Source: an uncultured Nitrospirota bacterium
Lineage (GTDB): Bacteria > Nitrospirota > Nitrospiria > JACRHA01
DNA: 60,066 nt
Direction of reading: 5' to 3'
Assembly (NCBI GenBank): GCA_964481895.1
Contig: CAYZUL010000006.1
Span: 1 to 60,066 of the forward strand
In this document: positions 1 through 60,066 of the stretch, one piece after another
Layout of the letters: each line of letters opens with the position of its first letter
How positions within the stretch are numbered: the first letter of the stretch is position 1
Translations under genes and position numbers: made by a program
Notes under the pieces: model-generated
Database searches by the model: none
Seen by the model: the letters and a program-made list of their open reading frames with translations, nothing else
Told to the model about the DNA's origin: nothing

Positions 1-2
1 TC

Positions 3-47
3 GCAACAAAGGCTGGGATGCGTATCAGCCTTAAAATGGTCGCATAG
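3..47 (+). CDS. 3' end of a gene cut by the window edge, possibly an XRE/HigA-type HTH antitoxin
   Basis: Frame 3 reads ATKAGMRISLKMVA* (TAG 45-47), resembling C-termini of small XRE antitoxins; only 14 aa visible. Confidence 0.3.
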   Translation, partial: ATKAGMRISLKMVA

Positions 48-52
48 ACACG

Positions 53-105
53 AGTTAACAAGTCGCTCCACTCCGACCGTTACGCGGCGTGTGAAGAAAT
101 ATTAA
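53..105 (+). mobile_element. degenerate attC-like integron recombination site
   Basis: AGTTAAC-AAGTC-GCTCCAC...CCG-TTACG-CGG...GTGA directly after a stop codon; right core site (GTTRRRY) absent or degenerate. Confidence 0.35.
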
Positions 106-169
106 GGGACGTTGTTACTAAGAGTGTATTATTCTTGACAAGAACTACCTATTTCAAAAAAATCGCTTC

Positions 170-625
170 AAGCCACGACAGGCACGATTGTACGTCCCCG
201 GAGCCCTACACCATATCATGGTAAGGGGAATCAACAAAGAAACGATCTTCGCGAACAACGAGGACAAAGTCCGCTTCCTCAGGTCGCCTCGGCCAAAACG
301 TTACCGAAGGGAACTGCACTGTCTATGCCTGGGTCATCATGGACAACCATATTCACCTGCTTTTTAAAAGCGGCAAGCAGGGAATCTCCTCGGTTATGCG
401 CAAGCTCCTTACATGATATGCTCAATACCATAACCGTATCCACCGACGTACGGGTCATTTGTTCGAAAACCGCTCTAAATCCATCCTCTGCGACGAAGAC
501 ACCTATCTGCTTGCCCTTGTCCGATACTTCCACTTAAACCCGCTTAGAGCCAATGCAGTTCAGACCATCTGAGAATTAGACCGGTACGCTTGGTGTGGCC
601 ACCAGACAATCATTGGAAAGGCCAA
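170..625 (+). pseudogene. REP-associated tyrosine transposase (RAYT, Y1_Tnp), N-terminal remnant
   Basis: Reads (K)PRQARLYVPGALHHIMVRGINKETIF, frameshift near 280-285, then YAWVIMDNHIHLL (HUH)...RRTGHLFENR...LVRYFHLNPLRA...YAWCGH; start codon is AAG, in-frame TGA at 414-416 and 570-572. Confidence 0.85.
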
Positions 626-901
626 GGCGACGAGGTCGAACGCCTCGTTCGTGATATTTTCAAACAGCTTTCAGACGCGATTCAAGACCCATCCGACGCG
701 TGGAAGTCGGTAATTCCAGGTAAACAAATCCTCTCGCAGTTCGCGGCCGCAACTGAAATGGATATTGCTCGCTTTAAACTTGCATACTTGGGAAAAGTAG
801 CCAAATATAATTTGCCTATCTTTGATGAGGTGACCTCTATATTTGCAGATTTTTCCTCAGCCCCGATTGCAGTCGAGAACAAAGCTACTTCTTTACCATA
901 A
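626..901 (+). pseudogene. C-terminal fragment of an unrelated unknown protein joined to the RAYT remnant
   Basis: Protein-like open frame DEVERLVRDIFKQLSDAIQD...IPGKQIL with no credible start or RBS; begins where RAYT similarity ends. Confidence 0.4.
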
Positions 902-1361
902 GGGAACTAAAGTGGACGATTCTCTTTAATTGATAAACTAATCAAAGCAATGATAGATTTGACGTATGCCGAGGACAGCAAGGGTAGCCCCAAGCGCGCA
1001 TGCATATCATGTCCTGACAAGGAGAAATAACCGTCAGGATGTATTTGATGACTAGGTAGTTTTAAGTTCATCTCTGGAATTGCTACTTCACTATAATGGG
1101 TCATCATCTATATCTGATTAATTCCCTCTTCTAATTCTTTCGTCCGAAATACCTCTTTTTCTTGAATTCTTATATAGAGGGCATCTGCTTTTCTATCATA
1201 CTCAATCTCTATTCTTACCCCTATTTATTCTTATCTATTGCCTTAATTATAGTAATCTTATCACTTTCCTCTGAGAGAGACTTGTTAAGGTTTAACAACA
1301 AGGGTGTCCTGATACATTATGGTATAATAAATCCAGCAAGGCATTTTTATGGAGGTTTATT

Positions 1362-1811
1362 ATGAGAATGATTTATCCGGTAGTTGCATTATGGTTACAC
1401 CTGGTTCTATTTCCCGGGGCCTTTAATCCATTACTTGCTGGATCTTTGATGAATAACAAGCCGCCAGAGATAATAGCGACAAGTCCGGAGGGAAATACCG
1501 GTGGGGTGGATATTAATTCTTCAATAAGCGTTACCATATCGGAAGGGATGAACCCTTTGTCATTAAATGCCGACATGATCCATCTTTACAAGTTGGAAGG
1601 ACCCGAAGATATTGCCATTCAGGGAAAGGTGAAATATGACGTACTAACAAAAAAAGCATACTTTATCCCTGATAATGATTTATCTCCAGCTACAAACTAC
1701 AAGGTGGTGATAGGGAAAGATCTGGACGACGCAGCAGGCGGCGCATTGAAGGATGTATACTCCTGGGAATTTTCTACCCGAATTGGCACAGGGGGATGCG
1801 GTGGTTCATGA
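1362..1811 (+). CDS. secreted protein with one bacterial Ig-like (Big_5/SbsA-type) domain
   Basis: GGAGG RBS, hydrophobic signal peptide, PPEIIATSP...ISVTISE.MNPLS...FIP..DLSPATNY.V.I...D.AG..L...YSWEFST pattern. Confidence 0.75.
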   Translation: MRMIYPVVALWLHLVLFPGAFNPLLAGSLMNNKPPEIIATSPEGNTGGVDINSSISVTISEGMNPLSLNADMIHLYKLEGPEDIAIQGKVKYDVLTKKAYFIPDNDLSPATNYKVVIGKDLDDAAGGALKDVYSWEFSTRIGTGGCGGS

Positions 1812-2012
1812 CAATTAATTTAAGTAATAGGAACGCCGATTACATGGCCGTCAACAAGATAGGCGGTAATTATATTGTTTGTCCAAACATCAGGCAATAC
1901 CGGGGGAGTGTGTAAAAGTTAGCAGGTTACAAATTGCAATTAGGAGTGACTAATAAGTTAAAAGGATTTAGTAATAGAGTACTGGTTCTTTTACTTTGAA
2001 GGGAGATGTATT

Positions 2013-2603
2013 ATGAAAATTAAATTAATATTGATGCTATTAACATTCTTCCTGTTCTATGCGTCAAATGTTAAGGCAGAGAAAACTATATTGGCTGGTG
2101 GATGTTTCTGGTGTATGGAGTCAGATTTCGAAAAACTTCAGGGTGTAACCGATGTGATCTCAGGGTTTACTGGCGGAACTATCAACAATCCGACCTATGA
2201 CGGCAACCATGAAGGTCACTTTGAAGCAGTTGAAATAACATATGATCCGAATAAGGTTAGTTACAAAGAGTTGCTAGACTACTACTGGGTTAACATCGAT
2301 CCATTTGACGATAAAGGACAATTTTGTGATAAAGGCACGAGTTATTTAAGTGCTATTTTCGTAGCAAACGAAACAGAGAAGAGGCTTGCTGAACAATCTA
2401 AAAGGAAAGTTGAAGAGCAATTTCCCAACAAAAAAGTTGTTACGCCAATATTAAATGCATCAATCTTTTATCCCATCAAAGACAGCGAAAGTTATCATCA
2501 AGATTTCTATAAGAATTACCCAATTCGCTACAACGTGTATCGCTGGAATTGTGGTCGTGATAAACGATTGAAAGAGATTTGGGGCGATAAAACAATACAT
2601 TGA
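2013..2603 (+). CDS. msrA: exported peptide methionine sulfoxide reductase MsrA
   Basis: AGGCFWCME active site, GHFEAV, GQFCDKG, ESYHQDFY motifs; N-terminal signal peptide. Confidence 0.95.
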   Translation: MKIKLILMLLTFFLFYASNVKAEKTILAGGCFWCMESDFEKLQGVTDVISGFTGGTINNPTYDGNHEGHFEAVEITYDPNKVSYKELLDYYWVNIDPFDDKGQFCDKGTSYLSAIFVANETEKRLAEQSKRKVEEQFPNKKVVTPILNASIFYPIKDSESYHQDFYKNYPIRYNVYRWNCGRDKRLKEIWGDKTIH

Positions 2604-2680
2604 AATAGTGTTATCGTTAGGGGAATAAATTATTAAGGGACATTGGGGAACGTTGGTTCTCAGGATGATTATTTTCCCGA

Positions 2681-2932
2681 CTAAGATGCGTCCGATCCGG
2701 AGAGTCCAAGCTCTTCCCTGCTCCGATGAGCGATTGCCGCTTGGGCCTCACTTACCCGCGTCCGCCTACCCCCCCTCTTCAGTTCCTCCGGGCTTACCTT
2801 GCTCTTCTCACATTCCTCTCGAATAATATCTGCAATATTTAGACCGCCGCGCCTGAGCTTAAGTTGCCGCAGTTGATTTTCTTCTACCTCTTTCAGTATC
2901 GCATGGACTAAATCTCCGCCCCCCAGTATCCG
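2681..2932 (-). pseudogene. RAYT transposase C-terminal remnant (HTH-like tail)
   Basis: Minus strand reads RILGGGDLVHAILKEVEE...VSPEELKRGGRRTRVSEAQAAIAHRSREELGLSG, typical of long RAYT C-termini; no start codon. Confidence 0.7.
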
Positions 2933-3106
2933 TCAAACGTCCCTATAAAATATACTCATGATGGAAATAGAGATGGGGCACAAGGCCGAGGAATTTAGTT
3001 ATGATTCGGATGTAAATAGAATTATAGCTCCTGATGCAGCGGATAATTTAAGGCAACTCATGTGTCTAAATGCTATAAAACCAGCAAGCCCCAGGCCCTC
3101 CAATCC

Positions 3107-3136
3107 TTGACAACCATTAGCTATTTTTGATAGTTT
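3107..3136 (+). promoter_or_regulatory. sigma70-type promoter for the sulfur-carrier operon
   Basis: TTGACA-18nt-TAGTTT with TGn extended -10. Confidence 0.5.
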
Positions 3137-3185
3137 TATAAGACTTTAGGCATCATTATTGCCCCGCTACAGGAGGAGGGTTCAT

Positions 3186-3389
3186 TTGAAGGTAAAAATA
3201 AATGGGGTCCAGGAAGAGATAGGGGAGACCTCAATCTTTGATCTGCTCAAGAAGAGGAACATAGAACCGAAGATGGTCTCCGTAGAGCTTAATTCGGAGA
3301 TCTTAGAGAAGGAGGACCTTCCGAATATCAAGATGAGAGAAGGCGATGAGCTGGAGTTCTTATATTTTATGGGCGGAGGCCGGGCATAG
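3186..3389 (+). CDS. ThiS-family sulfur carrier protein with C-terminal extension (FMGGG-RA)
   Basis: AGGAGGAGG RBS, TTG start, beta-grasp pattern MKVKING...VSVELN...GDELEFLYFMGGG. Confidence 0.9.
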   Translation: MKVKINGVQEEIGETSIFDLLKKRNIEPKMVSVELNSEILEKEDLPNIKMREGDELEFLYFMGGGRA

Positions 3390-3390
3390 G

Positions 3391-4191
3391 ATGGAGTTTA
3401 CGGAAGACCAGATAAAGCGTTACAGCCGGCATATCATCCTGCCTGAGGTGGGTGGAAAGGGACAAAAAAAGCTCAGAGATGCTAAGGTCTTTTTAGCGGG
3501 CGCGGGCGGACTTGGATCACCTGCCGCCCTGTATCTTGCAGCAGCAGGCGTAGGTACGATTGGGATCATAGACCCAGACATGGTAGATTTATCTAATCTC
3601 CACAGACAGATTATCCATCAGACACAGGACATCGCAAGACCTAAGGTGATCTCGGCAAAGGAGAAGCTTGAGACATTAAACCCGGATGTGAACGTGATCA
3701 CATATATAGACAGGCTGACATCAAGGAATATCCTGGAGATCATGTCAGGATATGACATTGTAATAGACGGGACAGACAACTTCCCGGCGAAGTTTTTAAT
3801 AAACGATGCATCTGTAATGTCCAGAAAACCCCTGGTCCATGGAGGTATCCTTCGATTTACCGGGCAGGTATTTACGATCCAGCCAAAGAGATCTGCATGT
3901 TACAGGTGTATCTTTAAAGACCCGCCACCAGCGGGACTTGTACCCACATGTCAGGAGGCTGGGGTGCTTGGGGCATTGGCCGGTGTAATCGGGACCATTC
4001 AGGCTACAGAGGCTATAAAGCTTATCCTGGGGATAGGCGACTTATTGACAGACAGGCTTTTGACATATGATGCCTCAAAGACCCGATTCAGGGAGATCAA
4101 AATAAAAAGAAATCCTAACTGTCCGGTGTGCGGGGACGACCCTAAAACCATTCGCCTGATCGATTACGAGCAAGAGGTCTGCAGGCTATAA
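3391..4191 (+). CDS. moeB: MoeB/ThiF-family E1-like adenylyltransferase (no rhodanese domain)
   Basis: RYSRHIILPEVG, GAGGLG, D.VDLSNLHRQ, DGTDNF, CYRC, active-site PTCQEAG, CPVC. Confidence 0.9.
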   Translation: MEFTEDQIKRYSRHIILPEVGGKGQKKLRDAKVFLAGAGGLGSPAALYLAAAGVGTIGIIDPDMVDLSNLHRQIIHQTQDIARPKVISAKEKLETLNPDVNVITYIDRLTSRNILEIMSGYDIVIDGTDNFPAKFLINDASVMSRKPLVHGGILRFTGQVFTIQPKRSACYRCIFKDPPPAGLVPTCQEAGVLGALAGVIGTIQATEAIKLILGIGDLLTDRLLTYDASKTRFREIKIKRNPNCPVCGDDPKTIRLIDYEQEVCRL

Positions 4192-5435
4192 TGGCAAAGA
4201 TAAAGGGACTAATATGCAGGGAGTGCAAGAAGGAATACCCGGCAGAACCGCTGCATGTCTGTGAATTCTGCTTCGGCCCCCTTGAGGTCAATTATAATTA
4301 TGAGGAGATAAAAAAAACTATCTCTAGGGAAAAGATATCAAAAGGACCTGCCAGCCTCTGGAGGTATATAGACCTCTTGCCTGTTGCGGGAGAGGGTTCT
4401 GTGGGTCTTCATGCGGGATTTACCCCTATGGTGCAAGCCAAGAACCTTGGCGCTGTTATAGGGCTTGATGAGCTTTATCTAAAGAACGACACAGTAAACC
4501 ATCCGACCCTTTCATTTAAGGACAGGGTAGTGGCAGTAGCCCTTACAAGGGCAAAGGAATTCGGTTTTGATACGGTGGCATGCGCCTCAACGGGAAATCT
4601 TGCAAATGCAGTATCTGCCCAGGCAGCCCAGGCAAGACTAAAATGTTATGTATTTATACCGAGCGACCTTGAGTCGGCCAAGATACTTGGCAACCTGATC
4701 TACAAACCGACTGTGGTCGCGGTTGACGGTAACTATGACGATGTAAACCGCCTCTGCAGCGAGATTGCAAGCGAATATAACTGGGCCTTCGTCAATATAA
4801 ATATCAGGCCATATTATGCCGAGGGGTCAAAGACCCTGGCATATGAAACTGCAGAACAGCTTGGCTGGAGGAGCCCGGATCATGTTGTGGTACCGATAGC
4901 GTCAGGCTCTCTTTTGACTAAGATCTGGAAGGGATTAAAGGAGATGGAGATGCTGGGGTTAGTAGACCATGTGAAGACGATAGTAAATGGCGCCCAGCCG
5001 GAAGGATGCTCGCCTGTGGCTATGGCGTTTAAGGATAAAAGGGATTTTATAAAACCTGTAAAGCCCAAGACAATCGCCAAATCACTTGCAATCGGAAACC
5101 CTGCGGACGGCTATTATGCACTGAAAACCGTGAAGGAGACCGGGGGTGCGATAGAGATGGTTACAGACAAGGAGATAGTCGAAGGGATAAAGCTCCTTGC
5201 CGAGACAGAGGGGATATTCGCAGAAACGGCAGGCGGTGTAACAGTGGCTGTATTGCGAAAACTTGCCAAACAGGGTCTTATAAAAAAAGGGGGACTGACT
5301 GTGGCCTATATCACAGGACATGGTCTCAAGACCCAGGAGGCCGTGGCAGATTCAGTAGATATACCTGTAAGGATCGAACCGAACCTTACATCCTTTGAGA
5401 AGAATTTAAATATGTCCAGCAAGAAAGGGAAGTAA
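4191..5435 (+). CDS. thrC: threonine synthase-like PLP enzyme with N-terminal zinc ribbon
   Basis: CREC..CEFC, PTLSFKDR (PLP lysine), ASTGN, PYYAEGSKT, TGHGLK. Confidence 0.9.
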   Translation: MAKIKGLICRECKKEYPAEPLHVCEFCFGPLEVNYNYEEIKKTISREKISKGPASLWRYIDLLPVAGEGSVGLHAGFTPMVQAKNLGAVIGLDELYLKNDTVNHPTLSFKDRVVAVALTRAKEFGFDTVACASTGNLANAVSAQAAQARLKCYVFIPSDLESAKILGNLIYKPTVVAVDGNYDDVNRLCSEIASEYNWAFVNINIRPYYAEGSKTLAYETAEQLGWRSPDHVVVPIASGSLLTKIWKGLKEMEMLGLVDHVKTIVNGAQPEGCSPVAMAFKDKRDFIKPVKPKTIAKSLAIGNPADGYYALKTVKETGGAIEMVTDKEIVEGIKLLAETEGIFAETAGGVTVAVLRKLAKQGLIKKGGLTVAYITGHGLKTQEAVADSVDIPVRIEPNLTSFEKNLNMSSKKGK

Positions 5436-5447
5436 CAGGGAGGCTAA

Positions 5448-5723
5448 ATGGCTATCAGGGTCAGGATACCAACACCACTTAGAAAATTGACCGGGGAGAA
5501 GGGGGAGATCGAGGCAAAGGGAGCGAACATCTCTGAGCTGATTGAGGATATCGAGAAAAGACACCCGGGTATAAAAGAAAGGATATACGACGAGACAGGG
5601 GAGATCAGGAGATTCATTAATATATATGTTAATGAAGAGGATATAAGGTTTATCGACGGAAATAAGACGGCAGTAAGGGATGGCGATGAAGTCTCAATAA
5701 TACCGGCCATTGCAGGAGGATGA
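5448..5723 (+). CDS. MoaD/CysO/SAMP-like ubiquitin-fold sulfur carrier
   Basis: VRIPTPLR...RRFINIYVNEEDIRF...IIPAIAGG ending in free GG. Confidence 0.9.
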   Translation: MAIRVRIPTPLRKLTGEKGEIEAKGANISELIEDIEKRHPGIKERIYDETGEIRRFINIYVNEEDIRFIDGNKTAVRDGDEVSIIPAIAGG

Positions 5724-5724
5724 G

Positions 5725-5964
5725 ATGGCAAGCATAAAGGTACACATAACGTTTCCTGAGGCGAAGATAAAGGACCCTGTCATCTACCAGATAGGAAAGG
5801 AATATAATGTCATTACAAATATTAGAAAGGCCGATGTGACGGAGAAGACCGGCTGGGTGGACCTTGAGCTTACAGGCGATCCAAAGGAGATTGAGAGGGC
5901 AGTTGAGGGTCTTAAGAATAAGGGGGTCATAGTCGACCCGATAGAGAGGAATATCATAGAGTAA
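5725..5964 (+). CDS. stand-alone NIL domain protein
   Basis: 79 aa; P.IYQIGKEYNVITNIRKADV...GWVDLELTG pattern of NIL (ACT-like) domains. Confidence 0.8.
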   Translation: MASIKVHITFPEAKIKDPVIYQIGKEYNVITNIRKADVTEKTGWVDLELTGDPKEIERAVEGLKNKGVIVDPIERNIIE

Positions 5965-5967
5965 AAG

Positions 5968-6771
5968 ATGTTTGAATTCACAGAGGAACAGATACAGCGT
6001 TATTCAAGACAGATCATCCTCCCTGAGGTTGGCGGAAAGGGGCAGAAGAAGATTGCAGGCGCAAAGGTCTTTTTAATCGGGGCAGGGGGCTTAGGCTCTC
6101 CATCTGCATTATATCTGGCCGCCGCCGGTGTGGGGAGGATAGGGATCATCGATGCTGATCATGTTGATCTGTCGAATCTTCAAAGACAGGTACTCCACAG
6201 CACGGCAACACTTAACAGATCCAAGGTAGAATCGGCCAGGGAAACCCTCTCAGGGATAAACCCGGATATACGGATCGATACTTATAATAAGAAGCTTACA
6301 TCAGAAAATATCATGGGGCTCATTAACGACTACGATATTATACTCGATGGGTCTGATAACTTCCCAACGAGGTTCCTTGTGAATGATGCCTGCTATTTTC
6401 AAAAGAAGACCCTCATCTCAGGGTCTATATTTAGGTTTGAAGGGCAGCTCACCACCCTAAAAGGGCATCTGGATCAACCATGCTACAGGTGTCTATATCC
6501 CGAACCACCGCCACCAGGCCTTGTCCCATCATGTCAGGAGGCAGGCGTCCTTGGCGTCCTTGCCGGAACTATCGGTGTTCTTCAGGCAGCAGAGGCCTTA
6601 AAGGAGATCATCGGGATCGGCAGTTCCCTGGCAGGAAGGCTCCTGCTCTATGATGCACTCCAGATGAGGTTCCGGGAGGTTAAGGTCCGCAAGGACAAAA
6701 AATGCCCCTTGTGCAGTGAGCATCCCACAATAACCAAGCTCCTTGAGTATCAGGAGTACTGCAGTATATAA
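5968..6771 (+). CDS. moeB: second MoeB/ThiF-family E1-like adenylyltransferase
   Basis: RYSRQIILPEVG, GAGGLG, SNLQRQ, DGSDNF, CYRC, PSCQEAG, CPLC; paralog of 3391-4191. Confidence 0.9.
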   Translation: MFEFTEEQIQRYSRQIILPEVGGKGQKKIAGAKVFLIGAGGLGSPSALYLAAAGVGRIGIIDADHVDLSNLQRQVLHSTATLNRSKVESARETLSGINPDIRIDTYNKKLTSENIMGLINDYDIILDGSDNFPTRFLVNDACYFQKKTLISGSIFRFEGQLTTLKGHLDQPCYRCLYPEPPPPGLVPSCQEAGVLGVLAGTIGVLQAAEALKEIIGIGSSLAGRLLLYDALQMRFREVKVRKDKKCPLCSEHPTITKLLEYQEYCSI

Positions 6772-7101
6772 GAATTACACTGGCAGATTCTTTAATTACT
6801 TCCAGATCGCGGGCCTTCTTCTTTATCGGGACATTCCTGATAAATGGAACATTGGTATTTTTGATCTTCGCTATTCTTGCAATTGCGAGCACACAATCAG
6901 ATTATCCAAGAAGAGAGGTTTTTGGAATGGCATTATGGGAGGGAATATAAAGATTTTTGCGGCAGGACACCAAGGTATTTTAGGTGGAGGCGTAGGCCAG
7001 ATTAGACTATAAGAGGCATACACGGAATATACTTTCTTTCTGCCTAACTTGATACTGTCTTACAAAATAATGTAAAGTGTATTACACGATAAGGAGCAAT
7101 T

Positions 7102-7293
7102 ATGTCGAAGGCACTGGTTACAGTCAGATTGGATAAAGAACAATTGGCCCGCGCTCGTAAAGCGCTGGGCGCTGAGACGATTACAGAGACAATAGAGATG
7201 GCGCTGGCCCTGGCCACTGAAAAAGCCAGGCATGACACAATCATCCGCAAATACAGTGGTGTAGGCAGGAAAGATTCCTTTGCCGGCCGGTAA
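7102..7293 (+). CDS. VapB-type (RHH) antitoxin
   Basis: 63 aa, TVRLDKEQLARARKALGA.T.TETIE.AL; overlaps the downstream PIN gene. Confidence 0.75.
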   Translation: MSKALVTVRLDKEQLARARKALGAETITETIEMALALATEKARHDTIIRKYSGVGRKDSFAGR

Positions 7294-7693
7294 CCTTGCC
7301 ATCCTCGATACTTCCGTCTATATCGAAAATTTCCGGACAGGCCGTTTTACAGAGGAGCTGGTTAACGCGCCGTGGATAATTCGCTGCTCGGCAGTGGTAC
7401 TTCATGAGCTTCGACGCGGGGCAAGGAGAGCCCTTGAAATCCGATTTGTAAATGAACTATCAAGAAAGATTCGGATCATAACCCCTATAGAACGTCACTG
7501 GCTCGAATCTGCGGAAATTCTATCCCGCATCAGCAGAAAAAAAGGTTACGATCCTATTAAGGTAAAGGAATTGGCCTTCGATGTTCTAATTGCCCTCTCT
7601 GCCAGAGAAATCGGCGCCACACTCATTACCTGTAATCGGGAAGACTTCCATGATATACAAAAATATAAGGTCTTCAAGGTTCTATATTGGTAG
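7280..7693 (+). CDS. PIN-domain VapC toxin
   Basis: ILDTSVYI, VVLHEL, FDVLIA, LITCN.EDF acidic PIN motifs. Confidence 0.9.
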   Translation: MPAGNLAILDTSVYIENFRTGRFTEELVNAPWIIRCSAVVLHELRRGARRALEIRFVNELSRKIRIITPIERHWLESAEILSRISRKKGYDPIKVKELAFDVLIALSAREIGATLITCNREDFHDIQKYKVFKVLYW

Positions 7694-7704
7694 ACACGAG
7701 ATGT

Positions 7705-7827
7705 ACTAACCGGCGTGTTAGTGAGGATATTGTTCTGGATATTGGGGAGGATGATAGGATTGTAGGTATTGAGATATTAGATGCCTCGAAACATGTAACG
7801 CATTGTTCATTTATTACCTCCATTTAA
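7705..7827 (+). pseudogene. DUF2283-like antitoxin fragment
   Basis: TNRRVSEDIVLDIGEDDRIVGIEILDASKH matches the DUF2283 C-terminal GIEILDAS signature; N-terminus missing. Confidence 0.7.
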
Positions 7828-7829
7828 AA

Positions 7830-8237
7830 CTACCCGATCCAAAAAATCTTTATCTCATTTTCCACCTGCCTGAATTCCTTATCTCCAGTCACTAACTCCG
7901 CCTTATGGATCTTCGCTAAGGCAGCAGCAAAACAATCTGCATAAGACATTTTTTTAACAGATTTAAACTCGGCAGCCTGTTTGGTCAAGGCTAAATCTGC
8001 AGGGATAATCTGGATGGGTAGGGTTGAAATAAGGTGCGCTACTTCTTCTACCCGTTCGCGCCCTGCCTCTCTTAAGGTAAGATAATAAACCTCCCCCCAA
8101 TTTACTACAGAAAGGAGAAGATCTTTTCCAGAGTCTCTTGCAACCTGGAGGATCTCGATCATTTTATCAGCTGGACCTTCATTCTCTACGTAGGCTATAA
8201 GGCTATAGGAATCAAGAACTCTGACTGCGGCCCTCAC
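7830..8237 (-). CDS. PIN-domain VapC toxin
   Basis: VLDSYSLIAY, SVVNWGEVYY, MSYADCFAAALA, LVTGDKEF. Confidence 0.9.
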   Translation of the reverse strand: MRAAVRVLDSYSLIAYVENEGPADKMIEILQVARDSGKDLLLSVVNWGEVYYLTLREAGRERVEEVAHLISTLPIQIIPADLALTKQAAEFKSVKKMSYADCFAAALAKIHKAELVTGDKEFRQVENEIKIFWIG

Positions 8238-8464
8238 AGTTCCCGCTCCTTCGCCTTCTCTTCCATTAATGCCTTAAGCAGCCTTCCCTTTGTTCTGGTT
8301 ATTCCAGCCATATTCCGAATATATTCATCCGTAATAGGCTTTATGACTATTTCTCCTTCCCGTTCATATAGGTAAACCTGTGTCCCCTTTTTTATGCCAA
8401 ACTTTCGCCGAATTTTAGAAGGGATCACAACCTGACCTTTTACAGTGACAACCGACTTATCCAT
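8234..8464 (-). CDS. AbrB/MazE/SpoVT-type antitoxin
   Basis: VTVKGQVVIPSKIRRKFGIKKG swapped-hairpin motif; GGAG RBS; 4-nt overlap with the toxin. Confidence 0.9.
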   Translation of the reverse strand: MDKSVVTVKGQVVIPSKIRRKFGIKKGTQVYLYEREGEIVIKPITDEYIRNMAGITRTKGRLLKALMEEKAKEREL

Positions 8465-8700
8465 ATAACTTCCAAAAGTATCCATTAATATATCATGTAT
8501 ACCAAAATAAAAAACATTAGTCAACCATTAATATGTCTTACATCTTAAATTGATTATCCCGTTTATTGACAAGTAAGGTTAAACTCGATCCATGAACGAA
8601 AATAAATTACAGAGGGAATAGTATCGGGCATAGTTTTAATGATCGGATTAATAATAATAGGGTTTACTGAAAGAAAACTGAGAAGAAGATGTTAAGGCTG

Positions 8701-9537
8701 TTAAATAGAAAAAATTGCAGGCCCTTTGTGTCCCTTCTGCCTTGCGATGATTTCCAGGGGAAGGGATACGATGTTGATTATGCGCATGTCCGTCTCTTTT
8801 AGAAGGCAATTCTTGTCAATTAACTTGATATAACCGTTACAATTTCCACAGATACTGAGATGATATCTATCCTCATCCTTGATACCGAGGGCACCGACCA
8901 TCTTTTTGTCATCTACGCCACAGAGAAGACATCCCGGTCCTTTATATTTCCATTCCATCCAGCAGAAGGTACAGTATAAATGCCTCCCCTCCTCTTCCAG
9001 GTTGGCCATATTCGGCTGCTCTCCGCATGTGGGGCAAAAGGGTTCATCCCACCAAGCTATATCAAAATTGTCCTGCACTGTCGACGATAAGAACCTTAAG
9101 GATGGTGCCAATGAGAGCCCAGCCAGCAAAAACAACGTTTCTTCTGAAAGGGCTAATCTCTCTGTAAGTCTCCTTAGCTCCTCCTCATTGCCGGATAACA
9201 CGGCTTTCAAGGCCGACTCTATATCTGTCATTTTTATTTTGGCCCTCACCTCCTCTGCCTGATGCCTGAACTGATCCGAGGCATCCTTTATCAGCTCAAG
9301 GACGATAAAAAAGAGGTCTATGCTATTTTTAAGATCCAACAGTGGAGTTTTAGATGGATCGATTAGCGGGTTGCCATCTGCCAGCCGGTCTTTTATGTTT
9401 TTTTTCGATATGTCAATAAGAGGTGAGAGATCGTCCGGACGGCTCGACTCCTGTTTTTCCAGGAGGAGTCCGTAGAATTTGAGTATAGGTCCTAAGTCGT
9501 GGTTTTCTTTTATAAGATGTTCTATCTCAGGATGCAT
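8701..9537 (-). CDS. fdhE: FdhE-like formate dehydrogenase accessory protein
   Basis: Helical N-domain followed by W...FCPTCG..P, R.L.CTFC..EW, CLLCG, CGNC.GYIK..D. Confidence 0.75.
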   Translation of the reverse strand: MHPEIEHLIKENHDLGPILKFYGLLLEKQESSRPDDLSPLIDISKKNIKDRLADGNPLIDPSKTPLLDLKNSIDLFFIVLELIKDASDQFRHQAEEVRAKIKMTDIESALKAVLSGNEEELRRLTERLALSEETLFLLAGLSLAPSLRFLSSTVQDNFDIAWWDEPFCPTCGEQPNMANLEEEGRHLYCTFCWMEWKYKGPGCLLCGVDDKKMVGALGIKDEDRYHLSICGNCNGYIKLIDKNCLLKETDMRIINIVSLPLEIIARQKGHKGPAIFSI

Positions 9538-9572
9538 GCTTTCTTCAGGAAGGCGGATCTACGAGGATGGAC

Positions 9573-10985
9573 CTAGCCGCCGTTCATAAGATATTGATCG
9601 ATTGCCCCGGCAGCGATCTTGGCCTGTCCCATGGCAGAGATCACGGTCGATCCTCCTGTTATAACATCGCCGCCGGCAAAAACCCCCTTCTTGGATGTCG
9701 CCCCTGTTGCAGCATCTACGACCACGACCCCGTAACGGTTTGTCTCAAGATCTGGCGTGGTCTGGGTAACAGTAGGGTTTACACCAAAACCCACGGCCAC
9801 AACAGCGGTGTCTGTCTCGATGGTAAATTCCGTTCCCTTTTTCCCAACTGGTCTCCTTTTTCCAGATTCATCAGGCGCGCCCATCTCCATCTCAATGCAG
9901 ACCACCCCCTTAAGCCAGCCGCTCTCGTCTCCAATAAACCTGACAGGGTTAGCAAGAAAACGGAATAAGACCCCCTCTTCCTCCGCATGCAAGAGCTCTT
10001 CCTTCCTAGCAGGCGCATCTTCCTTAGCCCTCCGGTAGATCACCGTAACAGACTGCGGCCCCATCCTTAAGGCTGTCCTGGCAGAATCCATAGCAGTATC
10101 CCCGCAGCCGATAATGACGACCTTGCTGCCCCTCTTAACGGGCGTGGAGTAATCAGGGAATTCCCTGGCCTTCATTAATATCACCCTGGTCAAAAATTCA
10201 TTTGCCGAGTAGACCCCGTTTAGGGTCTCACCCGGGATATTCAGGAAATATGGGAGCCCGGCGCCTGTACCCAGGAATACTGCGTCAAACCTGGCCAGTA
10301 ATTCGTCCAGGTCCTCTACCCGGCCTATTATATAGTTGGTAACTATCTCTACCCCAAGCCCCTTTAATGCGTCTATCTCGGCATCCACGATCTCCTTTGG
10401 CAGCCTGAAGTCTGGTATCCCGTAGACGAGTACACCGCCCGGCCTGTGGAGCGCCTCAAAGACTGTGACACTATGGCCTTTCTTTGCAAGCTCTCCGGCC
10501 GCAGTCAGACTGGCCGGACCTGCACCGACTACAGCTACCTTTTTCCCGGAAGGTTTTATGCCGTTATGCTTTAACGAGACCCCTGATCTTCTCAGGTAAT
10601 CTGCTGTAAACCTCTCCAGGTGGCCGATTGCGACAGGTTCATGCTTTTTACCGAGGATACATCCCTTTTCGCACTGCCTCTCCTGCGGACAGACCCTCCC
10701 GCATATCGCAGGCAGCGCGTTGGCATCCTTTATCCTCTCTGCTGCCGCGATGAAATTGCCCTCCTCTATAAATTTCAAAAAACCCGGAATATCAATCCTG
10801 ACAGGACATCCTGCTACGCAGAGCGGTTTTTTACACTCAAGGCACCTGAGCGCCTCTGCCCGGGCCATCTCCGGGGTAAAACCGAGATTTACCTCTTCCC
10901 AGTTCTTCGCCCTTATATAGGGTTTCTGCATAGGCATATTATGCCTTGGAAGATCGGTCTTACGCTTCACCTTATCCAACCTCAT
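9573..10985 (-). CDS. nfnB: NfnB/SudA large subunit (GltD-like flavoprotein, 2x[4Fe-4S])
   Basis: RCLECKKPLCVAGCP, ICGRVCPQERQCE, GAGPA, YRR NADP motif, AGGD.ITG; overlaps the small-subunit gene. Confidence 0.85.
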   Translation of the reverse strand: MRLDKVKRKTDLPRHNMPMQKPYIRAKNWEEVNLGFTPEMARAEALRCLECKKPLCVAGCPVRIDIPGFLKFIEEGNFIAAAERIKDANALPAICGRVCPQERQCEKGCILGKKHEPVAIGHLERFTADYLRRSGVSLKHNGIKPSGKKVAVVGAGPASLTAAGELAKKGHSVTVFEALHRPGGVLVYGIPDFRLPKEIVDAEIDALKGLGVEIVTNYIIGRVEDLDELLARFDAVFLGTGAGLPYFLNIPGETLNGVYSANEFLTRVILMKAREFPDYSTPVKRGSKVVIIGCGDTAMDSARTALRMGPQSVTVIYRRAKEDAPARKEELLHAEEEGVLFRFLANPVRFIGDESGWLKGVVCIEMEMGAPDESGKRRPVGKKGTEFTIETDTAVVAVGFGVNPTVTQTTPDLETNRYGVVVVDAATGATSKKGVFAGGDVITGGSTVISAMGQAKIAAGAIDQYLMNGG

Positions 10986-11802
10986 AACATTTTTTGTGGG
11001 CTATCTTCTCTTCCTCCAGATAGATCCTGTTCCTTCTCGAAAGCTCATCAAAATCTACCTTATGGCCGTCGAATTCCGGCCCGTCCACACAGACAAACTT
11101 TACCTCCCCTCCGATTGTAACCCGGCAGGAGCCGCACATCCCTGTTCCATCTAACATTATGGAATTGAGGGACGTATAGGTAGGTATCCCCAGGGACGCT
11201 GTAAAGGCGCATACGGCCTTCATCATAGGTATCGGCCCAACTGTAACAACAAGGCCCGGTCTTAGTGCATCGTCAATGACTATCCTCTTTAGCTCATCTA
11301 TAACAAGCCCTTTTTTTCCATATGAACCGTCGTCAGTTGTAACATAGACCTTATCAGAAACCATCCTTATCTGATCCTCCCAAATTACAAACTCCTTTGT
11401 TCTTGCGCCGATGATCACAACTATCTTGTTCCCAAGCCCCCTTAATCCCTTTGATATCGGGTTTATTGTTGCTACCCCGTATCCGCCGGCAACGAGGATG
11501 ACCGTACCAAATCTATCAAGATGTGTCGGCCTTCCAAGGGGCCCAACGATATCAAGGAATGAATCCCCTCTTGCCATGGACTGGATCTCCTTTGATGTGC
11601 GTCCTGCCTCCTGACATATAATAGTTATGGTGCCCTTTATTGGGTCTGAATCTGCTATGGTAAGGGGTATCCTCTCACCCATCCCATCCTTCCTGACTAT
11701 AACGAATTGTCCGGGGAGGTGCTTTCTTGCAATATGCGGGGCATCGATTATAAAGAGGGATGTCTTAGGAGAGAGCGTTGCTTTATCGATTATCCTTGCC
11801 AT
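10972..11802 (-). CDS. nfnA: NfnA/SudB small subunit (FAD, [2Fe-2S])
   Basis: PGQFVI, GERIPLTIAD, DGTGMCGSCRV...CVDGPEF. Confidence 0.88.
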   Translation of the reverse strand: MARIIDKATLSPKTSLFIIDAPHIARKHLPGQFVIVRKDGMGERIPLTIADSDPIKGTITIICQEAGRTSKEIQSMARGDSFLDIVGPLGRPTHLDRFGTVILVAGGYGVATINPISKGLRGLGNKIVVIIGARTKEFVIWEDQIRMVSDKVYVTTDDGSYGKKGLVIDELKRIVIDDALRPGLVVTVGPIPMMKAVCAFTASLGIPTYTSLNSIMLDGTGMCGSCRVTIGGEVKFVCVDGPEFDGHKVDFDELSRRNRIYLEEEKIAHKKCYEVG

Positions 11803-11832
11803 TCATGATCCATTTCTTCTACAGATCTTAAT

Positions 11833-11862
11833 AAAATAAGCTATTATTGGTGTCTGTGTCAA
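11833..11862 (-). promoter_or_regulatory. sigma70-type promoter for nfnAB-fdhE
   Basis: Minus strand TTGACA-18nt-TATTTT. Confidence 0.4.
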
Positions 11863-12021
11863 GCCGGATTCATTACCCCGGTATCATTTGATTTCTTATT
11901 TCAGGTAATTCAGGCCGGGTTAGGTTGAGGCAAAGGTCGCGGCTTACGGAGGTATATACAAGAGTGCGCTGCTTCCTGAATGGGACCAGGTCCCGCGGGG
12001 TTATATCTGTTTCCAAAACAT

Positions 12022-12150
12022 ATGTTACCAATACGTAATTGAGTAGACTGATTGCTCCATTTTGGTAACATTCTTTGAGCAGCTCTGGACGGAAATAAGA
12101 ATGACTTTCCTTATATTTCAATATGATATATTAGTGGCATGTAAATTGTA
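12022..12150 (+). promoter_or_regulatory. sigma54-like promoter with upstream inverted-repeat activator sites
   Basis: TGGCATGTAAATTGTA at 12135-12150 (-24/-12 spacing, GT in place of GC); perfect inverted repeat ATGTTACCAA 12022-12031 / TTGGTAACAT 12062-12071. Confidence 0.4.
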
Positions 12151-12228
12151 AGTCTATAATATCTACAATCAAGATTTGGGGGCGGGATCATTTTATAATA
12201 TATGTTTAGTAAGTGAAAGGAGGGTATT

Positions 12229-12945
12229 ATGAAGAAGGGGGCAATCATATCAATAATGTCAATGACCATATTTCTGGCAGTTCTGCTTCTTGTTCTCGCA
12301 TTTGATCCAATATTTGCGGCCATAGGCCCAATAGGATTTACCCAGGAAACCCTGGGTCAGGAGATAAGAGATGAGTCTGCAAACCGTTACAAGATGATGA
12401 CCTATCATGGCAGATATCAAGAACAACTTGGTACGGCTATAAGGAACAACTCAGAGGTGCGTTTCGAATGGGGTCTGAAGGCCGGCGTGTTCCAGGAAGA
12501 ACTGGGAAAGGTAATTAGAGATGATGCAGTCCTTCGACAAATAGGTGCAGGAAATATGCAAGAAGGGATAGGCAGGGCAATAATTAACCACGCCATGCTA
12601 AACTTCAAGTTGGTTCGGACCCAGGAAGAACTTGGTGCTGCCATAAGAGATGAGGCTTCCACTAAATATGATACGATGACTGCCATGGGTAAATATCAGG
12701 AGCGACTTGGAGAGGCTATTAAGATGGATGCTGTAACCAGACTCAAAATGGTAGAGGAGGTGGTGCTCAATCAGGAAGAGCAGTCTGTTCCAGTAGGTGA
12801 GGACAATGCATTGCCGTATACGAGCCTGCTGCTGGCCGGAATGGTCATAGCAACAGCCGCCTCATTTTTCTTCTCATGGGCTATATGTTGCCCGCAATAT
12901 AAGGGCGAAAAGGCTGAAGAGGAAGAGATCTCGAAAGCAGCTTAA
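12229..12945 (+). CDS. unknown membrane-anchored protein with six QExxGxxI repeats
   Basis: AAAGGAGG RBS; N-terminal hydrophobic segment, repeats at aa 39, 64, 89, 111, 132, 157, C-terminal TM helix; followed by a terminator. Confidence 0.85.
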   Translation: MKKGAIISIMSMTIFLAVLLLVLAFDPIFAAIGPIGFTQETLGQEIRDESANRYKMMTYHGRYQEQLGTAIRNNSEVRFEWGLKAGVFQEELGKVIRDDAVLRQIGAGNMQEGIGRAIINHAMLNFKLVRTQEELGAAIRDEASTKYDTMTAMGKYQERLGEAIKMDAVTRLKMVEEVVLNQEEQSVPVGEDNALPYTSLLLAGMVIATAASFFFSWAICCPQYKGEKAEEEEISKAA

Positions 12946-12978
12946 ATTAAGGAATGTAAAAATAAACAAGTATCCATC

Positions 12979-13012
12979 GGCACTTCCTAAAGTAGAGGGA
13001 GTGCCTTTTTTT
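12979..13012 (+). terminator. rho-independent terminator
   Basis: GGCACTTCCT...AGGGAGTGCC stem followed by T7. Confidence 0.85.
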
Positions 13013-13042
13013 CGTACAGAGGATGCTGTTTCCTTGAAACCC

Positions 13043-13129
13043 TGGTGCCGGAGGGGGGGGTCGAACCCCCATGGGATTGCTCCCGCGGGATTTTGAGTCC
13101 CGTGCGTCTGCCAATTTCACCACTCCGGC
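13043..13129 (-). tRNA. tRNA-Leu (CAA)
   Basis: GCCGGAGTGGTGAAATTGGCAGACGCACGGGACTCAAAATCCCG...GGTTCGACCCCCCCCTCCGGCACCA; long variable arm, encoded CCA. Confidence 0.97.
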
Positions 13130-13329
13130 CAATTTACAATCTGACCTCTAACCTAGTAAAGGTTTTTACTATAAATCCTAAAAGAAAGTCAAACCATAAT
13201 GAGGGCGTCCCTCCTTTTTCAGCAGGATCAATAAGATAATTATTATAAGGACAGACCTGGAGGAGGCAAGGAAGCAAGGCCCCTTTCCATTTTACATATT
13301 TTTCCAAAAATGATAATATACGCAAGTTT

Positions 13330-15600
13330 ATGAGAAAAAAAGCAGCCCTGTTTATCTGCTTGATCCTCTGTCTCCTGTTTTTTCTTACGGTTGGGTACAT
13401 TTCAGCCGCAGAGAAGGAAACCAGGATAAAATCAATAGAGATCAAGGGGAATAGACGTATCGAGACAGACACTATAAAGACAAGGATCAAGACCCGCGAA
13501 GGTGATCTTTTTTCTTTGGCAGCCGCGAGGGAGGACCTTAAAACGATTTTCCAGATGGGCTATTTTGATGACGTAAGCATCGACTCTGAGGATACCGAAG
13601 CGGGGATAAACCTTATATTTGCGGTTAAGGAAAAACCTGTGATAACAGAGGTCGCCTTTCAGGGAAATAAGGAGGTAGAAGCAGATAAGCTGAAGGAAAA
13701 GGTGAATATAAAGGTTGAATCGTTTATCGATAATCAGCAGATTAAGGAGAACATAAATAAGATAGTCCGGTTTTATGAGGAGGAAGGATATTACGATGCC
13801 AAGGTAACGCCGGTGATCAAGGTGCTGCAAGACGATAAGGTATCACTCATATTTTATATAGTAGAGGGGGAAAAGGCACAGATAAAGGAGATTATCTTTG
13901 AAGGGAACAAGAATATAGACAGTAAGAAGCTTAAAAAGTCTATCAGCTCATCGGAACACAGATGGATAATCTCCTACTTTACCGGCAGCGGCCTATACAA
14001 AAAGGATCTGGTAAATAGTGATGTTGATAGCATCAAAGAGCTCTACCTGAATAATGGCTACATGGATGTCCAGGTGGGCCAACCAAAGGTGGTCTTAAGC
14101 GATGATAGGAAGCAGTTCACCTTAACATATCCTGTAATCGAGGGGGATCAATTCACCATAAGGGAGATCGGTTTTAAGGGAAACAACATAATAAGCACCA
14201 AGGGTCTGAGAGAGAAGCTAAACAGCAAGAGCGGCAATATAGTAAGAAGGGATCTTTTGCGGAAGGATGTGTCGGCAATAACGGATATGTATGGCGAAAA
14301 AGGATACGTTTTTGCTCAGGCAGTCCCGCAGATATCCAGTAACCGGGAGACAAGGAGTGTTGATATTACCTTTGATATTAATGAAGGGGCCCAGGTAAGG
14401 GTCAGAGAGATCAATATATATGGCAATGACAAGACAAGGGACAAGGTCATAAGAAGGGAGATAAAGGTTGTTGAGCAGGATATCGTCAATACCAAGGATC
14501 TCAAAAGGAGCTTCCAGAGGCTCAATAACCTGAACTTCTTTGAGACGGTTGAGATCACACCTGAGCAGGTGGGGAAGGATATGATGGATCTCAATGTAAG
14601 GGTGAAGGAGAAATCGACAGGCACATTCAGCGTAGGGGGCGGGTACAGCTCTGTAGACAGGCTCGTAGCCCTTACTGATGTAACAGAGGGGAACCTATTC
14701 GGAAGGGGTCAGCTAATAAAAGGAAAGATTGAATTGGGAAGCAGGAAGACATCTTACGATATTACCTTCAAGGAGCCCTATCTTTTTGACTATCCGGTGT
14801 CAGGTACCGCTGACCTCTTTAATATAAAGCGGGATTTTACTACGTATAGCGAGAGGAGGAAGGGAGGCGCGATCTCGCTCGGGAAGACCTTTACAGAATA
14901 TACGGGGGGATCCCTAAGCTATAAATTTGAAAAGTTGAATATCTTTGATGTTAAAGATGATGCCTCCGCTATAGTACAGCAACAGAAAGGGGAGTCTATA
15001 ACGAGCAGCACAGGCCTTTCCCTTTACAGGGACTCCAGGGACTACTACTTTGATCCCCGCAGCGGTTCGAGAAACTCCGTGTCTTTTCAATATGCCGGCG
15101 GGTTTCTGAGGGGCGACAATGAATTCATAAAGACCATCGGGGATTCAAGCTGGTATTATAATCCTATTTGGGATACCGTCATTTCGGTCCATGGCAGGTT
15201 AGGATATGCGATAGGTATCACCGGCAATGAACTGCCTGTTGGAGAACGTTTCTATGTTGGTGGCATTAATACAATCAGGGGGTTTGCCTTTGGAAAGGCT
15301 GGCCCACTGGATTCAAATGGTAATATAATCGGTGCAAACAAGGAGCTGATATTCAACCTGGAATATACATTTCCCCTTGTTCAGGAGGCGAAGATAAAGG
15401 GCCTGTTGTTCTTTGATGCAGGGAAGGGTTTCGATGATAATGAGCCGATAAGCCTTGACCATATAAGGTACAGTACCGGGACAGGGATAAGATGGATCTC
15501 CCCTGTGGGGCCTCTACGCCTTGAATGGGGATATAACCTGAACAGGAAAGAGGGAGAGAGGCAAAGTCAGATGGAATTTTCTATAGGTACATTATTTTAA
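13330..15600 (+). CDS. bamA: outer membrane protein assembly factor BamA
   Basis: Five POTRA-like repeats, IRGF motif, W.SP.GPLR, C-terminal F. Confidence 0.97.
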   Translation: MRKKAALFICLILCLLFFLTVGYISAAEKETRIKSIEIKGNRRIETDTIKTRIKTREGDLFSLAAAREDLKTIFQMGYFDDVSIDSEDTEAGINLIFAVKEKPVITEVAFQGNKEVEADKLKEKVNIKVESFIDNQQIKENINKIVRFYEEEGYYDAKVTPVIKVLQDDKVSLIFYIVEGEKAQIKEIIFEGNKNIDSKKLKKSISSSEHRWIISYFTGSGLYKKDLVNSDVDSIKELYLNNGYMDVQVGQPKVVLSDDRKQFTLTYPVIEGDQFTIREIGFKGNNIISTKGLREKLNSKSGNIVRRDLLRKDVSAITDMYGEKGYVFAQAVPQISSNRETRSVDITFDINEGAQVRVREINIYGNDKTRDKVIRREIKVVEQDIVNTKDLKRSFQRLNNLNFFETVEITPEQVGKDMMDLNVRVKEKSTGTFSVGGGYSSVDRLVALTDVTEGNLFGRGQLIKGKIELGSRKTSYDITFKEPYLFDYPVSGTADLFNIKRDFTTYSERRKGGAISLGKTFTEYTGGSLSYKFEKLNIFDVKDDASAIVQQQKGESITSSTGLSLYRDSRDYYFDPRSGSRNSVSFQYAGGFLRGDNEFIKTIGDSSWYYNPIWDTVISVHGRLGYAIGITGNELPVGERFYVGGINTIRGFAFGKAGPLDSNGNIIGANKELIFNLEYTFPLVQEAKIKGLLFFDAGKGFDDNEPISLDHIRYSTGTGIRWISPVGPLRLEWGYNLNRKEGERQSQMEFSIGTLF

Positions 15601-15610
15601 GAAAGGAGCC

Positions 15611-16144
15611 ATGAAATTGAAAAGATTAATCCTGATTCTCAGCATCTTCAGTCTCTTCTTATACATCAGACCTGCGGCAGCCGCAGAACTCAAGGTGGCA
15701 TATGTAGATGCCCAGAAGGTCCTTGATAACAGCAAGGCAGGCAAGAGGACCAAGACTACAATAGAAGAGTATGTCAAGAGCAGACAGAAGATAATAGACC
15801 TTGAGGAGGAGGAACTGAAAAGGATGGACACTGAGCTTGCAAAGCAGGCCGCTGTGTTGAGTCCTGAGGCAAAGAGAGAAAAGGAAGAGGTACTTAAAAG
15901 GAAATTTGCTGAATATCAGAAGAGGACCGCTGACCTTAGAGGCGAGGTGGACAGTAAGAAGATCGAGGTGTTAAAAGAGTTTAATCAGGGGCTGGAGGAG
16001 ACAGTAAAAAAGGTTGCCGAGAAGGATGGCTATACCATTATCTTTGATAAAAACCCAATGGGCGGACCCCTTATCTATGCAAAGGAGAACCTCGATATTA
16101 CAGATAAGGTAGTCGCGGAATATGACAAAAAGACATCAAACTAA
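15611..16144 (+). CDS. skp: Skp/OmpH periplasmic chaperone
   Basis: Signal peptide, KVAYVD, coiled coil, DITDKV; position between bamA and lpxD. Confidence 0.92.
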   Translation: MKLKRLILILSIFSLFLYIRPAAAAELKVAYVDAQKVLDNSKAGKRTKTTIEEYVKSRQKIIDLEEEELKRMDTELAKQAAVLSPEAKREKEEVLKRKFAEYQKRTADLRGEVDSKKIEVLKEFNQGLEETVKKVAEKDGYTIIFDKNPMGGPLIYAKENLDITDKVVAEYDKKTSN

Positions 16145-16154
16145 TACAAATTCC

Positions 16155-16203
16155 AACCCCTCCTTGCTCCTCCCCTTAATTTAAGGGGAGGAAGGGTGGG
16201 GTT
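16155..16203. repeat. REP-like palindrome
   Basis: AACCCC...TCCTCCCCTTAA-T-TTAAGGGGAGGA...GGGGTT hairpin in the skp-lpxD spacer; followed by 7-nt-period T-rich repeats at 16208-16235. Confidence 0.75.
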
Positions 16204-16238
16204 AAGCTTGAAATTTGGGTTTTATCATTTGAAATAAT

Positions 16239-17297
16239 ATGGGATTTACAATTAGACAACTGTCCGGGATAGTTGGTGGGAAGATAATCGGAGATCCTGA
16301 CCTTGTGATAACCGGTGTCTCCGGGATCAGGGAGGCACAGGAAGGGGATATTACTTTTGTAGCCAACCCGAAATATCTGCCGGAGCTTAAATCTACCAGG
16401 GCATCTGCAGTAATTATGTCAAAGGAGATAGAGGGATCTGATATCACTCAGCTCCTTGTGGAACATCCTTATTACGCCTTTGCCAGGATAATGAACCATC
16501 TCTACCAGAAGGTCCCATCACCTAAAGGTGTGAGCAGTAATGCCTTTATCTGTGAGGGGGTAAGGCTCGGAAAGGATGTCTCAATATACCCCCTTGTCTA
16601 CATTGGTGAGGATGCGGAGATTGGAGATAATACCATCATATACCCCGGCTGTTATATCGGTGAGAGGGCAAAGATAGGCGGGCAGACTATAATATATCCA
16701 AATGTCACCATCAGGGAGGATGTCTCTATAGGCAAGTCTGTTATCATCCATAGTGGGTCTGTGATCGGGAGTGACGGGTTTGGTTATGCGACGCATGAGG
16801 GGAGGCATTATAAGATCCTGCAGGTAGGTACTGTAATGATAGAAGATGATGTGGAGATAGGCGCGAACGTAACTGTTGACAGGGCAGCCATAGGAAAGAC
16901 GGTCATAAAAAGGGGGACAAAGATCGATAATCTTGTGCAGGTTGCCCATAATGTGGTAATAGGCGAGGATTGCCTGCTTGCGTCCCAGACCGGGATAGCC
17001 GGAAGCTCGGAGTTGGGAAATCATGTAACACTTGCCGGACAGGTTGGTGTGGTAGGTCACATAAAGATCGGGGAGAATGTAATGGTTGGAGCCCAGTCGG
17101 GTATAAGCAAGGGGATAAAACCGGGACAGATAGTCTCAGGTTCCCCGGCAATACCGCACAAGGAGTGGCTCAAGGCCCAGTCGACCTTCCCTGACCTGCC
17201 GGAGATGAGAAGAAGGATACGGGAGCTGGAAGAGAAGGTAGAGGGGATTGATGAAAGATTGACACAAAGGGGAGACGGTCATGTTAAAGATAAGTGA
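16239..17297 (+). CDS. lpxD: UDP-3-O-acylglucosamine N-acyltransferase
   Basis: Hexapeptide repeats, [20 protein letters not shown]. Confidence 0.97.
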
Positions 17298-17721
17298 GAT
17301 ACTGGACATATTACCGCATCGGTATCCTTTTCTTCTAGTTGACAGGATTGAGGAGATAGATCCGGGTAAACGGATAGTCTGCGTGAAGAATGTAACCATC
17401 AACGAGCCCTTTTTCCAGGGACACTTTCCGGGGTATCCGATAATGCCGGGCGTGCTAATCATTGAGGCCATGGCGCAGGCAGGAGGGGTACTGGCCTTCA
17501 AATCCAGCAAGAATTCAGATAAAAAACTTGTCTATTTTATCGGGATAGACAATGCCAGGTTCAGAAAGTCCGTGTTTCCCGGAGATCAGATCAGGCTTGA
17601 GGTCGAGGTGCTCCAGGAGAGACATCCTTACTGGAGACTAAAAGGAATGTCGTATGTAAGTGGGGAACTAGTATGCGAGGCAGAGCTTCTTGCGAAGCTT
17701 GCCGACAGGGAAGATAAGTAG
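17281..17721 (+). CDS. fabZ: 3-hydroxyacyl-ACP dehydratase
   Basis: [33 protein letters not shown]. Confidence 0.98.
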
Positions 17722-17730
17722 GAGATTACC

Positions 17731-18504
17731 TTGAGCAGACATCAAACAGCAATAATCCACCCCAATGCAGAGATCGGATCCGACGTTGAGATCGGGGCCT
17801 ATGCCGTTATAGGGGAACATGTAAAGCTGGGGAATGGGGTGAAGATCGGATCACATGTAGTAATTGATGGATGGACAGAGGTAGGGGACGGCTGCAGTTT
17901 CTTTCCCTTTTCGTCAATAGGCAGCATACCGCAGGACCTTAAATTTGGCGGCGAGGAGACGAGGATTAAGATCGGCAAGGAAAATACATTCAGGGAGTTT
18001 ATTACTGTCAACAGAGGAACAAAAAAAGGGGGCGGTGAGACATGTATAGGCGACCATAATTTCTTTATGGCCTATGTACATATAGCACATGACTGCCGAA
18101 TAGGAAGTAATGTGATAATGGCTAACGCGGCAACACTTGCCGGGCATATATCTATAGGTGACTATGCTATCATCGGCGGACTTGTTGGGATCCATCAATT
18201 TGTCAGGATAGGTGAATATACGATGATAGGCGGATGCTCGGCAGTTGCACAGGATGTTCCGCCATTCCTCTCTGCCGTAGGGAACAGGGCCAGTGTTTAC
18301 AACATTAACAAAGTCGGGCTTAAGAGGCATGGATTCTCAGCAGAGAGGCTGGAAAAACTTAAAGAGGCATACAAGATACTCTTCCGGTCCGGATTGACCT
18401 TAAAAGAGGCCGTCACGAAGGCAAGGGTAGAGATAAAGGATTCCCTGGATGTTGATTCCCTGCTTCAATTTATAGAAGGCTCAGAGAGGGGGATATGCCG
18501 GTAA
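17731..18504 (+). CDS. lpxA: UDP-N-acetylglucosamine acyltransferase
   Basis: PQDLKF, HIAHDC, LAGH, HQF, QDVPPF; TTG start. Confidence 0.97.
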   Translation: MSRHQTAIIHPNAEIGSDVEIGAYAVIGEHVKLGNGVKIGSHVVIDGWTEVGDGCSFFPFSSIGSIPQDLKFGGEETRIKIGKENTFREFITVNRGTKKGGGETCIGDHNFFMAYVHIAHDCRIGSNVIMANAATLAGHISIGDYAIIGGLVGIHQFVRIGEYTMIGGCSAVAQDVPPFLSAVGNRASVYNINKVGLKRHGFSAERLEKLKEAYKILFRSGLTLKEAVTKARVEIKDSLDVDSLLQFIEGSERGICR

Positions 18505-18507
18505 GAG

Positions 18508-19308
18508 ATGAATAAGATAGGTCTTATAGCAGGAAACGGGAGGTTTCCTATTATATTTACAGAAAGTGCCAAAGGGATGGGTCTTGAGGTAATTGCAGTG
18601 GCTCATAGGGGTGAAACCATATCAGGGCTCGAAGGGTTTGCGGACAAGACATTCTGGGTAAGGGTAGGGGAGCTGGGAAAGCTGATAAAGATATTCAAGA
18701 ACGAAGGCATTAAAGATGTTGTGATGGCTGGAGGGATAAAGAAGACAAGGCTCTTTGCCGACATAAAACCGGATCTGAGGTCGCTGATGCTCCTTGGAAG
18801 GTTAAAAAATAATAATGATGATGGGATATTGCGGGCCGTTGCATCGGAGCTTGAAAAGGAGGGGATAATTGTAAGGGAATCTACCCTCTACCTCACCTCC
18901 TTGCTTGCTCAAAAGGGTCTTATGACAAAGAGGAGACTGACAAAGGGAGAGATGGAGGATATAGAGTTTGGGTGGGAGATAGCGAAGGAGATAGGGAGGT
19001 ATGATATAGGACAGTGCATTGTGGTTAAGAAAAAGACTGTACTGGCTGTAGAGGCAGTAGACGGGACAGATGAGACGATAAGACGGGGGGGGAGACTGGG
19101 GAAAGAAGGGGCCCTGGTTATAAAGACCTGTAAACCCCATCAGGATTTGAGGTTTGATATCCCGGCTATAGGGCCTAATACGATATCTGCCATGGGAGAG
19201 GTATCTGCCACTGTCCTTGCTATTGAGGCAGGGAAGACGGTCCTCCTCGATAAAGAAGAGGTGATCAGGATGGCCAATGAATCTAATATATCGATAATCG
19301 GGGTGTAG
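18508..19308 (+). CDS. lpxI: UDP-2,3-diacylglucosamine pyrophosphatase LpxI
   Basis: GLIAGNG.FP, DIGQ, AVEAVDGTD, QDLRFDIP.IG..T. Confidence 0.93.
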   Translation: MNKIGLIAGNGRFPIIFTESAKGMGLEVIAVAHRGETISGLEGFADKTFWVRVGELGKLIKIFKNEGIKDVVMAGGIKKTRLFADIKPDLRSLMLLGRLKNNNDDGILRAVASELEKEGIIVRESTLYLTSLLAQKGLMTKRRLTKGEMEDIEFGWEIAKEIGRYDIGQCIVVKKKTVLAVEAVDGTDETIRRGGRLGKEGALVIKTCKPHQDLRFDIPAIGPNTISAMGEVSATVLAIEAGKTVLLDKEEVIRMANESNISIIGV

Positions 19309-19310
19309 AC

Positions 19311-20252
19311 ATGATAGATGAGGGTGAGATAAGAACCGGCGTAATAGGCGTGGGCTACCTGGGCCAGCACCATGCAAGGATATATTCAAACATGCCCGGT
19401 GTAAAGCTGGTTGGTGTTGCGGATATCAATAAAGAAAGGGCTGATGAGATAGCTAAGACATACTCGACGACCCCATTTTATGACTATAGGGATCTGATAG
19501 GTAAGGTTGATGCGGTAAGCATAGTTGTCCCCACGGTATTGCACCATAAGGTGGCGATGGACTTTATTGCCAATGATACTGATATCCTGCTTGAGAAACC
19601 GATTACAACAACTATAGACGAGGCTGAAGATCTGATAAGGGAGGCAGAGGGGCATAGCCTGATCCTCCAGATCGGACACCTTGAGAGGTTCAATGCCGCC
19701 ATGATGGCCCTGGCGAGGATCATTAAGGGTCCAAGGTTTATTGAGTCTCACAGACTGGGTCCTTTTATTGACCGGGGGACCGATGTCAGTGTCATCCTCG
19801 ACCTTATGATCCATGATATTGATATACTTTTGAGCCTCGTAAACAGCGAGGTAGAAGATATCAGGGCGGTGGGGGTCCCGGTTCTTTCATCTGATATCGA
19901 CATTGCCAACGCCAGGATTGAGTTTAAGTCCGGGTGTGTTGCTAATGTCACGGCGAGCCGAATATCAAAGGAGAAGATGAGGAAGATCAGGATCTTCCAG
20001 GAAGATGCCTATATATCCCTCGATTATCAGGCGCAGGAGCTTTTTGTATACAGGAAGGCTGGCGGCGACGGCCTGGAGAAACCCAAGATAGCCATGGAGA
20101 AGATAGAGGTTGAGAAGGGGGAACCCTTGCAGGCGGAACTGACTACATTTATAGATTCTGTAAGGAGCAGGACAAGGCCCCTGGTCTCAGGACATGAAGG
20201 CAAAGAGGCGCTAAAGGTTGCCCTCAAGGTGTTGGGTGCGATTAAGAAATGA
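19311..20252 (+). CDS. Gfo/Idh/MocA oxidoreductase, GnnA-like (UDP-GlcNAc 3-dehydrogenase)
   Basis: GVGYLG..HAR, EKP, GHLERFN, DLMIHDID; lies between lpxA/lpxI and lpxB. Confidence 0.8.
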   Translation: MIDEGEIRTGVIGVGYLGQHHARIYSNMPGVKLVGVADINKERADEIAKTYSTTPFYDYRDLIGKVDAVSIVVPTVLHHKVAMDFIANDTDILLEKPITTTIDEAEDLIREAEGHSLILQIGHLERFNAAMMALARIIKGPRFIESHRLGPFIDRGTDVSVILDLMIHDIDILLSLVNSEVEDIRAVGVPVLSSDIDIANARIEFKSGCVANVTASRISKEKMRKIRIFQEDAYISLDYQAQELFVYRKAGGDGLEKPKIAMEKIEVEKGEPLQAELTTFIDSVRSRTRPLVSGHEGKEALKVALKVLGAIKK

Positions 20253-20291
20253 TATGTCCATGGCAATCTGTTGCACAAAGATGAATGAAAA

Positions 20292-20362
20292 TGTTATTCC
20301 CGCAAAAGCGGTAATCCACAAAAACAAAGACGACTAGATTCCGTGTTAAGCACAGAATGACA
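20292..20362. repeat. degenerate REP element of the GTCATTCCCGC...GGAATGAC type
   Basis: TGTTATTCCCGCAAAAGCGGTAATCCA...TAGATTCCGTGTTAAGCACAGAATGACA: outer inverted repeat with two inner hairpins. Confidence 0.7.
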
Positions 20363-20378
20363 GGAAAGGGCATTCCAG

Positions 20379-21521
20379 GTGAGCGACGATACTGAAAAGA
20401 GGATATTGATGGTTGCAGGCGAGGCCTCCGGCGACCTCCATGGGGCAAAGCTTGCAAAGATCCTCTATCAGGAAAGAAGGGGACTTAAGATCCTCGGAAT
20501 CGGCGGTGACAATATGATCGGTTCAGGGGTCGATGTCATATTTCACATAAGGGATCTGGGCGTAGTAGGGATAACAGAGGTCTTCTTTCACCTGAAGGCC
20601 ATAAGGGATGCATTTAGGTCTGTGCGGAGATTGATAGAGGACGGGAGGATCGACCTTGTTATTCTGATAGACTATCCGGATTTCAATCTTAGGATAGCCG
20701 AGATCGTCAAAAAGAGGGGTATACCTATTATCTATTATATCTCGCCGCAGATATGGGCATGGAGGAGTTGGAGGATAAAAAAGATAGCAAGGCTTGTAAG
20801 CAAGATGATAGTGATCCTCCCCTTCGAGGAAAAGATATATCGCGATGCAGGCGTAGACTGTGAATTTGTAGGGCATCCCCTTCTGGACGATACAGAGCCT
20901 GCTTTTAATAAGACCGAATTTTGCGCCAGGCATGGGATTGACCCAAACAGGCCTCTTATAGGGATGATGCCGGGGAGCAGAAGGGGCGAGATCAGGCGGA
21001 TACTCCCGGTTATGATGGAGTCTGCCATGCTTATCTCAAAGGAGATCCGGGATGTAGAATATGTCCTATCCGCAGCGCCTACTATTGAGGACAAAGAGAT
21101 AAAGGATATTACCGGTAAGTGGCCTATAGATATCAAGATCGTGAGGGATGATTCTAACGGGGTGATAGCCTCGTCAGGGTTTATGATGGTTGCATCAGGC
21201 ACGGCAACATTGCAGACAGCGATCCTTTGCAGGCCAATGGTAATCATATATCGCGCCTCTCTTATTACTTATCTGATAGGAAGGCTTATGGTAAGGGTTA
21301 AGCATGTGGGTCTTGTGAATCTTGTTGCCGGGGATAGGATCGTTCCGGAGTTCATTCAGCATGGCGCGGTCCCTGAGAGGATCAGCAGCGCACTTCTGGA
21401 GATCATGAAGGATCAGGAAAAGAGGGATGAAATCATAAAAAAGCTTTCCCTGGTCAGGTCTAAGATAGGTACCCCGGGCGCTTCATACAAGGCTGCCCGG
21501 ATCGTTCTGGGTTATATTTAG
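20379..21521 (+). CDS. lpxB: lipid A disaccharide synthase
   Basis: VAGEASGDLHG, IDYPDFN, SPQIWAWR, PGSR..E, SGTATL. Confidence 0.97.
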   Translation: MSDDTEKRILMVAGEASGDLHGAKLAKILYQERRGLKILGIGGDNMIGSGVDVIFHIRDLGVVGITEVFFHLKAIRDAFRSVRRLIEDGRIDLVILIDYPDFNLRIAEIVKKRGIPIIYYISPQIWAWRSWRIKKIARLVSKMIVILPFEEKIYRDAGVDCEFVGHPLLDDTEPAFNKTEFCARHGIDPNRPLIGMMPGSRRGEIRRILPVMMESAMLISKEIRDVEYVLSAAPTIEDKEIKDITGKWPIDIKIVRDDSNGVIASSGFMMVASGTATLQTAILCRPMVIIYRASLITYLIGRLMVRVKHVGLVNLVAGDRIVPEFIQHGAVPERISSALLEIMKDQEKRDEIIKKLSLVRSKIGTPGASYKAARIVLGYI

Positions 21522-21524
21522 AAC

Positions 21525-23282
21525 ATGAGAGTATACTTAAGATTATTAGTATTTCTTAAGCCCTATTGGCCAAAGTTGGCAGCTGCCTTCCTCTGTGCGG
21601 GGATAGTCGCGTTGTCAACGGCCGGATATGCATGGCTTGTCAAGCCTGTATTAGACGATATATTCATCCGTAAGGATCAGTTCATGCTTCTTATCCTGCC
21701 CGTTATTATCCTTGCTGTGACGGTTTTAAAGAGCCTCTCTCAATACGGTAAGGGCTATCTTATGAGGTATGTAGGCAGCAGGAGCATAGCCGATATCAGG
21801 GAGCGACTTTATGAACGGATAATCTCCCTTCCAATAGGATTTCACTCAAATAATGCCACAGGTAAAATGATATCGAGGGTGATCAACGATGTGGGAGTCA
21901 TGCAGAGCGGGATGTCCGGGGCAATAAAGGATATCTTTCAGCAGACTGTTACCATGATAGCACTTTTTTTCGTAATCTTTTATCAAAACGGGAGGCTTGC
22001 CATCATAGCCATCCTCATATTCCCCTTCGCATATTTTACGATTGTAAAGATGGGAAAGAGGCTGAAAAAAATATCACATTCAAGCCAGGAGAGGATGTCA
22101 GATCTGACGACTCTGCTGCAGGAGACCCTCTCCGGTATAAGGATAGTAAAGGCCTTCGGGATGGAGGCATATGAGGTCAGGAGGTTTTCCAACAAGAACT
22201 CAGAATACTTCCAGAGGATTATGAAGGGAGTTAAGGTGTCGGAGTTAAGTTCCCCGCTGATGGAGGCCATAGGTGCTGTAGGGGCAGTTGCCATCATCTG
22301 GGCCGGCGGATATGAAGTCATACAGGGAAGGATGACCCCTGGGGCCTTCTTCTCCTTTTTGACCGCATGCTGGCTCCTCTATGCCCCGGTAAGGCAGCTT
22401 GGAACAGCTAACAATGAGATTCAGCAGTCATTGGCAGCTGCAGAGCGTGTATTCCATGTTATGGATGAAGAGACAGAAATCGGGAGGGATACAGGGAAAC
22501 AGGGGATAAGCTCAGTCAAAGAGGCGATAGAGTTCAGGTCTGTCTATTTCCGGTATGACGGAATTGAGGAGGGGATAATCTCTGATATAAACCTTAATGT
22601 AAAGGCCGGAGAGGTAATCGCTGTTGTAGGAAGCAGCGGCAGCGGCAAGACAAGCCTTTTAAACCTCCTTCCCCGGTTCTATGAGCCGACATCGGGTTCA
22701 ATCTTAGTTGATGGCATTGATATAAAGGACATAACCATTCCATCACTAAGGAGGCAGATCGGGATTGTGGGACAGGAGACATTCCTCTTCGATGATACAG
22801 TCAGAAACAACATAGCCTACGGCAGAGTCGATGTGGGCATGGAGGAGATAATCAGTGCGGCGATTGCCGCATATGCGGACCAATTCATAAAAGGGCTTCC
22901 TGAAGGTTATAACACCGTGATAGGCGAGAGGGGAAACAGGCTGTCCGGCGGGGAGAGACAGAGGCTTGCCATAGCTAGAGCAATACTGAAGGATCCTCCG
23001 ATACTTATCCTGGATGAGGCCACATCCTCTCTTGATACGGAATCGGAATATATGGTGCAGAGGGCCCTCTTTAATCTTATGCAGGGGAGGACTGCTTTTG
23101 TCATAGCCCACAGGCTGTCAACGGTCCAGCATGCGGACAAGATTATAGTCATAGACAAGGGCAGGATTGTTGAAGAGGGGAGTCACGAGGAGCTTTTGAG
23201 AAGAAAGGGGGCCTATCATCGCCTCTATCAGATGCAATTTATGAATGACAAAGACGGGAGCTACGGCTATGCAGGCGGTTAG
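21525..23282 (+). CDS. msbA: lipid A flippase ABC transporter
   Basis: 6-TM domain plus NBD (GSSGSGKT, LSGGERQR, DEATSSLD); lipid A context. Confidence 0.93.
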   Translation: MRVYLRLLVFLKPYWPKLAAAFLCAGIVALSTAGYAWLVKPVLDDIFIRKDQFMLLILPVIILAVTVLKSLSQYGKGYLMRYVGSRSIADIRERLYERIISLPIGFHSNNATGKMISRVINDVGVMQSGMSGAIKDIFQQTVTMIALFFVIFYQNGRLAIIAILIFPFAYFTIVKMGKRLKKISHSSQERMSDLTTLLQETLSGIRIVKAFGMEAYEVRRFSNKNSEYFQRIMKGVKVSELSSPLMEAIGAVGAVAIIWAGGYEVIQGRMTPGAFFSFLTACWLLYAPVRQLGTANNEIQQSLAAAERVFHVMDEETEIGRDTGKQGISSVKEAIEFRSVYFRYDGIEEGIISDINLNVKAGEVIAVVGSSGSGKTSLLNLLPRFYEPTSGSILVDGIDIKDITIPSLRRQIGIVGQETFLFDDTVRNNIAYGRVDVGMEEIISAAIAAYADQFIKGLPEGYNTVIGERGNRLSGGERQRLAIARAILKDPPILILDEATSSLDTESEYMVQRALFNLMQGRTAFVIAHRLSTVQHADKIIVIDKGRIVEEGSHEELLRRKGAYHRLYQMQFMNDKDGSYGYAGG

Positions 23283-23951
23283 CAGGAGGATTAAAATTAT
23301 TGTCCTCCCATACCTTGGGAGCATCCTTCTGAGGCTGATCCGTCTAACCATGAAGATGGAGACGATCGGCTTTGAGCTTGCAGGGCCATTCTTTGAGAGC
23401 AGCAGGAATGTAATATTTGCCTTCTGGCATGGAAGACAGTTGATGATGCCCTTTGCGCCCTATCCTTACAAGAGCAGGAGGGCTGTTGTCCTTATCAGCA
23501 TGCACCGTGACGGTGAACTGATAAGCAGGACGATCGGATATTTTGGGTTTCAGTCAATAAGGGGTTCAACAACGAGGGGAGGGTCGAGGGCCTTCCTGCA
23601 GATGCTAAGGATGGCCAGAGAAAACCTGGACCTTGTGATCACGCCTGACGGGCCCAGGGGACCTAGATTTACGGTCCAAAAGGGCATAATAGAGATCGCA
23701 AAGAAGACCGGCCTCCCTATCTTCCCTGTTGGTTTTAGCGCATCAAAAAAAAAATTTTCAATAGTTGGGACAGGTTCCTGCTGCCGATGCCATTTTCAAG
23801 GGGCCTGTTCATAATGGGAAATCCCATCTGGGTTCCGGAAGACTCGGATGAGCTGATCATTGAAAAAAAGAGGTTAGAACTCGAAGAAGAGCTCAACATC
23901 ATCACAGAAAAGGGAGACAGATACTGGGATCAGCCTGAGGCAGGCAGCTAG
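23269..23951 (+). CDS. DUF374 (LpxJ-like) lipid acyltransferase, split by a frameshift at an A10 run (23745-23754)
   Basis: Frame 0 has FWHG, S.HRDGE, RGSTTRGG, TPDGPRGP up to SKKK; the -1 frame continues IFNSWDRFLLPMPFSRG...G.PI.V to TAG 23949-23951, 2 nt before waaA. Confidence 0.88.
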
Positions 23952-23953
23952 AG

Positions 23954-25249
23954 ATGGCAATCCTGATTTATAATATCATTACCATAGTATCAATTCCTTT
24001 CCTCCTTCCATTTTTTATATACCGTATACTTTTTGATCCCAGTTACAGGAAGGGGACGGGTAACAGGCTTGGAATCCTGCAAGGGGAGATCAAAGATGGA
24101 ATTGATGATGGCAGGAGGTACTGGTTTCATGCCGTCTCTGTAGGCGAGGTGATGGCCGCAGCCCCTTTGGTTAAGATTTTTAAGGATAGACACCCGGACT
24201 CTGTCATAATATTTTCTACTGTTACAGATACAGGCAACAGGACTGCAAGGGCCCAGATCCCCGGGGTCGATCATTTTATCTACTTTCCCTTCGATCTTTT
24301 CTGGATAGTAAAAAGGGTAGTGAAGGCTATGAGGCCCAGGCTCTTTATCTTCTTTGAGACCGAGATATGGCCTAACCTCCTCTTGTGTCTAAAGAGAGAG
24401 GGCATCCCTTCAGTGATGGTAAATGGAAGGATCTCCGACAGGTCATTCGCCAGATATAAATTAGTCAGGCAGGCACTAAAGAAGGTGTTAGGTGCTGTGG
24501 CCCTCTTCCTGATGCAGACAGAAAAGGACAGGGAAAAGATCGTAGCCCTTGGCGCAAACCCCTATAAGGCATTTAATACCGGGAACACTAAATATGATAG
24601 GGCGTTGGAATTGATAATGAGAGAAAAGGGGTGTGGATTAACAAGGGCGGACATGAATATACCTGATGGGACTGCTGTGATAGTTGCAGGGTCTACACAT
24701 CAGGGTGAGGAAGAGATGCTTATTGATGTCTTTAGGCGGATATTGGCCGGATACCCGGATACTATGATGATAATTGCCCCCCGGCATCTGGACAGGTTAA
24801 ACAGGATCGAGGCCCTGATTGCAAGTTCAGGGCAGTCCTTCTTTAGGAGGAGTAAACTTGGAGGGGGGGTTGAGGCAAAGGGCGGCACTATTATAATCCT
24901 TGATACAATAGGAGATCTCTTTGGCCTCTACAAGATTTCAACGATTGCCTTTGTAGGGGGAAGCCTTGTCCCTGTTGGCGGGCATAATATACTTGAGCCT
25001 GCTGCCCATGGAAGGCCTGTGATATTCGGGCCCTATATGGATAATTTCCATGACATAGCAACCCAGATCACGGAGCGGGGCGGGGCAGTGCAGGCCCAGG
25101 ACCGGGATGATCTGTATATAAAGATAGATAAGCTCTTGTCAGACAGGGATTCCCTTGAGAGGATGGGAGTGGAGGCAAAGAGGTTTGTAATGGAGAATTC
25201 CGGTGCCACAGAGAAGAGCATGAAATTGATCGAGAGGTATATTAACTAG
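23954..25249 (+). CDS. waaA: Kdo transferase
   Basis: WFHAVSVGE, ETEIWPN, GNTKYD, GSTH.GEE, PRH, GGHNILEPA. Confidence 0.96.
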   Translation: MAILIYNIITIVSIPFLLPFFIYRILFDPSYRKGTGNRLGILQGEIKDGIDDGRRYWFHAVSVGEVMAAAPLVKIFKDRHPDSVIIFSTVTDTGNRTARAQIPGVDHFIYFPFDLFWIVKRVVKAMRPRLFIFFETEIWPNLLLCLKREGIPSVMVNGRISDRSFARYKLVRQALKKVLGAVALFLMQTEKDREKIVALGANPYKAFNTGNTKYDRALELIMREKGCGLTRADMNIPDGTAVIVAGSTHQGEEEMLIDVFRRILAGYPDTMMIIAPRHLDRLNRIEALIASSGQSFFRRSKLGGGVEAKGGTIIILDTIGDLFGLYKISTIAFVGGSLVPVGGHNILEPAAHGRPVIFGPYMDNFHDIATQITERGGAVQAQDRDDLYIKIDKLLSDRDSLERMGVEAKRFVMENSGATEKSMKLIERYIN

Positions 25250-25257
25250 CAGGCCTT

Positions 25258-26370
25258 ATGCATCTCTCCATACACAGTCTGTTCAGGGATGTTATTTGTA
25301 AAAAGAGAGGATCTGTCTTACTTAACATATTACTGCTGCCCCTCACGCTGGCATCCCATATCTTCCTTGGTCTGATTGAGGCAAGAAGGTTTTTTTATAG
25401 AATAGGGCTGCTTAAGAGCAATAGATTAAACTGCAAGGTTATAAGTATCGGGAATCTGACCGTAGGAGGCACAGGTAAGACCCCCTTTGTTATCTTCCTG
25501 GCAGAAAGGCTTAAAAAGAGGGGGAGGTCTGTTGCCGTGATAACGCGGGGTTACAAGGCCGGATCAAAGGAGACCATAAGCCTGGTTTCAGATAGGGAGG
25601 GTCTCCTCCTTGCCCCGTCTGATGCGGGCGATGAGGCTTATCTGATAGCGTCAAGGTTGAAAGGCGTCCCGGTGATTATCGGAAAGGACAGGCACCTTGC
25701 CGGTGAGTATGCGCTGCGCAACTTCCTGGTCGATACCATAATCCTGGACGATGGATTCCAGCATCTCTCCCTTAAGAAGGACATGGAGATGCTTCTTATT
25801 GATGCCACGGATCCGGAAGGTAACGGCTATATGCTCCCGAGGGGGATACTCAGGGAGCCCTTCTCGGGCCTTAGTCGCAGCAATGCGATAATCCTTACCA
25901 GGGCGGATCAGGCAGACAGACTTGATGCTGTGATCAGCAATATCAGGAGATATTCTGATTCAATCAGGGTATATTATTCCAGGTTTAAGCCGGTCGGCCT
26001 TAAAGAGGTAAGATCCGGGGCGGAAGAGGGGATAGGGCATCTAAAGGGAAAGAGGCTGCTCCTGTTTTCCGGAATAGGAAACCCCAAATCCTTTAGTCAA
26101 ATGATAGGCCGGCTGGGCGGAGAGGTTGTTAGGGAGATGGCCTTTCCTGACCATCACAGCTATCTGATAAGGGAGCTGGAACAAATTGAATTATTCGCAT
26201 CCAGAAACAAGATAGACCTTATAGTGACAACGGAAAAAGATGGGGTGAAGATTGCTGAGATACCCTTTGGGTATCTTCCCGTCTGGGCATTGAGAGTTGA
26301 TCTTATCCTGGAAGATCAGGACAAACTGGAGGAGTTGATCCTTGAGGAAAAAAGGGGAATCGACACTTGA
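25258..26370 (+). CDS. lpxK: tetraacyldisaccharide 4'-kinase
   Basis: IGNLTVGGTGKTP, GDE, LDDGFQH, FPDHH, TTEKD. Confidence 0.96.
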   Translation: MHLSIHSLFRDVICKKRGSVLLNILLLPLTLASHIFLGLIEARRFFYRIGLLKSNRLNCKVISIGNLTVGGTGKTPFVIFLAERLKKRGRSVAVITRGYKAGSKETISLVSDREGLLLAPSDAGDEAYLIASRLKGVPVIIGKDRHLAGEYALRNFLVDTIILDDGFQHLSLKKDMEMLLIDATDPEGNGYMLPRGILREPFSGLSRSNAIILTRADQADRLDAVISNIRRYSDSIRVYYSRFKPVGLKEVRSGAEEGIGHLKGKRLLLFSGIGNPKSFSQMIGRLGGEVVREMAFPDHHSYLIRELEQIELFASRNKIDLIVTTEKDGVKIAEIPFGYLPVWALRVDLILEDQDKLEELILEEKRGIDT

Positions 26371-27253
26371 TAGGCTCTACAGATCAATAGAGTATTATAT
26401 CTTTATTCTCTCCCTGAAGGCCCTCTCGCTTTTGCCCCTTACATTTACGGCAAAGGCCGGCGAGGTAATCGGGGGACTCCTCTATGTAATAGACCGGAAG
26501 CACAGGGCCATTGCCATGAAAAACCTCAATATGGCACTGGGAGGGGAGAGGGGTTTAGATAGTTTAAAGCAGATTGCCAGGAGATCCCTTGAGAATCTTG
26601 GGAGATCGGCAGGCGAGTTTATATCTATCAGAAGATATACCAAAGAGAATATCAGGGAATTTATTACTATCGAAGGCCTGGAGAATTTTGAGTCTGCCCA
26701 TAAAGAAGGGAGGGGTGTTATCCTGCTCACCGGGCATTTTGGTAATTGGGAACTCCTGGGTATAGCTATATCACTCCTTGGCTATCCATTCCATGTTGTG
26801 GTCCGGCCGCTTGATAATAGGCTCCTTGACAAAAGGGTAAACGAGTTAAGATCCATTGGGGGCAATAAGGTTATTTACAAGAAGAATGCCCTAAGTGAAT
26901 CCCTCAGGCTTTTAAGAAAAAGAGAGCTGGTAGGATTTCTCATCGATCAGAATACAAGCAGAGAAGAGGGGGTTTTTGTAGACTTCTTCGGAAAGAGGGC
27001 AGCCACAAACAGGGGCTTGGCATTGATCGCATTAAAGAGCGGGGTCCCGGTAATTCCGGTATTTATCATACGGGAAGGTCCGGTATACCATAGGGTTATC
27101 TTTGAGAAGGGGGTCGAAGTAACCAGGAGCGGAGATATTTCGGAAGATATTACCAATAACACCCAAAGATTTACTAAGGTAATCGAATCATATATAATTA
27201 AACACCCTGACCAATGGCTCTGGGTGCATGACAGATGGAAGACCAGGCCCTGA
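26342..27253 (+). CDS. lpxL: lipid A late acyltransferase (LpxL/HtrB family)
   Basis: HFGNWE, FLIDQ, PDQWLWVH.RWK. Confidence 0.9.
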   Translation: MRKKGESTLDRLYRSIEYYIFILSLKALSLLPLTFTAKAGEVIGGLLYVIDRKHRAIAMKNLNMALGGERGLDSLKQIARRSLENLGRSAGEFISIRRYTKENIREFITIEGLENFESAHKEGRGVILLTGHFGNWELLGIAISLLGYPFHVVVRPLDNRLLDKRVNELRSIGGNKVIYKKNALSESLRLLRKRELVGFLIDQNTSREEGVFVDFFGKRAATNRGLALIALKSGVPVIPVFIIREGPVYHRVIFEKGVEVTRSGDISEDITNNTQRFTKVIESYIIKHPDQWLWVHDRWKTRP

Positions 27254-27254
27254 A

Positions 27255-27341
27255 AAATTAAAATGCAAACTCGAATGTCAAAATCCAAATGTCAAATTTT
27301 GAAATTTGAACTTTGATTTTTGAACTTTGATTTTTGATTTG
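27255..27341. repeat. inverted array of 7-nt tandem repeats
   Basis: Left arm AAATGC/GAATGTC/AAAATCC/AAATGTC-type units; right arm TTTGAAA TTTGAAC TTTGATT TTTGAAC TTTGATT TTTGATT. Confidence 0.75.
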
Positions 27342-27346
27342 GGAAT

Positions 27347-28426
27347 ATGATCACTATCAATCCTGATCAGATCAGAAAAATCCTCGTAAGGGGTGTAAAC
27401 TGGATAGGGGATGCGGTCCTTACTACCCCGGCACTCTCGGCCATAAGGAAGGAATTTCCTGGTGCGACAATACACCTCCTTGCAAAAAGGCCCGTTGCCG
27501 AGCTGCTCGGCAAAGATCCAGGCATTGACAGAGTAATGGTCTATGAAATCCATGGCCGCCACCAGGGACCCCTGGGGAGGATTAAGTTAGTTGAGGAGAT
27601 CAAGAATGAGTCCTTTGATATGGCCATCCTTCTCCAGAATGCCTTTGAGGCCGCCCTGATCACCTTCCTTTCTGCGATACCGATCAGATGTGGTTATAAT
27701 ACTGATGGGAGGGGTTCCCTTTTAAACCTTCCTGTCCCCTGCACAAAGGAGACCCTTGGTCTCCATCAGGTTTATTATTATCTGAATCTTGTCAGGTCGA
27801 TCACTTCAAGGGAATATAAGGGTGAGCCCTTGTTAAGGATAACAGGGGAAGAAGAGGCCTGGGCAGAAGAATTATTAAATAGGTCCGGTTGTATCGGGAG
27901 GCCTGTTATAGGCATAAATCCCGGATCAGCTTATGGCCCTGCAAAAAGATGGCCGGCTGAGAGATTTGCCTCTCTTTGCGATGCCCTTATAAGGGAACAC
28001 AATGCCATGGTCATAATCTTTGGGGGTGCCGATGAAAAGGAGCTAGGCGCTCAGATAGCAGGACTGATGAAGGAGTCGCCACTCGACCTAACCGATGAGA
28101 CATCCATAAGGGAACTGATGGCACTCATCAGGAGGTGCGACCTCTTTATCACCAATGATTCAGGGCCCATGCATATTGCGGCCGCATTTGGTGTTCCTGT
28201 AGTAGCGATATTTGGTCCAACAGATCATAAGACTACCTCACCTTTCGGGGATGGCCATATAATTTTAAGAAAGGATGTCCGATGTTCCCCATGCCTTTTA
28301 AGGGAATGTCCTACTGACCATGAGTGCATGGAATCGATTACTGCTGATGAGGTCATTGACGCCGCAGAAAGACAGATCAAAAGAAAAAAGGATAAAAGAG
28401 AATGGGAAGAATCGCTGTCTTCATAG
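27347..28426 (+). CDS. waaF: LPS heptosyltransferase II (GT9)
   Basis: NWIGDAV, NPGSAYGPAKRWP, NDSGPMH, FGPT. Confidence 0.92.
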   Translation: MITINPDQIRKILVRGVNWIGDAVLTTPALSAIRKEFPGATIHLLAKRPVAELLGKDPGIDRVMVYEIHGRHQGPLGRIKLVEEIKNESFDMAILLQNAFEAALITFLSAIPIRCGYNTDGRGSLLNLPVPCTKETLGLHQVYYYLNLVRSITSREYKGEPLLRITGEEEAWAEELLNRSGCIGRPVIGINPGSAYGPAKRWPAERFASLCDALIREHNAMVIIFGGADEKELGAQIAGLMKESPLDLTDETSIRELMALIRRCDLFITNDSGPMHIAAAFGVPVVAIFGPTDHKTTSPFGDGHIILRKDVRCSPCLLRECPTDHECMESITADEVIDAAERQIKRKKDKREWEESLSS

Positions 28427-28965
28427 ACAGGGATGGCACAATCAATAAAGAGTCAGGTTATATAGACAGGCCTGATATGATAGAACTTATACCAGGGTCG
28501 GCTGAGGCCATAAGGATGATAAATTGCATGGGGCTTAATGCGGTGGTTGTTACAAATCAGTCCGGCATAGGGAGGTCCTATTTCAAGGAGGAGTCTTTAA
28601 AGGAGGTTCATAGAAGACTAAAAGAGATCCTTATGGAAGAGGGGGCATATATTGATGCCATTTACTATTGTCCCCACCACCCTGATGAAGGCTGTGATTG
28701 CAGGAAGCCGATGCCTGGTCTCCTGAAAAAGGCCGCGTCAGAGCTTGATATCGATCTTTGCTCATCATATGTTATAGGTGATAAGATAAGCGATCTTATC
28801 CTTGCCCTAAATGTAGGGGCAATGGGGATACTGGTCAGGACAGGTTATGGATCAGAGACTATTGAAGCTGTCAGAGATCAAGAGGGTCTTTCAGGCCTGG
28901 TTGCAGAAGACCTCTTAAGCGCAGTCAGATGGATAAAAGAAGACATAAAAAAATACTCATCATAA
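28402..28965 (+). CDS. gmhB: D-glycero-D-manno-heptose 1,7-bisphosphate phosphatase
   Basis: FIDRDGTIN, TNQSG, CPHHP..C.CRKP, IGD..SD. Confidence 0.93.
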   Translation: MGRIAVFIDRDGTINKESGYIDRPDMIELIPGSAEAIRMINCMGLNAVVVTNQSGIGRSYFKEESLKEVHRRLKEILMEEGAYIDAIYYCPHHPDEGCDCRKPMPGLLKKAASELDIDLCSSYVIGDKISDLILALNVGAMGILVRTGYGSETIEAVRDQEGLSGLVAEDLLSAVRWIKEDIKKYSS

Positions 28966-30137
28966 AACCGAGTTCCCTCGGGGATATTGTTCATTCACTT
29001 CCTACTCTAAAGGCGGTCAGGCAGCTCTTTCCGAAGGCATTTATATCATGGCTTGTGAAGGAGGAGTGGGCGGGGATCCTGGCAGGGAATCCATATCTGG
29101 ACGAGATCCTCTCTTTCCCCTTTACCCTGAAAGGGATGCCGCAGATAATCGGATCAGTCAGGAAGAGGAGGTTTGACCTGGTCCTGGATCTCCAGGGACT
29201 TCTGCGCAGCTCGGTGATCAGTTTTCTATCCGGTGCATCGATAAGGATCGGCTATGAGAGTGCCAGGGAGGGTGCCAAGATATTTTATACCGAGAGGGTA
29301 AAGGTCCCTTTGTTAGATATTCATGCTGTTGACCGCTATATGCTTTCTGTTGGGATAGAAGGGTTTGTCCCATCCCCATCTGATTTCTACATAAAGATTG
29401 ATCAGGCTGATACCGGCTATGTAAGGGAGATGCTGGCCATAAATAATTCTGTAAATTCGCCTCTTATAGCGATAAACCCGCAGGCAAGATGGAAGACAAA
29501 GCTTTGGCAACAGGAGCGCTTTGATCTGCTTGCAGACCTGCTGGCTGATAAGTTTGGCGCAAGGATCGTTTTAATTGGCGACAATAAAGACAATTTAGGC
29601 GGAGATGAAGCGACGCGAGCCCCTTTGGGGTATCTACATAGCGAACAACGTGAGCGAGAGGGGGATGGTCGCTCCCCTGAGATAGAACAGCGAGCGAAGT
29701 CGAGCGTAGGGAGGGGGAGGCTCCATCCGGCTCTGCCGGTGGAGGGGGATGGTCGCTCCCCTGAGATTGAAGCGACGCGAGCCCCTTTAATAGACATGAG
29801 GGGAAAAACCAGCCTAAAACAGTTGGCCGCACTGTTGAAGGAGGTCGACCTGCTTGTCACCAACGATTCAGGACCAATGCATATAGCGGCAGCACTGGGA
29901 ACCCCTGTTGTTGCCATCTTCGGACCAACAGATCCGAAGAGGACAGGGCCCTATGGAGAAAGACACAGGGTCGTCCGGGGCTCTGCTCCGTGCAGTCCCT
30001 GTTTTAAGAAGAGATGCGGCATGCCGAGCCATCTCTGCATGGAGGCGATTAGCGTTGAGATGGTGTTGGAGGAGATATCAAACATACTGAGAAGTAATAA
30101 TGCTGGATCAGTCGGCGCAGAGAGGACCGAAAAATAG
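28929..30137 (+). CDS. waaC: GT9 heptosyltransferase (WaaC-like) carrying an in-frame repeat-element insertion
   Basis: KPSSLGDIVH, DLQGLLRS, NDSGPMHIAAA, FGPTDP; about 60 aa of non-family sequence at 29606-29788. Confidence 0.85.
   Translation: MDKRRHKKILIIKPSSLGDIVHSLPTLKAVRQLFPKAFISWLVKEEWAGILAGNPYLDEILSFPFTLKGMPQIIGSVRKRRFDLVLDLQGLLRSSVISFLSGASIRIGYESAREGAKIFYTERVKVPLLDIHAVDRYMLSVGIEGFVPSPSDFYIKIDQADTGYVREMLAINNSVNSPLIAINPQARWKTKLWQQERFDLLADLLADKFGARIVLIGDNKDNLGGDEATRAPLGYLHSEQREREGDGRSPEIEQRAKSSVGRGRLHPALPVEGDGRSPEIEATRAPLIDMRGKTSLKQLAALLKEVDLLVTNDSGPMHIAAALGTPVVAIFGPTDPKRTGPYGERHRVVRGSAPCSPCFKKRCGMPSHLCMEAISVEMVLEEISNILRSNNAGSVGAERTEK
29606..29788. repeat. composite palindromic element within the waaC-like CDS
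   Basis: 21-bp direct repeat 29606-29626/29768-29788; 26-bp direct repeat 29658-29683/29742-29767; hairpin CTCCATCCGG-CTCTG-CCGGTGGAG; GGGTATCTAC 29628-29637. Confidence 0.9.
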
Positions 30138-30159
30138 AAACACAAAAGGGAGGTTTATT

Positions 30160-30348
30160 ATGGGTATAAGCAAAGAACTTCTGGATATACTTGCCTGTCC
30201 AAAGTGTAAGGGGGATATACATCTTAACGAGAAGGGCGATGGACTGGTCTGCGATGCATGCAGGCTTATCTATCAGATCAAAGACGATATACCCATTATG
30301 CTGATTGATGAGGCCATTAAGCTTGGGCCTGCGGATGCCCAGAATTGA
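30160..30348 (+). CDS. Trm112/YcaR-family protein
   Basis: LLDILACPKCKG...LVCDAC.L.Y.I.DDIPIML.DEA. Confidence 0.93.
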   Translation: MGISKELLDILACPKCKGDIHLNEKGDGLVCDACRLIYQIKDDIPIMLIDEAIKLGPADAQN

Positions 30349-30890
30349 TTCAGCGAATACGCCATATGATTGGCTATAATCGGATCCCATTGAGCATTTT
30401 TTTAGGGATTGGATTCTTTCTGCTATCCCCTACATCGGCCCTCTCATTGTGCCTGGGGATACCGTTGATCCTGCTTGGAGAGGGAATTCGGACCTGGGCG
30501 TCGGGATATCTTGAAAAGAATAAGGTTCTTCAGACCCTGGGTCCTTACAGTTTGACCAGAAACCCCCTCTACCTGGGGAATATTCTCATAGGGTTCGGAT
30601 TTGCCCTGATCGGGAACAGCCTCCTGGGAGGGATGGTATTGATAGGTGGTCTCCTTGTAATCTATACAGCCACGATTTTAGAAGAGGAGAGCTATCTTGC
30701 CCAATGCTTTGGGGAAGCCTTTAACGCCTATACCCGGCGTGTTCCGCGCTTCCTGCCTCGAATTGCCTGGCCTGAATCAGGGGATTTTCGATGGGCACAG
30801 GTCCGAGCCCACAAAGAGTTAAATACATGGTGGTGGCTAATTGGCGGGGTTCTTCTTTTTTCAATAAAGGCCGGGATAGGTTTGAGGTAG
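30345..30890 (+). CDS. membrane methyltransferase, ICMT/PEMT family
   Basis: GPYSLTRNPLYLGN, EE..L...FG..F.AY..RVPRFLP; several TM helices. Confidence 0.85.
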   Translation: MIQRIRHMIGYNRIPLSIFLGIGFFLLSPTSALSLCLGIPLILLGEGIRTWASGYLEKNKVLQTLGPYSLTRNPLYLGNILIGFGFALIGNSLLGGMVLIGGLLVIYTATILEEESYLAQCFGEAFNAYTRRVPRFLPRIAWPESGDFRWAQVRAHKELNTWWWLIGGVLLFSIKAGIGLR

Positions 30891-30892
30891 AA

Positions 30893-31657
30893 GTGTCTAG
30901 GGTTTCAGTAACCATTATAACCTTGAATGAAGAGGCCAACCTGTCCGCCTGTTTAGATTCCGTGAAGTGGGCGGACGAGATCCTGGTAGTCGACTCCGAA
31001 AGTCATGATCGTACGGTTGCTATTGCCAGGAATTTTGGCTGCCGTGTATTGATCAATCCTTGGCCGGGACATAAGGAGCAAAAAAACATTGCTGTTGAGG
31101 CAGCATCTTATGAATGGATCCTAAGCGTTGATGCCGATGAGCGCCTGACACCGGAGATTCAACAGGAGGTCCGCAAGGTCATTTCCGACCCGGACAGCAT
31201 GGATGGTTACAAATTTCCAAGAAAAAACTACTTTCTTGGAAAATGGATGAGGTATGGTGGCTGGTACCCCGATCATGTCTTAAGGTTGTTTAAAAAAGAC
31301 AAGGGGAGATTTGGTGGAATAAACCCACATGATAAGGTAATAATAGAAGGAGATAGAGTAAAGGTCATCAATTTTCCTATTATACATTTAACATATAAAG
31401 ATTTTTCTCAATATTTGACCAAACAGAATTCCTATGCTGAAATATCGGCAGAGGAGATAGTAAAGGAGAGAGGAAACAAGATAAAGGTTGGACAAATGAC
31501 CCTGGTAAGCAAATTCGTGATTAAATTTTTTGAACTATACATCTTGAAGAGGGGTTTTTTGGATTGTCTGCATGGCTTGATTGCTGCCATTGCTGCCTCA
31601 TATTTTGTATTCGTAAAATATGCAAAGGTGTGGGAAAGACAAAAAACTCAATTATGA
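30893..31657 (+). CDS. GT2 glycosyltransferase (KdtX/WaaE-like)
   Basis: IITLNEE, DEILVVDS.S.D.T, WILSVDADE, GGWYPD..LRLF. Confidence 0.88.
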   Translation: MSRVSVTIITLNEEANLSACLDSVKWADEILVVDSESHDRTVAIARNFGCRVLINPWPGHKEQKNIAVEAASYEWILSVDADERLTPEIQQEVRKVISDPDSMDGYKFPRKNYFLGKWMRYGGWYPDHVLRLFKKDKGRFGGINPHDKVIIEGDRVKVINFPIIHLTYKDFSQYLTKQNSYAEISAEEIVKERGNKIKVGQMTLVSKFVIKFFELYILKRGFLDCLHGLIAAIAASYFVFVKYAKVWERQKTQL

Positions 31658-32538
31658 TAAGTATAATTACAGCAGTCCACAACCAATTGGCTCATAATAA
31701 ATTATTTCTGGAATCCATTAAACGGCACACCTATCATCCCTATGAAATCATAATAATTGATAATTTTTCCACCGATGGATCTGATGCATTATTTGAGTCA
31801 AATGGGTGTAAGGTGATCAGAAATGGCAACAACCTCTGTTATCCGGAATCTATGAATATAGGGATTAAGGAGGCAAAGAATGATTTCCTTTGTTTCCTCA
31901 ATAATGATGTCTATGTGGGTGTTGACTGGGACAGGTATTTGATTGAGGGAATGAATATGTATAAACTCGATGCAGTATCTCCTATTGGCATTGAAAAGAT
32001 GCCTTCACCGTCTATAACTAAAAAATATTCAAGGAAATGGAAAAGACTGGGAAGGAGCAGGCATCCTAAGATGCAAGAAGATGGACTGCGGTCCCTCCTC
32101 AACAGTATGTATGGAGACTGGGATGAATTCTGCAAAGGTACATACAATAGCTATTACGGTAGAATTTTTGACGGTATAACAGGTTGCTGTGTTATGGTAA
32201 AAAGAGGTTTGATAGATAAGGTTGGCTTATGGGATGAGCGCGTGCAGGCCGGAGACTGGGATCTATACCTTCGGGTGAGAAAAAGGGAATCAGAGATAGG
32301 AGACGTTAAAAGGGTAATGACAATTTGTTGGTCATATGTGCATCATTTTATTAGGGCAACAGTTAAGAACAACCCTATCCCTTTTGCATGTATTCACCCA
32401 AAAGTATCAGTTGAAGATAAGTGGGGCATAGAGGAGATTAGAAGGCTCTGGTCAGACCCTGACGAGGTAAGGCCAAAATTTAAGGAAAGACTGCTTAAGC
32501 GCTTCATGGATATTAAAAGACCAAAGGAAAGAAAATGA
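31654..32538 (+). CDS. GT2 glycosyltransferase
   Basis: IIIDNFSTDGS, FLNNDV, GLWDE..QAGDWDL. Confidence 0.85.
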   Translation: MISIITAVHNQLAHNKLFLESIKRHTYHPYEIIIIDNFSTDGSDALFESNGCKVIRNGNNLCYPESMNIGIKEAKNDFLCFLNNDVYVGVDWDRYLIEGMNMYKLDAVSPIGIEKMPSPSITKKYSRKWKRLGRSRHPKMQEDGLRSLLNSMYGDWDEFCKGTYNSYYGRIFDGITGCCVMVKRGLIDKVGLWDERVQAGDWDLYLRVRKRESEIGDVKRVMTICWSYVHHFIRATVKNNPIPFACIHPKVSVEDKWGIEEIRRLWSDPDEVRPKFKERLLKRFMDIKRPKERK

Positions 32539-33386
32539 AGGTTAGCGGTTTTACTTTCTGCAGAAATGCAATAAAATATGACTATCCCATCATTGAATCT
32601 ATCAGGTCTATTCTTCCCATAGTAGATGAATATATAGTGAATGTAGGCAACTCCGAAGATGATACAGTTAAGTTAATTAGGTCTATAGGGGGAGAAAAAA
32701 TCAAGATCATTGAGTCTGTATGGGATGAAAACTTGAAGAAAGATGGTCTTATATATTCCGAGCAGACCAATATTGCCCTGGAATATTGCACAGGGGACTG
32801 GGCATTCTATCTCCAGGCCGATGAAGTTGTACATGAGGATGATCTGGGAGCAGTCTATAAGGCCATGAAGGAAAATTTAAGCAATAAGGATATTGCGGGC
32901 CTTATGTTCCGCTACCGGCATTTTAAAGGTGATTACTGGTCTTTGGACCCCTGGATGTATCACAAAGAGATTAGAATTATTAGAAACAATGGAAAAGTAA
33001 GGTCACATGGTGATGCTACGGGATTTTGCTGCATTGAAGATGACCCTATTATAAACCTGAAAAATGGGCCTAAGACGCGTTGGGTATTCAGCACGGGAAG
33101 GATATTCCATTATGGATGGGTAAAAGACCCCAAGGTTATGACGGCTAAGAAGCGGTATCAGATATCCCTCTATCACGAGGGGAGAGTCCCGGAAAATGAA
33201 AGGGTCTTCTTTGAGAATGAAGAATACTCTTACGACAAGTATGATATCCTGAAGGAGTTTCGTGGTACACACCCCAAGGTTATGGAAGACAGGATTAAGA
33301 AGGAAAAACGCTTAAGAACAAGACGCAGCAGATGGCTGAACTGGAGGTTCTACAAAGAGGTCTTAACCCATGGATTCAAAGGCTAA
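32535..33386 (+). CDS. GT2-like glycosyltransferase
   Basis: SGFTF.RNA.KYDYP..ESI.S.LP..DE, YLQADE, HYGWV. Confidence 0.85.
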   Translation: MKVSGFTFCRNAIKYDYPIIESIRSILPIVDEYIVNVGNSEDDTVKLIRSIGGEKIKIIESVWDENLKKDGLIYSEQTNIALEYCTGDWAFYLQADEVVHEDDLGAVYKAMKENLSNKDIAGLMFRYRHFKGDYWSLDPWMYHKEIRIIRNNGKVRSHGDATGFCCIEDDPIINLKNGPKTRWVFSTGRIFHYGWVKDPKVMTAKKRYQISLYHEGRVPENERVFFENEEYSYDKYDILKEFRGTHPKVMEDRIKKEKRLRTRRSRWLNWRFYKEVLTHGFKG

Positions 33387-33552
33387 AACAGTATCATTAG
33401 GCAATTTATAATCAGGTGGCTTATATCAGGCTATTTATTCGTTCCATATTTTAGTGATGTACAGAGACAATATTAAAATAGTTTTGGACATTGATTGTGG
33501 TTGATAATTTTTATGTCACACTTAGGGCTGTAAAATAAGCAATACTTAAAAG

Positions 33553-34329
33553 ATGAAGAAGCTGTCTGTTGTGATTATTGCCGGCAATGAAGAACAAAAC
33601 ATCAAAGATTGTCTGGAGGGTATAAAGTGGGCAGACGAGATCATCGTTGTCGATGCTCATAGTAAAGATAGGACTGTAGATATTGCCAGGGGATATACAG
33701 ATAAAGTTTTTTTAAATGAATGGCCTGGTTTTGGCCCGCAGAAGAATCTGGGCATCGATAAAGCCACATATAATTGGATCCTCATAGTGGATTCTGACGA
33801 GAGGGTTACACCGGAGCTAAGGGATGAAATTGAAGATAAGATTTCCAATGCTGCGGACAATGTATTTGTGGGATATCAGGTTCCTAGAAGGAATTATTTC
33901 TATGGAAAATGGGTTCGTTGGGGCGGAGCGTATCCAGATTATCAGTTAAGATTGTTTAGAAAAGACGCAGGAAGGTATAATGATGTGCCGGTTCATGAAA
34001 ACCTGATTCTCCAGGGACCAATAGGATATCTTAATAATCCTTTAAATCATTTAGCCGATAGGCGTATAAGTGATCGATTTATAAAAGTGGATAGGTATAC
34101 TACCGTGGCGGCTAAGGAAATGGCCAATAAGAAAGGACGGGTGAGGTGGTATGATATAGCCCTTAGGCCCATTGCTCCTTTTATAAAGGCCTATGTATTA
34201 AAAAAAGGTTATAGGGATGGAATATATGGCCTTATTTATGGGGTTTTTACCGGTTTTTATACCTTTTCAAAATATGTGAAATTATTGGAGATACTAAAGG
34301 AGACAGAAAGATCACGGAAGGTAGTATGA
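33553..34329 (+). CDS. GT2 glycosyltransferase (KdtX/WaaE-like)
   Basis: ADEIIVVDA.S.D.T, WILIVDSDE, YPDYQLRLF, VHE. Confidence 0.88.
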   Translation: MKKLSVVIIAGNEEQNIKDCLEGIKWADEIIVVDAHSKDRTVDIARGYTDKVFLNEWPGFGPQKNLGIDKATYNWILIVDSDERVTPELRDEIEDKISNAADNVFVGYQVPRRNYFYGKWVRWGGAYPDYQLRLFRKDAGRYNDVPVHENLILQGPIGYLNNPLNHLADRRISDRFIKVDRYTTVAAKEMANKKGRVRWYDIALRPIAPFIKAYVLKKGYRDGIYGLIYGVFTGFYTFSKYVKLLEILKETERSRKVV

Positions 34330-35432
34330 TTCTGGGACAAAAGATAAAAGAGGAATTAAATAATCGATCTATTAAGAAGATATTAATTATTGCCATAAGG
34401 GCCATTGGTGATATGGTCCTTATCACACCTGTTATTGAGAGCATAAAAAATAGCTATCCCCACATAGAATTATCGCTCCTTATAGATTCCAGCTGCATCG
34501 CAGTATTTAAGAATAACCCGAAGATTGACAGGCTCTATTTGATAGACAGAGGAAGGTCTGTTCCGCTACTAAAAAAGATCAAGGAAAATCGATCCCTTAT
34601 CAGTCATCTAAGGGGCTGCGATATCGCTATAGACCTGTTCAGCCGTGGTCCAAGAGGGGCGGTAATATCATTTCTGAGCGGTGCACCGTATAGAGTAGGC
34701 GATGTATCGAGGGGAGGGGTAAAAAACATCTGCTATAATTTAAAGCTGCAGGTTCCACAGGATAAACATCTGGTGGAACAAAAGCTATGGATGATGAAGT
34801 CTATCGGTATAGAGAGTATCATTACAAAGCTGAAATTATATATATCAGAAGAGGAGAAAGATTTTGCAAAAGAGTTTTTTTTATCGAGGGGATTGATTCC
34901 CGGCAAAGATCTCCTGGTAGGTTTTTCCCCCGGTTCAGGTTGGATAAATAGGAATTGGCCTCCCGAGAGATTTGCCATGCTTGGTGATATTCTTCAGGAT
35001 AAATTTGATTCAAAGGTAATCCTCTTTGGTGGAGAAAGGGATCGAGATGTTGTTGAAGGAGTTGCTGAACTGATGAGTCGGAAACCTTTTGTTTTTGAAT
35101 CCGCACCATCTTTAAGGAACAGTATCTTATTCATGAATGAGTGTGATATTTTTGTATCAAATGACACAGGACCTATGCACATCGCAATGGCCCTCGGTAT
35201 CCCGACTGTATGCCTTTATGGACCAGGAGACAGAACGCTTTATGGACCATGGGGGAATAATGCACATGTAGTTTGTAAGGACCTCGATTGTAGCCCCTGT
35301 CCACCTTTCAACGACTACTGTAAAGATAATAAATGCATGAGATTAATAGAGGTAGATGAAGTGTTGGAGGCGATAAATCAGTTATCACGGAAAGAACTTA
35401 TAGCGGACAAAGATGGAATTAGTTTTAAGTAA
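34326..35432 (+). CDS. GT9 glycosyltransferase
   Basis: AIGDMVL.TP, WPPERF, NDTGPMHIA, C.PC...C...CM. Confidence 0.88.
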   Translation: MILGQKIKEELNNRSIKKILIIAIRAIGDMVLITPVIESIKNSYPHIELSLLIDSSCIAVFKNNPKIDRLYLIDRGRSVPLLKKIKENRSLISHLRGCDIAIDLFSRGPRGAVISFLSGAPYRVGDVSRGGVKNICYNLKLQVPQDKHLVEQKLWMMKSIGIESIITKLKLYISEEEKDFAKEFFLSRGLIPGKDLLVGFSPGSGWINRNWPPERFAMLGDILQDKFDSKVILFGGERDRDVVEGVAELMSRKPFVFESAPSLRNSILFMNECDIFVSNDTGPMHIAMALGIPTVCLYGPGDRTLYGPWGNNAHVVCKDLDCSPCPPFNDYCKDNKCMRLIEVDEVLEAINQLSRKELIADKDGISFK

Positions 35433-36636
35433 CTCAAATAGAAACAAGATTACGTGGCTTGAGACAACATTCTGGGTGTTCCTCTTTATTGCCCTATTTT
35501 CATTGCCCCTTTCAGAGGCCATAAAAAATATATTTCTTGTAGGCGCCTACATTCAAGGATTGATCCTTCTTATTCTAAGGAAAGGTGAAATAAAGATATC
35601 CCCTATCGGATGGGCCTTCCTCTTATTTCTTTTTGTGTCCATATTAAGTGCGATAAACTCTTTTTATCCCTATAAGGCCGTGCGCGGAGTGTGGGACATT
35701 CTAAACCCCACTCTATTATACATAATATTAATAAATACTATAGATTCCCATAAAAGGATCAATACCATCCTTTCAATTATTATCCTATCTATTGGGATCG
35801 GCGCGATCCTGGGGATCACAGAATATCTCTTATGGCCGGAGAACTTTACTAGATTAAAGATCCATTCCCTGGGAAGTACCGCCGGCTACCTTGTAATTGT
35901 GATTGGTTTAATGATTGGAATGCTTATTAATATGAGACTTGAAAAGCGGGAGAGGGTGGTCTTAATTATAATCACGTTGCTCTCCTTTATTGCCTTGATA
36001 TTAACGAACTATCGAACTCAATGGGGTACCCTGTTAATAATGTTTTTAGTTTTTTCTCTACTAAATAAGATTAAGGCTTCCCATAGAACTATCCTCTCCT
36101 TTATGCTCATATTTGTTATTTTTTTAATTACGATTGTGGTATTAGACCATAATGTGGTTTTCAGTCGAATAAGAAATATGGCAACGCCCTCAAAAGATCC
36201 TGCTATGGTTGCCCGCATGACCATCTGGAAGGGCTCATGGGCCATGTTTATGGATAATCCCATCTTAGGTGTTGGACCCAAGTGTTTCCAGACCGATTGG
36301 AATTTTGAACGGGATGAAAACAGAAAAAAGTACAATGTCTTACCTGAAGCCGGGCAGGCCCACAATATGTTCCTTAACGTAGCGGCAGAAACGGGGATAA
36401 TGGGCATAATAGCTTTGCTGGCCTGGTTAGGAACGTATGCCTATCATTTGTTCAAATCGAGAAAGGATATTAATAACGATCTGGCGCTTTCGCTCTGGTA
36501 TGGCGCCCTTGGAGGGTGGATTGCTATATTGATCGGAGGGATGACGGAATCCTTTATTGGAGCTGAGATATCCCTTCTTATAATGACCATCCTGGCCCTC
36601 TTCCATTCATCCCTGCAAGTTAAAGAGGGAGATTAA
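35413..36636 (+). CDS. waaL: O-antigen ligase family protein
   Basis: About 12 TM helices, R..IWK......PILGVG, AHNMFL..AAETG..G. Confidence 0.88.
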   Translation: MELVLSNSNRNKITWLETTFWVFLFIALFSLPLSEAIKNIFLVGAYIQGLILLILRKGEIKISPIGWAFLLFLFVSILSAINSFYPYKAVRGVWDILNPTLLYIILINTIDSHKRINTILSIIILSIGIGAILGITEYLLWPENFTRLKIHSLGSTAGYLVIVIGLMIGMLINMRLEKRERVVLIIITLLSFIALILTNYRTQWGTLLIMFLVFSLLNKIKASHRTILSFMLIFVIFLITIVVLDHNVVFSRIRNMATPSKDPAMVARMTIWKGSWAMFMDNPILGVGPKCFQTDWNFERDENRKKYNVLPEAGQAHNMFLNVAAETGIMGIIALLAWLGTYAYHLFKSRKDINNDLALSLWYGALGGWIAILIGGMTESFIGAEISLLIMTILALFHSSLQVKEGD

Positions 36637-36651
36637 AGGATTCCAAGGTTT

Positions 36652-37722
36652 ATGCGGCAGGATGATTTTAAGAAGATACTAATCATCAAACTCCGATATA
36701 TCGGGGATGTATTGCTCTCTACCCCTGTTGCGGCAAATCTCCGACGTCATTTTCCTGATGCCCATATAACCATGGTTGTTAACAGGGGAACTGATGAAGT
36801 CCTTCGATATAATCCTCATATAAATAGAGTGATTCCTATCGACCGTTCTGAGGTCAAAGGGAATTTCATTGAGCGGATCCAAAGCTCGTTTCGAATAGTA
36901 ACCCAGATACGAAGAGAACAATTTGACCTGGTTATTGACCTCACAGATGGAGACAGAGGGGCCATCTTAAGCTACCTAAGCAACGCCAGGATGCGAGTAG
37001 GATACAACGCTGAAGGCAGGGCTCGGGGAAGACTTTATACGACGATCGTTCACCCCTCTTCACCGGATCTTCACAATGTAGAATATCAGCTGGAGGTGAT
37101 CAGGGCCTTGGGACTGCCGATCAAGACAAAGGACCTGGTGCTTCATTGGGGTATGGAGGATGATCTATTTGTAACGGATTGGCTCACAAAAAACGGATTG
37201 GCCAAGCATCTTTTTGTGACCATACATCCAGGAGGCCGTTGGTGGTTCAAACAATGGCCATTAGAGCGTTTTGCAACACTGGCAGAGAGCCTGCGAGAAC
37301 GATTCGGTTTAGAGGTAGTATTCCTGGGAGGAGAGAAAGAGCGGGAAGGTATCAAGGAGATCGCGCATTATCTGGGTAGATCCTTTTATGCAGCAGAGGG
37401 GCTCACATTGCTTCAACTGGCCACATTAATCCAACGATCATGTCTTTTTATCGGAAACGACAATGGTCCCATGCATATAGCCGCCGCTGTCGGCACACCA
37501 GTTATAGCCCTTTTTGGCTCATCTGATCCGAAGGTCTGGGGGCCGTGGGAAAAAGGGAGTACGATCATCTACAAAGGGGTGTCTTGCAGCCCCTGTACTC
37601 ATACAGGCTGCAACATGGGAGAATTTAATTGCATGAGACAGATAACGGTTTCTGAGGTTATTGCAGGGGTTGAAAAACAATTACCTCGCTCTCACTCCCC
37701 AGCAGAATCATACTGGGGGTAA
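36652..37722 (+). CDS. GT9 heptosyltransferase III-like (RfaQ/WaaQ)
   Basis: KLRYIGDVLL.TP, DLTDGDR, HPG.RWWFK.WP, ND.GPMHIAAAV. Confidence 0.85.
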   Translation: MRQDDFKKILIIKLRYIGDVLLSTPVAANLRRHFPDAHITMVVNRGTDEVLRYNPHINRVIPIDRSEVKGNFIERIQSSFRIVTQIRREQFDLVIDLTDGDRGAILSYLSNARMRVGYNAEGRARGRLYTTIVHPSSPDLHNVEYQLEVIRALGLPIKTKDLVLHWGMEDDLFVTDWLTKNGLAKHLFVTIHPGGRWWFKQWPLERFATLAESLRERFGLEVVFLGGEKEREGIKEIAHYLGRSFYAAEGLTLLQLATLIQRSCLFIGNDNGPMHIAAAVGTPVIALFGSSDPKVWGPWEKGSTIIYKGVSCSPCTHTGCNMGEFNCMRQITVSEVIAGVEKQLPRSHSPAESYWG

Positions 37723-37821
37723 GGAACCTGTTATCAGGAGCGGAAAACCATTAGCAGAATCCTTTCATTTCCATCTACCTAAAACTTGAACGATCTCTCC
37801 TTGTATGTTAGTCTCTAATCT

Positions 37822-39156
37822 ATGAAGTTACCTCTCATTGCAATAATAGGCAGACCCAATGTCGGAAAGTCGACCTTTTTTAACAAGCTTCTGGGAAAAA
37901 GACTTGCTATTGTGGAGGACCAGCCCGGTGTGACGAGGGACAGGAACTATGCAAGATGTAGTTATACTGACAAGGAGATTAATCTGGTTGACACAGGGGG
38001 TTTAATCATGGAAGGCGATGAAGGGATTACGGCCAAGGTAAGGAGGCAGACAGAAGAGGCAATGGCTGAGGCTGACCAGATAATCTTTCTCCTGGACGGG
38101 AAGGAGGGCGTCACGGAGGGGGACAAGGAGATCGTCGAGATCTTAAGGAAGGTCAAGAAACCCATTTATTATGCTGTAAACAAGATTGACGGGCCAAAGG
38201 CAAGGGACAAGGTATATGAATTCTATCAACTGGGTATAGATCCTATATACCCTGTATCAGCGGAGCATGGATACGGTATTGATGATCTTATGGAAGAGGT
38301 CTGCTCCCTTTTGCCAAAATCTGTATATACAGAAGAGGCCGGAGAGATATTGCCTAAGATCACCGTGATCGGGAGGCCGAATGTCGGTAAATCGACGCTT
38401 ATCAACACCCTTCTGGGGGAGGAGCGTATGGTGACAAGTGAGGTGCCGGGGACAACAACGGACCCGATAGATACGACAGTTGTGCATAGCGGGAAAAACT
38501 ACCTCTTCATAGATACAGCTGGTATACGCCGCAGGGGCAAGATTGAGCGCGGGGCTGAAAGGTTCTCTGTTTCAAGGGCAACAAGGACGCTTACAAGGGC
38601 GGACATTGCCCTCCTTTTGATCGATGCCACGGAGGGGATAGTGGAACAGGATACAAAGATAGCAGGGATGGTCTTAAAGGAGAGGGGGCTTATTCTTCTA
38701 ATTAATAAATGGGATCTGGTTTTATCTGACCCTCTGGCAAAAAAGAAGTTTGAATCGGAGATCAGCAGGAGGTTCCCCTTTCTCTCTAATACGCCCCATC
38801 TGTTCATCTCCGCCAAAAAGCATAAGGATCTGGAAAAGATCTTTCCATTAATAGATCAGGTGATGGAGGGATTTACCCTGAAGGCCTCCACCTCATCCTT
38901 AAACAAGATGCTTGAGGAGATCCTCTCCACAAACCCGCCTCCTTCTTACAAGGGGCTTAGGGTTAGGGTAAAGTATATCACCCAGATCGGTTCGTCACCA
39001 CCTGCATTTCTAATATTCTCAAACCGTCCTGAAGGGATAAAAAGGGGATATATCAGATTCCTTGAGAGTAAGATCATAGAGAGATTCCAGATCGTCGGGT
39101 CGCCAGTCAATGTCAAGATGAGGGGCAAGGATGGCAACGCAAACCCCTATAAATAG
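37822..39156 (+). CDS. der: ribosome biogenesis GTPase Der
   Basis: Two GRPNVGKS G-domains, DTGG/DTAG, NKID/NKWD, KH-like tail. Confidence 0.96.
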   Translation: MKLPLIAIIGRPNVGKSTFFNKLLGKRLAIVEDQPGVTRDRNYARCSYTDKEINLVDTGGLIMEGDEGITAKVRRQTEEAMAEADQIIFLLDGKEGVTEGDKEIVEILRKVKKPIYYAVNKIDGPKARDKVYEFYQLGIDPIYPVSAEHGYGIDDLMEEVCSLLPKSVYTEEAGEILPKITVIGRPNVGKSTLINTLLGEERMVTSEVPGTTTDPIDTTVVHSGKNYLFIDTAGIRRRGKIERGAERFSVSRATRTLTRADIALLLIDATEGIVEQDTKIAGMVLKERGLILLINKWDLVLSDPLAKKKFESEISRRFPFLSNTPHLFISAKKHKDLEKIFPLIDQVMEGFTLKASTSSLNKMLEEILSTNPPPSYKGLRVRVKYITQIGSSPPAFLIFSNRPEGIKRGYIRFLESKIIERFQIVGSPVNVKMRGKDGNANPYK

Positions 39157-39183
39157 GAGGTTAGTGCTTCCCCTTGCTCACTA

Positions 39184-39212
39184 GGTAGACCCGCTTCCCG
39201 TGGGTATCTACC
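39184..39212. repeat. GTAG-type REP-like hairpin
   Basis: GGTAGA-CCCGC-TTCCC-GTGGG-TA-TCTACC; 39197-39211 is the exact reverse complement of 55992-56006. Confidence 0.7.
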
Positions 39213-40338
39213 TCTCCATAAACCTGCTTACCCCCCCGAATGTGCCGAACCATTTAGTCCCATCCTGATCTATTGCAATAGAGTATACAGTGTTCGAGAA
39301 GAGGCCGTCCTCCATCTTATAATTCTTAAAGCCTTTTCCATCAAACCTGCTGACCCCGCCATTAGTCCCGATCCAGAGGATTCCCCTGGAATCCAGCTTA
39401 AGGGAGTGGATCATGTTTCCAGGAAGACCGTCCGACATGGTATAGCTCCTCCAACTCTTTCCATCAAACCTGCTCAAACCCGCACCCCATGTCCCGAACC
39501 ATTTATTCCCCTCCCGATCCACCACACCGGAGACGACATAGTCCGGATTATACTCGTTGGCCTTTATCTCATGTTCCCTGTGCCTCTTTCCGCTTGGGAG
39601 GAGCTCAATCTTCTTTCCAAGTTCCTTCTCTATCAGCGCCTGATCAGCGCCCAGGCCGTCTTTGTGTGTCCATGTCCGCCAGGCACTCCCGTCGAAGCTG
39701 TTAACGCCGCCTTCTGTACCGAACCATTTAGTCCCGTCATTATCTACCATGGTTACATAGACCCATTCGTTTGCAAGGACCTCAAGCGTATATCTTCCCC
39801 ATGGTCTCTCATCAGCCCTCTTTATCTTATTTACGCCGTACCATGTCCCTACCCACATAGTCCCGTCAGGCTCAAATGCAAGGGACCAGACATATTCATC
39901 AACAAGCCCATCCTTGCTGTCATAGGTCTTCCATCTCTTTCCATCATAGCTCGTAAGGCCGCCGCCATTTGTGCCAAACCACTTGATGCCATCCCTGTCC
40001 TGGGCTATGGAGAGGATCGACTGGCTCCTTAGCCCGTCCTTTATTGTATAGACCACCTGGCCTTCGTTCGCCTTGTTATACCTTATTATCCCATCAGATG
40101 TACCTATCCAGATGTAGTCCCCATCGATTAAAAGCGCCTTAATTATTGCCCCTATCGACCAGTTTGACCAGAGAGATTCATTCCCCTTTTGCAGCTTAAC
40201 CCTATTAATGGATATATGGTCCACCCTGCGCATTTCCAGCTCAAATGCCTCTATGCAGAATATGAATAAAAAAAGTATGACTACAGGAAGGATATATTTG
40301 ACCGGTTTATGCCGTCCGGATTTCGTCACCTTCCCCAT
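39208..40338 (-). CDS. exported/membrane-anchored beta-propeller (two-component regulator propeller repeats, no signalling domain)
   Basis: Repeated D.DG..WFGT.GG(G)...FDG..W..Y...DGL blades; N-terminal TM. Confidence 0.85.
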   Translation of the reverse strand: MGKVTKSGRHKPVKYILPVVILFLFIFCIEAFELEMRRVDHISINRVKLQKGNESLWSNWSIGAIIKALLIDGDYIWIGTSDGIIRYNKANEGQVVYTIKDGLRSQSILSIAQDRDGIKWFGTNGGGLTSYDGKRWKTYDSKDGLVDEYVWSLAFEPDGTMWVGTWYGVNKIKRADERPWGRYTLEVLANEWVYVTMVDNDGTKWFGTEGGVNSFDGSAWRTWTHKDGLGADQALIEKELGKKIELLPSGKRHREHEIKANEYNPDYVVSGVVDREGNKWFGTWGAGLSRFDGKSWRSYTMSDGLPGNMIHSLKLDSRGILWIGTNGGVSRFDGKGFKNYKMEDGLFSNTVYSIAIDQDGTKWFGTFGGVSRFMER

Positions 40339-41177
40339 TTTAATTTTTCCCTCAGTATCCCGAAGTAGTTTCTGTCAGGAGATCCGACAAGCCTTATCTT
40401 CTGTTCTGACGCCTTTATCTCGACTACATCCTCCTCCCTCAGGGAGAATCCTACCTGACCGTCGAACGTAGCCACGGCGCCTTCATCCTTTGATTTTAAT
40501 ATTACCTCAACCCCGACATTGCCTGGGACAACAATCGGCCTGTTTGTTAAGGTATGAGGGCATACAGGCGTTATAATCATAGCATCAAGGGATGGGTGTA
40601 CGATTGGCCCGCCGGCAGAGAGGGAGTAGGCAGTTGAGCCGGTGGGGGTAGATACTATAAGGCCGTCAGCCCTCAGGCCGGTGACGAACTGATAATTTAT
40701 ATAGACCTCAAGGTTGATCATCCTGGCCAGCGAGCCCTTACTTATCACAACATCATTTAGTACGGTAGACTGCGCTATCCGCTCGCCCTGTCTGAGGATA
40801 TTGCTCTTCAACATCATCCTCTCGTCTATTATAAAGTCCTCCTGGAAGATCTTTTCTAGCGCAGCATATACCCCGTCCAGGGTTATCTCTGTGAGGAAGC
40901 CGAGCCCGCCAAGATTTACACCGAGTATCAGGGCATCCTTTCCCTCAACCAGCCTTGCCACACTGAGGAGTGTCCCATCTCCTCCAAGGACGATGATCAT
41001 CTCGACAAGGGATGGGATCCTGGACTTCTGAACTGCCGAAGGAAGCCCTGCAGTGGCTGCCGTGTCAGTATCCAGAAATACCTCCATCCCTCTCTCTGCC
41101 AACCAGGGAAGAAGACCGTCTAAAACCTTTTTGACCTCAGTTCTATGCGGTTTTGCTATGATGCCGATCCTCTGCAT
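40326..41177 (-). CDS. nadK: NAD kinase
   Basis: GGDGT, N.G.LGFL, LND, DG.IVSTPTGSTAYSLSAGGP. Confidence 0.96.
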   Translation of the reverse strand: MQRIGIIAKPHRTEVKKVLDGLLPWLAERGMEVFLDTDTAATAGLPSAVQKSRIPSLVEMIIVLGGDGTLLSVARLVEGKDALILGVNLGGLGFLTEITLDGVYAALEKIFQEDFIIDERMMLKSNILRQGERIAQSTVLNDVVISKGSLARMINLEVYINYQFVTGLRADGLIVSTPTGSTAYSLSAGGPIVHPSLDAMIITPVCPHTLTNRPIVVPGNVGVEVILKSKDEGAVATFDGQVGFSLREEDVVEIKASEQKIRLVGSPDRNYFGILREKLKWGR

Positions 41178-41297
41178 TTTAAGAATTTTTTGAACCATCA
41201 ACCAATTCTACCTGCTTTTTGGTTTACCGTCAATAAACGAACCTGTGTGCGAGCCTCATTTTTTTCTTGACATTTAAATTTATTGTATTATATATAC

Positions 41298-41445
41298 ATC
41301 AATTTATCTGTTGATTGGGACAGGAATTTCGGCCCAACATATTTTACCGGGCAAGGAGGAGGTGAGTCCTTTAGATACAGAAGCTGTATAAAGGGGATTT
41401 AAGGGCATATCGAGGTTATTAATCTTACGAAAGGGGGCAAATAGA
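41298..41445 (+). promoter_or_regulatory. structured 5' leader of speD with candidate uORF 41311-41391 (MIGTGISAQHILPGKEEVSPLDTEAV)
   Basis: TTGACA at 41267; hairpins 41298-41315, 41332-41352, 41367-41395; internal AAGGAGGAGG; uORF in frame with speD. Confidence 0.55.
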
Positions 41446-41880
41446 TTGTATGCTTTAGGGACGCATTTGTTGGTGGAGTTGAAAGATTGCACCAACTTAA
41501 AGCTTTTAAATGATGTAAAAAAGGTCGAAGAGGCCCTAGTCTCTGCGGCAAGAGAGGCAAAGGCAACAATCGTTCAGACCTGTTTTCACAAATTTAGTCC
41601 CTTTGGTATCAGTGGTGTGGTTGTAATTGCGGAGTCGCACCTGACGATCCACACCTGGCCCGAATATGGTTTTGCAGCCGTGGATATCTTTACCTGCGGT
41701 GATACGCTCCAGCCTGAGGTTGCAGCATCATACCTGATCGGTAAATTCAAGTCGCGGAACCCGTCTATTGTAGAGATGAAGAGGGGAATTATTTCAAACG
41801 GGGATGTCAAACTGCCCCATAAGCATGTTAGTGAGGTATACAACTATGGGGGAGCCCAAGAGTTACAAATGGCTCTTTGA
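41446..41880 (+). CDS. speD: S-adenosylmethionine decarboxylase proenzyme (short class 1B)
   Basis: G.HLL.EL, GISGVVVIAESHLTIHTWPE (E-S self-cleavage), D.FTCG; TTG start. Confidence 0.96.
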   Translation: MYALGTHLLVELKDCTNLKLLNDVKKVEEALVSAAREAKATIVQTCFHKFSPFGISGVVVIAESHLTIHTWPEYGFAAVDIFTCGDTLQPEVAASYLIGKFKSRNPSIVEMKRGIISNGDVKLPHKHVSEVYNYGGAQELQMAL

Positions 41881-42766
41881 TTACCTTAGCCCTGATGAAG
41901 GGCATATACATGGGATAAACACCATTATATATTCCAGGCAGACCAGGTTCCAGCAGATGGAGATAATGGACACCAAGAGTTACGGCCGCTGCCTGGTTCT
42001 TGACGGAAAGATGCAGTCCAGTGAGGCGGATGAGTTCATCTATCATGAGGCCCTTGTTCATCCGGCTATGCTCACACACCCGAATCCAAAAAGGATATTT
42101 ATAGTTGGCGGAGGGGAAGGGGCCACCCTCCGCGAGGTCTTGCGCTACAAATCTGTTGAATATGTGCTTATGGTTGATATAGACGAGGAGGTAGTGGAGA
42201 GCTGCAAGAAATACCTCCCGGAATGGCACCAGGGGTCGTTCGAGGATCCAAGGACAGAGCTTAAGTATCTGGATGCCAGGAAATATCTGGAAGAGACAGA
42301 GGATCAGTATGATATCATCATAATAGATATCTCTGAGCCGGTAGAAGAGGGTCCTGCCTATCTCCTCTATACAAAGGAGTTCTATTCAATGGTGCACAGG
42401 AGGCTCACAAGAGACGGGATAATCTCGCTCCAGGCAGGCACTACCTCTGCAACCAATCTCTTAAACTTTGCCTCGGTCCATCAAACCCTGAAGACCGCCT
42501 TCCCGGTAGTACGTCCGTATCAGGCCGCAATCCCATCGTTCGGCCTGCCATGGGGATTTACCCTCGCCTCAAAGGTCATAGATCCTCAGGGTATCTCCCC
42601 AGAGGAGATCGAGAAGAAGGCACTGGAGAGGGTCAGAGGCGAGTTGAGGTACTATAATGGGGCTATTCATAAGGGCCAGTTCCTCTTCCCAAAACATATC
42701 ACAAAGAGGCTTGAGAGCGAGGAGAGGGTCATCGAGGATAATTATCCCCTCTTTACTTATCACTAG
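41846..42766 (+). CDS. speE: polyamine aminopropyltransferase (spermidine synthase)
   Basis: LVLDG..QS...DEFIYHE, VGGGEGATLRE, VDID. Confidence 0.95.
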   Translation: MGEPKSYKWLFDYLSPDEGHIHGINTIIYSRQTRFQQMEIMDTKSYGRCLVLDGKMQSSEADEFIYHEALVHPAMLTHPNPKRIFIVGGGEGATLREVLRYKSVEYVLMVDIDEEVVESCKKYLPEWHQGSFEDPRTELKYLDARKYLEETEDQYDIIIIDISEPVEEGPAYLLYTKEFYSMVHRRLTRDGIISLQAGTTSATNLLNFASVHQTLKTAFPVVRPYQAAIPSFGLPWGFTLASKVIDPQGISPEEIEKKALERVRGELRYYNGAIHKGQFLFPKHITKRLESEERVIEDNYPLFTYH

Positions 42767-42839
42767 GAAGACTGGTGATCGGCTATCAGAAGTTAACATG
42801 CATCCTGATGCCACTAATTATTTCCACTAATAATATCCT

Positions 42840-44315
42840 ATGGAGATAGACGAGCAGCTCAAGACACCCCTGTTTGATGCCATGGTTGGTCTGGCAGAAA
42901 GCAGGAAGGTCTCATTTCATACACCAGGGCACAAGAGCGGGAAGGGGATATCAACCAGATTCAGAAAGTTCGTAGGGCCCAAGATCTTTTCGATCGATCT
43001 AACCACCCTGGATGAGGTCGATTCCCTCCAGAAGCCGAAAGGGGTAATAAAGGAGGCCCAGGAGCTTGCAGCAAAGGCCTACGGTGCTGACCGCTCACAT
43101 TTCCTGGTCAACGGGACCAGCGGCGGTATCCATGCGATGGTGATGGCTACATGTAACCCTGGTGACTATGTGCTTGTGGCGAGGAATGCCCATAAGTCTG
43201 CCCTCGCCGGACTTATTTTGAGCGGTGCAAGGCCCCTCTTTTTTCACCCGGCGATAGACGAGAATCTCAAGCTCACATTAAATGTAACATTTGATTCTGT
43301 AAAATCTGCCATTGACAGTCACCCTGAGGCAAAGGCGCTCTTTCTGACAAGCCCCAACTATTACGGCATATGCCTTGATCTTGAGAGGATCATCCCGTAT
43401 GCCCATCAACAAGGACTGACAGTCCTTGTTGATGAAGCCCACGGACCACACCTGAAGTTCCATCCGGACCTTCCTGTCTCTGCCATGGAGGCGGGGGCAG
43501 ATCTGTGTGTTCAATCGACGCATAAGATCATTGGCGGTATGACGCAGGCCTCAATGCTCCACGCTAAGGGAGGCAGGGTAGACCCTTTAACCTTGACCAA
43601 TGCACTCAGGTTTGTCCAGACCACAAGTCCCTCATATATCCTTATGGCATCCCTGGACCTTGCAAGGATGCAGATGGCTACAGAGGGAGAAAAGCTCCTG
43701 GACAAGGCGATAAGGCTGGCTGAGGAGGCACGAGGCAAGATAAACAGGATACCCGGTCTTGTCTGCTTCGGTAAGGACATCATTACCAATCCCCTCTTTG
43801 CGCAGATGGGCGGGTTTGATGTGACCAAGCTTACCATCAGCGTTAAGGACCTCGGTGTCTCAGGGTACAGGGTGTCACAGATACTAAACAACAGATATAA
43901 TATCCAGGTGGAGATGGCTGATCCGTTCCACATCCTGGTGATAGTCAGTATAGGCGACAGGAGAGATGATCTAAACCGCCTTGTTGACGCCTTAAAAGAG
44001 ACGTCAAAGGAGTTTTACGGCAGAAATAATGAATATCCCATGGAAAAGGTAGGGCTTCCTCTATTTACCAACAGGGCCCACATTTCACCAAGAGAGGCAT
44101 TCTTTTCCGATCACGTAAGTATCCTCCTTAAGGATGCAAAGGAAGAGATAAGTTCAGAGATTGTGACCGTTTATCCGCCAGGCATACCGATCCTTGTGCC
44201 CGGGGAGGTGATCACAGATGAGGTTATAGGGTATCTCTCGATGATGCTTAAACTTGGGGCCATAGTAGATGGCCTTGACGAAGAGAACAAAGAGATCAGG
44301 ATAGTGAAAAAATAG
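42840..44315 (+). CDS. speA: fold-type I Arg/Lys/Orn decarboxylase
   Basis: FHTPGHK, LVNGTS, RNAHKS, DEAHG, QSTHK, TTSPSY, YPPGIP; substrate inferred from context. Confidence 0.85.
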   Translation: MEIDEQLKTPLFDAMVGLAESRKVSFHTPGHKSGKGISTRFRKFVGPKIFSIDLTTLDEVDSLQKPKGVIKEAQELAAKAYGADRSHFLVNGTSGGIHAMVMATCNPGDYVLVARNAHKSALAGLILSGARPLFFHPAIDENLKLTLNVTFDSVKSAIDSHPEAKALFLTSPNYYGICLDLERIIPYAHQQGLTVLVDEAHGPHLKFHPDLPVSAMEAGADLCVQSTHKIIGGMTQASMLHAKGGRVDPLTLTNALRFVQTTSPSYILMASLDLARMQMATEGEKLLDKAIRLAEEARGKINRIPGLVCFGKDIITNPLFAQMGGFDVTKLTISVKDLGVSGYRVSQILNNRYNIQVEMADPFHILVIVSIGDRRDDLNRLVDALKETSKEFYGRNNEYPMEKVGLPLFTNRAHISPREAFFSDHVSILLKDAKEEISSEIVTVYPPGIPILVPGEVITDEVIGYLSMMLKLGAIVDGLDEENKEIRIVKK

Positions 44316-44407
44316 CATCTCTCCCCAACATCACTGATCTCGTCCAGATACATCTGAGACAAAATAATGCATAAAAGAGGGGTTCAAAAAGATAAGGGGG
44401 GCCCTCT

Positions 44408-44575
44408 AAAGACGGCGCAGAGATAGATTTTCTTACCGGAGATAAATCCCTCATAGAGGTTAAATATCACAGCAAATTATCAACCATACAGCAACGTCTC
44501 TTTGACAGCTTTAATGCAAAGAAAAAAGTGGTTATCAACAACCTTCACGATATAGAAAACTGGCAAGTAGAGTGA
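44408..44575 (+). pseudogene. C-terminal fragment of an AAA_14/DUF4143-type protein
   Basis: KDGAEIDFLTGDKSLIEVKY... PD-(D/E)xK-like EIDF/IEVK motif; no start. Confidence 0.65.
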
Positions 44576-44728
44576 ATCAGGACATGACAACAGGATATCT
44601 CTTTATCAGCCTGCTTATGAAATTAAGATGTTTGTTTTGGTCTTGTAAATTCCTATAAATTGGGGTAAAAATAATAAAAGGCGGGGAAGTGTTTGGAATC
44701 AATGCCTATTCTGGGGTTAATATAAGTT

Positions 44729-45670
44729 ATGTTTGGTATCAGGAGGAAGGAAATAATCCCAAATCTTGCGGTAAATATTGCAGGTATAAACCTTAAAAAT
44801 CCGGTAATTGCCTCATCCGGTGTATTCGGATATGGCGAGGAGTATGGCTCCCTTATTGATCTTAATAGATTCGGCGCCATAGTAGTTAAAGGGATCTCCT
44901 TAAAACCAAGAGAGGGGAATCCCATCCCGCGGATCTGTGAAACCCCCTGCGGGATGCTGAATGCGATAGGTCTTCAAAACATCGGCATTGATGCCTTTAT
45001 AGTGGAGAAGCTGCCATATCTTCGCGGCTTTGATGTACCGGTTATTGTGAATATATTCGGAGAGGATATCTCTGAATTTGAAAGGCTTGCGGGGCTGCTT
45101 GATAAGTCGGGTGGTGTGGCCGGAATCGAACTGAATATATCCTGTCCAAATGTCAAGAAAGGTGGGATGGAGTTCGGCAAGGATCCGAAGATGACCCATG
45201 AACTGGTATCTTCTGTTAAGAAGATTACGAGGCTCCCTATTATAGCAAAACTCTCTCCAAATGTTTCTGATATTGTGGAGATCGCAAAGGCTGCAAGGGA
45301 TGGAGGGGCGGATGGATTATCTCTGATCAACACCATTTTGGGGATGGCGATAGATATAGATACCAGGAGGCCGAGACTGGCCAACATTACAGGCGGACTC
45401 TCCGGCCCTGCAATAAAACCCATTGCCCTCAGGATGGTCTGGGAGGTATCAAGGGAGATAGGCCTCCCGATAATAGGGCTGGGCGGTATTAGTTCCTATG
45501 AAGATGCCATAGAATTCTTCCTTGCCGGGGCAACTGCCGTCGCCGTCGGAACGGCCCATTTTATAGATCCCCGGATTATGATAGATATCATCAGGAGACT
45601 TGCGGTATATATGACAAGACACAAGATAGAGGATGTAAGGGATCTTATAGGCGGAGTGAAGGTATCATAA
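44729..45670 (+). CDS. pyrD: dihydroorotate dehydrogenase family 1B catalytic subunit
   Basis: GMLNAIGLQN, ELNISCPN, KLSPNV, INT, GGLSGPAIKP. Confidence 0.95.
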   Translation: MFGIRRKEIIPNLAVNIAGINLKNPVIASSGVFGYGEEYGSLIDLNRFGAIVVKGISLKPREGNPIPRICETPCGMLNAIGLQNIGIDAFIVEKLPYLRGFDVPVIVNIFGEDISEFERLAGLLDKSGGVAGIELNISCPNVKKGGMEFGKDPKMTHELVSSVKKITRLPIIAKLSPNVSDIVEIAKAARDGGADGLSLINTILGMAIDIDTRRPRLANITGGLSGPAIKPIALRMVWEVSREIGLPIIGLGGISSYEDAIEFFLAGATAVAVGTAHFIDPRIMIDIIRRLAVYMTRHKIEDVRDLIGGVKVS

Positions 45671-45687
45671 AAGGAGGGATAAAAGGA

Positions 45688-46503
45688 GTGCTACTAATTC
45701 AGCAAAGACCTATCATCACACTCACTACAGATTTTGGGCATAAGGACTACTTTGTCGGGAGCCTAGAAGGGGTGATCCTCGGGATCAACCAGCATGCGGA
45801 TATTGTCAGTATCAGCCATGATGTTAGAAGTTATGATATAAGGGATGGGGCGTATATTATTAGGTCGGCCTATAGATACTTTCCGCGATTTTCTATCCAT
45901 GTATGTATAGTGGACCCTGGGGTAGGAAGCCCGAGGAGACCTATCCTTGTGGTGAGCAATAATTACTATTTTATTGGCCCTGATAATGGCATCTTCAGTT
46001 ATATATATAAAGAAGATCCACCCGTTAAGGTAATAGAGATAAAAGCTGAGCACTATTTCTTAAAATCAGGAGGAGCCACATTTCACGGAAGGGATATATT
46101 TGCCCCTGTAGCTGCATGGCTTTCAAAGGGGGTTGAATACTCAAACCTTGGAGATGAGATCACAGACTTCAAGGCATTCCCTATTCCAGATATAAATATG
46201 CCAGATCAGGATTCTATTAAAGGGGAGATAATATATATTGATAAGTTTGGAAATCTCATATCGAATATAACGAAGAACAACATCGATCAGCTTATTATAA
46301 ATAAGGGTAATAAGGAGCTTGAGGTCAGGATAAAGGATCAGATTATCACCGGTCTTAAGGATTTTTATGGACAGGGTGAAGCCAATACGATAGGCGCTAT
46401 CATTAATAGTAATGGGTATCTTGAGATCTTTTCATATAGGAAGAGCGCAAAGGAGATCCTGGGGATTTCAATCGGCGAGGAGATTATAGTTGCAGTCAGA
46501 TAA
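45688..46503 (+). CDS. DUF62 SAM hydroxide adenosyltransferase family
   Basis: TLTTDFG, VDPGVGS.R, GPDNG, TFHGRDIFAP, ID.FGN. Confidence 0.9.
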   Translation: MLLIQQRPIITLTTDFGHKDYFVGSLEGVILGINQHADIVSISHDVRSYDIRDGAYIIRSAYRYFPRFSIHVCIVDPGVGSPRRPILVVSNNYYFIGPDNGIFSYIYKEDPPVKVIEIKAEHYFLKSGGATFHGRDIFAPVAAWLSKGVEYSNLGDEITDFKAFPIPDINMPDQDSIKGEIIYIDKFGNLISNITKNNIDQLIINKGNKELEVRIKDQIITGLKDFYGQGEANTIGAIINSNGYLEIFSYRKSAKEILGISIGEEIIVAVR

Positions 46504-47827
46504 GAAGAAGGTCTATATAAAGACCTTTGGCTGCCAGATGAATGAGCATGACTCCGAAAGGATCGCAGGACTCATGGCTGAGGCCGGGTATAATCTCTCG
46601 GAGAGGCCTTATGACGCCCAGGTCATCATCCTGAACAGTTGCAGCATAAGAGAGAAGGCTTACGACAAGCTCCGCTCCGAGATAGGAAGATTGGGATCTC
46701 TTAAGAAGAAGAATCCGGGGTTAGTTATAGGCGTTGGAGGATGTGTTGCCCAGCAGGAAGGAAAGAGGCTTTTAGGCGGAAGCCGTTTAATAGATTTTGT
46801 ATTCGGGCCCGGGGCTATCCATAAGGTTCCGGAGATAATGGAAAGGGTATTAGTTGATGGAAGAGGGGTAGTTGAGATAGGAACGACAAATGACAAGTTG
46901 ATAGATGCAAATATAAAGAGGGACAATGGTATTACGGCATGGGTTTCGATAATGGAGGGGTGCGACAACTACTGTTCATACTGTGTAGTCCCATATACAA
47001 GGGGCAGGGAAGTAAGCAGGCCAAGCAATAATATTATTAACGAGATAGAAGGATTGGCTTCTGATGGATTTAAGGAGGTTGCACTCCTTGGTCAGAATGT
47101 TAGTTCCTATGGCAAGGGGCTTTCTGAATCTGTGGATTTTCCAACCCTCCTCTCAAAGATAGAGCCTATCAAAGGGATAGAGAGGATCAGGTTTATTACT
47201 TCCCATCCCAGGGATCTTTCACCGGACCTTGTCGATGCAATGGCCAAGCTTTCGAAGGTCTGTGAGCATATCCATCTCCCTCTCCAGTCAGGATCAGATA
47301 AGATCCTTGAATCGATGAACAGGGGATATACATATGAGGAGTACAGAAAGAAGGTTGATCTAATAAGAGACAGGATACCTTCCATCTCTGTAAGCACAGA
47401 TATAATTGTCGGCTTTCCAGGGGAAGACAAAGACGATTTTCATAAGACCAAAGATGCCCTGCTGGGTATCGGATACGACAGCATCTATCTCTTTAGGTAT
47501 TCCAGGAGACCAAATACCGCTGCACTTAGTCTGGATGGCCACCTCCCCGAAGATCTAAAGATAGAGAGGCTTGAAGAGATCCTGTCAATGCAAAGGGAGA
47601 TTACCCAAAGAAAGAACAGATCATATGTTGGAAGGGACGCCCAGGTGCTATTTGACGGACATAATAGCAAGGAAGAGGGCGGCATCGTGGGGAGGACAAG
47701 GACGAATAAAGTTGTCTACGTCAAGGGGAACAGCTCCCTCATAGGTCATCTTAAGGAGGTTAAGATTGTATCCTCATCATTTGCCTCCCTAAGGGGAGAA
47801 CTTTCGGAGAATGGCGTAAATGCTTAA
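46490..47827 (+). CDS. miaB: tRNA i6A37 methylthiotransferase
   Basis: TFGCQMN.HDSE, NSCSIRE, GCVAQ, CDNYCSYC, TRAM tail. Confidence 0.95.
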   Translation: MQSDKKKVYIKTFGCQMNEHDSERIAGLMAEAGYNLSERPYDAQVIILNSCSIREKAYDKLRSEIGRLGSLKKKNPGLVIGVGGCVAQQEGKRLLGGSRLIDFVFGPGAIHKVPEIMERVLVDGRGVVEIGTTNDKLIDANIKRDNGITAWVSIMEGCDNYCSYCVVPYTRGREVSRPSNNIINEIEGLASDGFKEVALLGQNVSSYGKGLSESVDFPTLLSKIEPIKGIERIRFITSHPRDLSPDLVDAMAKLSKVCEHIHLPLQSGSDKILESMNRGYTYEEYRKKVDLIRDRIPSISVSTDIIVGFPGEDKDDFHKTKDALLGIGYDSIYLFRYSRRPNTAALSLDGHLPEDLKIERLEEILSMQREITQRKNRSYVGRDAQVLFDGHNSKEEGGIVGRTRTNKVVYVKGNSSLIGHLKEVKIVSSSFASLRGELSENGVNA

Positions 47828-48179
47828 GCCTTTGATCTGCTGGATATTAGTTATCCTCTATGCAGCTTTAATCTTCCATCTCTCTTCAGGTCCAATTACA
47901 GTAGATGTGCCAGGAAGTGACAAACTGCACCATATGATCGAATATGGAATATTCTCACTTCTCTTGTATAACGCACTTTCTTCCTCTTTTAAAAAGGAAC
48001 GTCCCTGGAAGATAGCGCTCCTGGTTATAATATTGAGCCTACTCTACGGCGTCTCTGATGAGTTTCATCAATCATTTGTGCCTTCCAGGTCTGCTGATCC
48101 CTATGATGTTGTTGCAGACGCATCGGGTGCCTTAATCGTGCAAGGCCTGATCAGTATCAGAAAGAGGTTTTTTGCGTGA
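47820..48179 (+). CDS. VanZ-family membrane protein
   Basis: DKLHH..EY, YG.SDE.HQSFVP.R....D..AD. Confidence 0.88.
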   Translation: MLKPLICWILVILYAALIFHLSSGPITVDVPGSDKLHHMIEYGIFSLLLYNALSSSFKKERPWKIALLVIILSLLYGVSDEFHQSFVPSRSADPYDVVADASGALIVQGLISIRKRFFA

Positions 48180-49489
48180 AGATCGCCTTTGCCACTCTCG
48201 GATGCAAGGTAAACCAGTACGATACAGCAATAATGGAGGAGGAGGCCAAGAGCATTTCCTGCGAGATTGTCCCCTTTGATGAGGAGGCAGAGGTCTATGT
48301 AATAAACACCTGTACGGTTACAGGCAGGTCTGATTATCAATCAAGACAGCTTGTAAGGAGGGCATTTAATAAAAACAGGGGTTGCAAGATAGTTGTGACA
48401 GGCTGCTACGCAGAGACCGGTATTGAGGAATTGAGCCGGATGGATGGTGTGGAGGCGATCATAGGAAATGCCGGTAAAAATAACATTAAAAGATATCTTG
48501 AGGGATTAAAAGAACAAAAGGGAAAATCTATCTATGTAGGGGATAAAGGGGATAAAGAACCGATCAACCAGCCAATGATCAGAGGGTTTGATGGAAGGAC
48601 AAGGGCATTCCTTAAGGTGCAGGATGGATGCGATTCCGGATGTTCATATTGTATTATCCCTAAAGTGAGGGGAATAAGCAGGAGCCTTCCGCCGGATAAG
48701 GTTATTGAGCAGGCGAGGCTCTTCGAAAGGGCAGGTTTTAAGGAGATAGTCATTGCAGGGATACACCTCGGATCCTACGGGAAGGATCTTCTTCCCAAAA
48801 TAGACCTGTCAGATCTACTAACGCGGATAGTTGAGAAGACATCGATTCCCAGGATAAGGATAAGCTCAATCGATCCAAACGAGGTAGATGAGAGACTGTT
48901 ATCTCTGATCTTAAGCTCTGACAGGATATGCAGGCATCTTCACATACCAATTCAAAGCGGTGATGATATGACATTAAAGAGGATGAAAAGGGGCTACTCC
49001 TCCTCATACTATAGGGATCTGATCATTTGCATAAAAGAGAGGATACCTGATATCGGGATAGGGACAGACGTGATAGTAGGATTTCCGGGTGAGGATCAAG
49101 AAGCCTTTGAGAACAGTTTCAGGCTCTTAGATTCAATCCCCGTAGACTTTTTCCACGTATTCTCCTTCTCTCCCCGTGTTGGGACTGAAGCTGCATCGGC
49201 GCCTGGCAGGGTTACAAAGGTTGTAATGGAGCAGAGGAGCCTGGTAATGAGGGATCTGGGAAGGGAAAAAGGGGAACAATTTAGATCAAAGTTTGTCGGC
49301 AGGTGCCTTACCCTCCTTATCGAAGGTGAAAGGGATCAGCATTCAGGGCTTCTCAAGGGATATTCTGATAATTATCTTAAAATACTCATTGAAGGCAATG
49401 ACAATCTTAGTGGATCCCTTGTTACGGTAAAGATCGAAGGTGTAAACGGCAATAATCTCATAGGGAGGCCGACTACCCGTCTTAATTGA
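48176..49489 (+). CDS. mtaB: tRNA t6A37 methylthiotransferase
   Basis: TLGCKVNQYD, NTCTVT, TGCYA, RTRAFLKVQDGC...CSYC. Confidence 0.93.
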   Translation: MKIAFATLGCKVNQYDTAIMEEEAKSISCEIVPFDEEAEVYVINTCTVTGRSDYQSRQLVRRAFNKNRGCKIVVTGCYAETGIEELSRMDGVEAIIGNAGKNNIKRYLEGLKEQKGKSIYVGDKGDKEPINQPMIRGFDGRTRAFLKVQDGCDSGCSYCIIPKVRGISRSLPPDKVIEQARLFERAGFKEIVIAGIHLGSYGKDLLPKIDLSDLLTRIVEKTSIPRIRISSIDPNEVDERLLSLILSSDRICRHLHIPIQSGDDMTLKRMKRGYSSSYYRDLIICIKERIPDIGIGTDVIVGFPGEDQEAFENSFRLLDSIPVDFFHVFSFSPRVGTEAASAPGRVTKVVMEQRSLVMRDLGREKGEQFRSKFVGRCLTLLIEGERDQHSGLLKGYSDNYLKILIEGNDNLSGSLVTVKIEGVNGNNLIGRPTTRLN

Positions 49490-49528
49490 GCCATTCTGTA
49501 AGTGGAACCTATCGGAGTCCTGGGTAAA

Positions 49529-49557
49529 TTGACAAATACCCACCTGCTCCTTATAAT
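49529..49557 (+). promoter_or_regulatory. consensus sigma70 promoter
   Basis: TTGACA-17nt-TATAAT upstream of yicC. Confidence 0.8.
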
Positions 49558-49585
49558 AGCAAGATTAGATTTCCAGGAAGCTGAT

Positions 49586-50464
49586 ATGATCAGGAGTATG
49601 ACCGGTTATGGGAGGAGTGAGGGTATACATGAGAACCGGAACATCCTGGTAGAACTCAGGTCGGTAAATCATAGATACTGTGAAGTAAGCGTAAAGACAC
49701 CCAGGCCCCTCCTTAGGCTCGAAAGCAGGCTGAAGAAGATCGTGCAGGGCAGGTTTTCGAGGGGGAAGATTGAGCTCTATATTTCGATGAATGGGTCAGA
49801 GGGACAGGTTAGAAGGTTGACCCTTGATAAGGCCCTGGTAAAACAATATTTTCTTATCCTGGAGGACCTGAAGAGGGAGCTTCACCTGGAAGGGAAGATA
49901 GGTCTGGATATACTGACCAGCTTTAAAGATATCATTACAGTAACAGAGGTAGAAGAAGAGGCGAAAGGCATTGAAAAAGAGGTGGAGAGGCTCCTTGTGA
50001 GGGCGATGGATTCCCTTGAGTCTATGAGGATAGAGGAGGGGCAGTCCATTGCCAAAGATCTCTTAGAGAGGATCAAGAAGATATATAAGGTCATCGATAG
50101 GATTGAAAAGAAATCTCCGCTGGTGATAAAGGAATACCGGAAAAGACTCCTCGAGAGGGTATCTGAGTTTACTCAGGGGATAGAAATAGATAACAACAGG
50201 CTGCTTCAGGAGGTGGCCATCTATGCTGACAGGAGTGATATAAGCGAAGAGGTGGTGAGGCTTAAAAGCCACTTAAACCAGATGGATAAGATGATTGAAG
50301 GGGACAAGGCGGTCGGCAGGGGGCTTGATTTTCTCGTTCAGGAGATTAACAGAGAGATCAATACTATAGGTTCCAAGGCAAATGATTCTACGATCTCATT
50401 ATATGTTGTATCAGTAAAGAGCGAGATTGAAAAACTGAGGGAGCAGGTACAAAATATTGAATAG
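49586..50464 (+). CDS. yicC: YicC/YloC-family endoribonuclease
   Basis: [39 protein letters not shown]. Confidence 0.94.
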
Positions 50465-50484
50465 GTTTTCGATTAACTTGGGGG

Positions 50485-50772
50485 GTGATCGGGTTGTCCT
50501 TTGAATTGATAAATATCGGATTCGGCAATGTGGTTTCGGCCTCGAGGGTGGTGGCCATAGTTAGTCCTTCATCAGCGCCGAGCAGGAGATTAAAGGAAGA
50601 GGCCTCCCAGTCAAGGAAACTCATAGATGCCTCTGAAGGGAGGAGGACAAGGGCAATAATAATAACAGACAGCGGGCATGTAATCCTGTCGGCTGTCCAG
50701 GCAGAGACGTTAACCCAGAGGTTCATGCTTGATGATATAATGTCATTACCTTCGGAGAGGAAAAAGAAATAA
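50485..50772 (+). CDS. DUF370/RemA-family protein
   Basis: LINIGFGN.V...RV.AI.SP.SAP, DA..GR.TR....DS.HVILSA.Q.ET. Confidence 0.92.
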
Positions 50773-51395
50773 TGGAGAAGCAGGGGATCCTTTTTGTAGT
50801 CTCTGCCCCATCCGGGACTGGCAAGACTACTTTGTGCAGAGAGTTGACAATAAAACTCCCGAATCTTACGCACTCAGTCTCATATACAACCCGCTCACCA
50901 CGCCTGGACGAGGTTGATGGAAGGGAATATTTCTTTGTTAATGAGACCAGGTTCAGGGAGATGGTTGAGAGGAATGAATTTGCGGAGTGGGCGGAGGTAC
51001 ACGGGAATCTTTATGGGACCCATAACGGGCACCTGTTGGATATCATGAATAAGGGAGCAGATATCTTGCTGGATATAGATTCGCAGGGTGCCATACAGAT
51101 GAAAAAGAGGTTCAAGGATGGTGTATTTATATATATCCTGCCTCCCTCATTCGAGGTACTAAAATCAAGGTTAACAGATAGGGGTTCCGAGTCAGCGGAG
51201 GAGATCAGGAAAAGACTAAAAAAGGCCAAGGAAGAGATCTGGAACTACAGGGAGTACTATTATATAGTAGTAAATGATGATTTCAAAAAGGCCTTAAACG
51301 ATTTAAAGTCAATCATTATTGCGGAACGGATAAAGATGAGGAGGATGAATCTGTCCTGGATAGAAGAGAATTTTATAAAGAACAAGGAGGCATAG
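50772..51395 (+). CDS. gmk: guanylate kinase
   Basis: SAPSGTGKTT, TTR.PR..E.DG..Y, ID.QGA. Confidence 0.97.
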   Translation: MEKQGILFVVSAPSGTGKTTLCRELTIKLPNLTHSVSYTTRSPRLDEVDGREYFFVNETRFREMVERNEFAEWAEVHGNLYGTHNGHLLDIMNKGADILLDIDSQGAIQMKKRFKDGVFIYILPPSFEVLKSRLTDRGSESAEEIRKRLKKAKEEIWNYREYYYIVVNDDFKKALNDLKSIIIAERIKMRRMNLSWIEENFIKNKEA

Positions 51396-51399
51396 TTAC

Positions 51400-51756
51400 A
51401 TGGATATTATTTCCCTTCCCTTTGAACTATTAAAGGATCAGAAGATCGAGAGATATAGATTGGCTATAATTGCCTCCCAGAGGGCAAGAGCGCTTGTAGA
51501 TGGTGCAAGGCCTCATATAGAGACAAAGAATATTAAACCTACCACTATTGCCCTGGAAGAGGTTCTTCAGGGAAAGGTTGAGTTTCTCACGGGCAAGGAG
51601 GCGAGGATCGCACAGAAGGAATATAAGGAGACAAGAAGGACCAGGCTCAAAGGACCCATGAGCATCGAAGATAACCAGCTGGAGATCAAAAAGGATCTGA
51701 GTATCTATCTCGACGAATCCAAGGAGAAGACAAAAGATCAGGAAGAGACTGTATAG
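51400..51756 (+). CDS. rpoZ: RNA polymerase omega subunit
   Basis: RY.L.I.A.QRAR.L, KPTTIALEE; between gmk and coaBC. Confidence 0.88.
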   Translation: MDIISLPFELLKDQKIERYRLAIIASQRARALVDGARPHIETKNIKPTTIALEEVLQGKVEFLTGKEARIAQKEYKETRRTRLKGPMSIEDNQLEIKKDLSIYLDESKEKTKDQEETV

Positions 51757-51789
51757 CCCGAAACGACATCTTATAAAGAGGTATCCTTA

Positions 51790-52998
51790 TTGATCCTTGC
51801 GGACAAAAAGATCCTCCTTGGGGTAACAGGAAGCATAGCGGCATATAAGGCTATCCTGATCTTAAGACAGCTCAAGTCAGCAGGGGCTGATGTTACAGTT
51901 ATGATGACGGCCTCGGCCAAGAAGTTTGTAACACCCCTTACCTTCAAGGTACTATCAAATAAGGAGGTCTATTCAGACCTTTTCAATCAGGAAGAGGGAC
52001 TTCCTCATCTTTTCCTTCTGGAGGGTTGCGACCTTATCTTGATTGCACCGGCTACCGCCAACTTTATCAACAAGATGGCATCAGGTATTGCCGATGATCT
52101 CCTTTCAAGCCTCCTCCTTTCTGCGAGGGTACCGATCCTTGTAGCACCTGCCATGGATAGCGATATGTGGAAAAACCCGATTGTTCAGAAGGGTATATCT
52201 ATCCTCAGAGAGACGGGCGTCAGGATTATAGAACCTGAATCAGGCCTGCTTGCCTCTGGAAAAGAGGGTGAAGGGAGGTTGGCAAGTGAGGATGGGATAT
52301 TTGAAGAGGTCTGCCGCCGGCTCAACATAAAGAGAGATCTAGCCGGCAAGGTGATAATTGTAACTGCCGGCCCTACGAGGGAGCCGGTCGATCCAGTCAG
52401 GTTTCTCTCCAACAGGTCTTCGGGAAAGATGGGATATGCTGTTGCCATTGCTGCAAGGGACCGGGGTGCGAGGGTGATACTGATAAGCGGCATAACAACG
52501 CTCCCGAAACCGGAGAAGGTTGAGTTTATAAGTGCACCAACAACCTACGAAATGAGGGAGGCCGTTTTGAGGCATCTCCCTGAGGCATCTATACTGATCA
52601 TGGCTGCGGCGGTTGCCGATTACAGGCCGAGAAAACCGAACCTAAAGAAGCTGAAGAAGTCCGGAAGTAGCTTAAGTATTGAGATGGAAGAGACAGAGGA
52701 CATACTGGAGGAGATCGGCAAGAGAAATACAAAGACAATCCTTGTAGGTTTTGCCGCAGAGACCGACGACGTTATAAATAATGCTGTTATGAAGCTTAGA
52801 AAAAAGAACCTTGACCTTATTGTTGCCAATGACATTACCCTGGAAGGAGGAGGTTTTGAATCGGACACCAACATTGCTACTATCATCGACAGGGAAGGAA
52901 GGGTCCAGGAACTCCCTCTAATGCACAAGAGGGATCTTGCGCAGATAATCCTCGAAAGGGCAATGGAGATAAAGCATAGAGATCTGGCCAATACTTGA
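51790..52998 (+). CDS. coaBC: phosphopantothenoylcysteine decarboxylase/synthetase
   Basis: GVTGSIAAYK, APATAN, TAGPTRE..DPVR..SNRSSGKMG, GFAAET. Confidence 0.97.
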   Translation: MILADKKILLGVTGSIAAYKAILILRQLKSAGADVTVMMTASAKKFVTPLTFKVLSNKEVYSDLFNQEEGLPHLFLLEGCDLILIAPATANFINKMASGIADDLLSSLLLSARVPILVAPAMDSDMWKNPIVQKGISILRETGVRIIEPESGLLASGKEGEGRLASEDGIFEEVCRRLNIKRDLAGKVIIVTAGPTREPVDPVRFLSNRSSGKMGYAVAIAARDRGARVILISGITTLPKPEKVEFISAPTTYEMREAVLRHLPEASILIMAAAVADYRPRKPNLKKLKKSGSSLSIEMEETEDILEEIGKRNTKTILVGFAAETDDVINNAVMKLRKKNLDLIVANDITLEGGGFESDTNIATIIDREGRVQELPLMHKRDLAQIILERAMEIKHRDLANT

Positions 52999-53060
52999 CT
53001 TTTGGCCGGGCTCTGTTATTATTTATTACAGTTAACGCCTAAAAAAGGATAAAAAGGTTC

Positions 53061-54479
53061 ATGAAAGACAATAAGAATGACCTCATCTCACCTGAGATAA
53101 TAAAGCTGACAGAGAAGATGACGAAGGATCCTGCGTCAAAGCTTTTCTTACCTCTTGCTGAGGAGTACCGGACGTGCGGTATGCTTGATGAGGCCATTAT
53201 CCTTCTTACCGAAGGACTGAAAAACCATCCAAATTTCTTAAGCGCAAGGGTATCCCTCGGAAAGATATATCTCCAGAAGGGGATGAATCCGGAGGCAAGG
53301 CAGGAATTTGAACAGGTAGTACAGTTTGCACCGGATAATCTCCTGGCGCAAAAGAAACTTGCAATAATCTACAGGGATGAAGGGGAGAGGGATAAGGCCC
53401 TTGATTCGTGCAGGAGGCTCCTCCTTTTAAACCCTAACGACGAGGAGATAAAGAAGATCCAGGCTGAACTTGAGGCAGAGGCTGAAAAGAAGGCCACTGC
53501 TGAATTCCACACCGAAGAGGTTCAACCAGTAATACCGCTTCCTGAGGTTGAAGAAAAAGGGGAGGAAGAAGAACCGTTCATTTTTAACCCCGAAAAAGAA
53601 AGTGCTGAGAAGACAGAGGAGAAGGAGGAAGAGGAAGAGGTCGATATCGACTCATCCCCTGTATACGAAATAAAGGACGAAGATCTCGACTTAAAAGAGA
53701 TATTTTCCGTAGAGTCTCCTGTCTGGCCCAAGGCAGAAGAAAAGGAAGAAAAAGAGGAAGAGGACTCAATTTCTGACATATTTAAGACTATTCCGGATCA
53801 GGAAGAGAAGGGCGAAGAGATACCTGTATACGAGATCACAGATACGGACGAAGAGGTTCTGTTAGAAAATATCCTTGTTGGAAGGGAGAAGGTTGAGGAG
53901 ACCCATATCCTTGAGGAAGAGATCCCTGTAAAGGAGGAGCAGATTGTCAAAGAGGCGTCTCCGGATTCAGATAAAGAAGGGCATTCCGTTGAGGAAGGGT
54001 CCTGGGTTGACCGTGAAGTAGACCAGAAAGATGAATCACTCAGCGAAGAAATAGCCTCAGAGTCGCTTGCAGAGCTCTATATAAGACAGGAACAGTTTGC
54101 AAAAGCTGCAGAGATCCTAAGCATCCTGTTAAGTAAGGACCCATCAAACGAGGCCCTAAGACAGAAGGCGGAAGATGCCGTTACTCTTAAGAACCTGATG
54201 GGCGGTGAGATGATACCTGGTGGGGATTATACCTTCAGGGAGGAGCCTGTAACGCCTGAGCCCGCAAGGTATGAGCCCGTGAGGTATGAGAATGACAAGA
54301 AAGGCAAGGATGTAACAGACGCTGAACTTGCCCGGCAGGTTACGGAAGGCCCGGATGTCCCCTGGAAGGAGATCTTGGAATCTGCTCCGCCAGAAGGTCA
54401 GGCAGAGGACACTAAGAAGGTCAAAAAGATAAAAAGATTGGAGCAGTGGCTGGAAAATATTAAAAGGAGTCATGATTAA
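53061..54479 (+). CDS. TPR protein with long acidic linker and C-terminal helical motifs
   Basis: N-terminal TPRs, about 190 aa Glu-rich low-complexity region, ASESLAELYIRQ repeat, terminal KRLEQWLENIK. Confidence 0.8.
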   Translation: MKDNKNDLISPEIIKLTEKMTKDPASKLFLPLAEEYRTCGMLDEAIILLTEGLKNHPNFLSARVSLGKIYLQKGMNPEARQEFEQVVQFAPDNLLAQKKLAIIYRDEGERDKALDSCRRLLLLNPNDEEIKKIQAELEAEAEKKATAEFHTEEVQPVIPLPEVEEKGEEEEPFIFNPEKESAEKTEEKEEEEEVDIDSSPVYEIKDEDLDLKEIFSVESPVWPKAEEKEEKEEEDSISDIFKTIPDQEEKGEEIPVYEITDTDEEVLLENILVGREKVEETHILEEEIPVKEEQIVKEASPDSDKEGHSVEEGSWVDREVDQKDESLSEEIASESLAELYIRQEQFAKAAEILSILLSKDPSNEALRQKAEDAVTLKNLMGGEMIPGGDYTFREEPVTPEPARYEPVRYENDKKGKDVTDAELARQVTEGPDVPWKEILESAPPEGQAEDTKKVKKIKRLEQWLENIKRSHD

Positions 54480-54835
54480 TGAGCTTTGAAGAGAGCCTTA
54501 GGAGGATATCAAACAATATTGAGGATTCGCTGGGAGTAGCAATGGTTGGAATGGATGGGATGGTTGTGGAGGAGCACAAGAAAGATCCTCTTTTGGATCT
54601 CCAGTCTCTTGGCGCTGAATATTGTGCCGTAATAAAAGACATTGAAAGGGTGTCCTCATCTCTAGGACTCGGGTCAGGCAGAGAGATATCTGTAATTACT
54701 GATAAGGCGATCATTATCTTAAAAAAGATAAATGAAGAATACTTCCTTTTGCTGGCGCTCGGATCAGAGGGAAATTTTGGCAAGGGCAGGTTCCTTTTGA
54801 AAAGGGAGATCGCCTTTTTAGAAAAAGAGCTGTAA
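54479..54835 (+). CDS. roadblock/LC7 domain protein (MglB/MglC-like)
   Basis: MVGMDGMVV, GNFGKGRF.L; 118 aa, coupled to the TPR gene. Confidence 0.85.
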   Translation: MSFEESLRRISNNIEDSLGVAMVGMDGMVVEEHKKDPLLDLQSLGAEYCAVIKDIERVSSSLGLGSGREISVITDKAIIILKKINEEYFLLLALGSEGNFGKGRFLLKREIAFLEKEL

Positions 54836-54855
54836 TATCATGAACTACTTGCCGG

Positions 54856-54886
54856 CTAAAAACTGCTTCCATAGGGCAGTTTTTAG
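54856..54886. terminator. perfect 11-bp inverted repeat, possible bidirectional terminator
   Basis: CTAAAAACTGC-9nt-GCAGTTTTTAG. Confidence 0.55.
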
Positions 54887-54898
54887 TATTATAGGGGT

Positions 54899-55351
54899 AT
54901 GAAAAGAAACAGAATCCTGATAATACATGGTCCCAACTTAAATCTCCTGGGGATAAGGGAGAAAGAGGTCTATGGCAGCATGTCAATTAATGAGCTAAAT
55001 AATGAGATCAGAAGATTTGCCAAGGAGGAGGGGGTGGATATTGATATCCTCCAGTCTAATCATGAAGGAGAACTTGTCGATACGATACATGGGGCGAGAG
55101 GAAAGTTTGATGCCATAGTCATAAATCCTGCTGCATATACCCATACGAGCATTGCTATTAGGGATGCTATAGCATCGGTCGGTATTCCAACTATAGAGGT
55201 GCATCTCAGCAATATCTACAGCAGGGAACCCTTCCGGCATCACTCGTACATAGCCGAAGTAGCTGTAGGCCAGGTTTCGGGTTTTGGAACTGACAGCTAC
55301 CTGCTTGGGATTAAAGGATCCCTGAACCATTTGGAAAGGCATAACAGATGA
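54899..55351 (+). CDS. aroQ: type II 3-dehydroquinate dehydratase
   Basis: [37 protein letters not shown]. Confidence 0.97.
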
Positions 55352-55434
55352 AGGTTCTTTATCTCGCACTATCAGGTCTCTATGTTCCTTATTCAATTGG
55401 CCAATAACAACTTTCTTAATGAAAAGAGGAAGAG

Positions 55435-55995
55435 TTGATATCAACAAACGAGATCAGGAACGGGGCTAAGATAGAAGTCGATGGAGAGCCATTTAGTATA
55501 GTAGAGTTTCAGCATGTAAAACCGGGCAAAGGCGGTGCATTTGTTAGGACAAAGTTGAAGAGCCTGAAGACAGGCAATGTCGTTGACAGGACATTCAGGT
55601 CAGGCGATAAGCTGGAAGAGCCTGCAATCGAAGAGATGGAGATGCAGTATCTTTACTCTTCCGAAGGTCAGTATTTCTTTATGGATACAAAAAGCTATGA
55701 ACAGGTCTTTATCCTGCAGGAGCATCTTGGTGAGAGTAAAAACTTTTTAAAAGAGAATATGGTGGCCAAGATCATCTTTTATGAGGGCAAACCACTGAGC
55801 GTTGAACTCCCGATCTTTGTGGAGTTAAAGATCGTAAAAACCGACCCCGGAATCAGGGGGGATACGGCTACCGGTGGATCAAAGGTGGCAATGGTGGAGA
55901 CCGGTGCAAATGTGAAGGTCCCGCTATACCTTGAGGAGGGCGCGGTAATCAAGGTGGACACGAGGAGCGGAGAATACGTGGAAAGGGTAAAGTAG
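55435..55995 (+). CDS. efp: elongation factor P
   Basis: HVKPGKGGAFVR, RGDT, DTR.G.Y..R; TTG start. Confidence 0.97.
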   Translation: MISTNEIRNGAKIEVDGEPFSIVEFQHVKPGKGGAFVRTKLKSLKTGNVVDRTFRSGDKLEEPAIEEMEMQYLYSSEGQYFFMDTKSYEQVFILQEHLGESKNFLKENMVAKIIFYEGKPLSVELPIFVELKIVKTDPGIRGDTATGGSKVAMVETGANVKVPLYLEEGAVIKVDTRSGEYVERVK

Positions 55996-56097
55996 ATACC
56001 CACGGGCAGAGCCTGTGGGTCAACCCAGCGAGCAAAGCGAGCGTTGAGGGGGAGGCTCCATCCGGCTTTACCGGTGGAGGGGGCGACGCAAGCCCCT
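55992..56097 (+). repeat. composite REP-like element between efp and accB
   Basis: GTAGAT-ACCCACGGGC-AGA-GCCTGTGGGT hairpin, then 56026-56097 nearly identical to modules of the waaC insertion. Confidence 0.88.
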
Positions 56098-56118
56098 ATA
56101 AATAGCAAAGGACCTGCA

Positions 56119-56586
56119 ATGAATCTAAGTGAATTAAAGGAGTTGATAAAGCTGCTTAGGGACTCGGACATAGAGGAACTTGAGCTTGAGAAGTCGGGTT
56201 TCAGGGTGAGGTTAAAGAAGAAGGAGACATATTCGTATTCTCCTGCAAAGGAGAAGGATTTCATACCGGTTTACCGTCCTCAAGAGGCAGAGGAGAGTCC
56301 GGTTGCTGCCGGTGAGGAGAAGGATGGGAAAAAACTTGTCACGATTACATCGCCCATAGTGGGCACCTTTTACAGGGCCCCCTCGCCGGATGCCAGCCCT
56401 TATGCTGAAGTGGGGGACAGTGTAAAGAAGGGCCAGATCCTCTGCGTTGTAGAAGCCATGAAGCTTATGAATGAGATAGAGTCAGATGTTGACGGAAAGA
56501 TCCAGGAAATACTTGCCGAAAATGCCCATCCTGTGGAGTATGGGGAACCGCTATTTTTAATTGAACCATTGATAGTTAATGATTGA
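56119..56586 (+). CDS. accB: acetyl-CoA carboxylase biotin carboxyl carrier protein
   Basis: SPIVGTFYRAPSP, VEAMKLMNEI biotin lysine. Confidence 0.96.
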   Translation: MNLSELKELIKLLRDSDIEELELEKSGFRVRLKKKETYSYSPAKEKDFIPVYRPQEAEESPVAAGEEKDGKKLVTITSPIVGTFYRAPSPDASPYAEVGDSVKKGQILCVVEAMKLMNEIESDVDGKIQEILAENAHPVEYGEPLFLIEPLIVND

Positions 56587-56646
56587 GGGTTAAGGAATAA
56601 TGGGAAATTATTATCCTTAATTCCATTCTTTTTTGGAGGCGGTTTA

Positions 56647-57996
56647 TTGTTTAAAAAGATCCTGATAGCGAACAGGGGCGAGATAGCCTTAAGGATAATA
56701 AGGACATGCAAGGAGCTTGGAATAAAGACAGTAGCTGTTTATTCAAGCCCCGACGAGAACTCCCTTCACGTCAGGTTTGCTGACGAACATATATGCATTG
56801 GCCCCGCAGACAGCTCTTTAAGTTACAGGAATATCCCGAATATATTAAGCGCAGCGGAGATTACCGGCGTGGAGGCGATCCATCCTGGTTATGGATTTCT
56901 TGCCGAAAATGCCCACTTTGCCGAGGTGTGCGAGTCTGTGGGTATTAAGTTTATTGGTCCTTCTCCAGAGTCGATTTCCCTCATGGGGGATAAGGCAAAG
57001 GCCAGGGATGTGATGAAAAAGAAGGGAATACCGGTAATGCCTGGGTCTGAGGGTCTTGTTACAAAGGAGGATGAGGCCCTTGAGATTGCCGGTAAGATCG
57101 GCTATCCGGTAATCATCAAGGCATCTGCCGGAGGCGGTGGAAGGGGCATGAGGGTAGTAAATAAAGCGGAGGATCTGATTTCCGCCTATAATATTGCACA
57201 GGGCGAGGCAGCAGCGGCCTTCGGGGATGGCGGGGTTTATATAGAAAAATATTTCCTTGAACCAAGGCATATCGAGGTACAGATAATGGGGGATAATAAG
57301 GGTTACATCTTATACCTTGGGGAAAGGGATTGTTCAATTCAGAGGAGGCACCAGAAATTAATCGAAGAATCACCCTCACCTGTGATCGATGAGGTATTGA
57401 GGAGGGAGATGTGCAATATGGCTGTCGAGGTGGCAAGGGAGGCAAACTATAAGAATGCCGGCACAGTAGAGTTTCTCCTTGATAAAGATCACAACTTCTA
57501 TTTTATGGAGATGAATACAAGGATCCAGGTAGAGTACCCGGTTACGGAGATGGTAACAGGCATAGATATGATCAGGGAGCAGATAAGGATTGCGGCCGGA
57601 AGGTCTTTGGAGCTTAGACAAAGGGATATTAAAATGAGGGGACACAGCATTGAGTGCAGGGTTAATGCAGAATGCCCCGAGACCTTTACGCCATGCCCTG
57701 GGACAATTACGACATACCATAGCCCCGGGGGACTTGGCGTCAGGGTAGATTCTGCGGCATACAATAATTATACCGTTCCGCCCTACTATGATTCTATGAT
57801 TGCGAAGCTGATAGTATATGGGGATAACAGGGATGAAGCCATCTCCAGGATGAAGATGGCGCTTGACGAATATATCATTGAAGGGCTCAAGACCACCATA
57901 CCGCTCTATAAGAAGATCTTTGCCGATCCAATTTTCCAGAAGGGGAAGTTTTCGACTAACTATCTGGAAAAATTTCTTGCCAATAATATCCCTTAA
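56647..57996 (+). CDS. accC: biotin carboxylase
   Basis: [38 protein letters not shown]. Confidence 0.97.
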
Positions 57997-58011
57997 TAAA
58001 ATCCAGGAAGA

Positions 58012-58674
58012 ATGAGACAGGATCAGAGACTCTATCTTATTGCAGATGGAGGTATTACAGACAGGAAAAGGTTGTTAGAAATAGTTGACGAGGCTATCTC
58101 TGCAGGAATAAAGTTGGTCCAGTACAGGGAAAAGTTACGCTCCCGCAGGGAAACATTTGAGTGCGCCGGACTACTGAGGACCCTGACCAGAGAGAGGGGG
58201 GCTGTCTTCATTATAAATGATTACCTGGATATAGCAATGGCAGTGGATGCAGACGGTCTTCATATAGGACTTGGTGACCTGCCCCTTCCCATTGCGAGGA
58301 AGATACTTGGCAGAGATAAGATAATAGGGGTATCTGCACATAACCTTCATGAAGCCAGAGAGGCAGAAAAGGGGAAGGCCGATTATATAGGGCTCGGACC
58401 CATTTTCGAGACAAAGACCAAGGAGACATTACCGCCTGCCGGGATAGAGATAATAAAAGAGGTAAAAAAGGAGATTAAAATACCGATCTTTGCCATAAGC
58501 GGTATCAACCGGACAAATCTTGATATAGTCTTGAAGGCAGGCGCATTTGGTGCCGCGATATCCTCTGCCATAATGAAGGCGGAGGATATAGGAAAAAGCG
58601 TAAAAGAGCTGCTCGATATAGTCGCCCTTTACAGCGACATACGGGAGCTATCTCCCGGATCACTTGCAACCTGA
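58012..58674 (+). CDS. thiE: thiamine phosphate synthase
   Basis: VQYREK, IIND..D.A, ADGLHIG..D, GPIF.T.TK. Confidence 0.9.
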   Translation: MRQDQRLYLIADGGITDRKRLLEIVDEAISAGIKLVQYREKLRSRRETFECAGLLRTLTRERGAVFIINDYLDIAMAVDADGLHIGLGDLPLPIARKILGRDKIIGVSAHNLHEAREAEKGKADYIGLGPIFETKTKETLPPAGIEIIKEVKKEIKIPIFAISGINRTNLDIVLKAGAFGAAISSAIMKAEDIGKSVKELLDIVALYSDIRELSPGSLAT

Positions 58675-58690
58675 GATATTATGGAGAGAT

Positions 58691-59725
58691 GTGAAGGATA
58701 AACCGATCATAGGGATAACAATAGGCGATCCCGCAGGGATAGGCCCTGAGATAGCAGCCAAAGTATTTATGCGTGATGAGATCTACCAGGTCTGTTCGCC
58801 TCTTATTATAGGCGACCTCTTGGTAATGGAGAATGCAGTCAGATCCTTTGCGCCGGGCCTTGAGATAAGCAGCATAGAGAAAGCGGAGGATGTGCGTTGC
58901 AAACTGGGAAAGATAGAAATCCTTGACCTTAAGAATGTTGATATATCAGTACTTAAGTCTGGTATGCCAAGCAGGATGTGCGGAATAGCCATGATGGAGT
59001 ATATCAGCCTTGCTGCAAAGCTGGCTTTGGAGGGGAGGATCGATGCCATAACAACTGCCCCTATTAATAAGGAGGCTATTGCCCTGGCCGGGCTAAAATT
59101 CCCCGGACATACAGAGTTCCTTGCCGATATCTCGGGGGCAAAGTGTTTTGGCATGATGATGGTTGGAGGAAATCTCAAGATTATGCTGGTGACCATCCAT
59201 GAGGCACTAAAGGATGTCCCATCACTGATAAACAGGGAAAGGGTACTAAGCGCCATAAGGCTCTCCCATAGGGCTGCAGTCGACTATTTTGGAATAACGA
59301 GGCCCCGGATCGGGATAGCAGGTCTTAACCCCCATGCCGGAGAAGGGGGTCTATTCGGACATGAGGAGAAAGAAGAGATCCTGCCTGCCGTAATTCAGGC
59401 GAGGGAGGAGGGCATAGATTCATCAGATCCTGTGCCGCCCGATACATTATTCCATAGGGCATATATTGGAGAATATGATATCATTATTGCCATGTATCAT
59501 GATCAAGGTCTGATCCCCCTTAAGATGCTGGCCTTTGGCAGGGCCGTAAATGTTACAATAGGGCTTCCCTTTATCCGGACATCTGTAGATCACGGAACAG
59601 CATATGATATCGTCGGCAAGGGATTGGCAAGTCCGGAGAGCATTATGGAGGCTATCAGGCTTGCAGCAGAGATGGCGAAAAAAAGATCAGCAATAAGACC
59701 CGATAGATTTAAGCAGACATCCTGA
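58691..59725 (+). CDS. pdxA: 4-hydroxythreonine-4-phosphate dehydrogenase family
   Basis: [40 protein letters not shown]. Confidence 0.93.
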
Positions 59726-59918
59726 CTACATTTGTTGCCTGAGGGCCTTTTCCCCCAGATGTGACATCAAACTCCACTGTTTCCCCCTCTTTTAATGTCC
59801 TGAATCCTTCGCCCTGCACTGCGGAGAAATGGACAAAAACATCGTTGCCATCCTCAAGTGTTATAAAACCGAAACCCTTCCTGTCATTAAACCACTTAAC
59901 TGTCCCAACACTTTTCAT
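59709..59918 (-). CDS. csp: cold-shock protein
   Basis: [27 protein letters not shown]; GGAGG RBS. Confidence 0.97.
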
Positions 59919-59966
59919 AAGATACCTCCATGAAGATATCGATAGGAAACAGATAAAGATGCTGGT

Positions 59967-59995
59967 TTTTTAACATAACCACATAGTATTGTCAA
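59967..59995 (-). promoter_or_regulatory. sigma70-type promoter for csp
   Basis: TTGACA-17nt-TAAAAA with TGn extension. Confidence 0.45.
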
Positions 59996-60012
59996 GGAGG
60001 GGTTGTGCCACA

Positions 60013-60066
60013 TGTCGGTAGCATATGAAATGTCCGCCTCTTGTAGCAAGTGAAATGTCCGCTTGG
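60013..60066 (+). mobile_element. probable terminal end of an insertion sequence (TGT-ended, tandem sub-terminal repeats)
   Basis: Starts TGTC; 20-bp direct repeats GTAGCATATGAAATGTCCGC (60018-60037) and GTAGCAAGTGAAATGTCCGC (60043-60062); runs off the window. Confidence 0.6.

Follow-up and report, generated by a model that had tools for sequence, protein, structure and literature searches.

The lpxJ gene examined here, a candidate late acyltransferase gene of lipid A synthesis, runs into ten adenines and then breaks off in its own reading frame, and the missing part of the protein continues in the −1 frame. Is this a sequencing error, a decayed gene, a phase-variable switch or a recoding site at which the two frames are joined during expression? 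The gene lies in the 60,066 nt stretch of DNA that we analysed (the window), which belongs to an uncultured Nitrospirota-type bacterium with a genome of 2.86 Mb and 46% GC.

The lpxJ locus and its two reading frames

The gene is located in a lipid A gene neighbourhood together with lpxB, msbA, waaA and lpxK. The features relevant for the break are the following, in positions of the window.

21525..23282, plus strand: msbA, encoding the lipid A flippase, upstream neighbour of lpxJ, its 3′ end overlapping the lpxJ start (TIGR02203 above cut-off)
23245..23814, plus strand: lpxJ (DUF374) in frame 0, 189 amino acids, with W61, H62, H87, D89 and D135 and then a non-conserved tail (PF04028, motif positions)
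23745..23754, plus strand: A10 run, the putative slippage site, longest A/T run in the genome; A9–A11 in 154 of 154 broken orthologs
23754..23951, plus strand: −1 frame segment, the C-terminal 65 amino acids of LpxJ (frame translations, Trp-to-stop length and invariant W, D, P and G)
23766..23771, plus strand: codons for Trp-Asp (W175-D176 if the shift takes place), the counterpart of Rickettsia LpxJ W172-D173 judging by motif and spacing
23768..23810, plus strand: stem of 12 bp with a 19-nt loop, real, not conserved and probably incidental (folding, pairing in orthologs)
23954..25249, plus strand: waaA (Kdo transferase; PF04413), beginning 2 nt past the −1 frame stop

The original prediction had assigned the gene to the DUF374/LpxJ acyltransferases, and the PF04028 domain bears this out (E 5e-28; 96.9 bits with a cut-off of 26.8; residues 74–141). 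Translation can start at ATG 23245 or ATG 23272. The gene is the sole DUF374 match in the genome; a search of the genome for a second (backup) lpxJ copy found none, and two LpxL/M-family genes are present. In its context TCA AAA AAA AAA TTT, the run is followed in frame 0 by a tail of 19 residues past the lysines, ending with ...SKKKFSIVGTGSCCRCHFQGACS* at 23814. Open from 23739 onwards, the −1 frame reads IFNSWDRFLLPMPFSRG... and closes with a TAG whose last base is 23951. The coordinates of the run, both frames, the need for a −1 shift and the spacing to waaA were all confirmed.

In Rickettsia typhi LpxJ, the substitutions W60A, H61A, D86A, D132A, W172A and D173A each lead to loss of activity, as reported in PMC6148475. 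The window counterparts W61, H62, D89 and D135 are encoded in frame 0, W175 and D176 only after a −1 shift; this equivalence is a match in motif and spacing. The likeness to the late lipid A acyltransferases LpxJ of Rickettsia, Helicobacter and Campylobacter extends to PF04028, the W-H, H-x-D, D(GP) and W-D motifs at matching spacing, and the lipid A gene neighbourhood (PMC6148475). In contrast to the present gene, where an A run separates W-D in the −1 frame from the rest and acyltransferase activity is predicted from sequence, no frame break is described for these enzymes in the available part of that paper. Solved structures include no relative by sequence (best E 0.35). In an AlphaFold model of a naturally intact ortholog (in genome G056; pLDDT 92.5, pTM 0.87), strands 164–166 and 171–176 and a 30-residue helix (188–217) fall past the break position. 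As the Trp-Asp pair as well as these modelled strands and the helix come after the break, the truncated frame-0 LpxJ is probably inactive.

The A10 of lpxJ is the only run of 10 among the 28 A/T runs of at least 9 in the genome. Nine A9 runs lie in frame within long open reading frames of the same genome, an indication that ordinary genes tolerate an A9 by itself. The run length was checked on contigs rather than reads, covering the site in seven sequencing runs (X2 does not cover it), a material in which rare run-length alleles are invisible. A contig from the possible source sequencing run is identical to the window at the A run. Related contigs from five other studies (P2–P6: X3, X5, X7, X8, X14 and X18; ~92–97% identity) differ by between 8 and 61 substitutions per piece and span the run free of indels. 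Both the A10 and the break recur in a same-genus genome (G001; 93% amino acid identity).

Elsewhere in the window, a copy of a dispersed genomic repeat (29602–29788) lies in frame inside a GT9 heptosyltransferase gene (28929–30137), to which it adds ~54 residues; the copy is flanked by direct repeats of ~25 bp, and pieces of the repeat are found on more than 20 contigs.

Conservation of the break and selection on the run and the −1 frame

We searched two genome sets, 61 relatives with 42 matched and 401 genomes of the phylum with 233 matched, ~251 of them distinct. A single-protein scan of genome contigs gave only 2 loci. From 207 matched loci fetched, 201 were scorable; we left out four that are cut off by the end of a contig and two distantly related in-frame homologs in which the anchor motifs are missing. 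In two distant in-frame DUF374 homologs (L112 in G040 and L113 in G045), SWC replaces SWD.

The −1 break was found at the same place in 154 of the 201 scorable genomes, belonging to 12 families; these genomes are kin, and the counts are not independent trials. Within the window's class, 140 of 144 genes are broken. The rest of the phylum comprises three mostly broken families (14/15) and four without a run-linked break (41 intact genes and one +1 gene). All 154 broken genes have a run of A9 (125), A10 (26) or A11 (3), none a shorter one. Among the 46 intact genes, 45 have runs of at most 8; the exception is an A10 that lies in frame in G261, a genome assembled as a single contig. The run-linked breaks are −1 in all 154 cases; shifts in both directions were not found among the orthologs. 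In one DUF374 gene (L103 in G237) the frame is broken in the +1 direction, slightly upstream of this site and with no A run; it is likely an error or a pseudogene.

The gene order is largely retained, with msbA upstream in 149 of the 154 broken loci and waaA downstream in 149 of 154. The gap between lpxJ and waaA measures at most 25 nt in 62 of 143 broken and in 15 of 25 intact genes. We rejected a special translational coupling to waaA, since this tight spacing is not enriched in the broken genes.

The break also occurs in a second phylum. Of 301 genomes from the phylum that includes an Acidobacteriaceae genome, 23 matched a pattern leading from A9 to Trp-Asp, with 0 matches for the reversed control. 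The same −1 break was confirmed in 20 of the 301, namely in those 20 of the 23 matches in which a PDGP motif precedes Trp by 122 nt; the remaining three lack the anchor motif. No waaA was found within ~1.5 kb of the Acidobacteriota matches. Because the pattern requires A9, these matches are uninformative on run length.

A quick tree computed from the N-terminal part of the protein with 126 subsampled rows placed intact forms repeatedly inside broken groups, with at least eight changes forced by strong branches; its deep branches are weak, and we make no claim on the origin of the site. Repeated reversions to an in-frame gene imply that recoding is dispensable in some lineages. At the lysine positions intact orthologs read, for example, STKQ, SRKE or YWI, so the lysines are dispensable for the protein. 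A supported clade of seven in-frame Nitrospira-like proteins with replaced lysines (e.g., STKQ; P0051, P0053, P0056, P0062, P0076, P0093 and P0096) constitutes a natural control lineage.

The codons at the two edges of the run are fixed. At the 5′ edge the serine codon is TCA in 137 of 137 genes, compared with 207 of 1859 serine codons (11%) elsewhere in the same genes. At the 3′ edge all 154 genes use AAA for lysine, compared with 538 of 1181 lysine codons (46%) elsewhere in them. In 41 other conserved amino acid columns of the 154 broken genes, the commonest codon reaches a share of only 0.30–0.84, and the mean GC content at third positions of the carrier genes is 67%. In 17 genes from three families the 5′ A is lost; in all 17 the codon past the lysines starts with A, compared with 28 of the remaining 137. 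This compensation, which rests on three families, keeps the run at nine or more.

The part behind the run is conserved as protein. W, D, P and G of the −1 frame are invariant, with synonymous codons varying freely in the D, P and G columns, and the length from Trp to stop has a median of 58 codons in broken and 59.5 in intact genes. The frame-0 tails of the broken genes, in contrast, range from 1 to 81 codons and are not conserved. Judged from these codon patterns, the run and the −1 frame protein are under selection.

Proposed mechanism of frame restoration and rival explanations

With the break conserved in 12 families and a second phylum and with synonymous edges fixed, the reading as programmed recoding put forward in the original prediction is supported, and we consider recoding of some kind at the lpxJ run highly probable. 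Our preferred mechanism, which we judge to be the probable one from the sequence comparisons, is transcriptional: RNA polymerase would slip at the conserved run of at least nine A and insert an extra A in part of the transcripts. Slipped transcripts would be translated normally into a full-length, probably active lipid A acyltransferase, unslipped ones into a truncated, probably inactive protein. The run may thereby act as a fixed attenuator that limits LpxJ in comparison with the adjacent msbA and waaA, and lineages that went back to an in-frame gene would have lost the run. Bacterial RNA polymerase has an RNA-DNA hybrid of 9–10 bp, and it slips efficiently in vivo where 9 A or T stand in a row (PMC5009743). 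This length, about nine or more, is reached in 154 of 154 broken genes. It is the constraint to nine from both edges, matching the hybrid, that makes polymerase slippage the best reading. If the ribosome slipped at just one 7-nt site, one of the edges would be free to vary, and the fixation of both speaks against this; the 25 genes with A_AAA_AAG still retain the 5′ A, which that heptamer does not need. Against polymerase slippage counts the single direction of all 154 breaks, since according to the rule of Antonov et al. shifts in one direction only point to ribosomal frameshifting (PMC3711429). The in-frame A_AAA_AAA heptamer present in every broken gene and the nine A9 runs that this genome tolerates in frame count against it as well.

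The original prediction had also described a hairpin downstream of the run. It folds as described and extends from 11 to 12 bp, with 23768–23779 pairing with 23799–23810 (including three G-U pairs) and beginning 13 nt past the run, but a role as frameshift stimulator is not supported. With a z of −1.48 and 18 of 200 shuffled sequences folding equally well, its strength is not above chance. At least 11 of the 12 pairs are kept in only 4 of 154 orthologs, in which a control slid to +1 pairs even better than the stem (7.4 versus 6.8 of 12). Averaged over 44 broken genes, the folding z is 0.07; over 26 intact genes it is 0.12. We therefore rejected the hairpin as a stimulator and regard it as probably incidental. 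Neither a conserved 3′ structure or Shine-Dalgarno (SD)-like stimulator (SD-like 4-mer in 14/154) nor a conserved upstream structure was found in the broken genes.

Translation of a faithful mRNA with a −1 shift of the ribosome, by tandem slip on A_AAA_AAA or by sliding on iterated AAA codons, would yield the same full-length protein; as the sole route it is possible, although we think it rather unlikely. An in-frame A_AAA_AAA, conforming to X_XXY_YYZ, is found in 154 of 154 genes, with a second site A_AAA_AAC (84), A_AAA_AAA (28) or A_AAA_AAG (25), and the uniform direction of the breaks fits as well. Ribosome sliding on such AAA repeats is reported (PMC4363877) and might likewise favour a run of some nine A's; however, the same source gives sliding on two AAA codons in vitro as slower than normal elongation. 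A_AAA_AAG, the most shift-prone motif in E. coli by the ranking given in PMC5009743, occurs in just 25 of 154 genes, none of the broken genes relies on a run of 7 or 8 A or on a different heptamer, conserved hairpin and SD-like stimulators are absent, and the local stem in the window stands 13 nt away from the run. The peptide produced would be identical whether polymerase or ribosome slips, and the two may well operate side by side. That the site, shared by Nitrospirota and Acidobacteriota, is ancient and that its rate of RNA polymerase slippage senses nucleotide pools, temperature or elongation factors and so sets outer-membrane acylation is an extension that we consider unlikely.

The remaining explanations dispense with recoding. 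Phase variation, in which replication would add or drop an A and populations mix ON and OFF cells, had been suggested originally and is now disfavoured; we hold it to be improbable. The in-frame A10 of the single-contig genome G261 would fit it, contigs hide rare alleles, and 24 of 78 full-length database proteins among the matches listed have at least three lysines at the site, which may represent ON alleles, AAG-interrupted genes or gene-caller corrections. However, genes with a run of at least 9 are out of frame in 154 of 155 cases, contigs from the seven sequencing runs covering the site have no indel, and all 80 metagenome copies among the matches listed (of 119 stretches, from a pattern allowing a run of 7–12 bases) have A9 and none is in frame. 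Such selection on the C-terminal part would, moreover, not be expected in a gene that is OFF in nearly every assembly. It is very improbable that the truncated frame-0 protein is functional, or that two parts are made separately. The Pfam domain and the proposed catalytic His and Asp do precede the break, but the tail of 1 to 81 codons is not conserved, the −1 segment in the window has no start before the Trp-Asp pair, W172A and D173A abolish the activity of Rickettsia LpxJ (PMC6148475), and two strands and a 30-residue helix follow the break in the confident model of the intact ortholog. Least credible of all, and refuted by the conservation of the break, is that homopolymers were systematically misread or misassembled or that the gene is a decaying pseudogene, error having been the main alternative named originally. 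Homopolymers are error-prone and the check was made on contigs; against this stand the same break in five other studies, 12 families and a second phylum, spanning contigs without an indel, the other A9 runs of the same assembly that are in frame, and the lack of a run of at least 9 in 45 of 46 intact genes.

Known recoding systems and other runs in the genome

By analogy, the lpxJ site may work like Thermus thermophilus dnaX, Shigella flexneri mxiE and spa13, and the poly(A) frameshifts of insect endosymbionts. The dnaX gene is likewise a chromosomal housekeeping gene with a slippage run of 9–10 nt, and some dnaX genes consist of two open reading frames joined at A10 (PMC5009743, PMC3711429). 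However, dnaX yields two useful products, whereas the unshifted lpxJ product, without a conserved tail, looks useless. In mxiE and spa13, slippage gives an extended functional product ending at the start of the next gene (PMC5009743), as for lpxJ; these are plasmid secretion genes of a narrow group, in contrast to a core envelope gene in 12 families and two phyla. In Buchnera and Blochmannia, corrective slippage restores cell-envelope or biosynthetic enzymes (PMC5009743), but in AT-rich, eroding genomes, unlike the 46% GC genome here with its unique A10 and 67% GC at third positions. The magnesium chelatase genes of the GeneTack survey also combine a conserved −1 shift at A runs with a metabolic enzyme and in-frame homologs, with shift efficiencies in E. 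coli of 40% at 9 A and 63% at 11 A (PMC3711429); their runs go down to 7 A, whereas lpxJ breaks never have fewer than 9.

DUF374 is absent from the main text of that survey (PMC3711429), and we found no paper on lpxJ or DUF374 recoding; the GeneTack supplement or Figure 3 clusters, or Sharma et al. 2011, could list the family. In non-mobile housekeeping genes of bacteria, few instances of recoding with deep conservation are known. The lpxJ case concerns lipid A synthesis, spans 12 Nitrospirota families (including relatives with proteins named Nitrospira) and a second phylum, and offers natural in-frame revertants as controls. If lpxJ is recoded, databases store such enzymes as truncated proteins (41 of 120 homologs among the matches listed).

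A general poly-A recoding system was not apparent in the window genome: among the 28 runs of at least 9, only lpxJ and one flippase-like gene resembled in-gene frame switches (11 runs viewed by eye). The latter, a polysaccharide flippase-like gene (L358; PF01943 weak, below cut-off), is broken at a T9 at 27131 on the minus strand of contig G000:C19, with 183 codons before the run and 336 after it in the +1 frame, and has no match in two same-genus genomes. Its break may reflect phase variation, error or slippage. On the minus strand of contig G000:C71, an A9 at 9052 (L359) lies nine codons before the end of trpC, and the −1 frame is open into trpF; a slip there would yield a TrpC-TrpF fusion, and the arrangement is probably an ordinary stop-start overlap.

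Follow-up and report, generated by a model that had tools for sequence, protein, structure and literature searches.

Evidence for in-frame insertion of a dispersed modular hairpin repeat in a lipopolysaccharide heptosyltransferase gene of a Nitrospirota bacterium

RESULTS

Our study describes a HepI/WaaC-like heptosyltransferase gene of an uncultured Nitrospirota bacterium whose reading frame holds 61 extra codons derived from a hairpin repeat that is modular and dispersed in the genome. The best explanation, and one that we consider probable, is an in-frame insertion of this repeat that would be translated as a disordered loop and probably tolerated by the enzyme. The repeat itself is dispersed through the genome, turns over between related genomes, lies almost always on the sense strand, conserves its main hairpin, and is retained in frame inside genes. 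The gene is located in the window, i.e., the whole stretch of 60,066 nucleotides that was analyzed, which belongs to genome G000; G001 and G002 are two other genomes in its genus.

Structure and authenticity of the insert

A preliminary description of the window had reported a palindromic element in an open reading frame (ORF) that stays open across a foreign peptide. We confirmed the open frame over 402 amino acids (aa), and its repeat-derived part, residues 227 to 287, is a mosaic of modules from the dispersed repeat (Table 1). The exact 21-bp repeats 162 bp apart were recovered as direct repeats (29606-29626 and 29768-29788) and the exact 26-bp repeats 84 bp apart as part of a 30-nt pair, 97% alike, at 29658 and 29742; exact direct repeats that long within 200 bases are far beyond chance. 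The word palindromic, in contrast, was wrong for the insert as a whole. An inverted-repeat search of the insert found none, and it folded no better than 200 shuffles (z of -0.12 as DNA and +0.52 as RNA), so the A-B-x-B-A layout is an order of direct repeats. The several hairpins that had been claimed exist in part: modules H and B form standard hairpins, whereas the A copies have lost their 5' arm and are unfolded on the + strand.

Directly after the insert come two host codons, Ile-Asp, which belong to the strand that leads into GKTSL, and both this motif and IVLIG are intact beside it, as previously noted. The earlier count of about 60 foreign residues in place of the usual linker was right for the number of residues (61 repeat-derived and 9 host-like, in a linker of 70 aa), but the net gain over the 19-aa linker of alleles lacking the insert (empty alleles, as opposed to filled alleles) is just 51 codons. 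All five filled versions end their insert with ..AP[LVI]-ID. At the position of A1, P0002, P0003, and P0005 read V-D-x-H/D, probably the translated start of module P, and in the window allele A1 appears to replace this original 5' start of the element. A target-site duplication was ruled out for the 21-bp repeat, which belongs to the element as its tail and does not occur in the empty allele; the repeat would be secondary, since three alleles seem to begin with the translated start of module P at that place.

Table 1. Features of the window and sites of a second repeat in G000
Feature	Position	Strand	Basis
GT9 LPS heptosyltransferase, HepI/WaaC-like, 402 aa, host gene of the insert	28929..30137	+	profile and fold matches
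Host-like linker remnant after the IVLIG strand, residues 218-226	29580..29606	+	alignment with empty alleles
A1, second copy of the tail module, 5' hairpin arm lost	29606..29626	+	exact repeat of A2
3' arm of module P (GTAG...CTAC double-foot hairpin)	29627..29637	+	sequence
Module L copy 1, GCGA-type hairpin, probably tandem G.A pairs	29640..29656	+	sequence
Module B copy 1, G5/C4 hairpin variant then TAG	29658..29685	+	local hairpin energy, -3.7 kcal/mol
Module L copy 2	29688..29706	+	sequence
G-rich spacer and module H, main hairpin (29722-29743)	29711..29743	+	local hairpin energy, -7.7 kcal/mol; compensatory changes
Module B copy 2	29742..29767	+	direct repeat
A2 tail and terminal TAG, merging with host Ile-Asp codons 29790-29795	29768..29793	+	sequence, alleles
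Partial third copy: degenerate tail module, then P-like hairpin	39133..39210	+	sequence match
Complete intergenic copy, P-L-H-E	55993..56104	+	sequence match, hairpins
Heptamer repeat sites, G000 (also L164, L167, L172)	C4:11937-11974, C24:8594-8627, C24:17848-17904, C28:21692-21727

An assembly artefact due to collapsed repeats, which would have undone the preliminary description, is extremely improbable. No contig listed for sequencing runs X1 and X8 spans the complete insert, as the core collapses as a repeat (module H, the most repeated part of the family, has a summed contig depth of ~2800 compared to 20 in the flanks). However, contigs of run X1, which may be the source sample of the assembly, cover 28900-29710 and 29738-30200 with no differences and cross each junction, and run X8, from another study, crosses both junctions. 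Moreover, the independent genome G001 shares the 183-nt insert except for two synonymous changes, and four further filled alleles exist. In practice, the artefact reading is refuted.

The host gene and the position of the insert in the enzyme

The host protein belongs to GT9 by its PF01075 domain, the only one recorded for it, its GT-B fold, and its catalytic Asp. The predicted fold matches 3tov, 1psw, and WaaC (2h1h/2gt1), and the gene shares a lipid A/LPS core operon with gmhB and three further GT9 genes. Among the four GT9 genes of the window, it scores highest as HepI (154 bits on TIGR02193, its best NCBIfam match, versus 77.5, 84.5, and 114.3). This score stays under the cut-off of 185, the match being split by the insert, and the HepII model TIGR02195 gives 146.8 bits, above its cut-off, so that these cut-offs appear to leave HepI versus HepII specificity undecided. 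Close orthologues carry the source labels Nitrospiria or Nitrospirota, and the labelled sequencing runs are for the most part groundwater metagenomes.

Identity to E. coli HepI/WaaC (PDB 2GT1, 2H1H) is only ~21%, but the GT-B fold is shared, and D19, K191, D313, and H318, invariant in 13/13 aligned sequences, align to HepI Asp13, Lys192, Asp261, and His266. The empty allele aligns to HepI right across the insertion site. According to the relevant part of a preprint (bioRxiv 10.1101/2021.06.16.448588), HepI Glu222 and Met242 contact the donor ribose and adenine; by manual count on the alignment of the empty allele with HepI, the insert lies between their equivalents, making this segment from helix C2 to the next strand 51 residues longer in the window allele than in the empty allele. 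The acid at the Glu222 position is ambiguous in the window allele (K220 or D221) and missing in P0002 to P0004. In an AlphaFold model of the 402-aa protein, computed with 13 sequences in the alignment (mean pLDDT of 75.7), pLDDT falls below 50 only at residues 221 to 281 and in the C-tail (391 to 402). If translated, the insert is thus likely to be a disordered, floppy extra loop in the model, low pLDDT from a 13-sequence alignment not being equivalent to proof of disorder.

An allelic series of one enzyme

The comparison with orthologues lacking the insert, as first suggested, was provided by G002, whose empty allele of 352 aa has a net difference of 153 nt. Beside the insert common to G000 and G001, a protein search returned four more filled versions and one more empty allele. 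The filled alleles thereby comprise five different in-frame versions of 382 to 410 aa, an "all in frame" result that is biased because protein searches return intact alleles only. From the IVLIG glycine to Ile-Asp, they measure 70, 73, 63, 50, and 83 aa, versus 19 and 19 aa in the empty alleles. Metagenome and genome scans for further alleles gave only distant homologues among the matches listed.

Residues 169 to 217 are 88 to 94% alike among filled alleles, compared to 53 to 63% with empty alleles, which argues for one origin followed by remodelling. Over codons 169 to 217 (29433-29600 of the window compared with L007), dS between filled and empty alleles is about 2, with the rest of the gene 83 to 97% identical; the sequences suggest that the insert travels on a recombined haplotype. 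Downstream of the insert, G001 is almost identical to G002. Within the insert, G000 and G001 differ at 2/61 codons, compared to ~12 expected at the flank rate (P of 0.0007), the two changes occupying equivalent positions in A1 and A2. The simplest reading of this low divergence would be a recent exchange or conversion.

An insert between ADP-contacting segments, with helix C2 (assigned by alignment to HepI) shortened in the window allele, might impair the enzyme, the gene surviving through reduced activity or through one of the three GT9 paralogues in the same operon. The higher dN/dS of residues 169 to 226 (0.43, on 58 codons only) would fit such damage. Against it, the five filled alleles are 86 to 99% identical outside the linker, with no stops or frameshifts, and the paralogues score lower as HepI. 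For G000 and G001, the 324 flanking codons give a dN/dS of 0.13, and flank values overall range from 0.08 to 0.13; part of this signal may predate the insertion, since the gene is a recombination mosaic. Impairment of the enzyme is improbable. Most likely, the peptide is a passenger, possibly with some effect on ADP-heptose binding.

Removal of the insert from the transcript or the polypeptide, in the manner of an intron or an intein, would also leave a normal mature enzyme. Short direct repeats at some ends and the strict sense orientation described below are compatible with an RNA-level process. Nevertheless, the search of the window for structured RNA families (Rfam 15, gathering score) returned one tRNA only, PF01075 stands alone in the protein, and the insert of 61 aa is variable in its ends and module order. 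The frames are also kept open, which would be unnecessary if the RNA were spliced. A search for reverse transcriptases in five high-copy genomes found none in four of them, and the only one detected, in G000 (C83:913-1554, L420), has one internal TAA. We thus regard removal as highly improbable.

Copies, modules, and turnover of the repeat family

Counting the modules in G000 by BLAST, as had been advised, gave ~114 intergenic and intragenic copies: iterated BLAST yielded 123 loci, reduced to 116 by dropping four heptamer arrays and three fragments and to 114 by a coverage filter. The same modules had already been noticed in an intergenic region of the window at 56026-56097; this match holds (88.5% over 61 nt), and the copy actually spans ~55993-56104, its first TAG being the stop codon of the upstream ORF (55435-55995). 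The usual module order is P-L-H-E, where B is a variant of E, and tandem arrays are frequent. Full copies of module P carry 5' GTAG in 13/16 cases and 3' CTAC in 12/16, whereas the core modules carry GGAG or TGAG at their foot. Among 31 copies, hairpin H shows compensatory changes at 5/8 pairs and a covariation score above all 500 shuffles and all slid controls, a test that leans favourable because the copies are not independent of each other and their own consensus supplied the structure. The middle two positions of module L mostly hold non-standard pairs (G.A by alignment), which are replaced by G-C in the DabA copies. Module hits occur on both strands at 1/116 loci, and module P is self-inverted. 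A second repeat, made of tandem GGAGTCA-type heptamers, lies in frame in several genes, where its translation is ESGVRSQ; it frequently adjoins the hairpin element, fused to the latter on its 5' side.

The comparison of G002 with G000 covered 1.56 of about 3.4 Mb of G002. Of the 71 G002 copies, 32 correspond to empty sites in G000, 16 occur in both genomes, and 23 are unmapped; conversely, 7 of the 114 G000 copies are empty in G002, with 19 shared and 88 unmapped. Eighteen clean filled/empty pairs (of 39) have TAG at both junctions in 7 cases, best exact repeats of 3 to 6 nt, and insertion lengths modulo 3 of 8/7/3. Terminal inverted repeats were found neither in these 18 pairs nor in the window insert. 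Searches of viral contigs (by one exact gapped pattern), plasmids, phages, five assorted genomes, and two genomes of another phylum gave no match to the repeat.

Strand polarity

Where the flanking genes are co-oriented, the element has the sense orientation at 45/48 sites in G000 and 46/47 in the part of G002 that was compared (together 91/95, or 96%, some of these sites being common to both genomes), and the intragenic copies are sense in 10/10 cases. In such spacers, TAGA occurs 454 times sense and 263 times antisense (63% sense), too weak a target-motif bias to cause the polarity, and two antisense frames of the window insert are also open; hence, neither frame nor target bias explains it. 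The sense strand is G-rich (4353 G versus 2942 C). Copies start at the upstream stop codon in 19/40 cases and often finish within 60 nt of a start codon.

Such placement could reflect a host-useful mRNA element acting on stability, anti-termination, or ribosome loading between cistrons, the in-frame copies being by-products or, in the boldest form, the loop itself having a role. This proposal would accommodate the sense bias at both sets of co-oriented sites, the proximity to stop and start codons, and the insert conserved between G000 and G001. Yet the majority of orthologous sites are unshared between sister genomes, the peptide frame varies between proteins, and the peptide drifts in DabA, while the conserved insert is explicable by recent recombination or conversion. 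We consider an mRNA function quite unlikely.

In-frame copies in other genes and other genomes

In G000, 6/114 copies are in frame, in the heptosyltransferase gene, a GGDEF-EAL protein gene, bioD, rlmN, cheW, and a DnaJ-domain protein gene. Among relatives, bioD has an in-frame copy whose module set differs, and cheW has two in tandem; cheA, uvrC, and a Uma2-family gene are further hosts, the last being longer by 144 nt in G002 and empty in G000. At the uvrC site, two genomes of one family (L184 and L356) bear different insert versions at the same position. Copies upstream of sdhB-like, lon, and rpoS-like genes have open frames but precede the likely start and were not counted as in frame. Among the 75 mapped of 116 relative sites, which include one empty, informative coding site, no frame-breaking intragenic copy was found; an apparent case (101 nt) was an antisense ORF across a gene junction.

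The tail pattern occurs in 54/401 genomes of the class, and the repeat family spans many Nitrospiria families. In the largest of these, 9/228 genomes are positive, with a single copy in frame in dabA in 5 of the 6 genomes whose copy was read; a sixth dabA case, in the L375-L379 set, came from the same search. DabA (DUF2309) is a probable inorganic carbon transporter subunit. In a subset of Nitrospira-like genomes, the element is fixed in frame within a variable loop of this protein and is the only copy detected (L115, L116, L375-L377, and L379; P0274-P0393). Of 120 DabA homologues, 88 were parsed and 14 of these have the peptide motif, with decayed forms beside them; there, the hairpin DNA is still recognizable while the peptide decays. 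A profile of 20 insert peptides had 178 matches among 1.84 billion representatives, most of them probably spurious short ORFs. Among the longer matches, 22 of 30 scanned were assigned to a Pfam family, and the peptide falls within RimM, Mut7-C, and NAGPA domains.

The element core was also detected in 8/301 genomes of a second phylum, in a set centred on a genome labelled Deltaproteobacteria, with an in-frame ackA copy having the same junction and, unlike the strict polarity above, a few antisense copies. In L433 (3868-5361, - strand), carA has a long C-terminal extension with three tandem element copies. In the second phylum, some copies (L426, L431, L434, L435, and L441) are tandemly duplicated together with adjacent host DNA, with periods of about 93 to 209 bp, which may be an element-triggered or an assembly effect.

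Candidate mobilizers

Of 31 Y1 loci inspected in eight draft genomes, two have a single copy in their vicinity, and none has copies on both sides. Judged by their translations, the neighbours of 19 loci at high-copy and array sites resembled housekeeping genes, five of them confirmed. In G000, the 4 Y1, 2 GIY-YIG, 5 DUF559, and 1 IS110 hits all lie at least 2 kb from a copy or on copy-free contigs. The DUF559 genes have on either side hairpin repeats of another kind, the CCCTCTCCC/CCCCTCC type, which bear no relation to the element (G000 C111:2351-2674, C14:2222-2539, and C64:13140-13421), and a Y1 transposase-like remnant with an internal TGA stands at the start of the window (264-527, + strand).

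DISCUSSION

We propose a history in which an ancestor of the filled alleles would have received a single insertion at TAGA, past helix C2 in the donor-binding domain. Modules would then have been gained, lost, or copied to give the five versions and, in the window allele, a second tail copy may have replaced the 5' start, producing the A-B-x-B-A look. Frame-breaking versions were likely removed by selection. As for mobility, we infer that the element is non-autonomous and REP/BIME-like and that an enzyme acting in trans, which would recognize single-stranded hairpins, copies it. The HUH/Y1 type is the most likely identity of this enzyme, although at less than an even chance; no gene of that type is linked to the repeat. 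TnpA-REP cleaves and recombines single-stranded BIMEs and was proposed as the builder of tandem copies, in the portion of PMC3333891 bearing on this point, and such tandem building fits the arrays and the GTAG module of our element.

A tolerated passenger might as well have spread by gene conversion, by recombination at TAG(A) microhomology, or by slippage, with no dedicated enzyme and with its orientation set by later selection. This possibility is rather doubtful but has several points in its favor, including the lack of any linked Y1, GIY-YIG, DUF559, or IS110 gene in G000, the ragged ends, the tandem duplications that include host flanks, and the occupation of the same bioD site by different module sets. 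This selection could act through Rho, as rho is present and the strand opposite to the G-rich sense strand is C-rich and could load Rho. On the other hand, hairpin H is kept across families by compensatory changes, which argues that something recognizes the structure, new sites arise in unrelated sequence at a high rate, and all ten intragenic copies are sense despite the two open antisense frames.

The proposal of the preliminary description, a family like the Rickettsia palindromic elements (RPEs) that adds peptide to a core enzyme in another phylum, is supported by the copy number, the six in-frame copies, and the empty allele. The part concerning an in-frame repeat outside Rickettsia stands, but the element is a modular tandem mosaic of small hairpins instead of one long palindrome. 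As RPEs (Ogata et al. 2000) are described in the sections concerned of PMC10969869 and PMC3733652, the likeness lies in a dispersed repeat of ~100 to 150 bp, both intergenic and in frame in unrelated housekeeping genes, with a recognizable peptide; by the same descriptions, nearly half of RPEs are intragenic, compared to ~5% here (6/114). In addition, the present host is a free-living Nitrospirota. Intragenic REP clusters encoding 43 to 82 aa in frame are reported for Thauera and R. conorii in the corresponding part of Di Nocera et al. 2013 (PMC3733652).

Double-foot REPs are assigned to TnpA-Y1 subclass 2.4 in the matching section of Quentin et al. 2018 (PMC6006769), and module P, a GTAG...CTAC double-foot hairpin, resembles the GTAG REPs as depicted there. 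Further likenesses to GTAG REP/BIME, within those accounts, are the TAG that is often the upstream stop codon and the modules in variable tandem arrays. In contrast to what they describe, no flanked RAYT gene was found in the draft genomes searched, and the L-H-E core is not a GTAG REP. Moreover, the units are nearly all head-to-tail on one strand (both strands at one locus) rather than in inverted pairs, and they have a strong sense-strand polarity. With MITEs (ERIC/RU, NEMIS, and RUP), the element shares being a short non-coding mobile repeat near genes, with sometimes an in-frame fusion and a short direct repeat at some sites, but it has no terminal inverted repeats, appears to have no constant target duplication, and is variable in module content. 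Since a single palindrome, a flanked RAYT gene, inverted pairs, and terminal inverted repeats were not found, we did not file the element as RPE, REP/BIME, or MITE. No description of this repeat family in Nitrospirota was found in the literature, with subscription journals and supplements (including Additional file 3 of PMC3733652) outside the scope of the search, and a motif search of the literature gave matches via one peptide string only, all on unrelated subjects.

Altogether, the element works like RPEs and intragenic REP clusters, and the general phenomenon is already known; new here are the series of alleles of a single enzyme, an insertion site next to its donor pocket, and the strand polarity. 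A bolder view, which we hold to be unlikely, is that of a previously undescribed cross-phylum, strand-polar class of mobile elements distinct from REP/RAYT and MITEs, inserted almost exclusively on the sense strand by an enzyme and remodelling the loops of essential enzymes. Similarly conjectural, and no more probable, is its mechanistic side, in which single-stranded recognition would proceed via a G.A-paired hairpin and two G-C hairpins, with transcribed DNA as the target. If this view were true, new protein loops would continually be generated and fixed, e.g., in DabA of Nitrospira.

Our findings add free-living Nitrospirota and a second phylum to the intracellular Rickettsia as hosts of protein loops derived from repeats. 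The empty and five filled versions constitute a rare allelic series, in which the cost of a 30- to 65-residue insertion beside a nucleotide-sugar pocket is directly measurable. Finally, the sense polarity at nearly all co-oriented sites, together with the missing mobilizer, points to a mechanism of insertion or selection beyond the REP/RAYT model.

Follow-up and report, generated by a model that had tools for sequence, protein, structure and literature searches.

A conserved speD leader in Nitrospirota with an orphan Shine-Dalgarno sequence and a weak-start ribosome-binding site: a candidate translation-control module

The leader of speD in the window, by which we mean the whole 60,066-nt stretch of DNA from an uncultured Nitrospirota bacterium that was analysed, is conserved across at least 13 families of Nitrospirota, and we give about an even chance to the reading that it is a conserved translation-control module, in which a docking site for the 30S ribosomal subunit is coupled to a ribosome-binding site (RBS) with a weak start codon. 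According to this reading, the upstream GGAGGUGA, a true orphan Shine-Dalgarno (SD) sequence, would bind the anti-SD of the 30S subunit without being able to initiate, as there is no start codon within reach, and the docked 30S would be held about 60-90 nt ahead of the real site, made up of GAAAGGGGG, an 8-nt spacer and a weak UUG or GUG start. The docked subunit would most likely feed or reload the real site in the fashion of a standby or loading site, and might incidentally shield the message. We infer the binding of 30S at the orphan SD, the direction of its effect and the link to polyamine level from the comparisons given below. As far as Rfam 15 and a text search of the literature show, this leader is a compact cis element that had not been described before.

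The leader is about 146 nt long and extends from a TTGACA promoter to the TTG start of speD on the + strand. The speD gene (41446..41880, +) encodes a SAM decarboxylase proenzyme of 144 aa (Pfam AdoMet_dc, 1.2e-39), and its end is overlapped by speE, which runs from ATG 41846 to 42766 (Pfam Spermine_synth, 1.5e-50) within the + strand stretch 41846..44315, where it is followed by a downstream operon gene for an Orn/Lys/Arg decarboxylase (42840-44315, +; Pfam OKR_DC_1, 1.7e-90). Upstream of the leader lies a divergent gene assigned by Pfam to NAD kinase. A T-tract with a putative -35 hexamer, TTTTTTCTTGACA, was read at 41260..41272 (+; TTGACA at 41267-41272), and the probable -10 hexamer, TATATA at 41289..41294 (+), stands 16 nt past it and was aligned to the TATATT-TACA of relatives. 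Most families of the class have the same TTTTTTCTTGACA ahead of speD, and the comparison of upstream regions showed that TTTTTTCTTGACA-N16/17-TATATT-TACA recurs 5' of speD in most families, which suggests a + strand promoter of speD with transcription probably starting near 41300. A promoter scan of 40900-41900 called only minus-strand sites and no + strand promoter; the TATATA at 41289-41294 went uncalled because the scan rule requires a T at position 6. No intrinsic terminator was found at the leader.

Among 41 relatives, speD was found in 33. The architecture shared by their leaders consists of GGAGGTG(A), 20-30 nt of mostly A-rich sequence, a hairpin of variable sequence (P2), (Y)ATNACGAAAGGGGGCAAATAGA and a TTG or GTG start. 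A covariance model, R1, was built from 14 leaders, its annotated structure being P2 together with a small hairpin at the start, and it gave exactly one match per genome in 42 of 151 class genomes sampled, with positive genomes, by numbered family, in f1 (2/2), f2 (6/8), f5 (4/5), f10 (5/7), f12 (8/9) and f16 (3/3), and no matches among 54 genomes of f3, 25 of f15 and 7 of f6; speD itself was not found in the 6 f3 genomes searched. All R1 matches that were read, together with those coinciding with located speD loci, adjoin the speD start. Beyond the class sample, R1 strongly matches one Troglogloeales MAG and one Nitrospirales MAG, and the short versions in Methylomirabilota and Dehalococcoidia, whose likeness was judged by eye only, were undetected by it. 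A pattern scan of metagenomes was unspecific, with 26 of 80 loci (15 of 64 distinct cores) preceding a speD-type start and the rest being chance matches. Within the genus, 138 of 147 and 130 of 146 leader positions are identical in the two comparisons, in comparison to 46 of 60 and 45 of 60 four-fold synonymous speD sites. The sequence-only reading that drew attention to this leader had made conservation in related genomes its test, and the outcome was divided by element, in that the regulatory leader is selected and conserved and the orphan SD is kept, while an upstream open reading frame (uORF) also proposed there is not.

The most conserved upstream element of the leader is the orphan extended SD, AAGGAGGAGGTGAG (41353..41366, +), which contains AAGGAGGAGG at 41353-41362 and the core GGAGGTGA at 41358-41365, 88 nt before the speD start; it had been pointed out as a strong SD-like run with no properly spaced start, and this is borne out. 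GGAGGT occurs between -100 and -35 of the speD start in 35 of the 47 leaders located, from 15 families within the class, and when the motif is relaxed to GGAGG or GAGGTG, 38 of the 47 leaders are positive; the 12 leaders from which GGAGGT is missing still keep the RBS block. The position of GGAGGT ranges from -58 to -91 in all leaders but one, the exception being at -41, and the distance from orphan SD to start is far more constant than that from orphan SD to promoter. The sequences flanking the orphan SD do not align between families. In two complete genomes from this class, the 16S gene terminates in GGAUCACCUCCUUUCU, so that the orphan AGGAGGUGA is a perfect 9-nt complement of the inner 16S tail, with AGGAGGTGA being the exact complement of UCACCUCCU in these two genomes, from which the tail was taken; the 16S of the MAG that holds the window (G000) is not assembled. 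Judging from the alignments, the orphan SD and the RBS block are kept far beyond chance across families with unalignable flanks; the relatives are not independent and the leader counts overstate the significance, the sequences nonetheless differing between families.

The surroundings of the orphan SD suggest that it is visible to ribosomes. No ATG, GTG or TTG occurs 4-12 nt after the orphan GGAGG in any of 41 leaders, in comparison to 10.0±2.7 expected when each leader's own intervening sequence was shuffled with composition kept, and none of the 1000 shuffles was as low as 0. This depletion is expected if ribosomes dock there and initiation must be avoided, and we take it as indirect evidence that ribosomes may indeed see the orphan sites. 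A TGA follows GGAGG in 22 of 43 leaders, and nucleotides 4-28 past it are 42% A and 17% G. Opening energies, calculated for 31 leaders with 25 flank shuffles each, averaged 4.5 kcal/mol for the orphan SD in comparison to 4.7 kcal/mol with shuffled flanks (higher in 14 of 31 leaders), and 4.2 in comparison to 4.6 kcal/mol for the true SD (lower in 23 of 31). In one family the orphan SD is placed inside a tight GGAG-tetraloop-CUCC hairpin, and one member of it keeps the hairpin without GGAGGT. Because the opening energies do not exceed those of leaders with shuffled flanks, there is no sign of selection to sequester either SD, which argues both against a classic SD-masking riboswitch or thermometer and against the classic standby rationale: the true SD is not unusually sequestered, and the classic reason for a standby site is thus missing.

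The second conserved element is the near-invariant RBS block ACGAAAGGGGGCAAATAGA (41427..41445, +), identified from the leader alignment, in which the SD GAAAGGGGG occupies 41429-41437 and an 8-nt spacer 41438-41445; the AAAGGG named earlier as the speD RBS is indeed present at 41430-41435. The block is almost identical among 51 distinct leaders, and GAAAGGGGGCAAAT has one exact copy in the 2.86-Mb genome. The true SD GAAAGGGGG can pair with the outermost CCUCCUUUC at the 16S 3' end, with one G-U pair. In the 47 class genomes the speD start codon is TTG in 23, GTG in 24 and ATG in none, and among public loci a non-ATG start was seen in 24 of 25 Nitrospirota-titled records, with TTG in 16 of 42 records from other phyla. 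A hairpin at the start codon, GCAA/UUGC, was considered and is not established, since a compensatory change from A-U to C-G was seen in one lineage and the pair is broken in 14 of 51 rows.

The near-invariance of the 8-nt spacer is not accounted for by 30S docking. An invariant spacer, CAAATAGA, suggests sequence recognition beyond the SD, as would be expected if the orphan GGA motif, the RBS block or both were the binding site of a trans-acting factor, be it a small RNA, CsrA or a different RNA-binding protein. CsrA is encoded in the genome (76 bits, above the cut-off), AGGA occurs within the orphan motif, and many P2 hairpins have GGA in their 5' arm. A CsrA-regulated leader is recognised by GGA in loops, one of them overlapping the SD, and this is not the arrangement found here, where the true SD GGGGG is without GGA, the GGA motifs are located in stems rather than loops, and some P2 stems have none; nor was a candidate small RNA identified. 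We therefore regard a trans-acting factor as very unlikely to be the explanation of the leader.

An RNA switch is another way in which a block of this kind could be used. In such a switch, possibly sensing spermidine, decarboxylated SAM (dcSAM), SAM or MTA, alternative pairing would open or close the RBS, and GGAGGUG would serve as an anti-anti-SD or belong to the pocket for the ligand. Several features fit: conservation of the 19-nt RBS block goes beyond the needs of an SD by itself, TCCTTT in the window could pair with the RBS AAAGGG, in many relatives GGGGG could be paired by YCC in the 3' arm of P2, and the gene context is the same as that of known spermidine riboswitch targets (PMC10853860). 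The evidence on structure points the other way. Of the 6 P2 pairs, 5 change on both sides in the alignment fitted to the model (54 rows, 51 of them distinct), and the covariation score for P2 and the start hairpin together was 0.211 in comparison to 0.098 in shuffles (reached by 0 of 500) and 0.02-0.05 with slid partners; this alignment is biased towards P2, because the model to which the leaders were realigned already included it. Family f2 and the window's genus have a weak P2 or none, and in the genus none is aligned by the model. With plain MAFFT alignments as input, RNAalifold returned only a marginal start-codon hairpin (for all 54 leaders, -1.54 kcal/mol and 5 pairs), and an exhaustive listing of column pairs in the leader alignment was uninformative. 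The leader thus offers a single covarying hairpin and no multi-stem junction, the pairing partners of GGAGGUG change register between families, and a conserved 5'-terminal AAAUUU pairing with the sequence after the orphan SD was seen in some minimum-free-energy folds, inconsistently. Taken as a whole, the leader has an ordinary fold (-37.4 kcal/mol, z = -1.35), one that 20 of 200 shuffles equal or surpass in stability.

Searches for known RNA families gave the same picture. Using cmscan against Rfam 15 on 40900-41900 with E up to 10, only two matches far below threshold were returned, to microRNA and snoRNA models, and Rfam 15 found nothing in the leaders of 19 related loci, in agreement with the earlier remark that the leader is not a named RNA family. 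With no match to SAM-I or any other Rfam model, one covarying hairpin and no terminator, the leader does not belong with the spermidine riboswitch or another Rfam riboswitch. Neither SD is more sequestered than in shuffled leaders, and the suggestion that the structure sequesters the speD RBS is not supported for the true SD by the opening energies given above. In general, we think an RNA switch unlikely.

The hairpins that had been reported on the two sides of the orphan SD are present, and they are not conserved elements. The short one, GCCC (41332-41335) with GGGC (41349-41352), spans 41332..41352 (+) just 5' of the orphan SD, is identical in two congeners and missing from other families, and shows no covariation because it is unchanged in the congeners. 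The second, TCCTTTA..TACAG/CTGTA..TAAAGGG at 41367-41395, is the long hairpin of the minimum-free-energy fold; it is genus-specific, extends over 41363..41400 (+) with the inner stem TACAG/CTGTA, and occupies the place taken in other families by the A-rich linker and P2. In congeners L002 and L003 its inner stem is kept, with one G-C becoming G-U, and two pairs of the outer stem are lost. It is followed by a variable spacer ahead of the RBS block (41401..41426, +), where within-genus differences are densest, most clearly in L003.

Control by a leader peptide was the other mechanism proposed in the sequence-only reading, on the model of the uORF of eukaryotic AdoMetDC. The ORF exists as described: it runs over 26 codons from TTG 41311 to TAA 41389-41391 (41311..41391, +) in the frame of speD, encodes MIGTGISAQHILPGKEEVSPLDTEAV and is followed by 18 stop-free codons (41392-41445), and in several families some in-frame ORF ends 21 nt ahead of the speD start. 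Its TTG begins about 10 nt from the putative 5' end and has no SD. In both congeners (L002 and L003) the ORF ends after 20 codons because TTA became TAA, the remaining within-genus changes inside it being one synonymous and two non-synonymous, and between leaders L027 and L028 the differences within the ORF are mostly non-synonymous. No ORF of common frame or peptide was found in the speD leaders of other families; ORFs that cover the orphan SD there vary by family in frame, start and peptide, many of them beginning inside the promoter, and the recurring peptide 'KEV' is AAG-GAG-GTG, that is, the orphan motif in one reading frame. When the leader was dinucleotide-shuffled 5000 times, 17.5% of the shuffles contained a closed ORF of 26 codons or more in any frame, and 6.5% contained one in the frame of speD. 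The check for conservation across relatives found neither a common frame nor a common peptide, and a regulatory uORF should show a conserved frame and peptide and an SD of its own; the ORF is here judged a chance ORF and uORF control extremely improbable. An N-terminal extension of SpeD was also considered and was rejected because several relatives carry an in-frame stop 21 nt ahead of the start. The uORF and the two genus-specific hairpins are incidental, and of the proposal that the leader controls speD-speE-decarboxylase, the part that survives is a conserved regulatory leader, without the leader peptide and the SD-sequestering switch.

Shielding of the message may also be considered as the sole function of the orphan SD. 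A STAB-SD is an SD-like sequence in the 5' UTR which is complementary to the 16S 3' end and does not direct initiation, the type case being cry3A of Bacillus thuringiensis (Agaisse and Lereclus 1996; Mathy et al. 2007), as summarised in PMC4113751. In a strict version, the sole role of the bound 30S would be to stabilise the mRNA, as in cry3A, by keeping RNase J from degrading it in the 5'-to-3' direction. The speD element, judged on sequence only, shows the 16S complementarity and the absence of initiation, which fits the definition given in PMC4113751, and the genome encodes RNase J (615 bits, cut-off 400 bits); it also encodes RNase E/G. Similar orphans ahead of groES, glnA and genes with signal-peptide-like N-termini in the same genome would be in keeping with a general role. 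Among the 41 relatives, RNase J was over the cut-off in f1, f4, f5, f9, f11 and f12 and was not found over it in f2, f6, f8 and f10, where some genomes are 70-90% complete and other RNases could substitute. The two distributions do not match, in that RNase J was found in none of 6 f2, 2 f8 and 5 f10 genomes, families in which all located leaders carry the orphan SD (6/6, 2/2 and 5/5, counted on other genome sets than those for RNase J), and it is present in f9 and f11, whose leaders are mostly without the orphan SD. A cry3A-type mechanism in the strict sense is thus unlikely to be the whole story, given that f2, f8 and f10 have the orphan SD and RNase J was not found there in genomes some of which are 70-90% complete. 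In addition, the spacing that the element preserves is the one to the RBS, not the one to the 5' end.

The other orphan SDs bear on the same question. A survey of GGAGGTGA, resting on home-made ORF calls, scored 169 sites in the genome, 43 of them resembling ordinary RBSs, 100 in long open frames and 26 neither; 10 of these 26, speD included, stand 73-149 nt ahead of a gene with its own RBS, and 6 of the 10 carry AAAGGAGGTGA. An earlier survey of GGAGGT with crude ORF masking (228 sites) was too noisy. The other genes with an orphan SD include groES, where it comes just after a CIRCE element, as well as glnA and genes with N-termini that, judged by eye, resemble signal peptides. At groES the orphan SD is confined to this genus (2 of 30 loci), which counts against the strict form of shielding and indicates that the speD orphan SD is not merely a genome-wide habit; as the speD element spans the class and the groES one only the genus, the speD element appears to be under its own, stronger constraint. 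Taken together, we consider mRNA stabilisation as the sole function improbable, and loading of the weak-start site by a docked 30S the preferred reading.

SAM decarboxylase commits SAM to spermidine synthesis. One reading, which we consider unlikely, is that the two anti-SD complements form a polyamine-tuned rheostat, in which spermidine would shift the partition of 30S between the nonproductive upstream site and the weak-start true site; the upstream site matches the inner 16S tail perfectly, and the true site matches its outermost part with a G-U wobble and is followed by UUG or GUG. If true, this would amount to feedback on SAM decarboxylase without an aptamer or a peptide, a bacterial counterpart of the leader control of eukaryotic AdoMetDC and a third, mechanistically new route of polyamine sensing. 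Polyamine sensing by the speD leader is a possibility and not a finding. The leader provides in any event a natural and deeply conserved test case for the role of an orphan SD, be it ribosome loading, decoy or message protection, and the UUG/GUG start of speD, universal in the lineage and shared by part of other phyla, opens a possible link with polyamine-dependent initiation to direct testing.

In eukaryotes, AdoMetDC is controlled via a uORF encoding the MAGDIS peptide, which is conserved and translated. There the same enzyme is also governed through its 5' leader, and that control needs the conserved, translated peptide, unlike the speD leader, which has no conserved uORF. The bacterial spermidine riboswitch, a variant of SAM-I (Salvail et al. 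2023, PMC10853860), also lies upstream of polyamine genes, namely speD, speE, speB and ldcC, which indicates that RNA-level feedback on the pathway exists in bacteria. As described there, it has a four-way SAM-I fold, acts by transcription termination and belongs to Bacillota, whereas the speD leader shows no Rfam SAM match with E up to 10, no terminator and one covarying hairpin. The literature point that polyamines affect bacterial initiation at poor starts holds for E. coli, in which polyamines enhance UUG/GUG-dependent initiation (PMC7177335). The UUG/GUG class in the polyamine modulon of E. coli listed in that source comprises cya, cra, spoT, frr, gshA and uvrY, with stimulation at fMet-tRNA binding, and speD shares with it the non-AUG start (all 47 class genomes; 24 of 25 loci with Nitrospirota in the title). 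Unlike the modulon genes, stimulation of speD by polyamines would be positive feedback on polyamine synthesis, and the available text of PMC7177335 describes no upstream orphan SD for the E. coli genes of this class.

The cry3A STAB-SD and the speD orphan SD are alike in being located in the 5' UTR about a hundred nt before the start, complementary to 16S and unused for initiation. In comparison to cry3A (PMC4113751), the speD element stays with a single biosynthetic gene in at least 13 families, with its spacing to the RBS preserved, is accompanied by an invariant RBS block, a non-AUG start and a hairpin that covaries, and is present also in genomes in which no RNase J turned up over the cut-off. 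A classic standby site is a single-stranded stretch that requires no SD and rescues an RBS held in structure. The docking site proposed for speD differs from this in being a full anti-SD complement, and the true RBS was not found locked in a stable structure (4.2 in comparison to 4.6 kcal/mol in shuffles) and is not unusually structured. Ribosome standby or loading sites are reportedly used by MS2 coat and tisB. In the lpp 5' UTR, 30S is recruited to an upstream site of the mRNA (PMC5924895). At standby sites of this kind (MS2 coat, tisB, lpp), 30S is recruited upstream and then moves to the true site, and it is to this behaviour that the speD leader may be likened, a further likeness being the A-rich, G-poor stretch that follows the docking site in most of the relatives.

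The start codon of speD (41446-41448 in the window) was compared across the class and in public records, and the results showed that it is TTG or GTG in all 47 class genomes. A non-ATG start was likewise found in 24 of the 25 Nitrospirota-titled loci among the public speD loci L031-L110. Outside the phylum, 16 of 42 loci start with TTG, Dehalococcoidia- and Methylomirabilis-titled records included. The non-AUG start is therefore an ancient feature that this speD clade has conserved. At the other end of the gene, whose stop codon lies at 41878-41880, the probable ATG start of speE at 41846 falls 35 nt inside the 3' end of speD, and this overlap (41846-41880) suggests that translation of the two genes is coupled.

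Upstream of the leader, the speD promoter, of the form TTTTTTCTTGACA-N16/17-TATATT-TACA, is kept across families (41260-41310 in the window, and the equivalent region in loci L004-L028), and an AAATTT-like motif is located in the same regions about 6-12 nt 3' of the inferred transcription start. Possible roles for this conserved region are those of a strong promoter of the UP-like type, of an operator or of an element at the 5' end. Among genomes G000-G040, RNase J is patchy in the class, being found over the family cut-off in families f1, f4, f5, f9, f11 and f12 and not in f2, f6, f8 and f10.

Orphan Shine-Dalgarno sequences are also present elsewhere in the genome of the window, where GGAGGTGA was identified in the 5' UTRs of seven further genes, 73-149 nt upstream of the real RBS, at C1:95200 and C68:4315 on the plus strand and at C1:69040, C1:6692, C10:48208, C53:8794 and C7:36584 on the minus strand. 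The genes behind these sites are groES, glnA and five with N-termini that resemble signal peptides by eye, and the form is AAAGGAGGTGA in every one of these leaders except that of glnA. The groES orphan site, which is restricted to the genus of the window, is directly 3' of a CIRCE inverted repeat. Its sequence there is GGAGGTGATGTAA, which may represent a start-stop. The groES start codon and first ~27 nt also occur as a tandem duplicate just 5' of the gene (C7, about 36436-36500, minus strand).

Shorter look-alikes of the window's speD leader, recognised only by eye and given no score by the covariance model of the class leader, were observed in other phyla, namely in two Methylomirabilis-type MAGs (L066, L076), a Dehalococcoidia locus (L063) and Pelotomaculum (L109). 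In their layout, GGAGGTGAGA precedes the GAAAGGGGGTAGTTAA-TTG start by about 46 nt, and the hairpin that separates them shows a compensating A-U to G-C change between the two Methylomirabilis-type loci. Pelotomaculum carries TAAGGAGGT about 50 nt upstream of its RBS.

Other Nitrospirota MAGs carry a GC-rich speD leader unlike that of the window (L048, L049 and L052, each at 1340-1512, and L050 at 328-500). An Rfam search of this leader with E values up to 1 returned no match. Its four-hairpin fold has 35 consensus pairs, with compensatory changes at 7 pairs among only four sequences, and it looks more riboswitch-like than the speD leader of the window.
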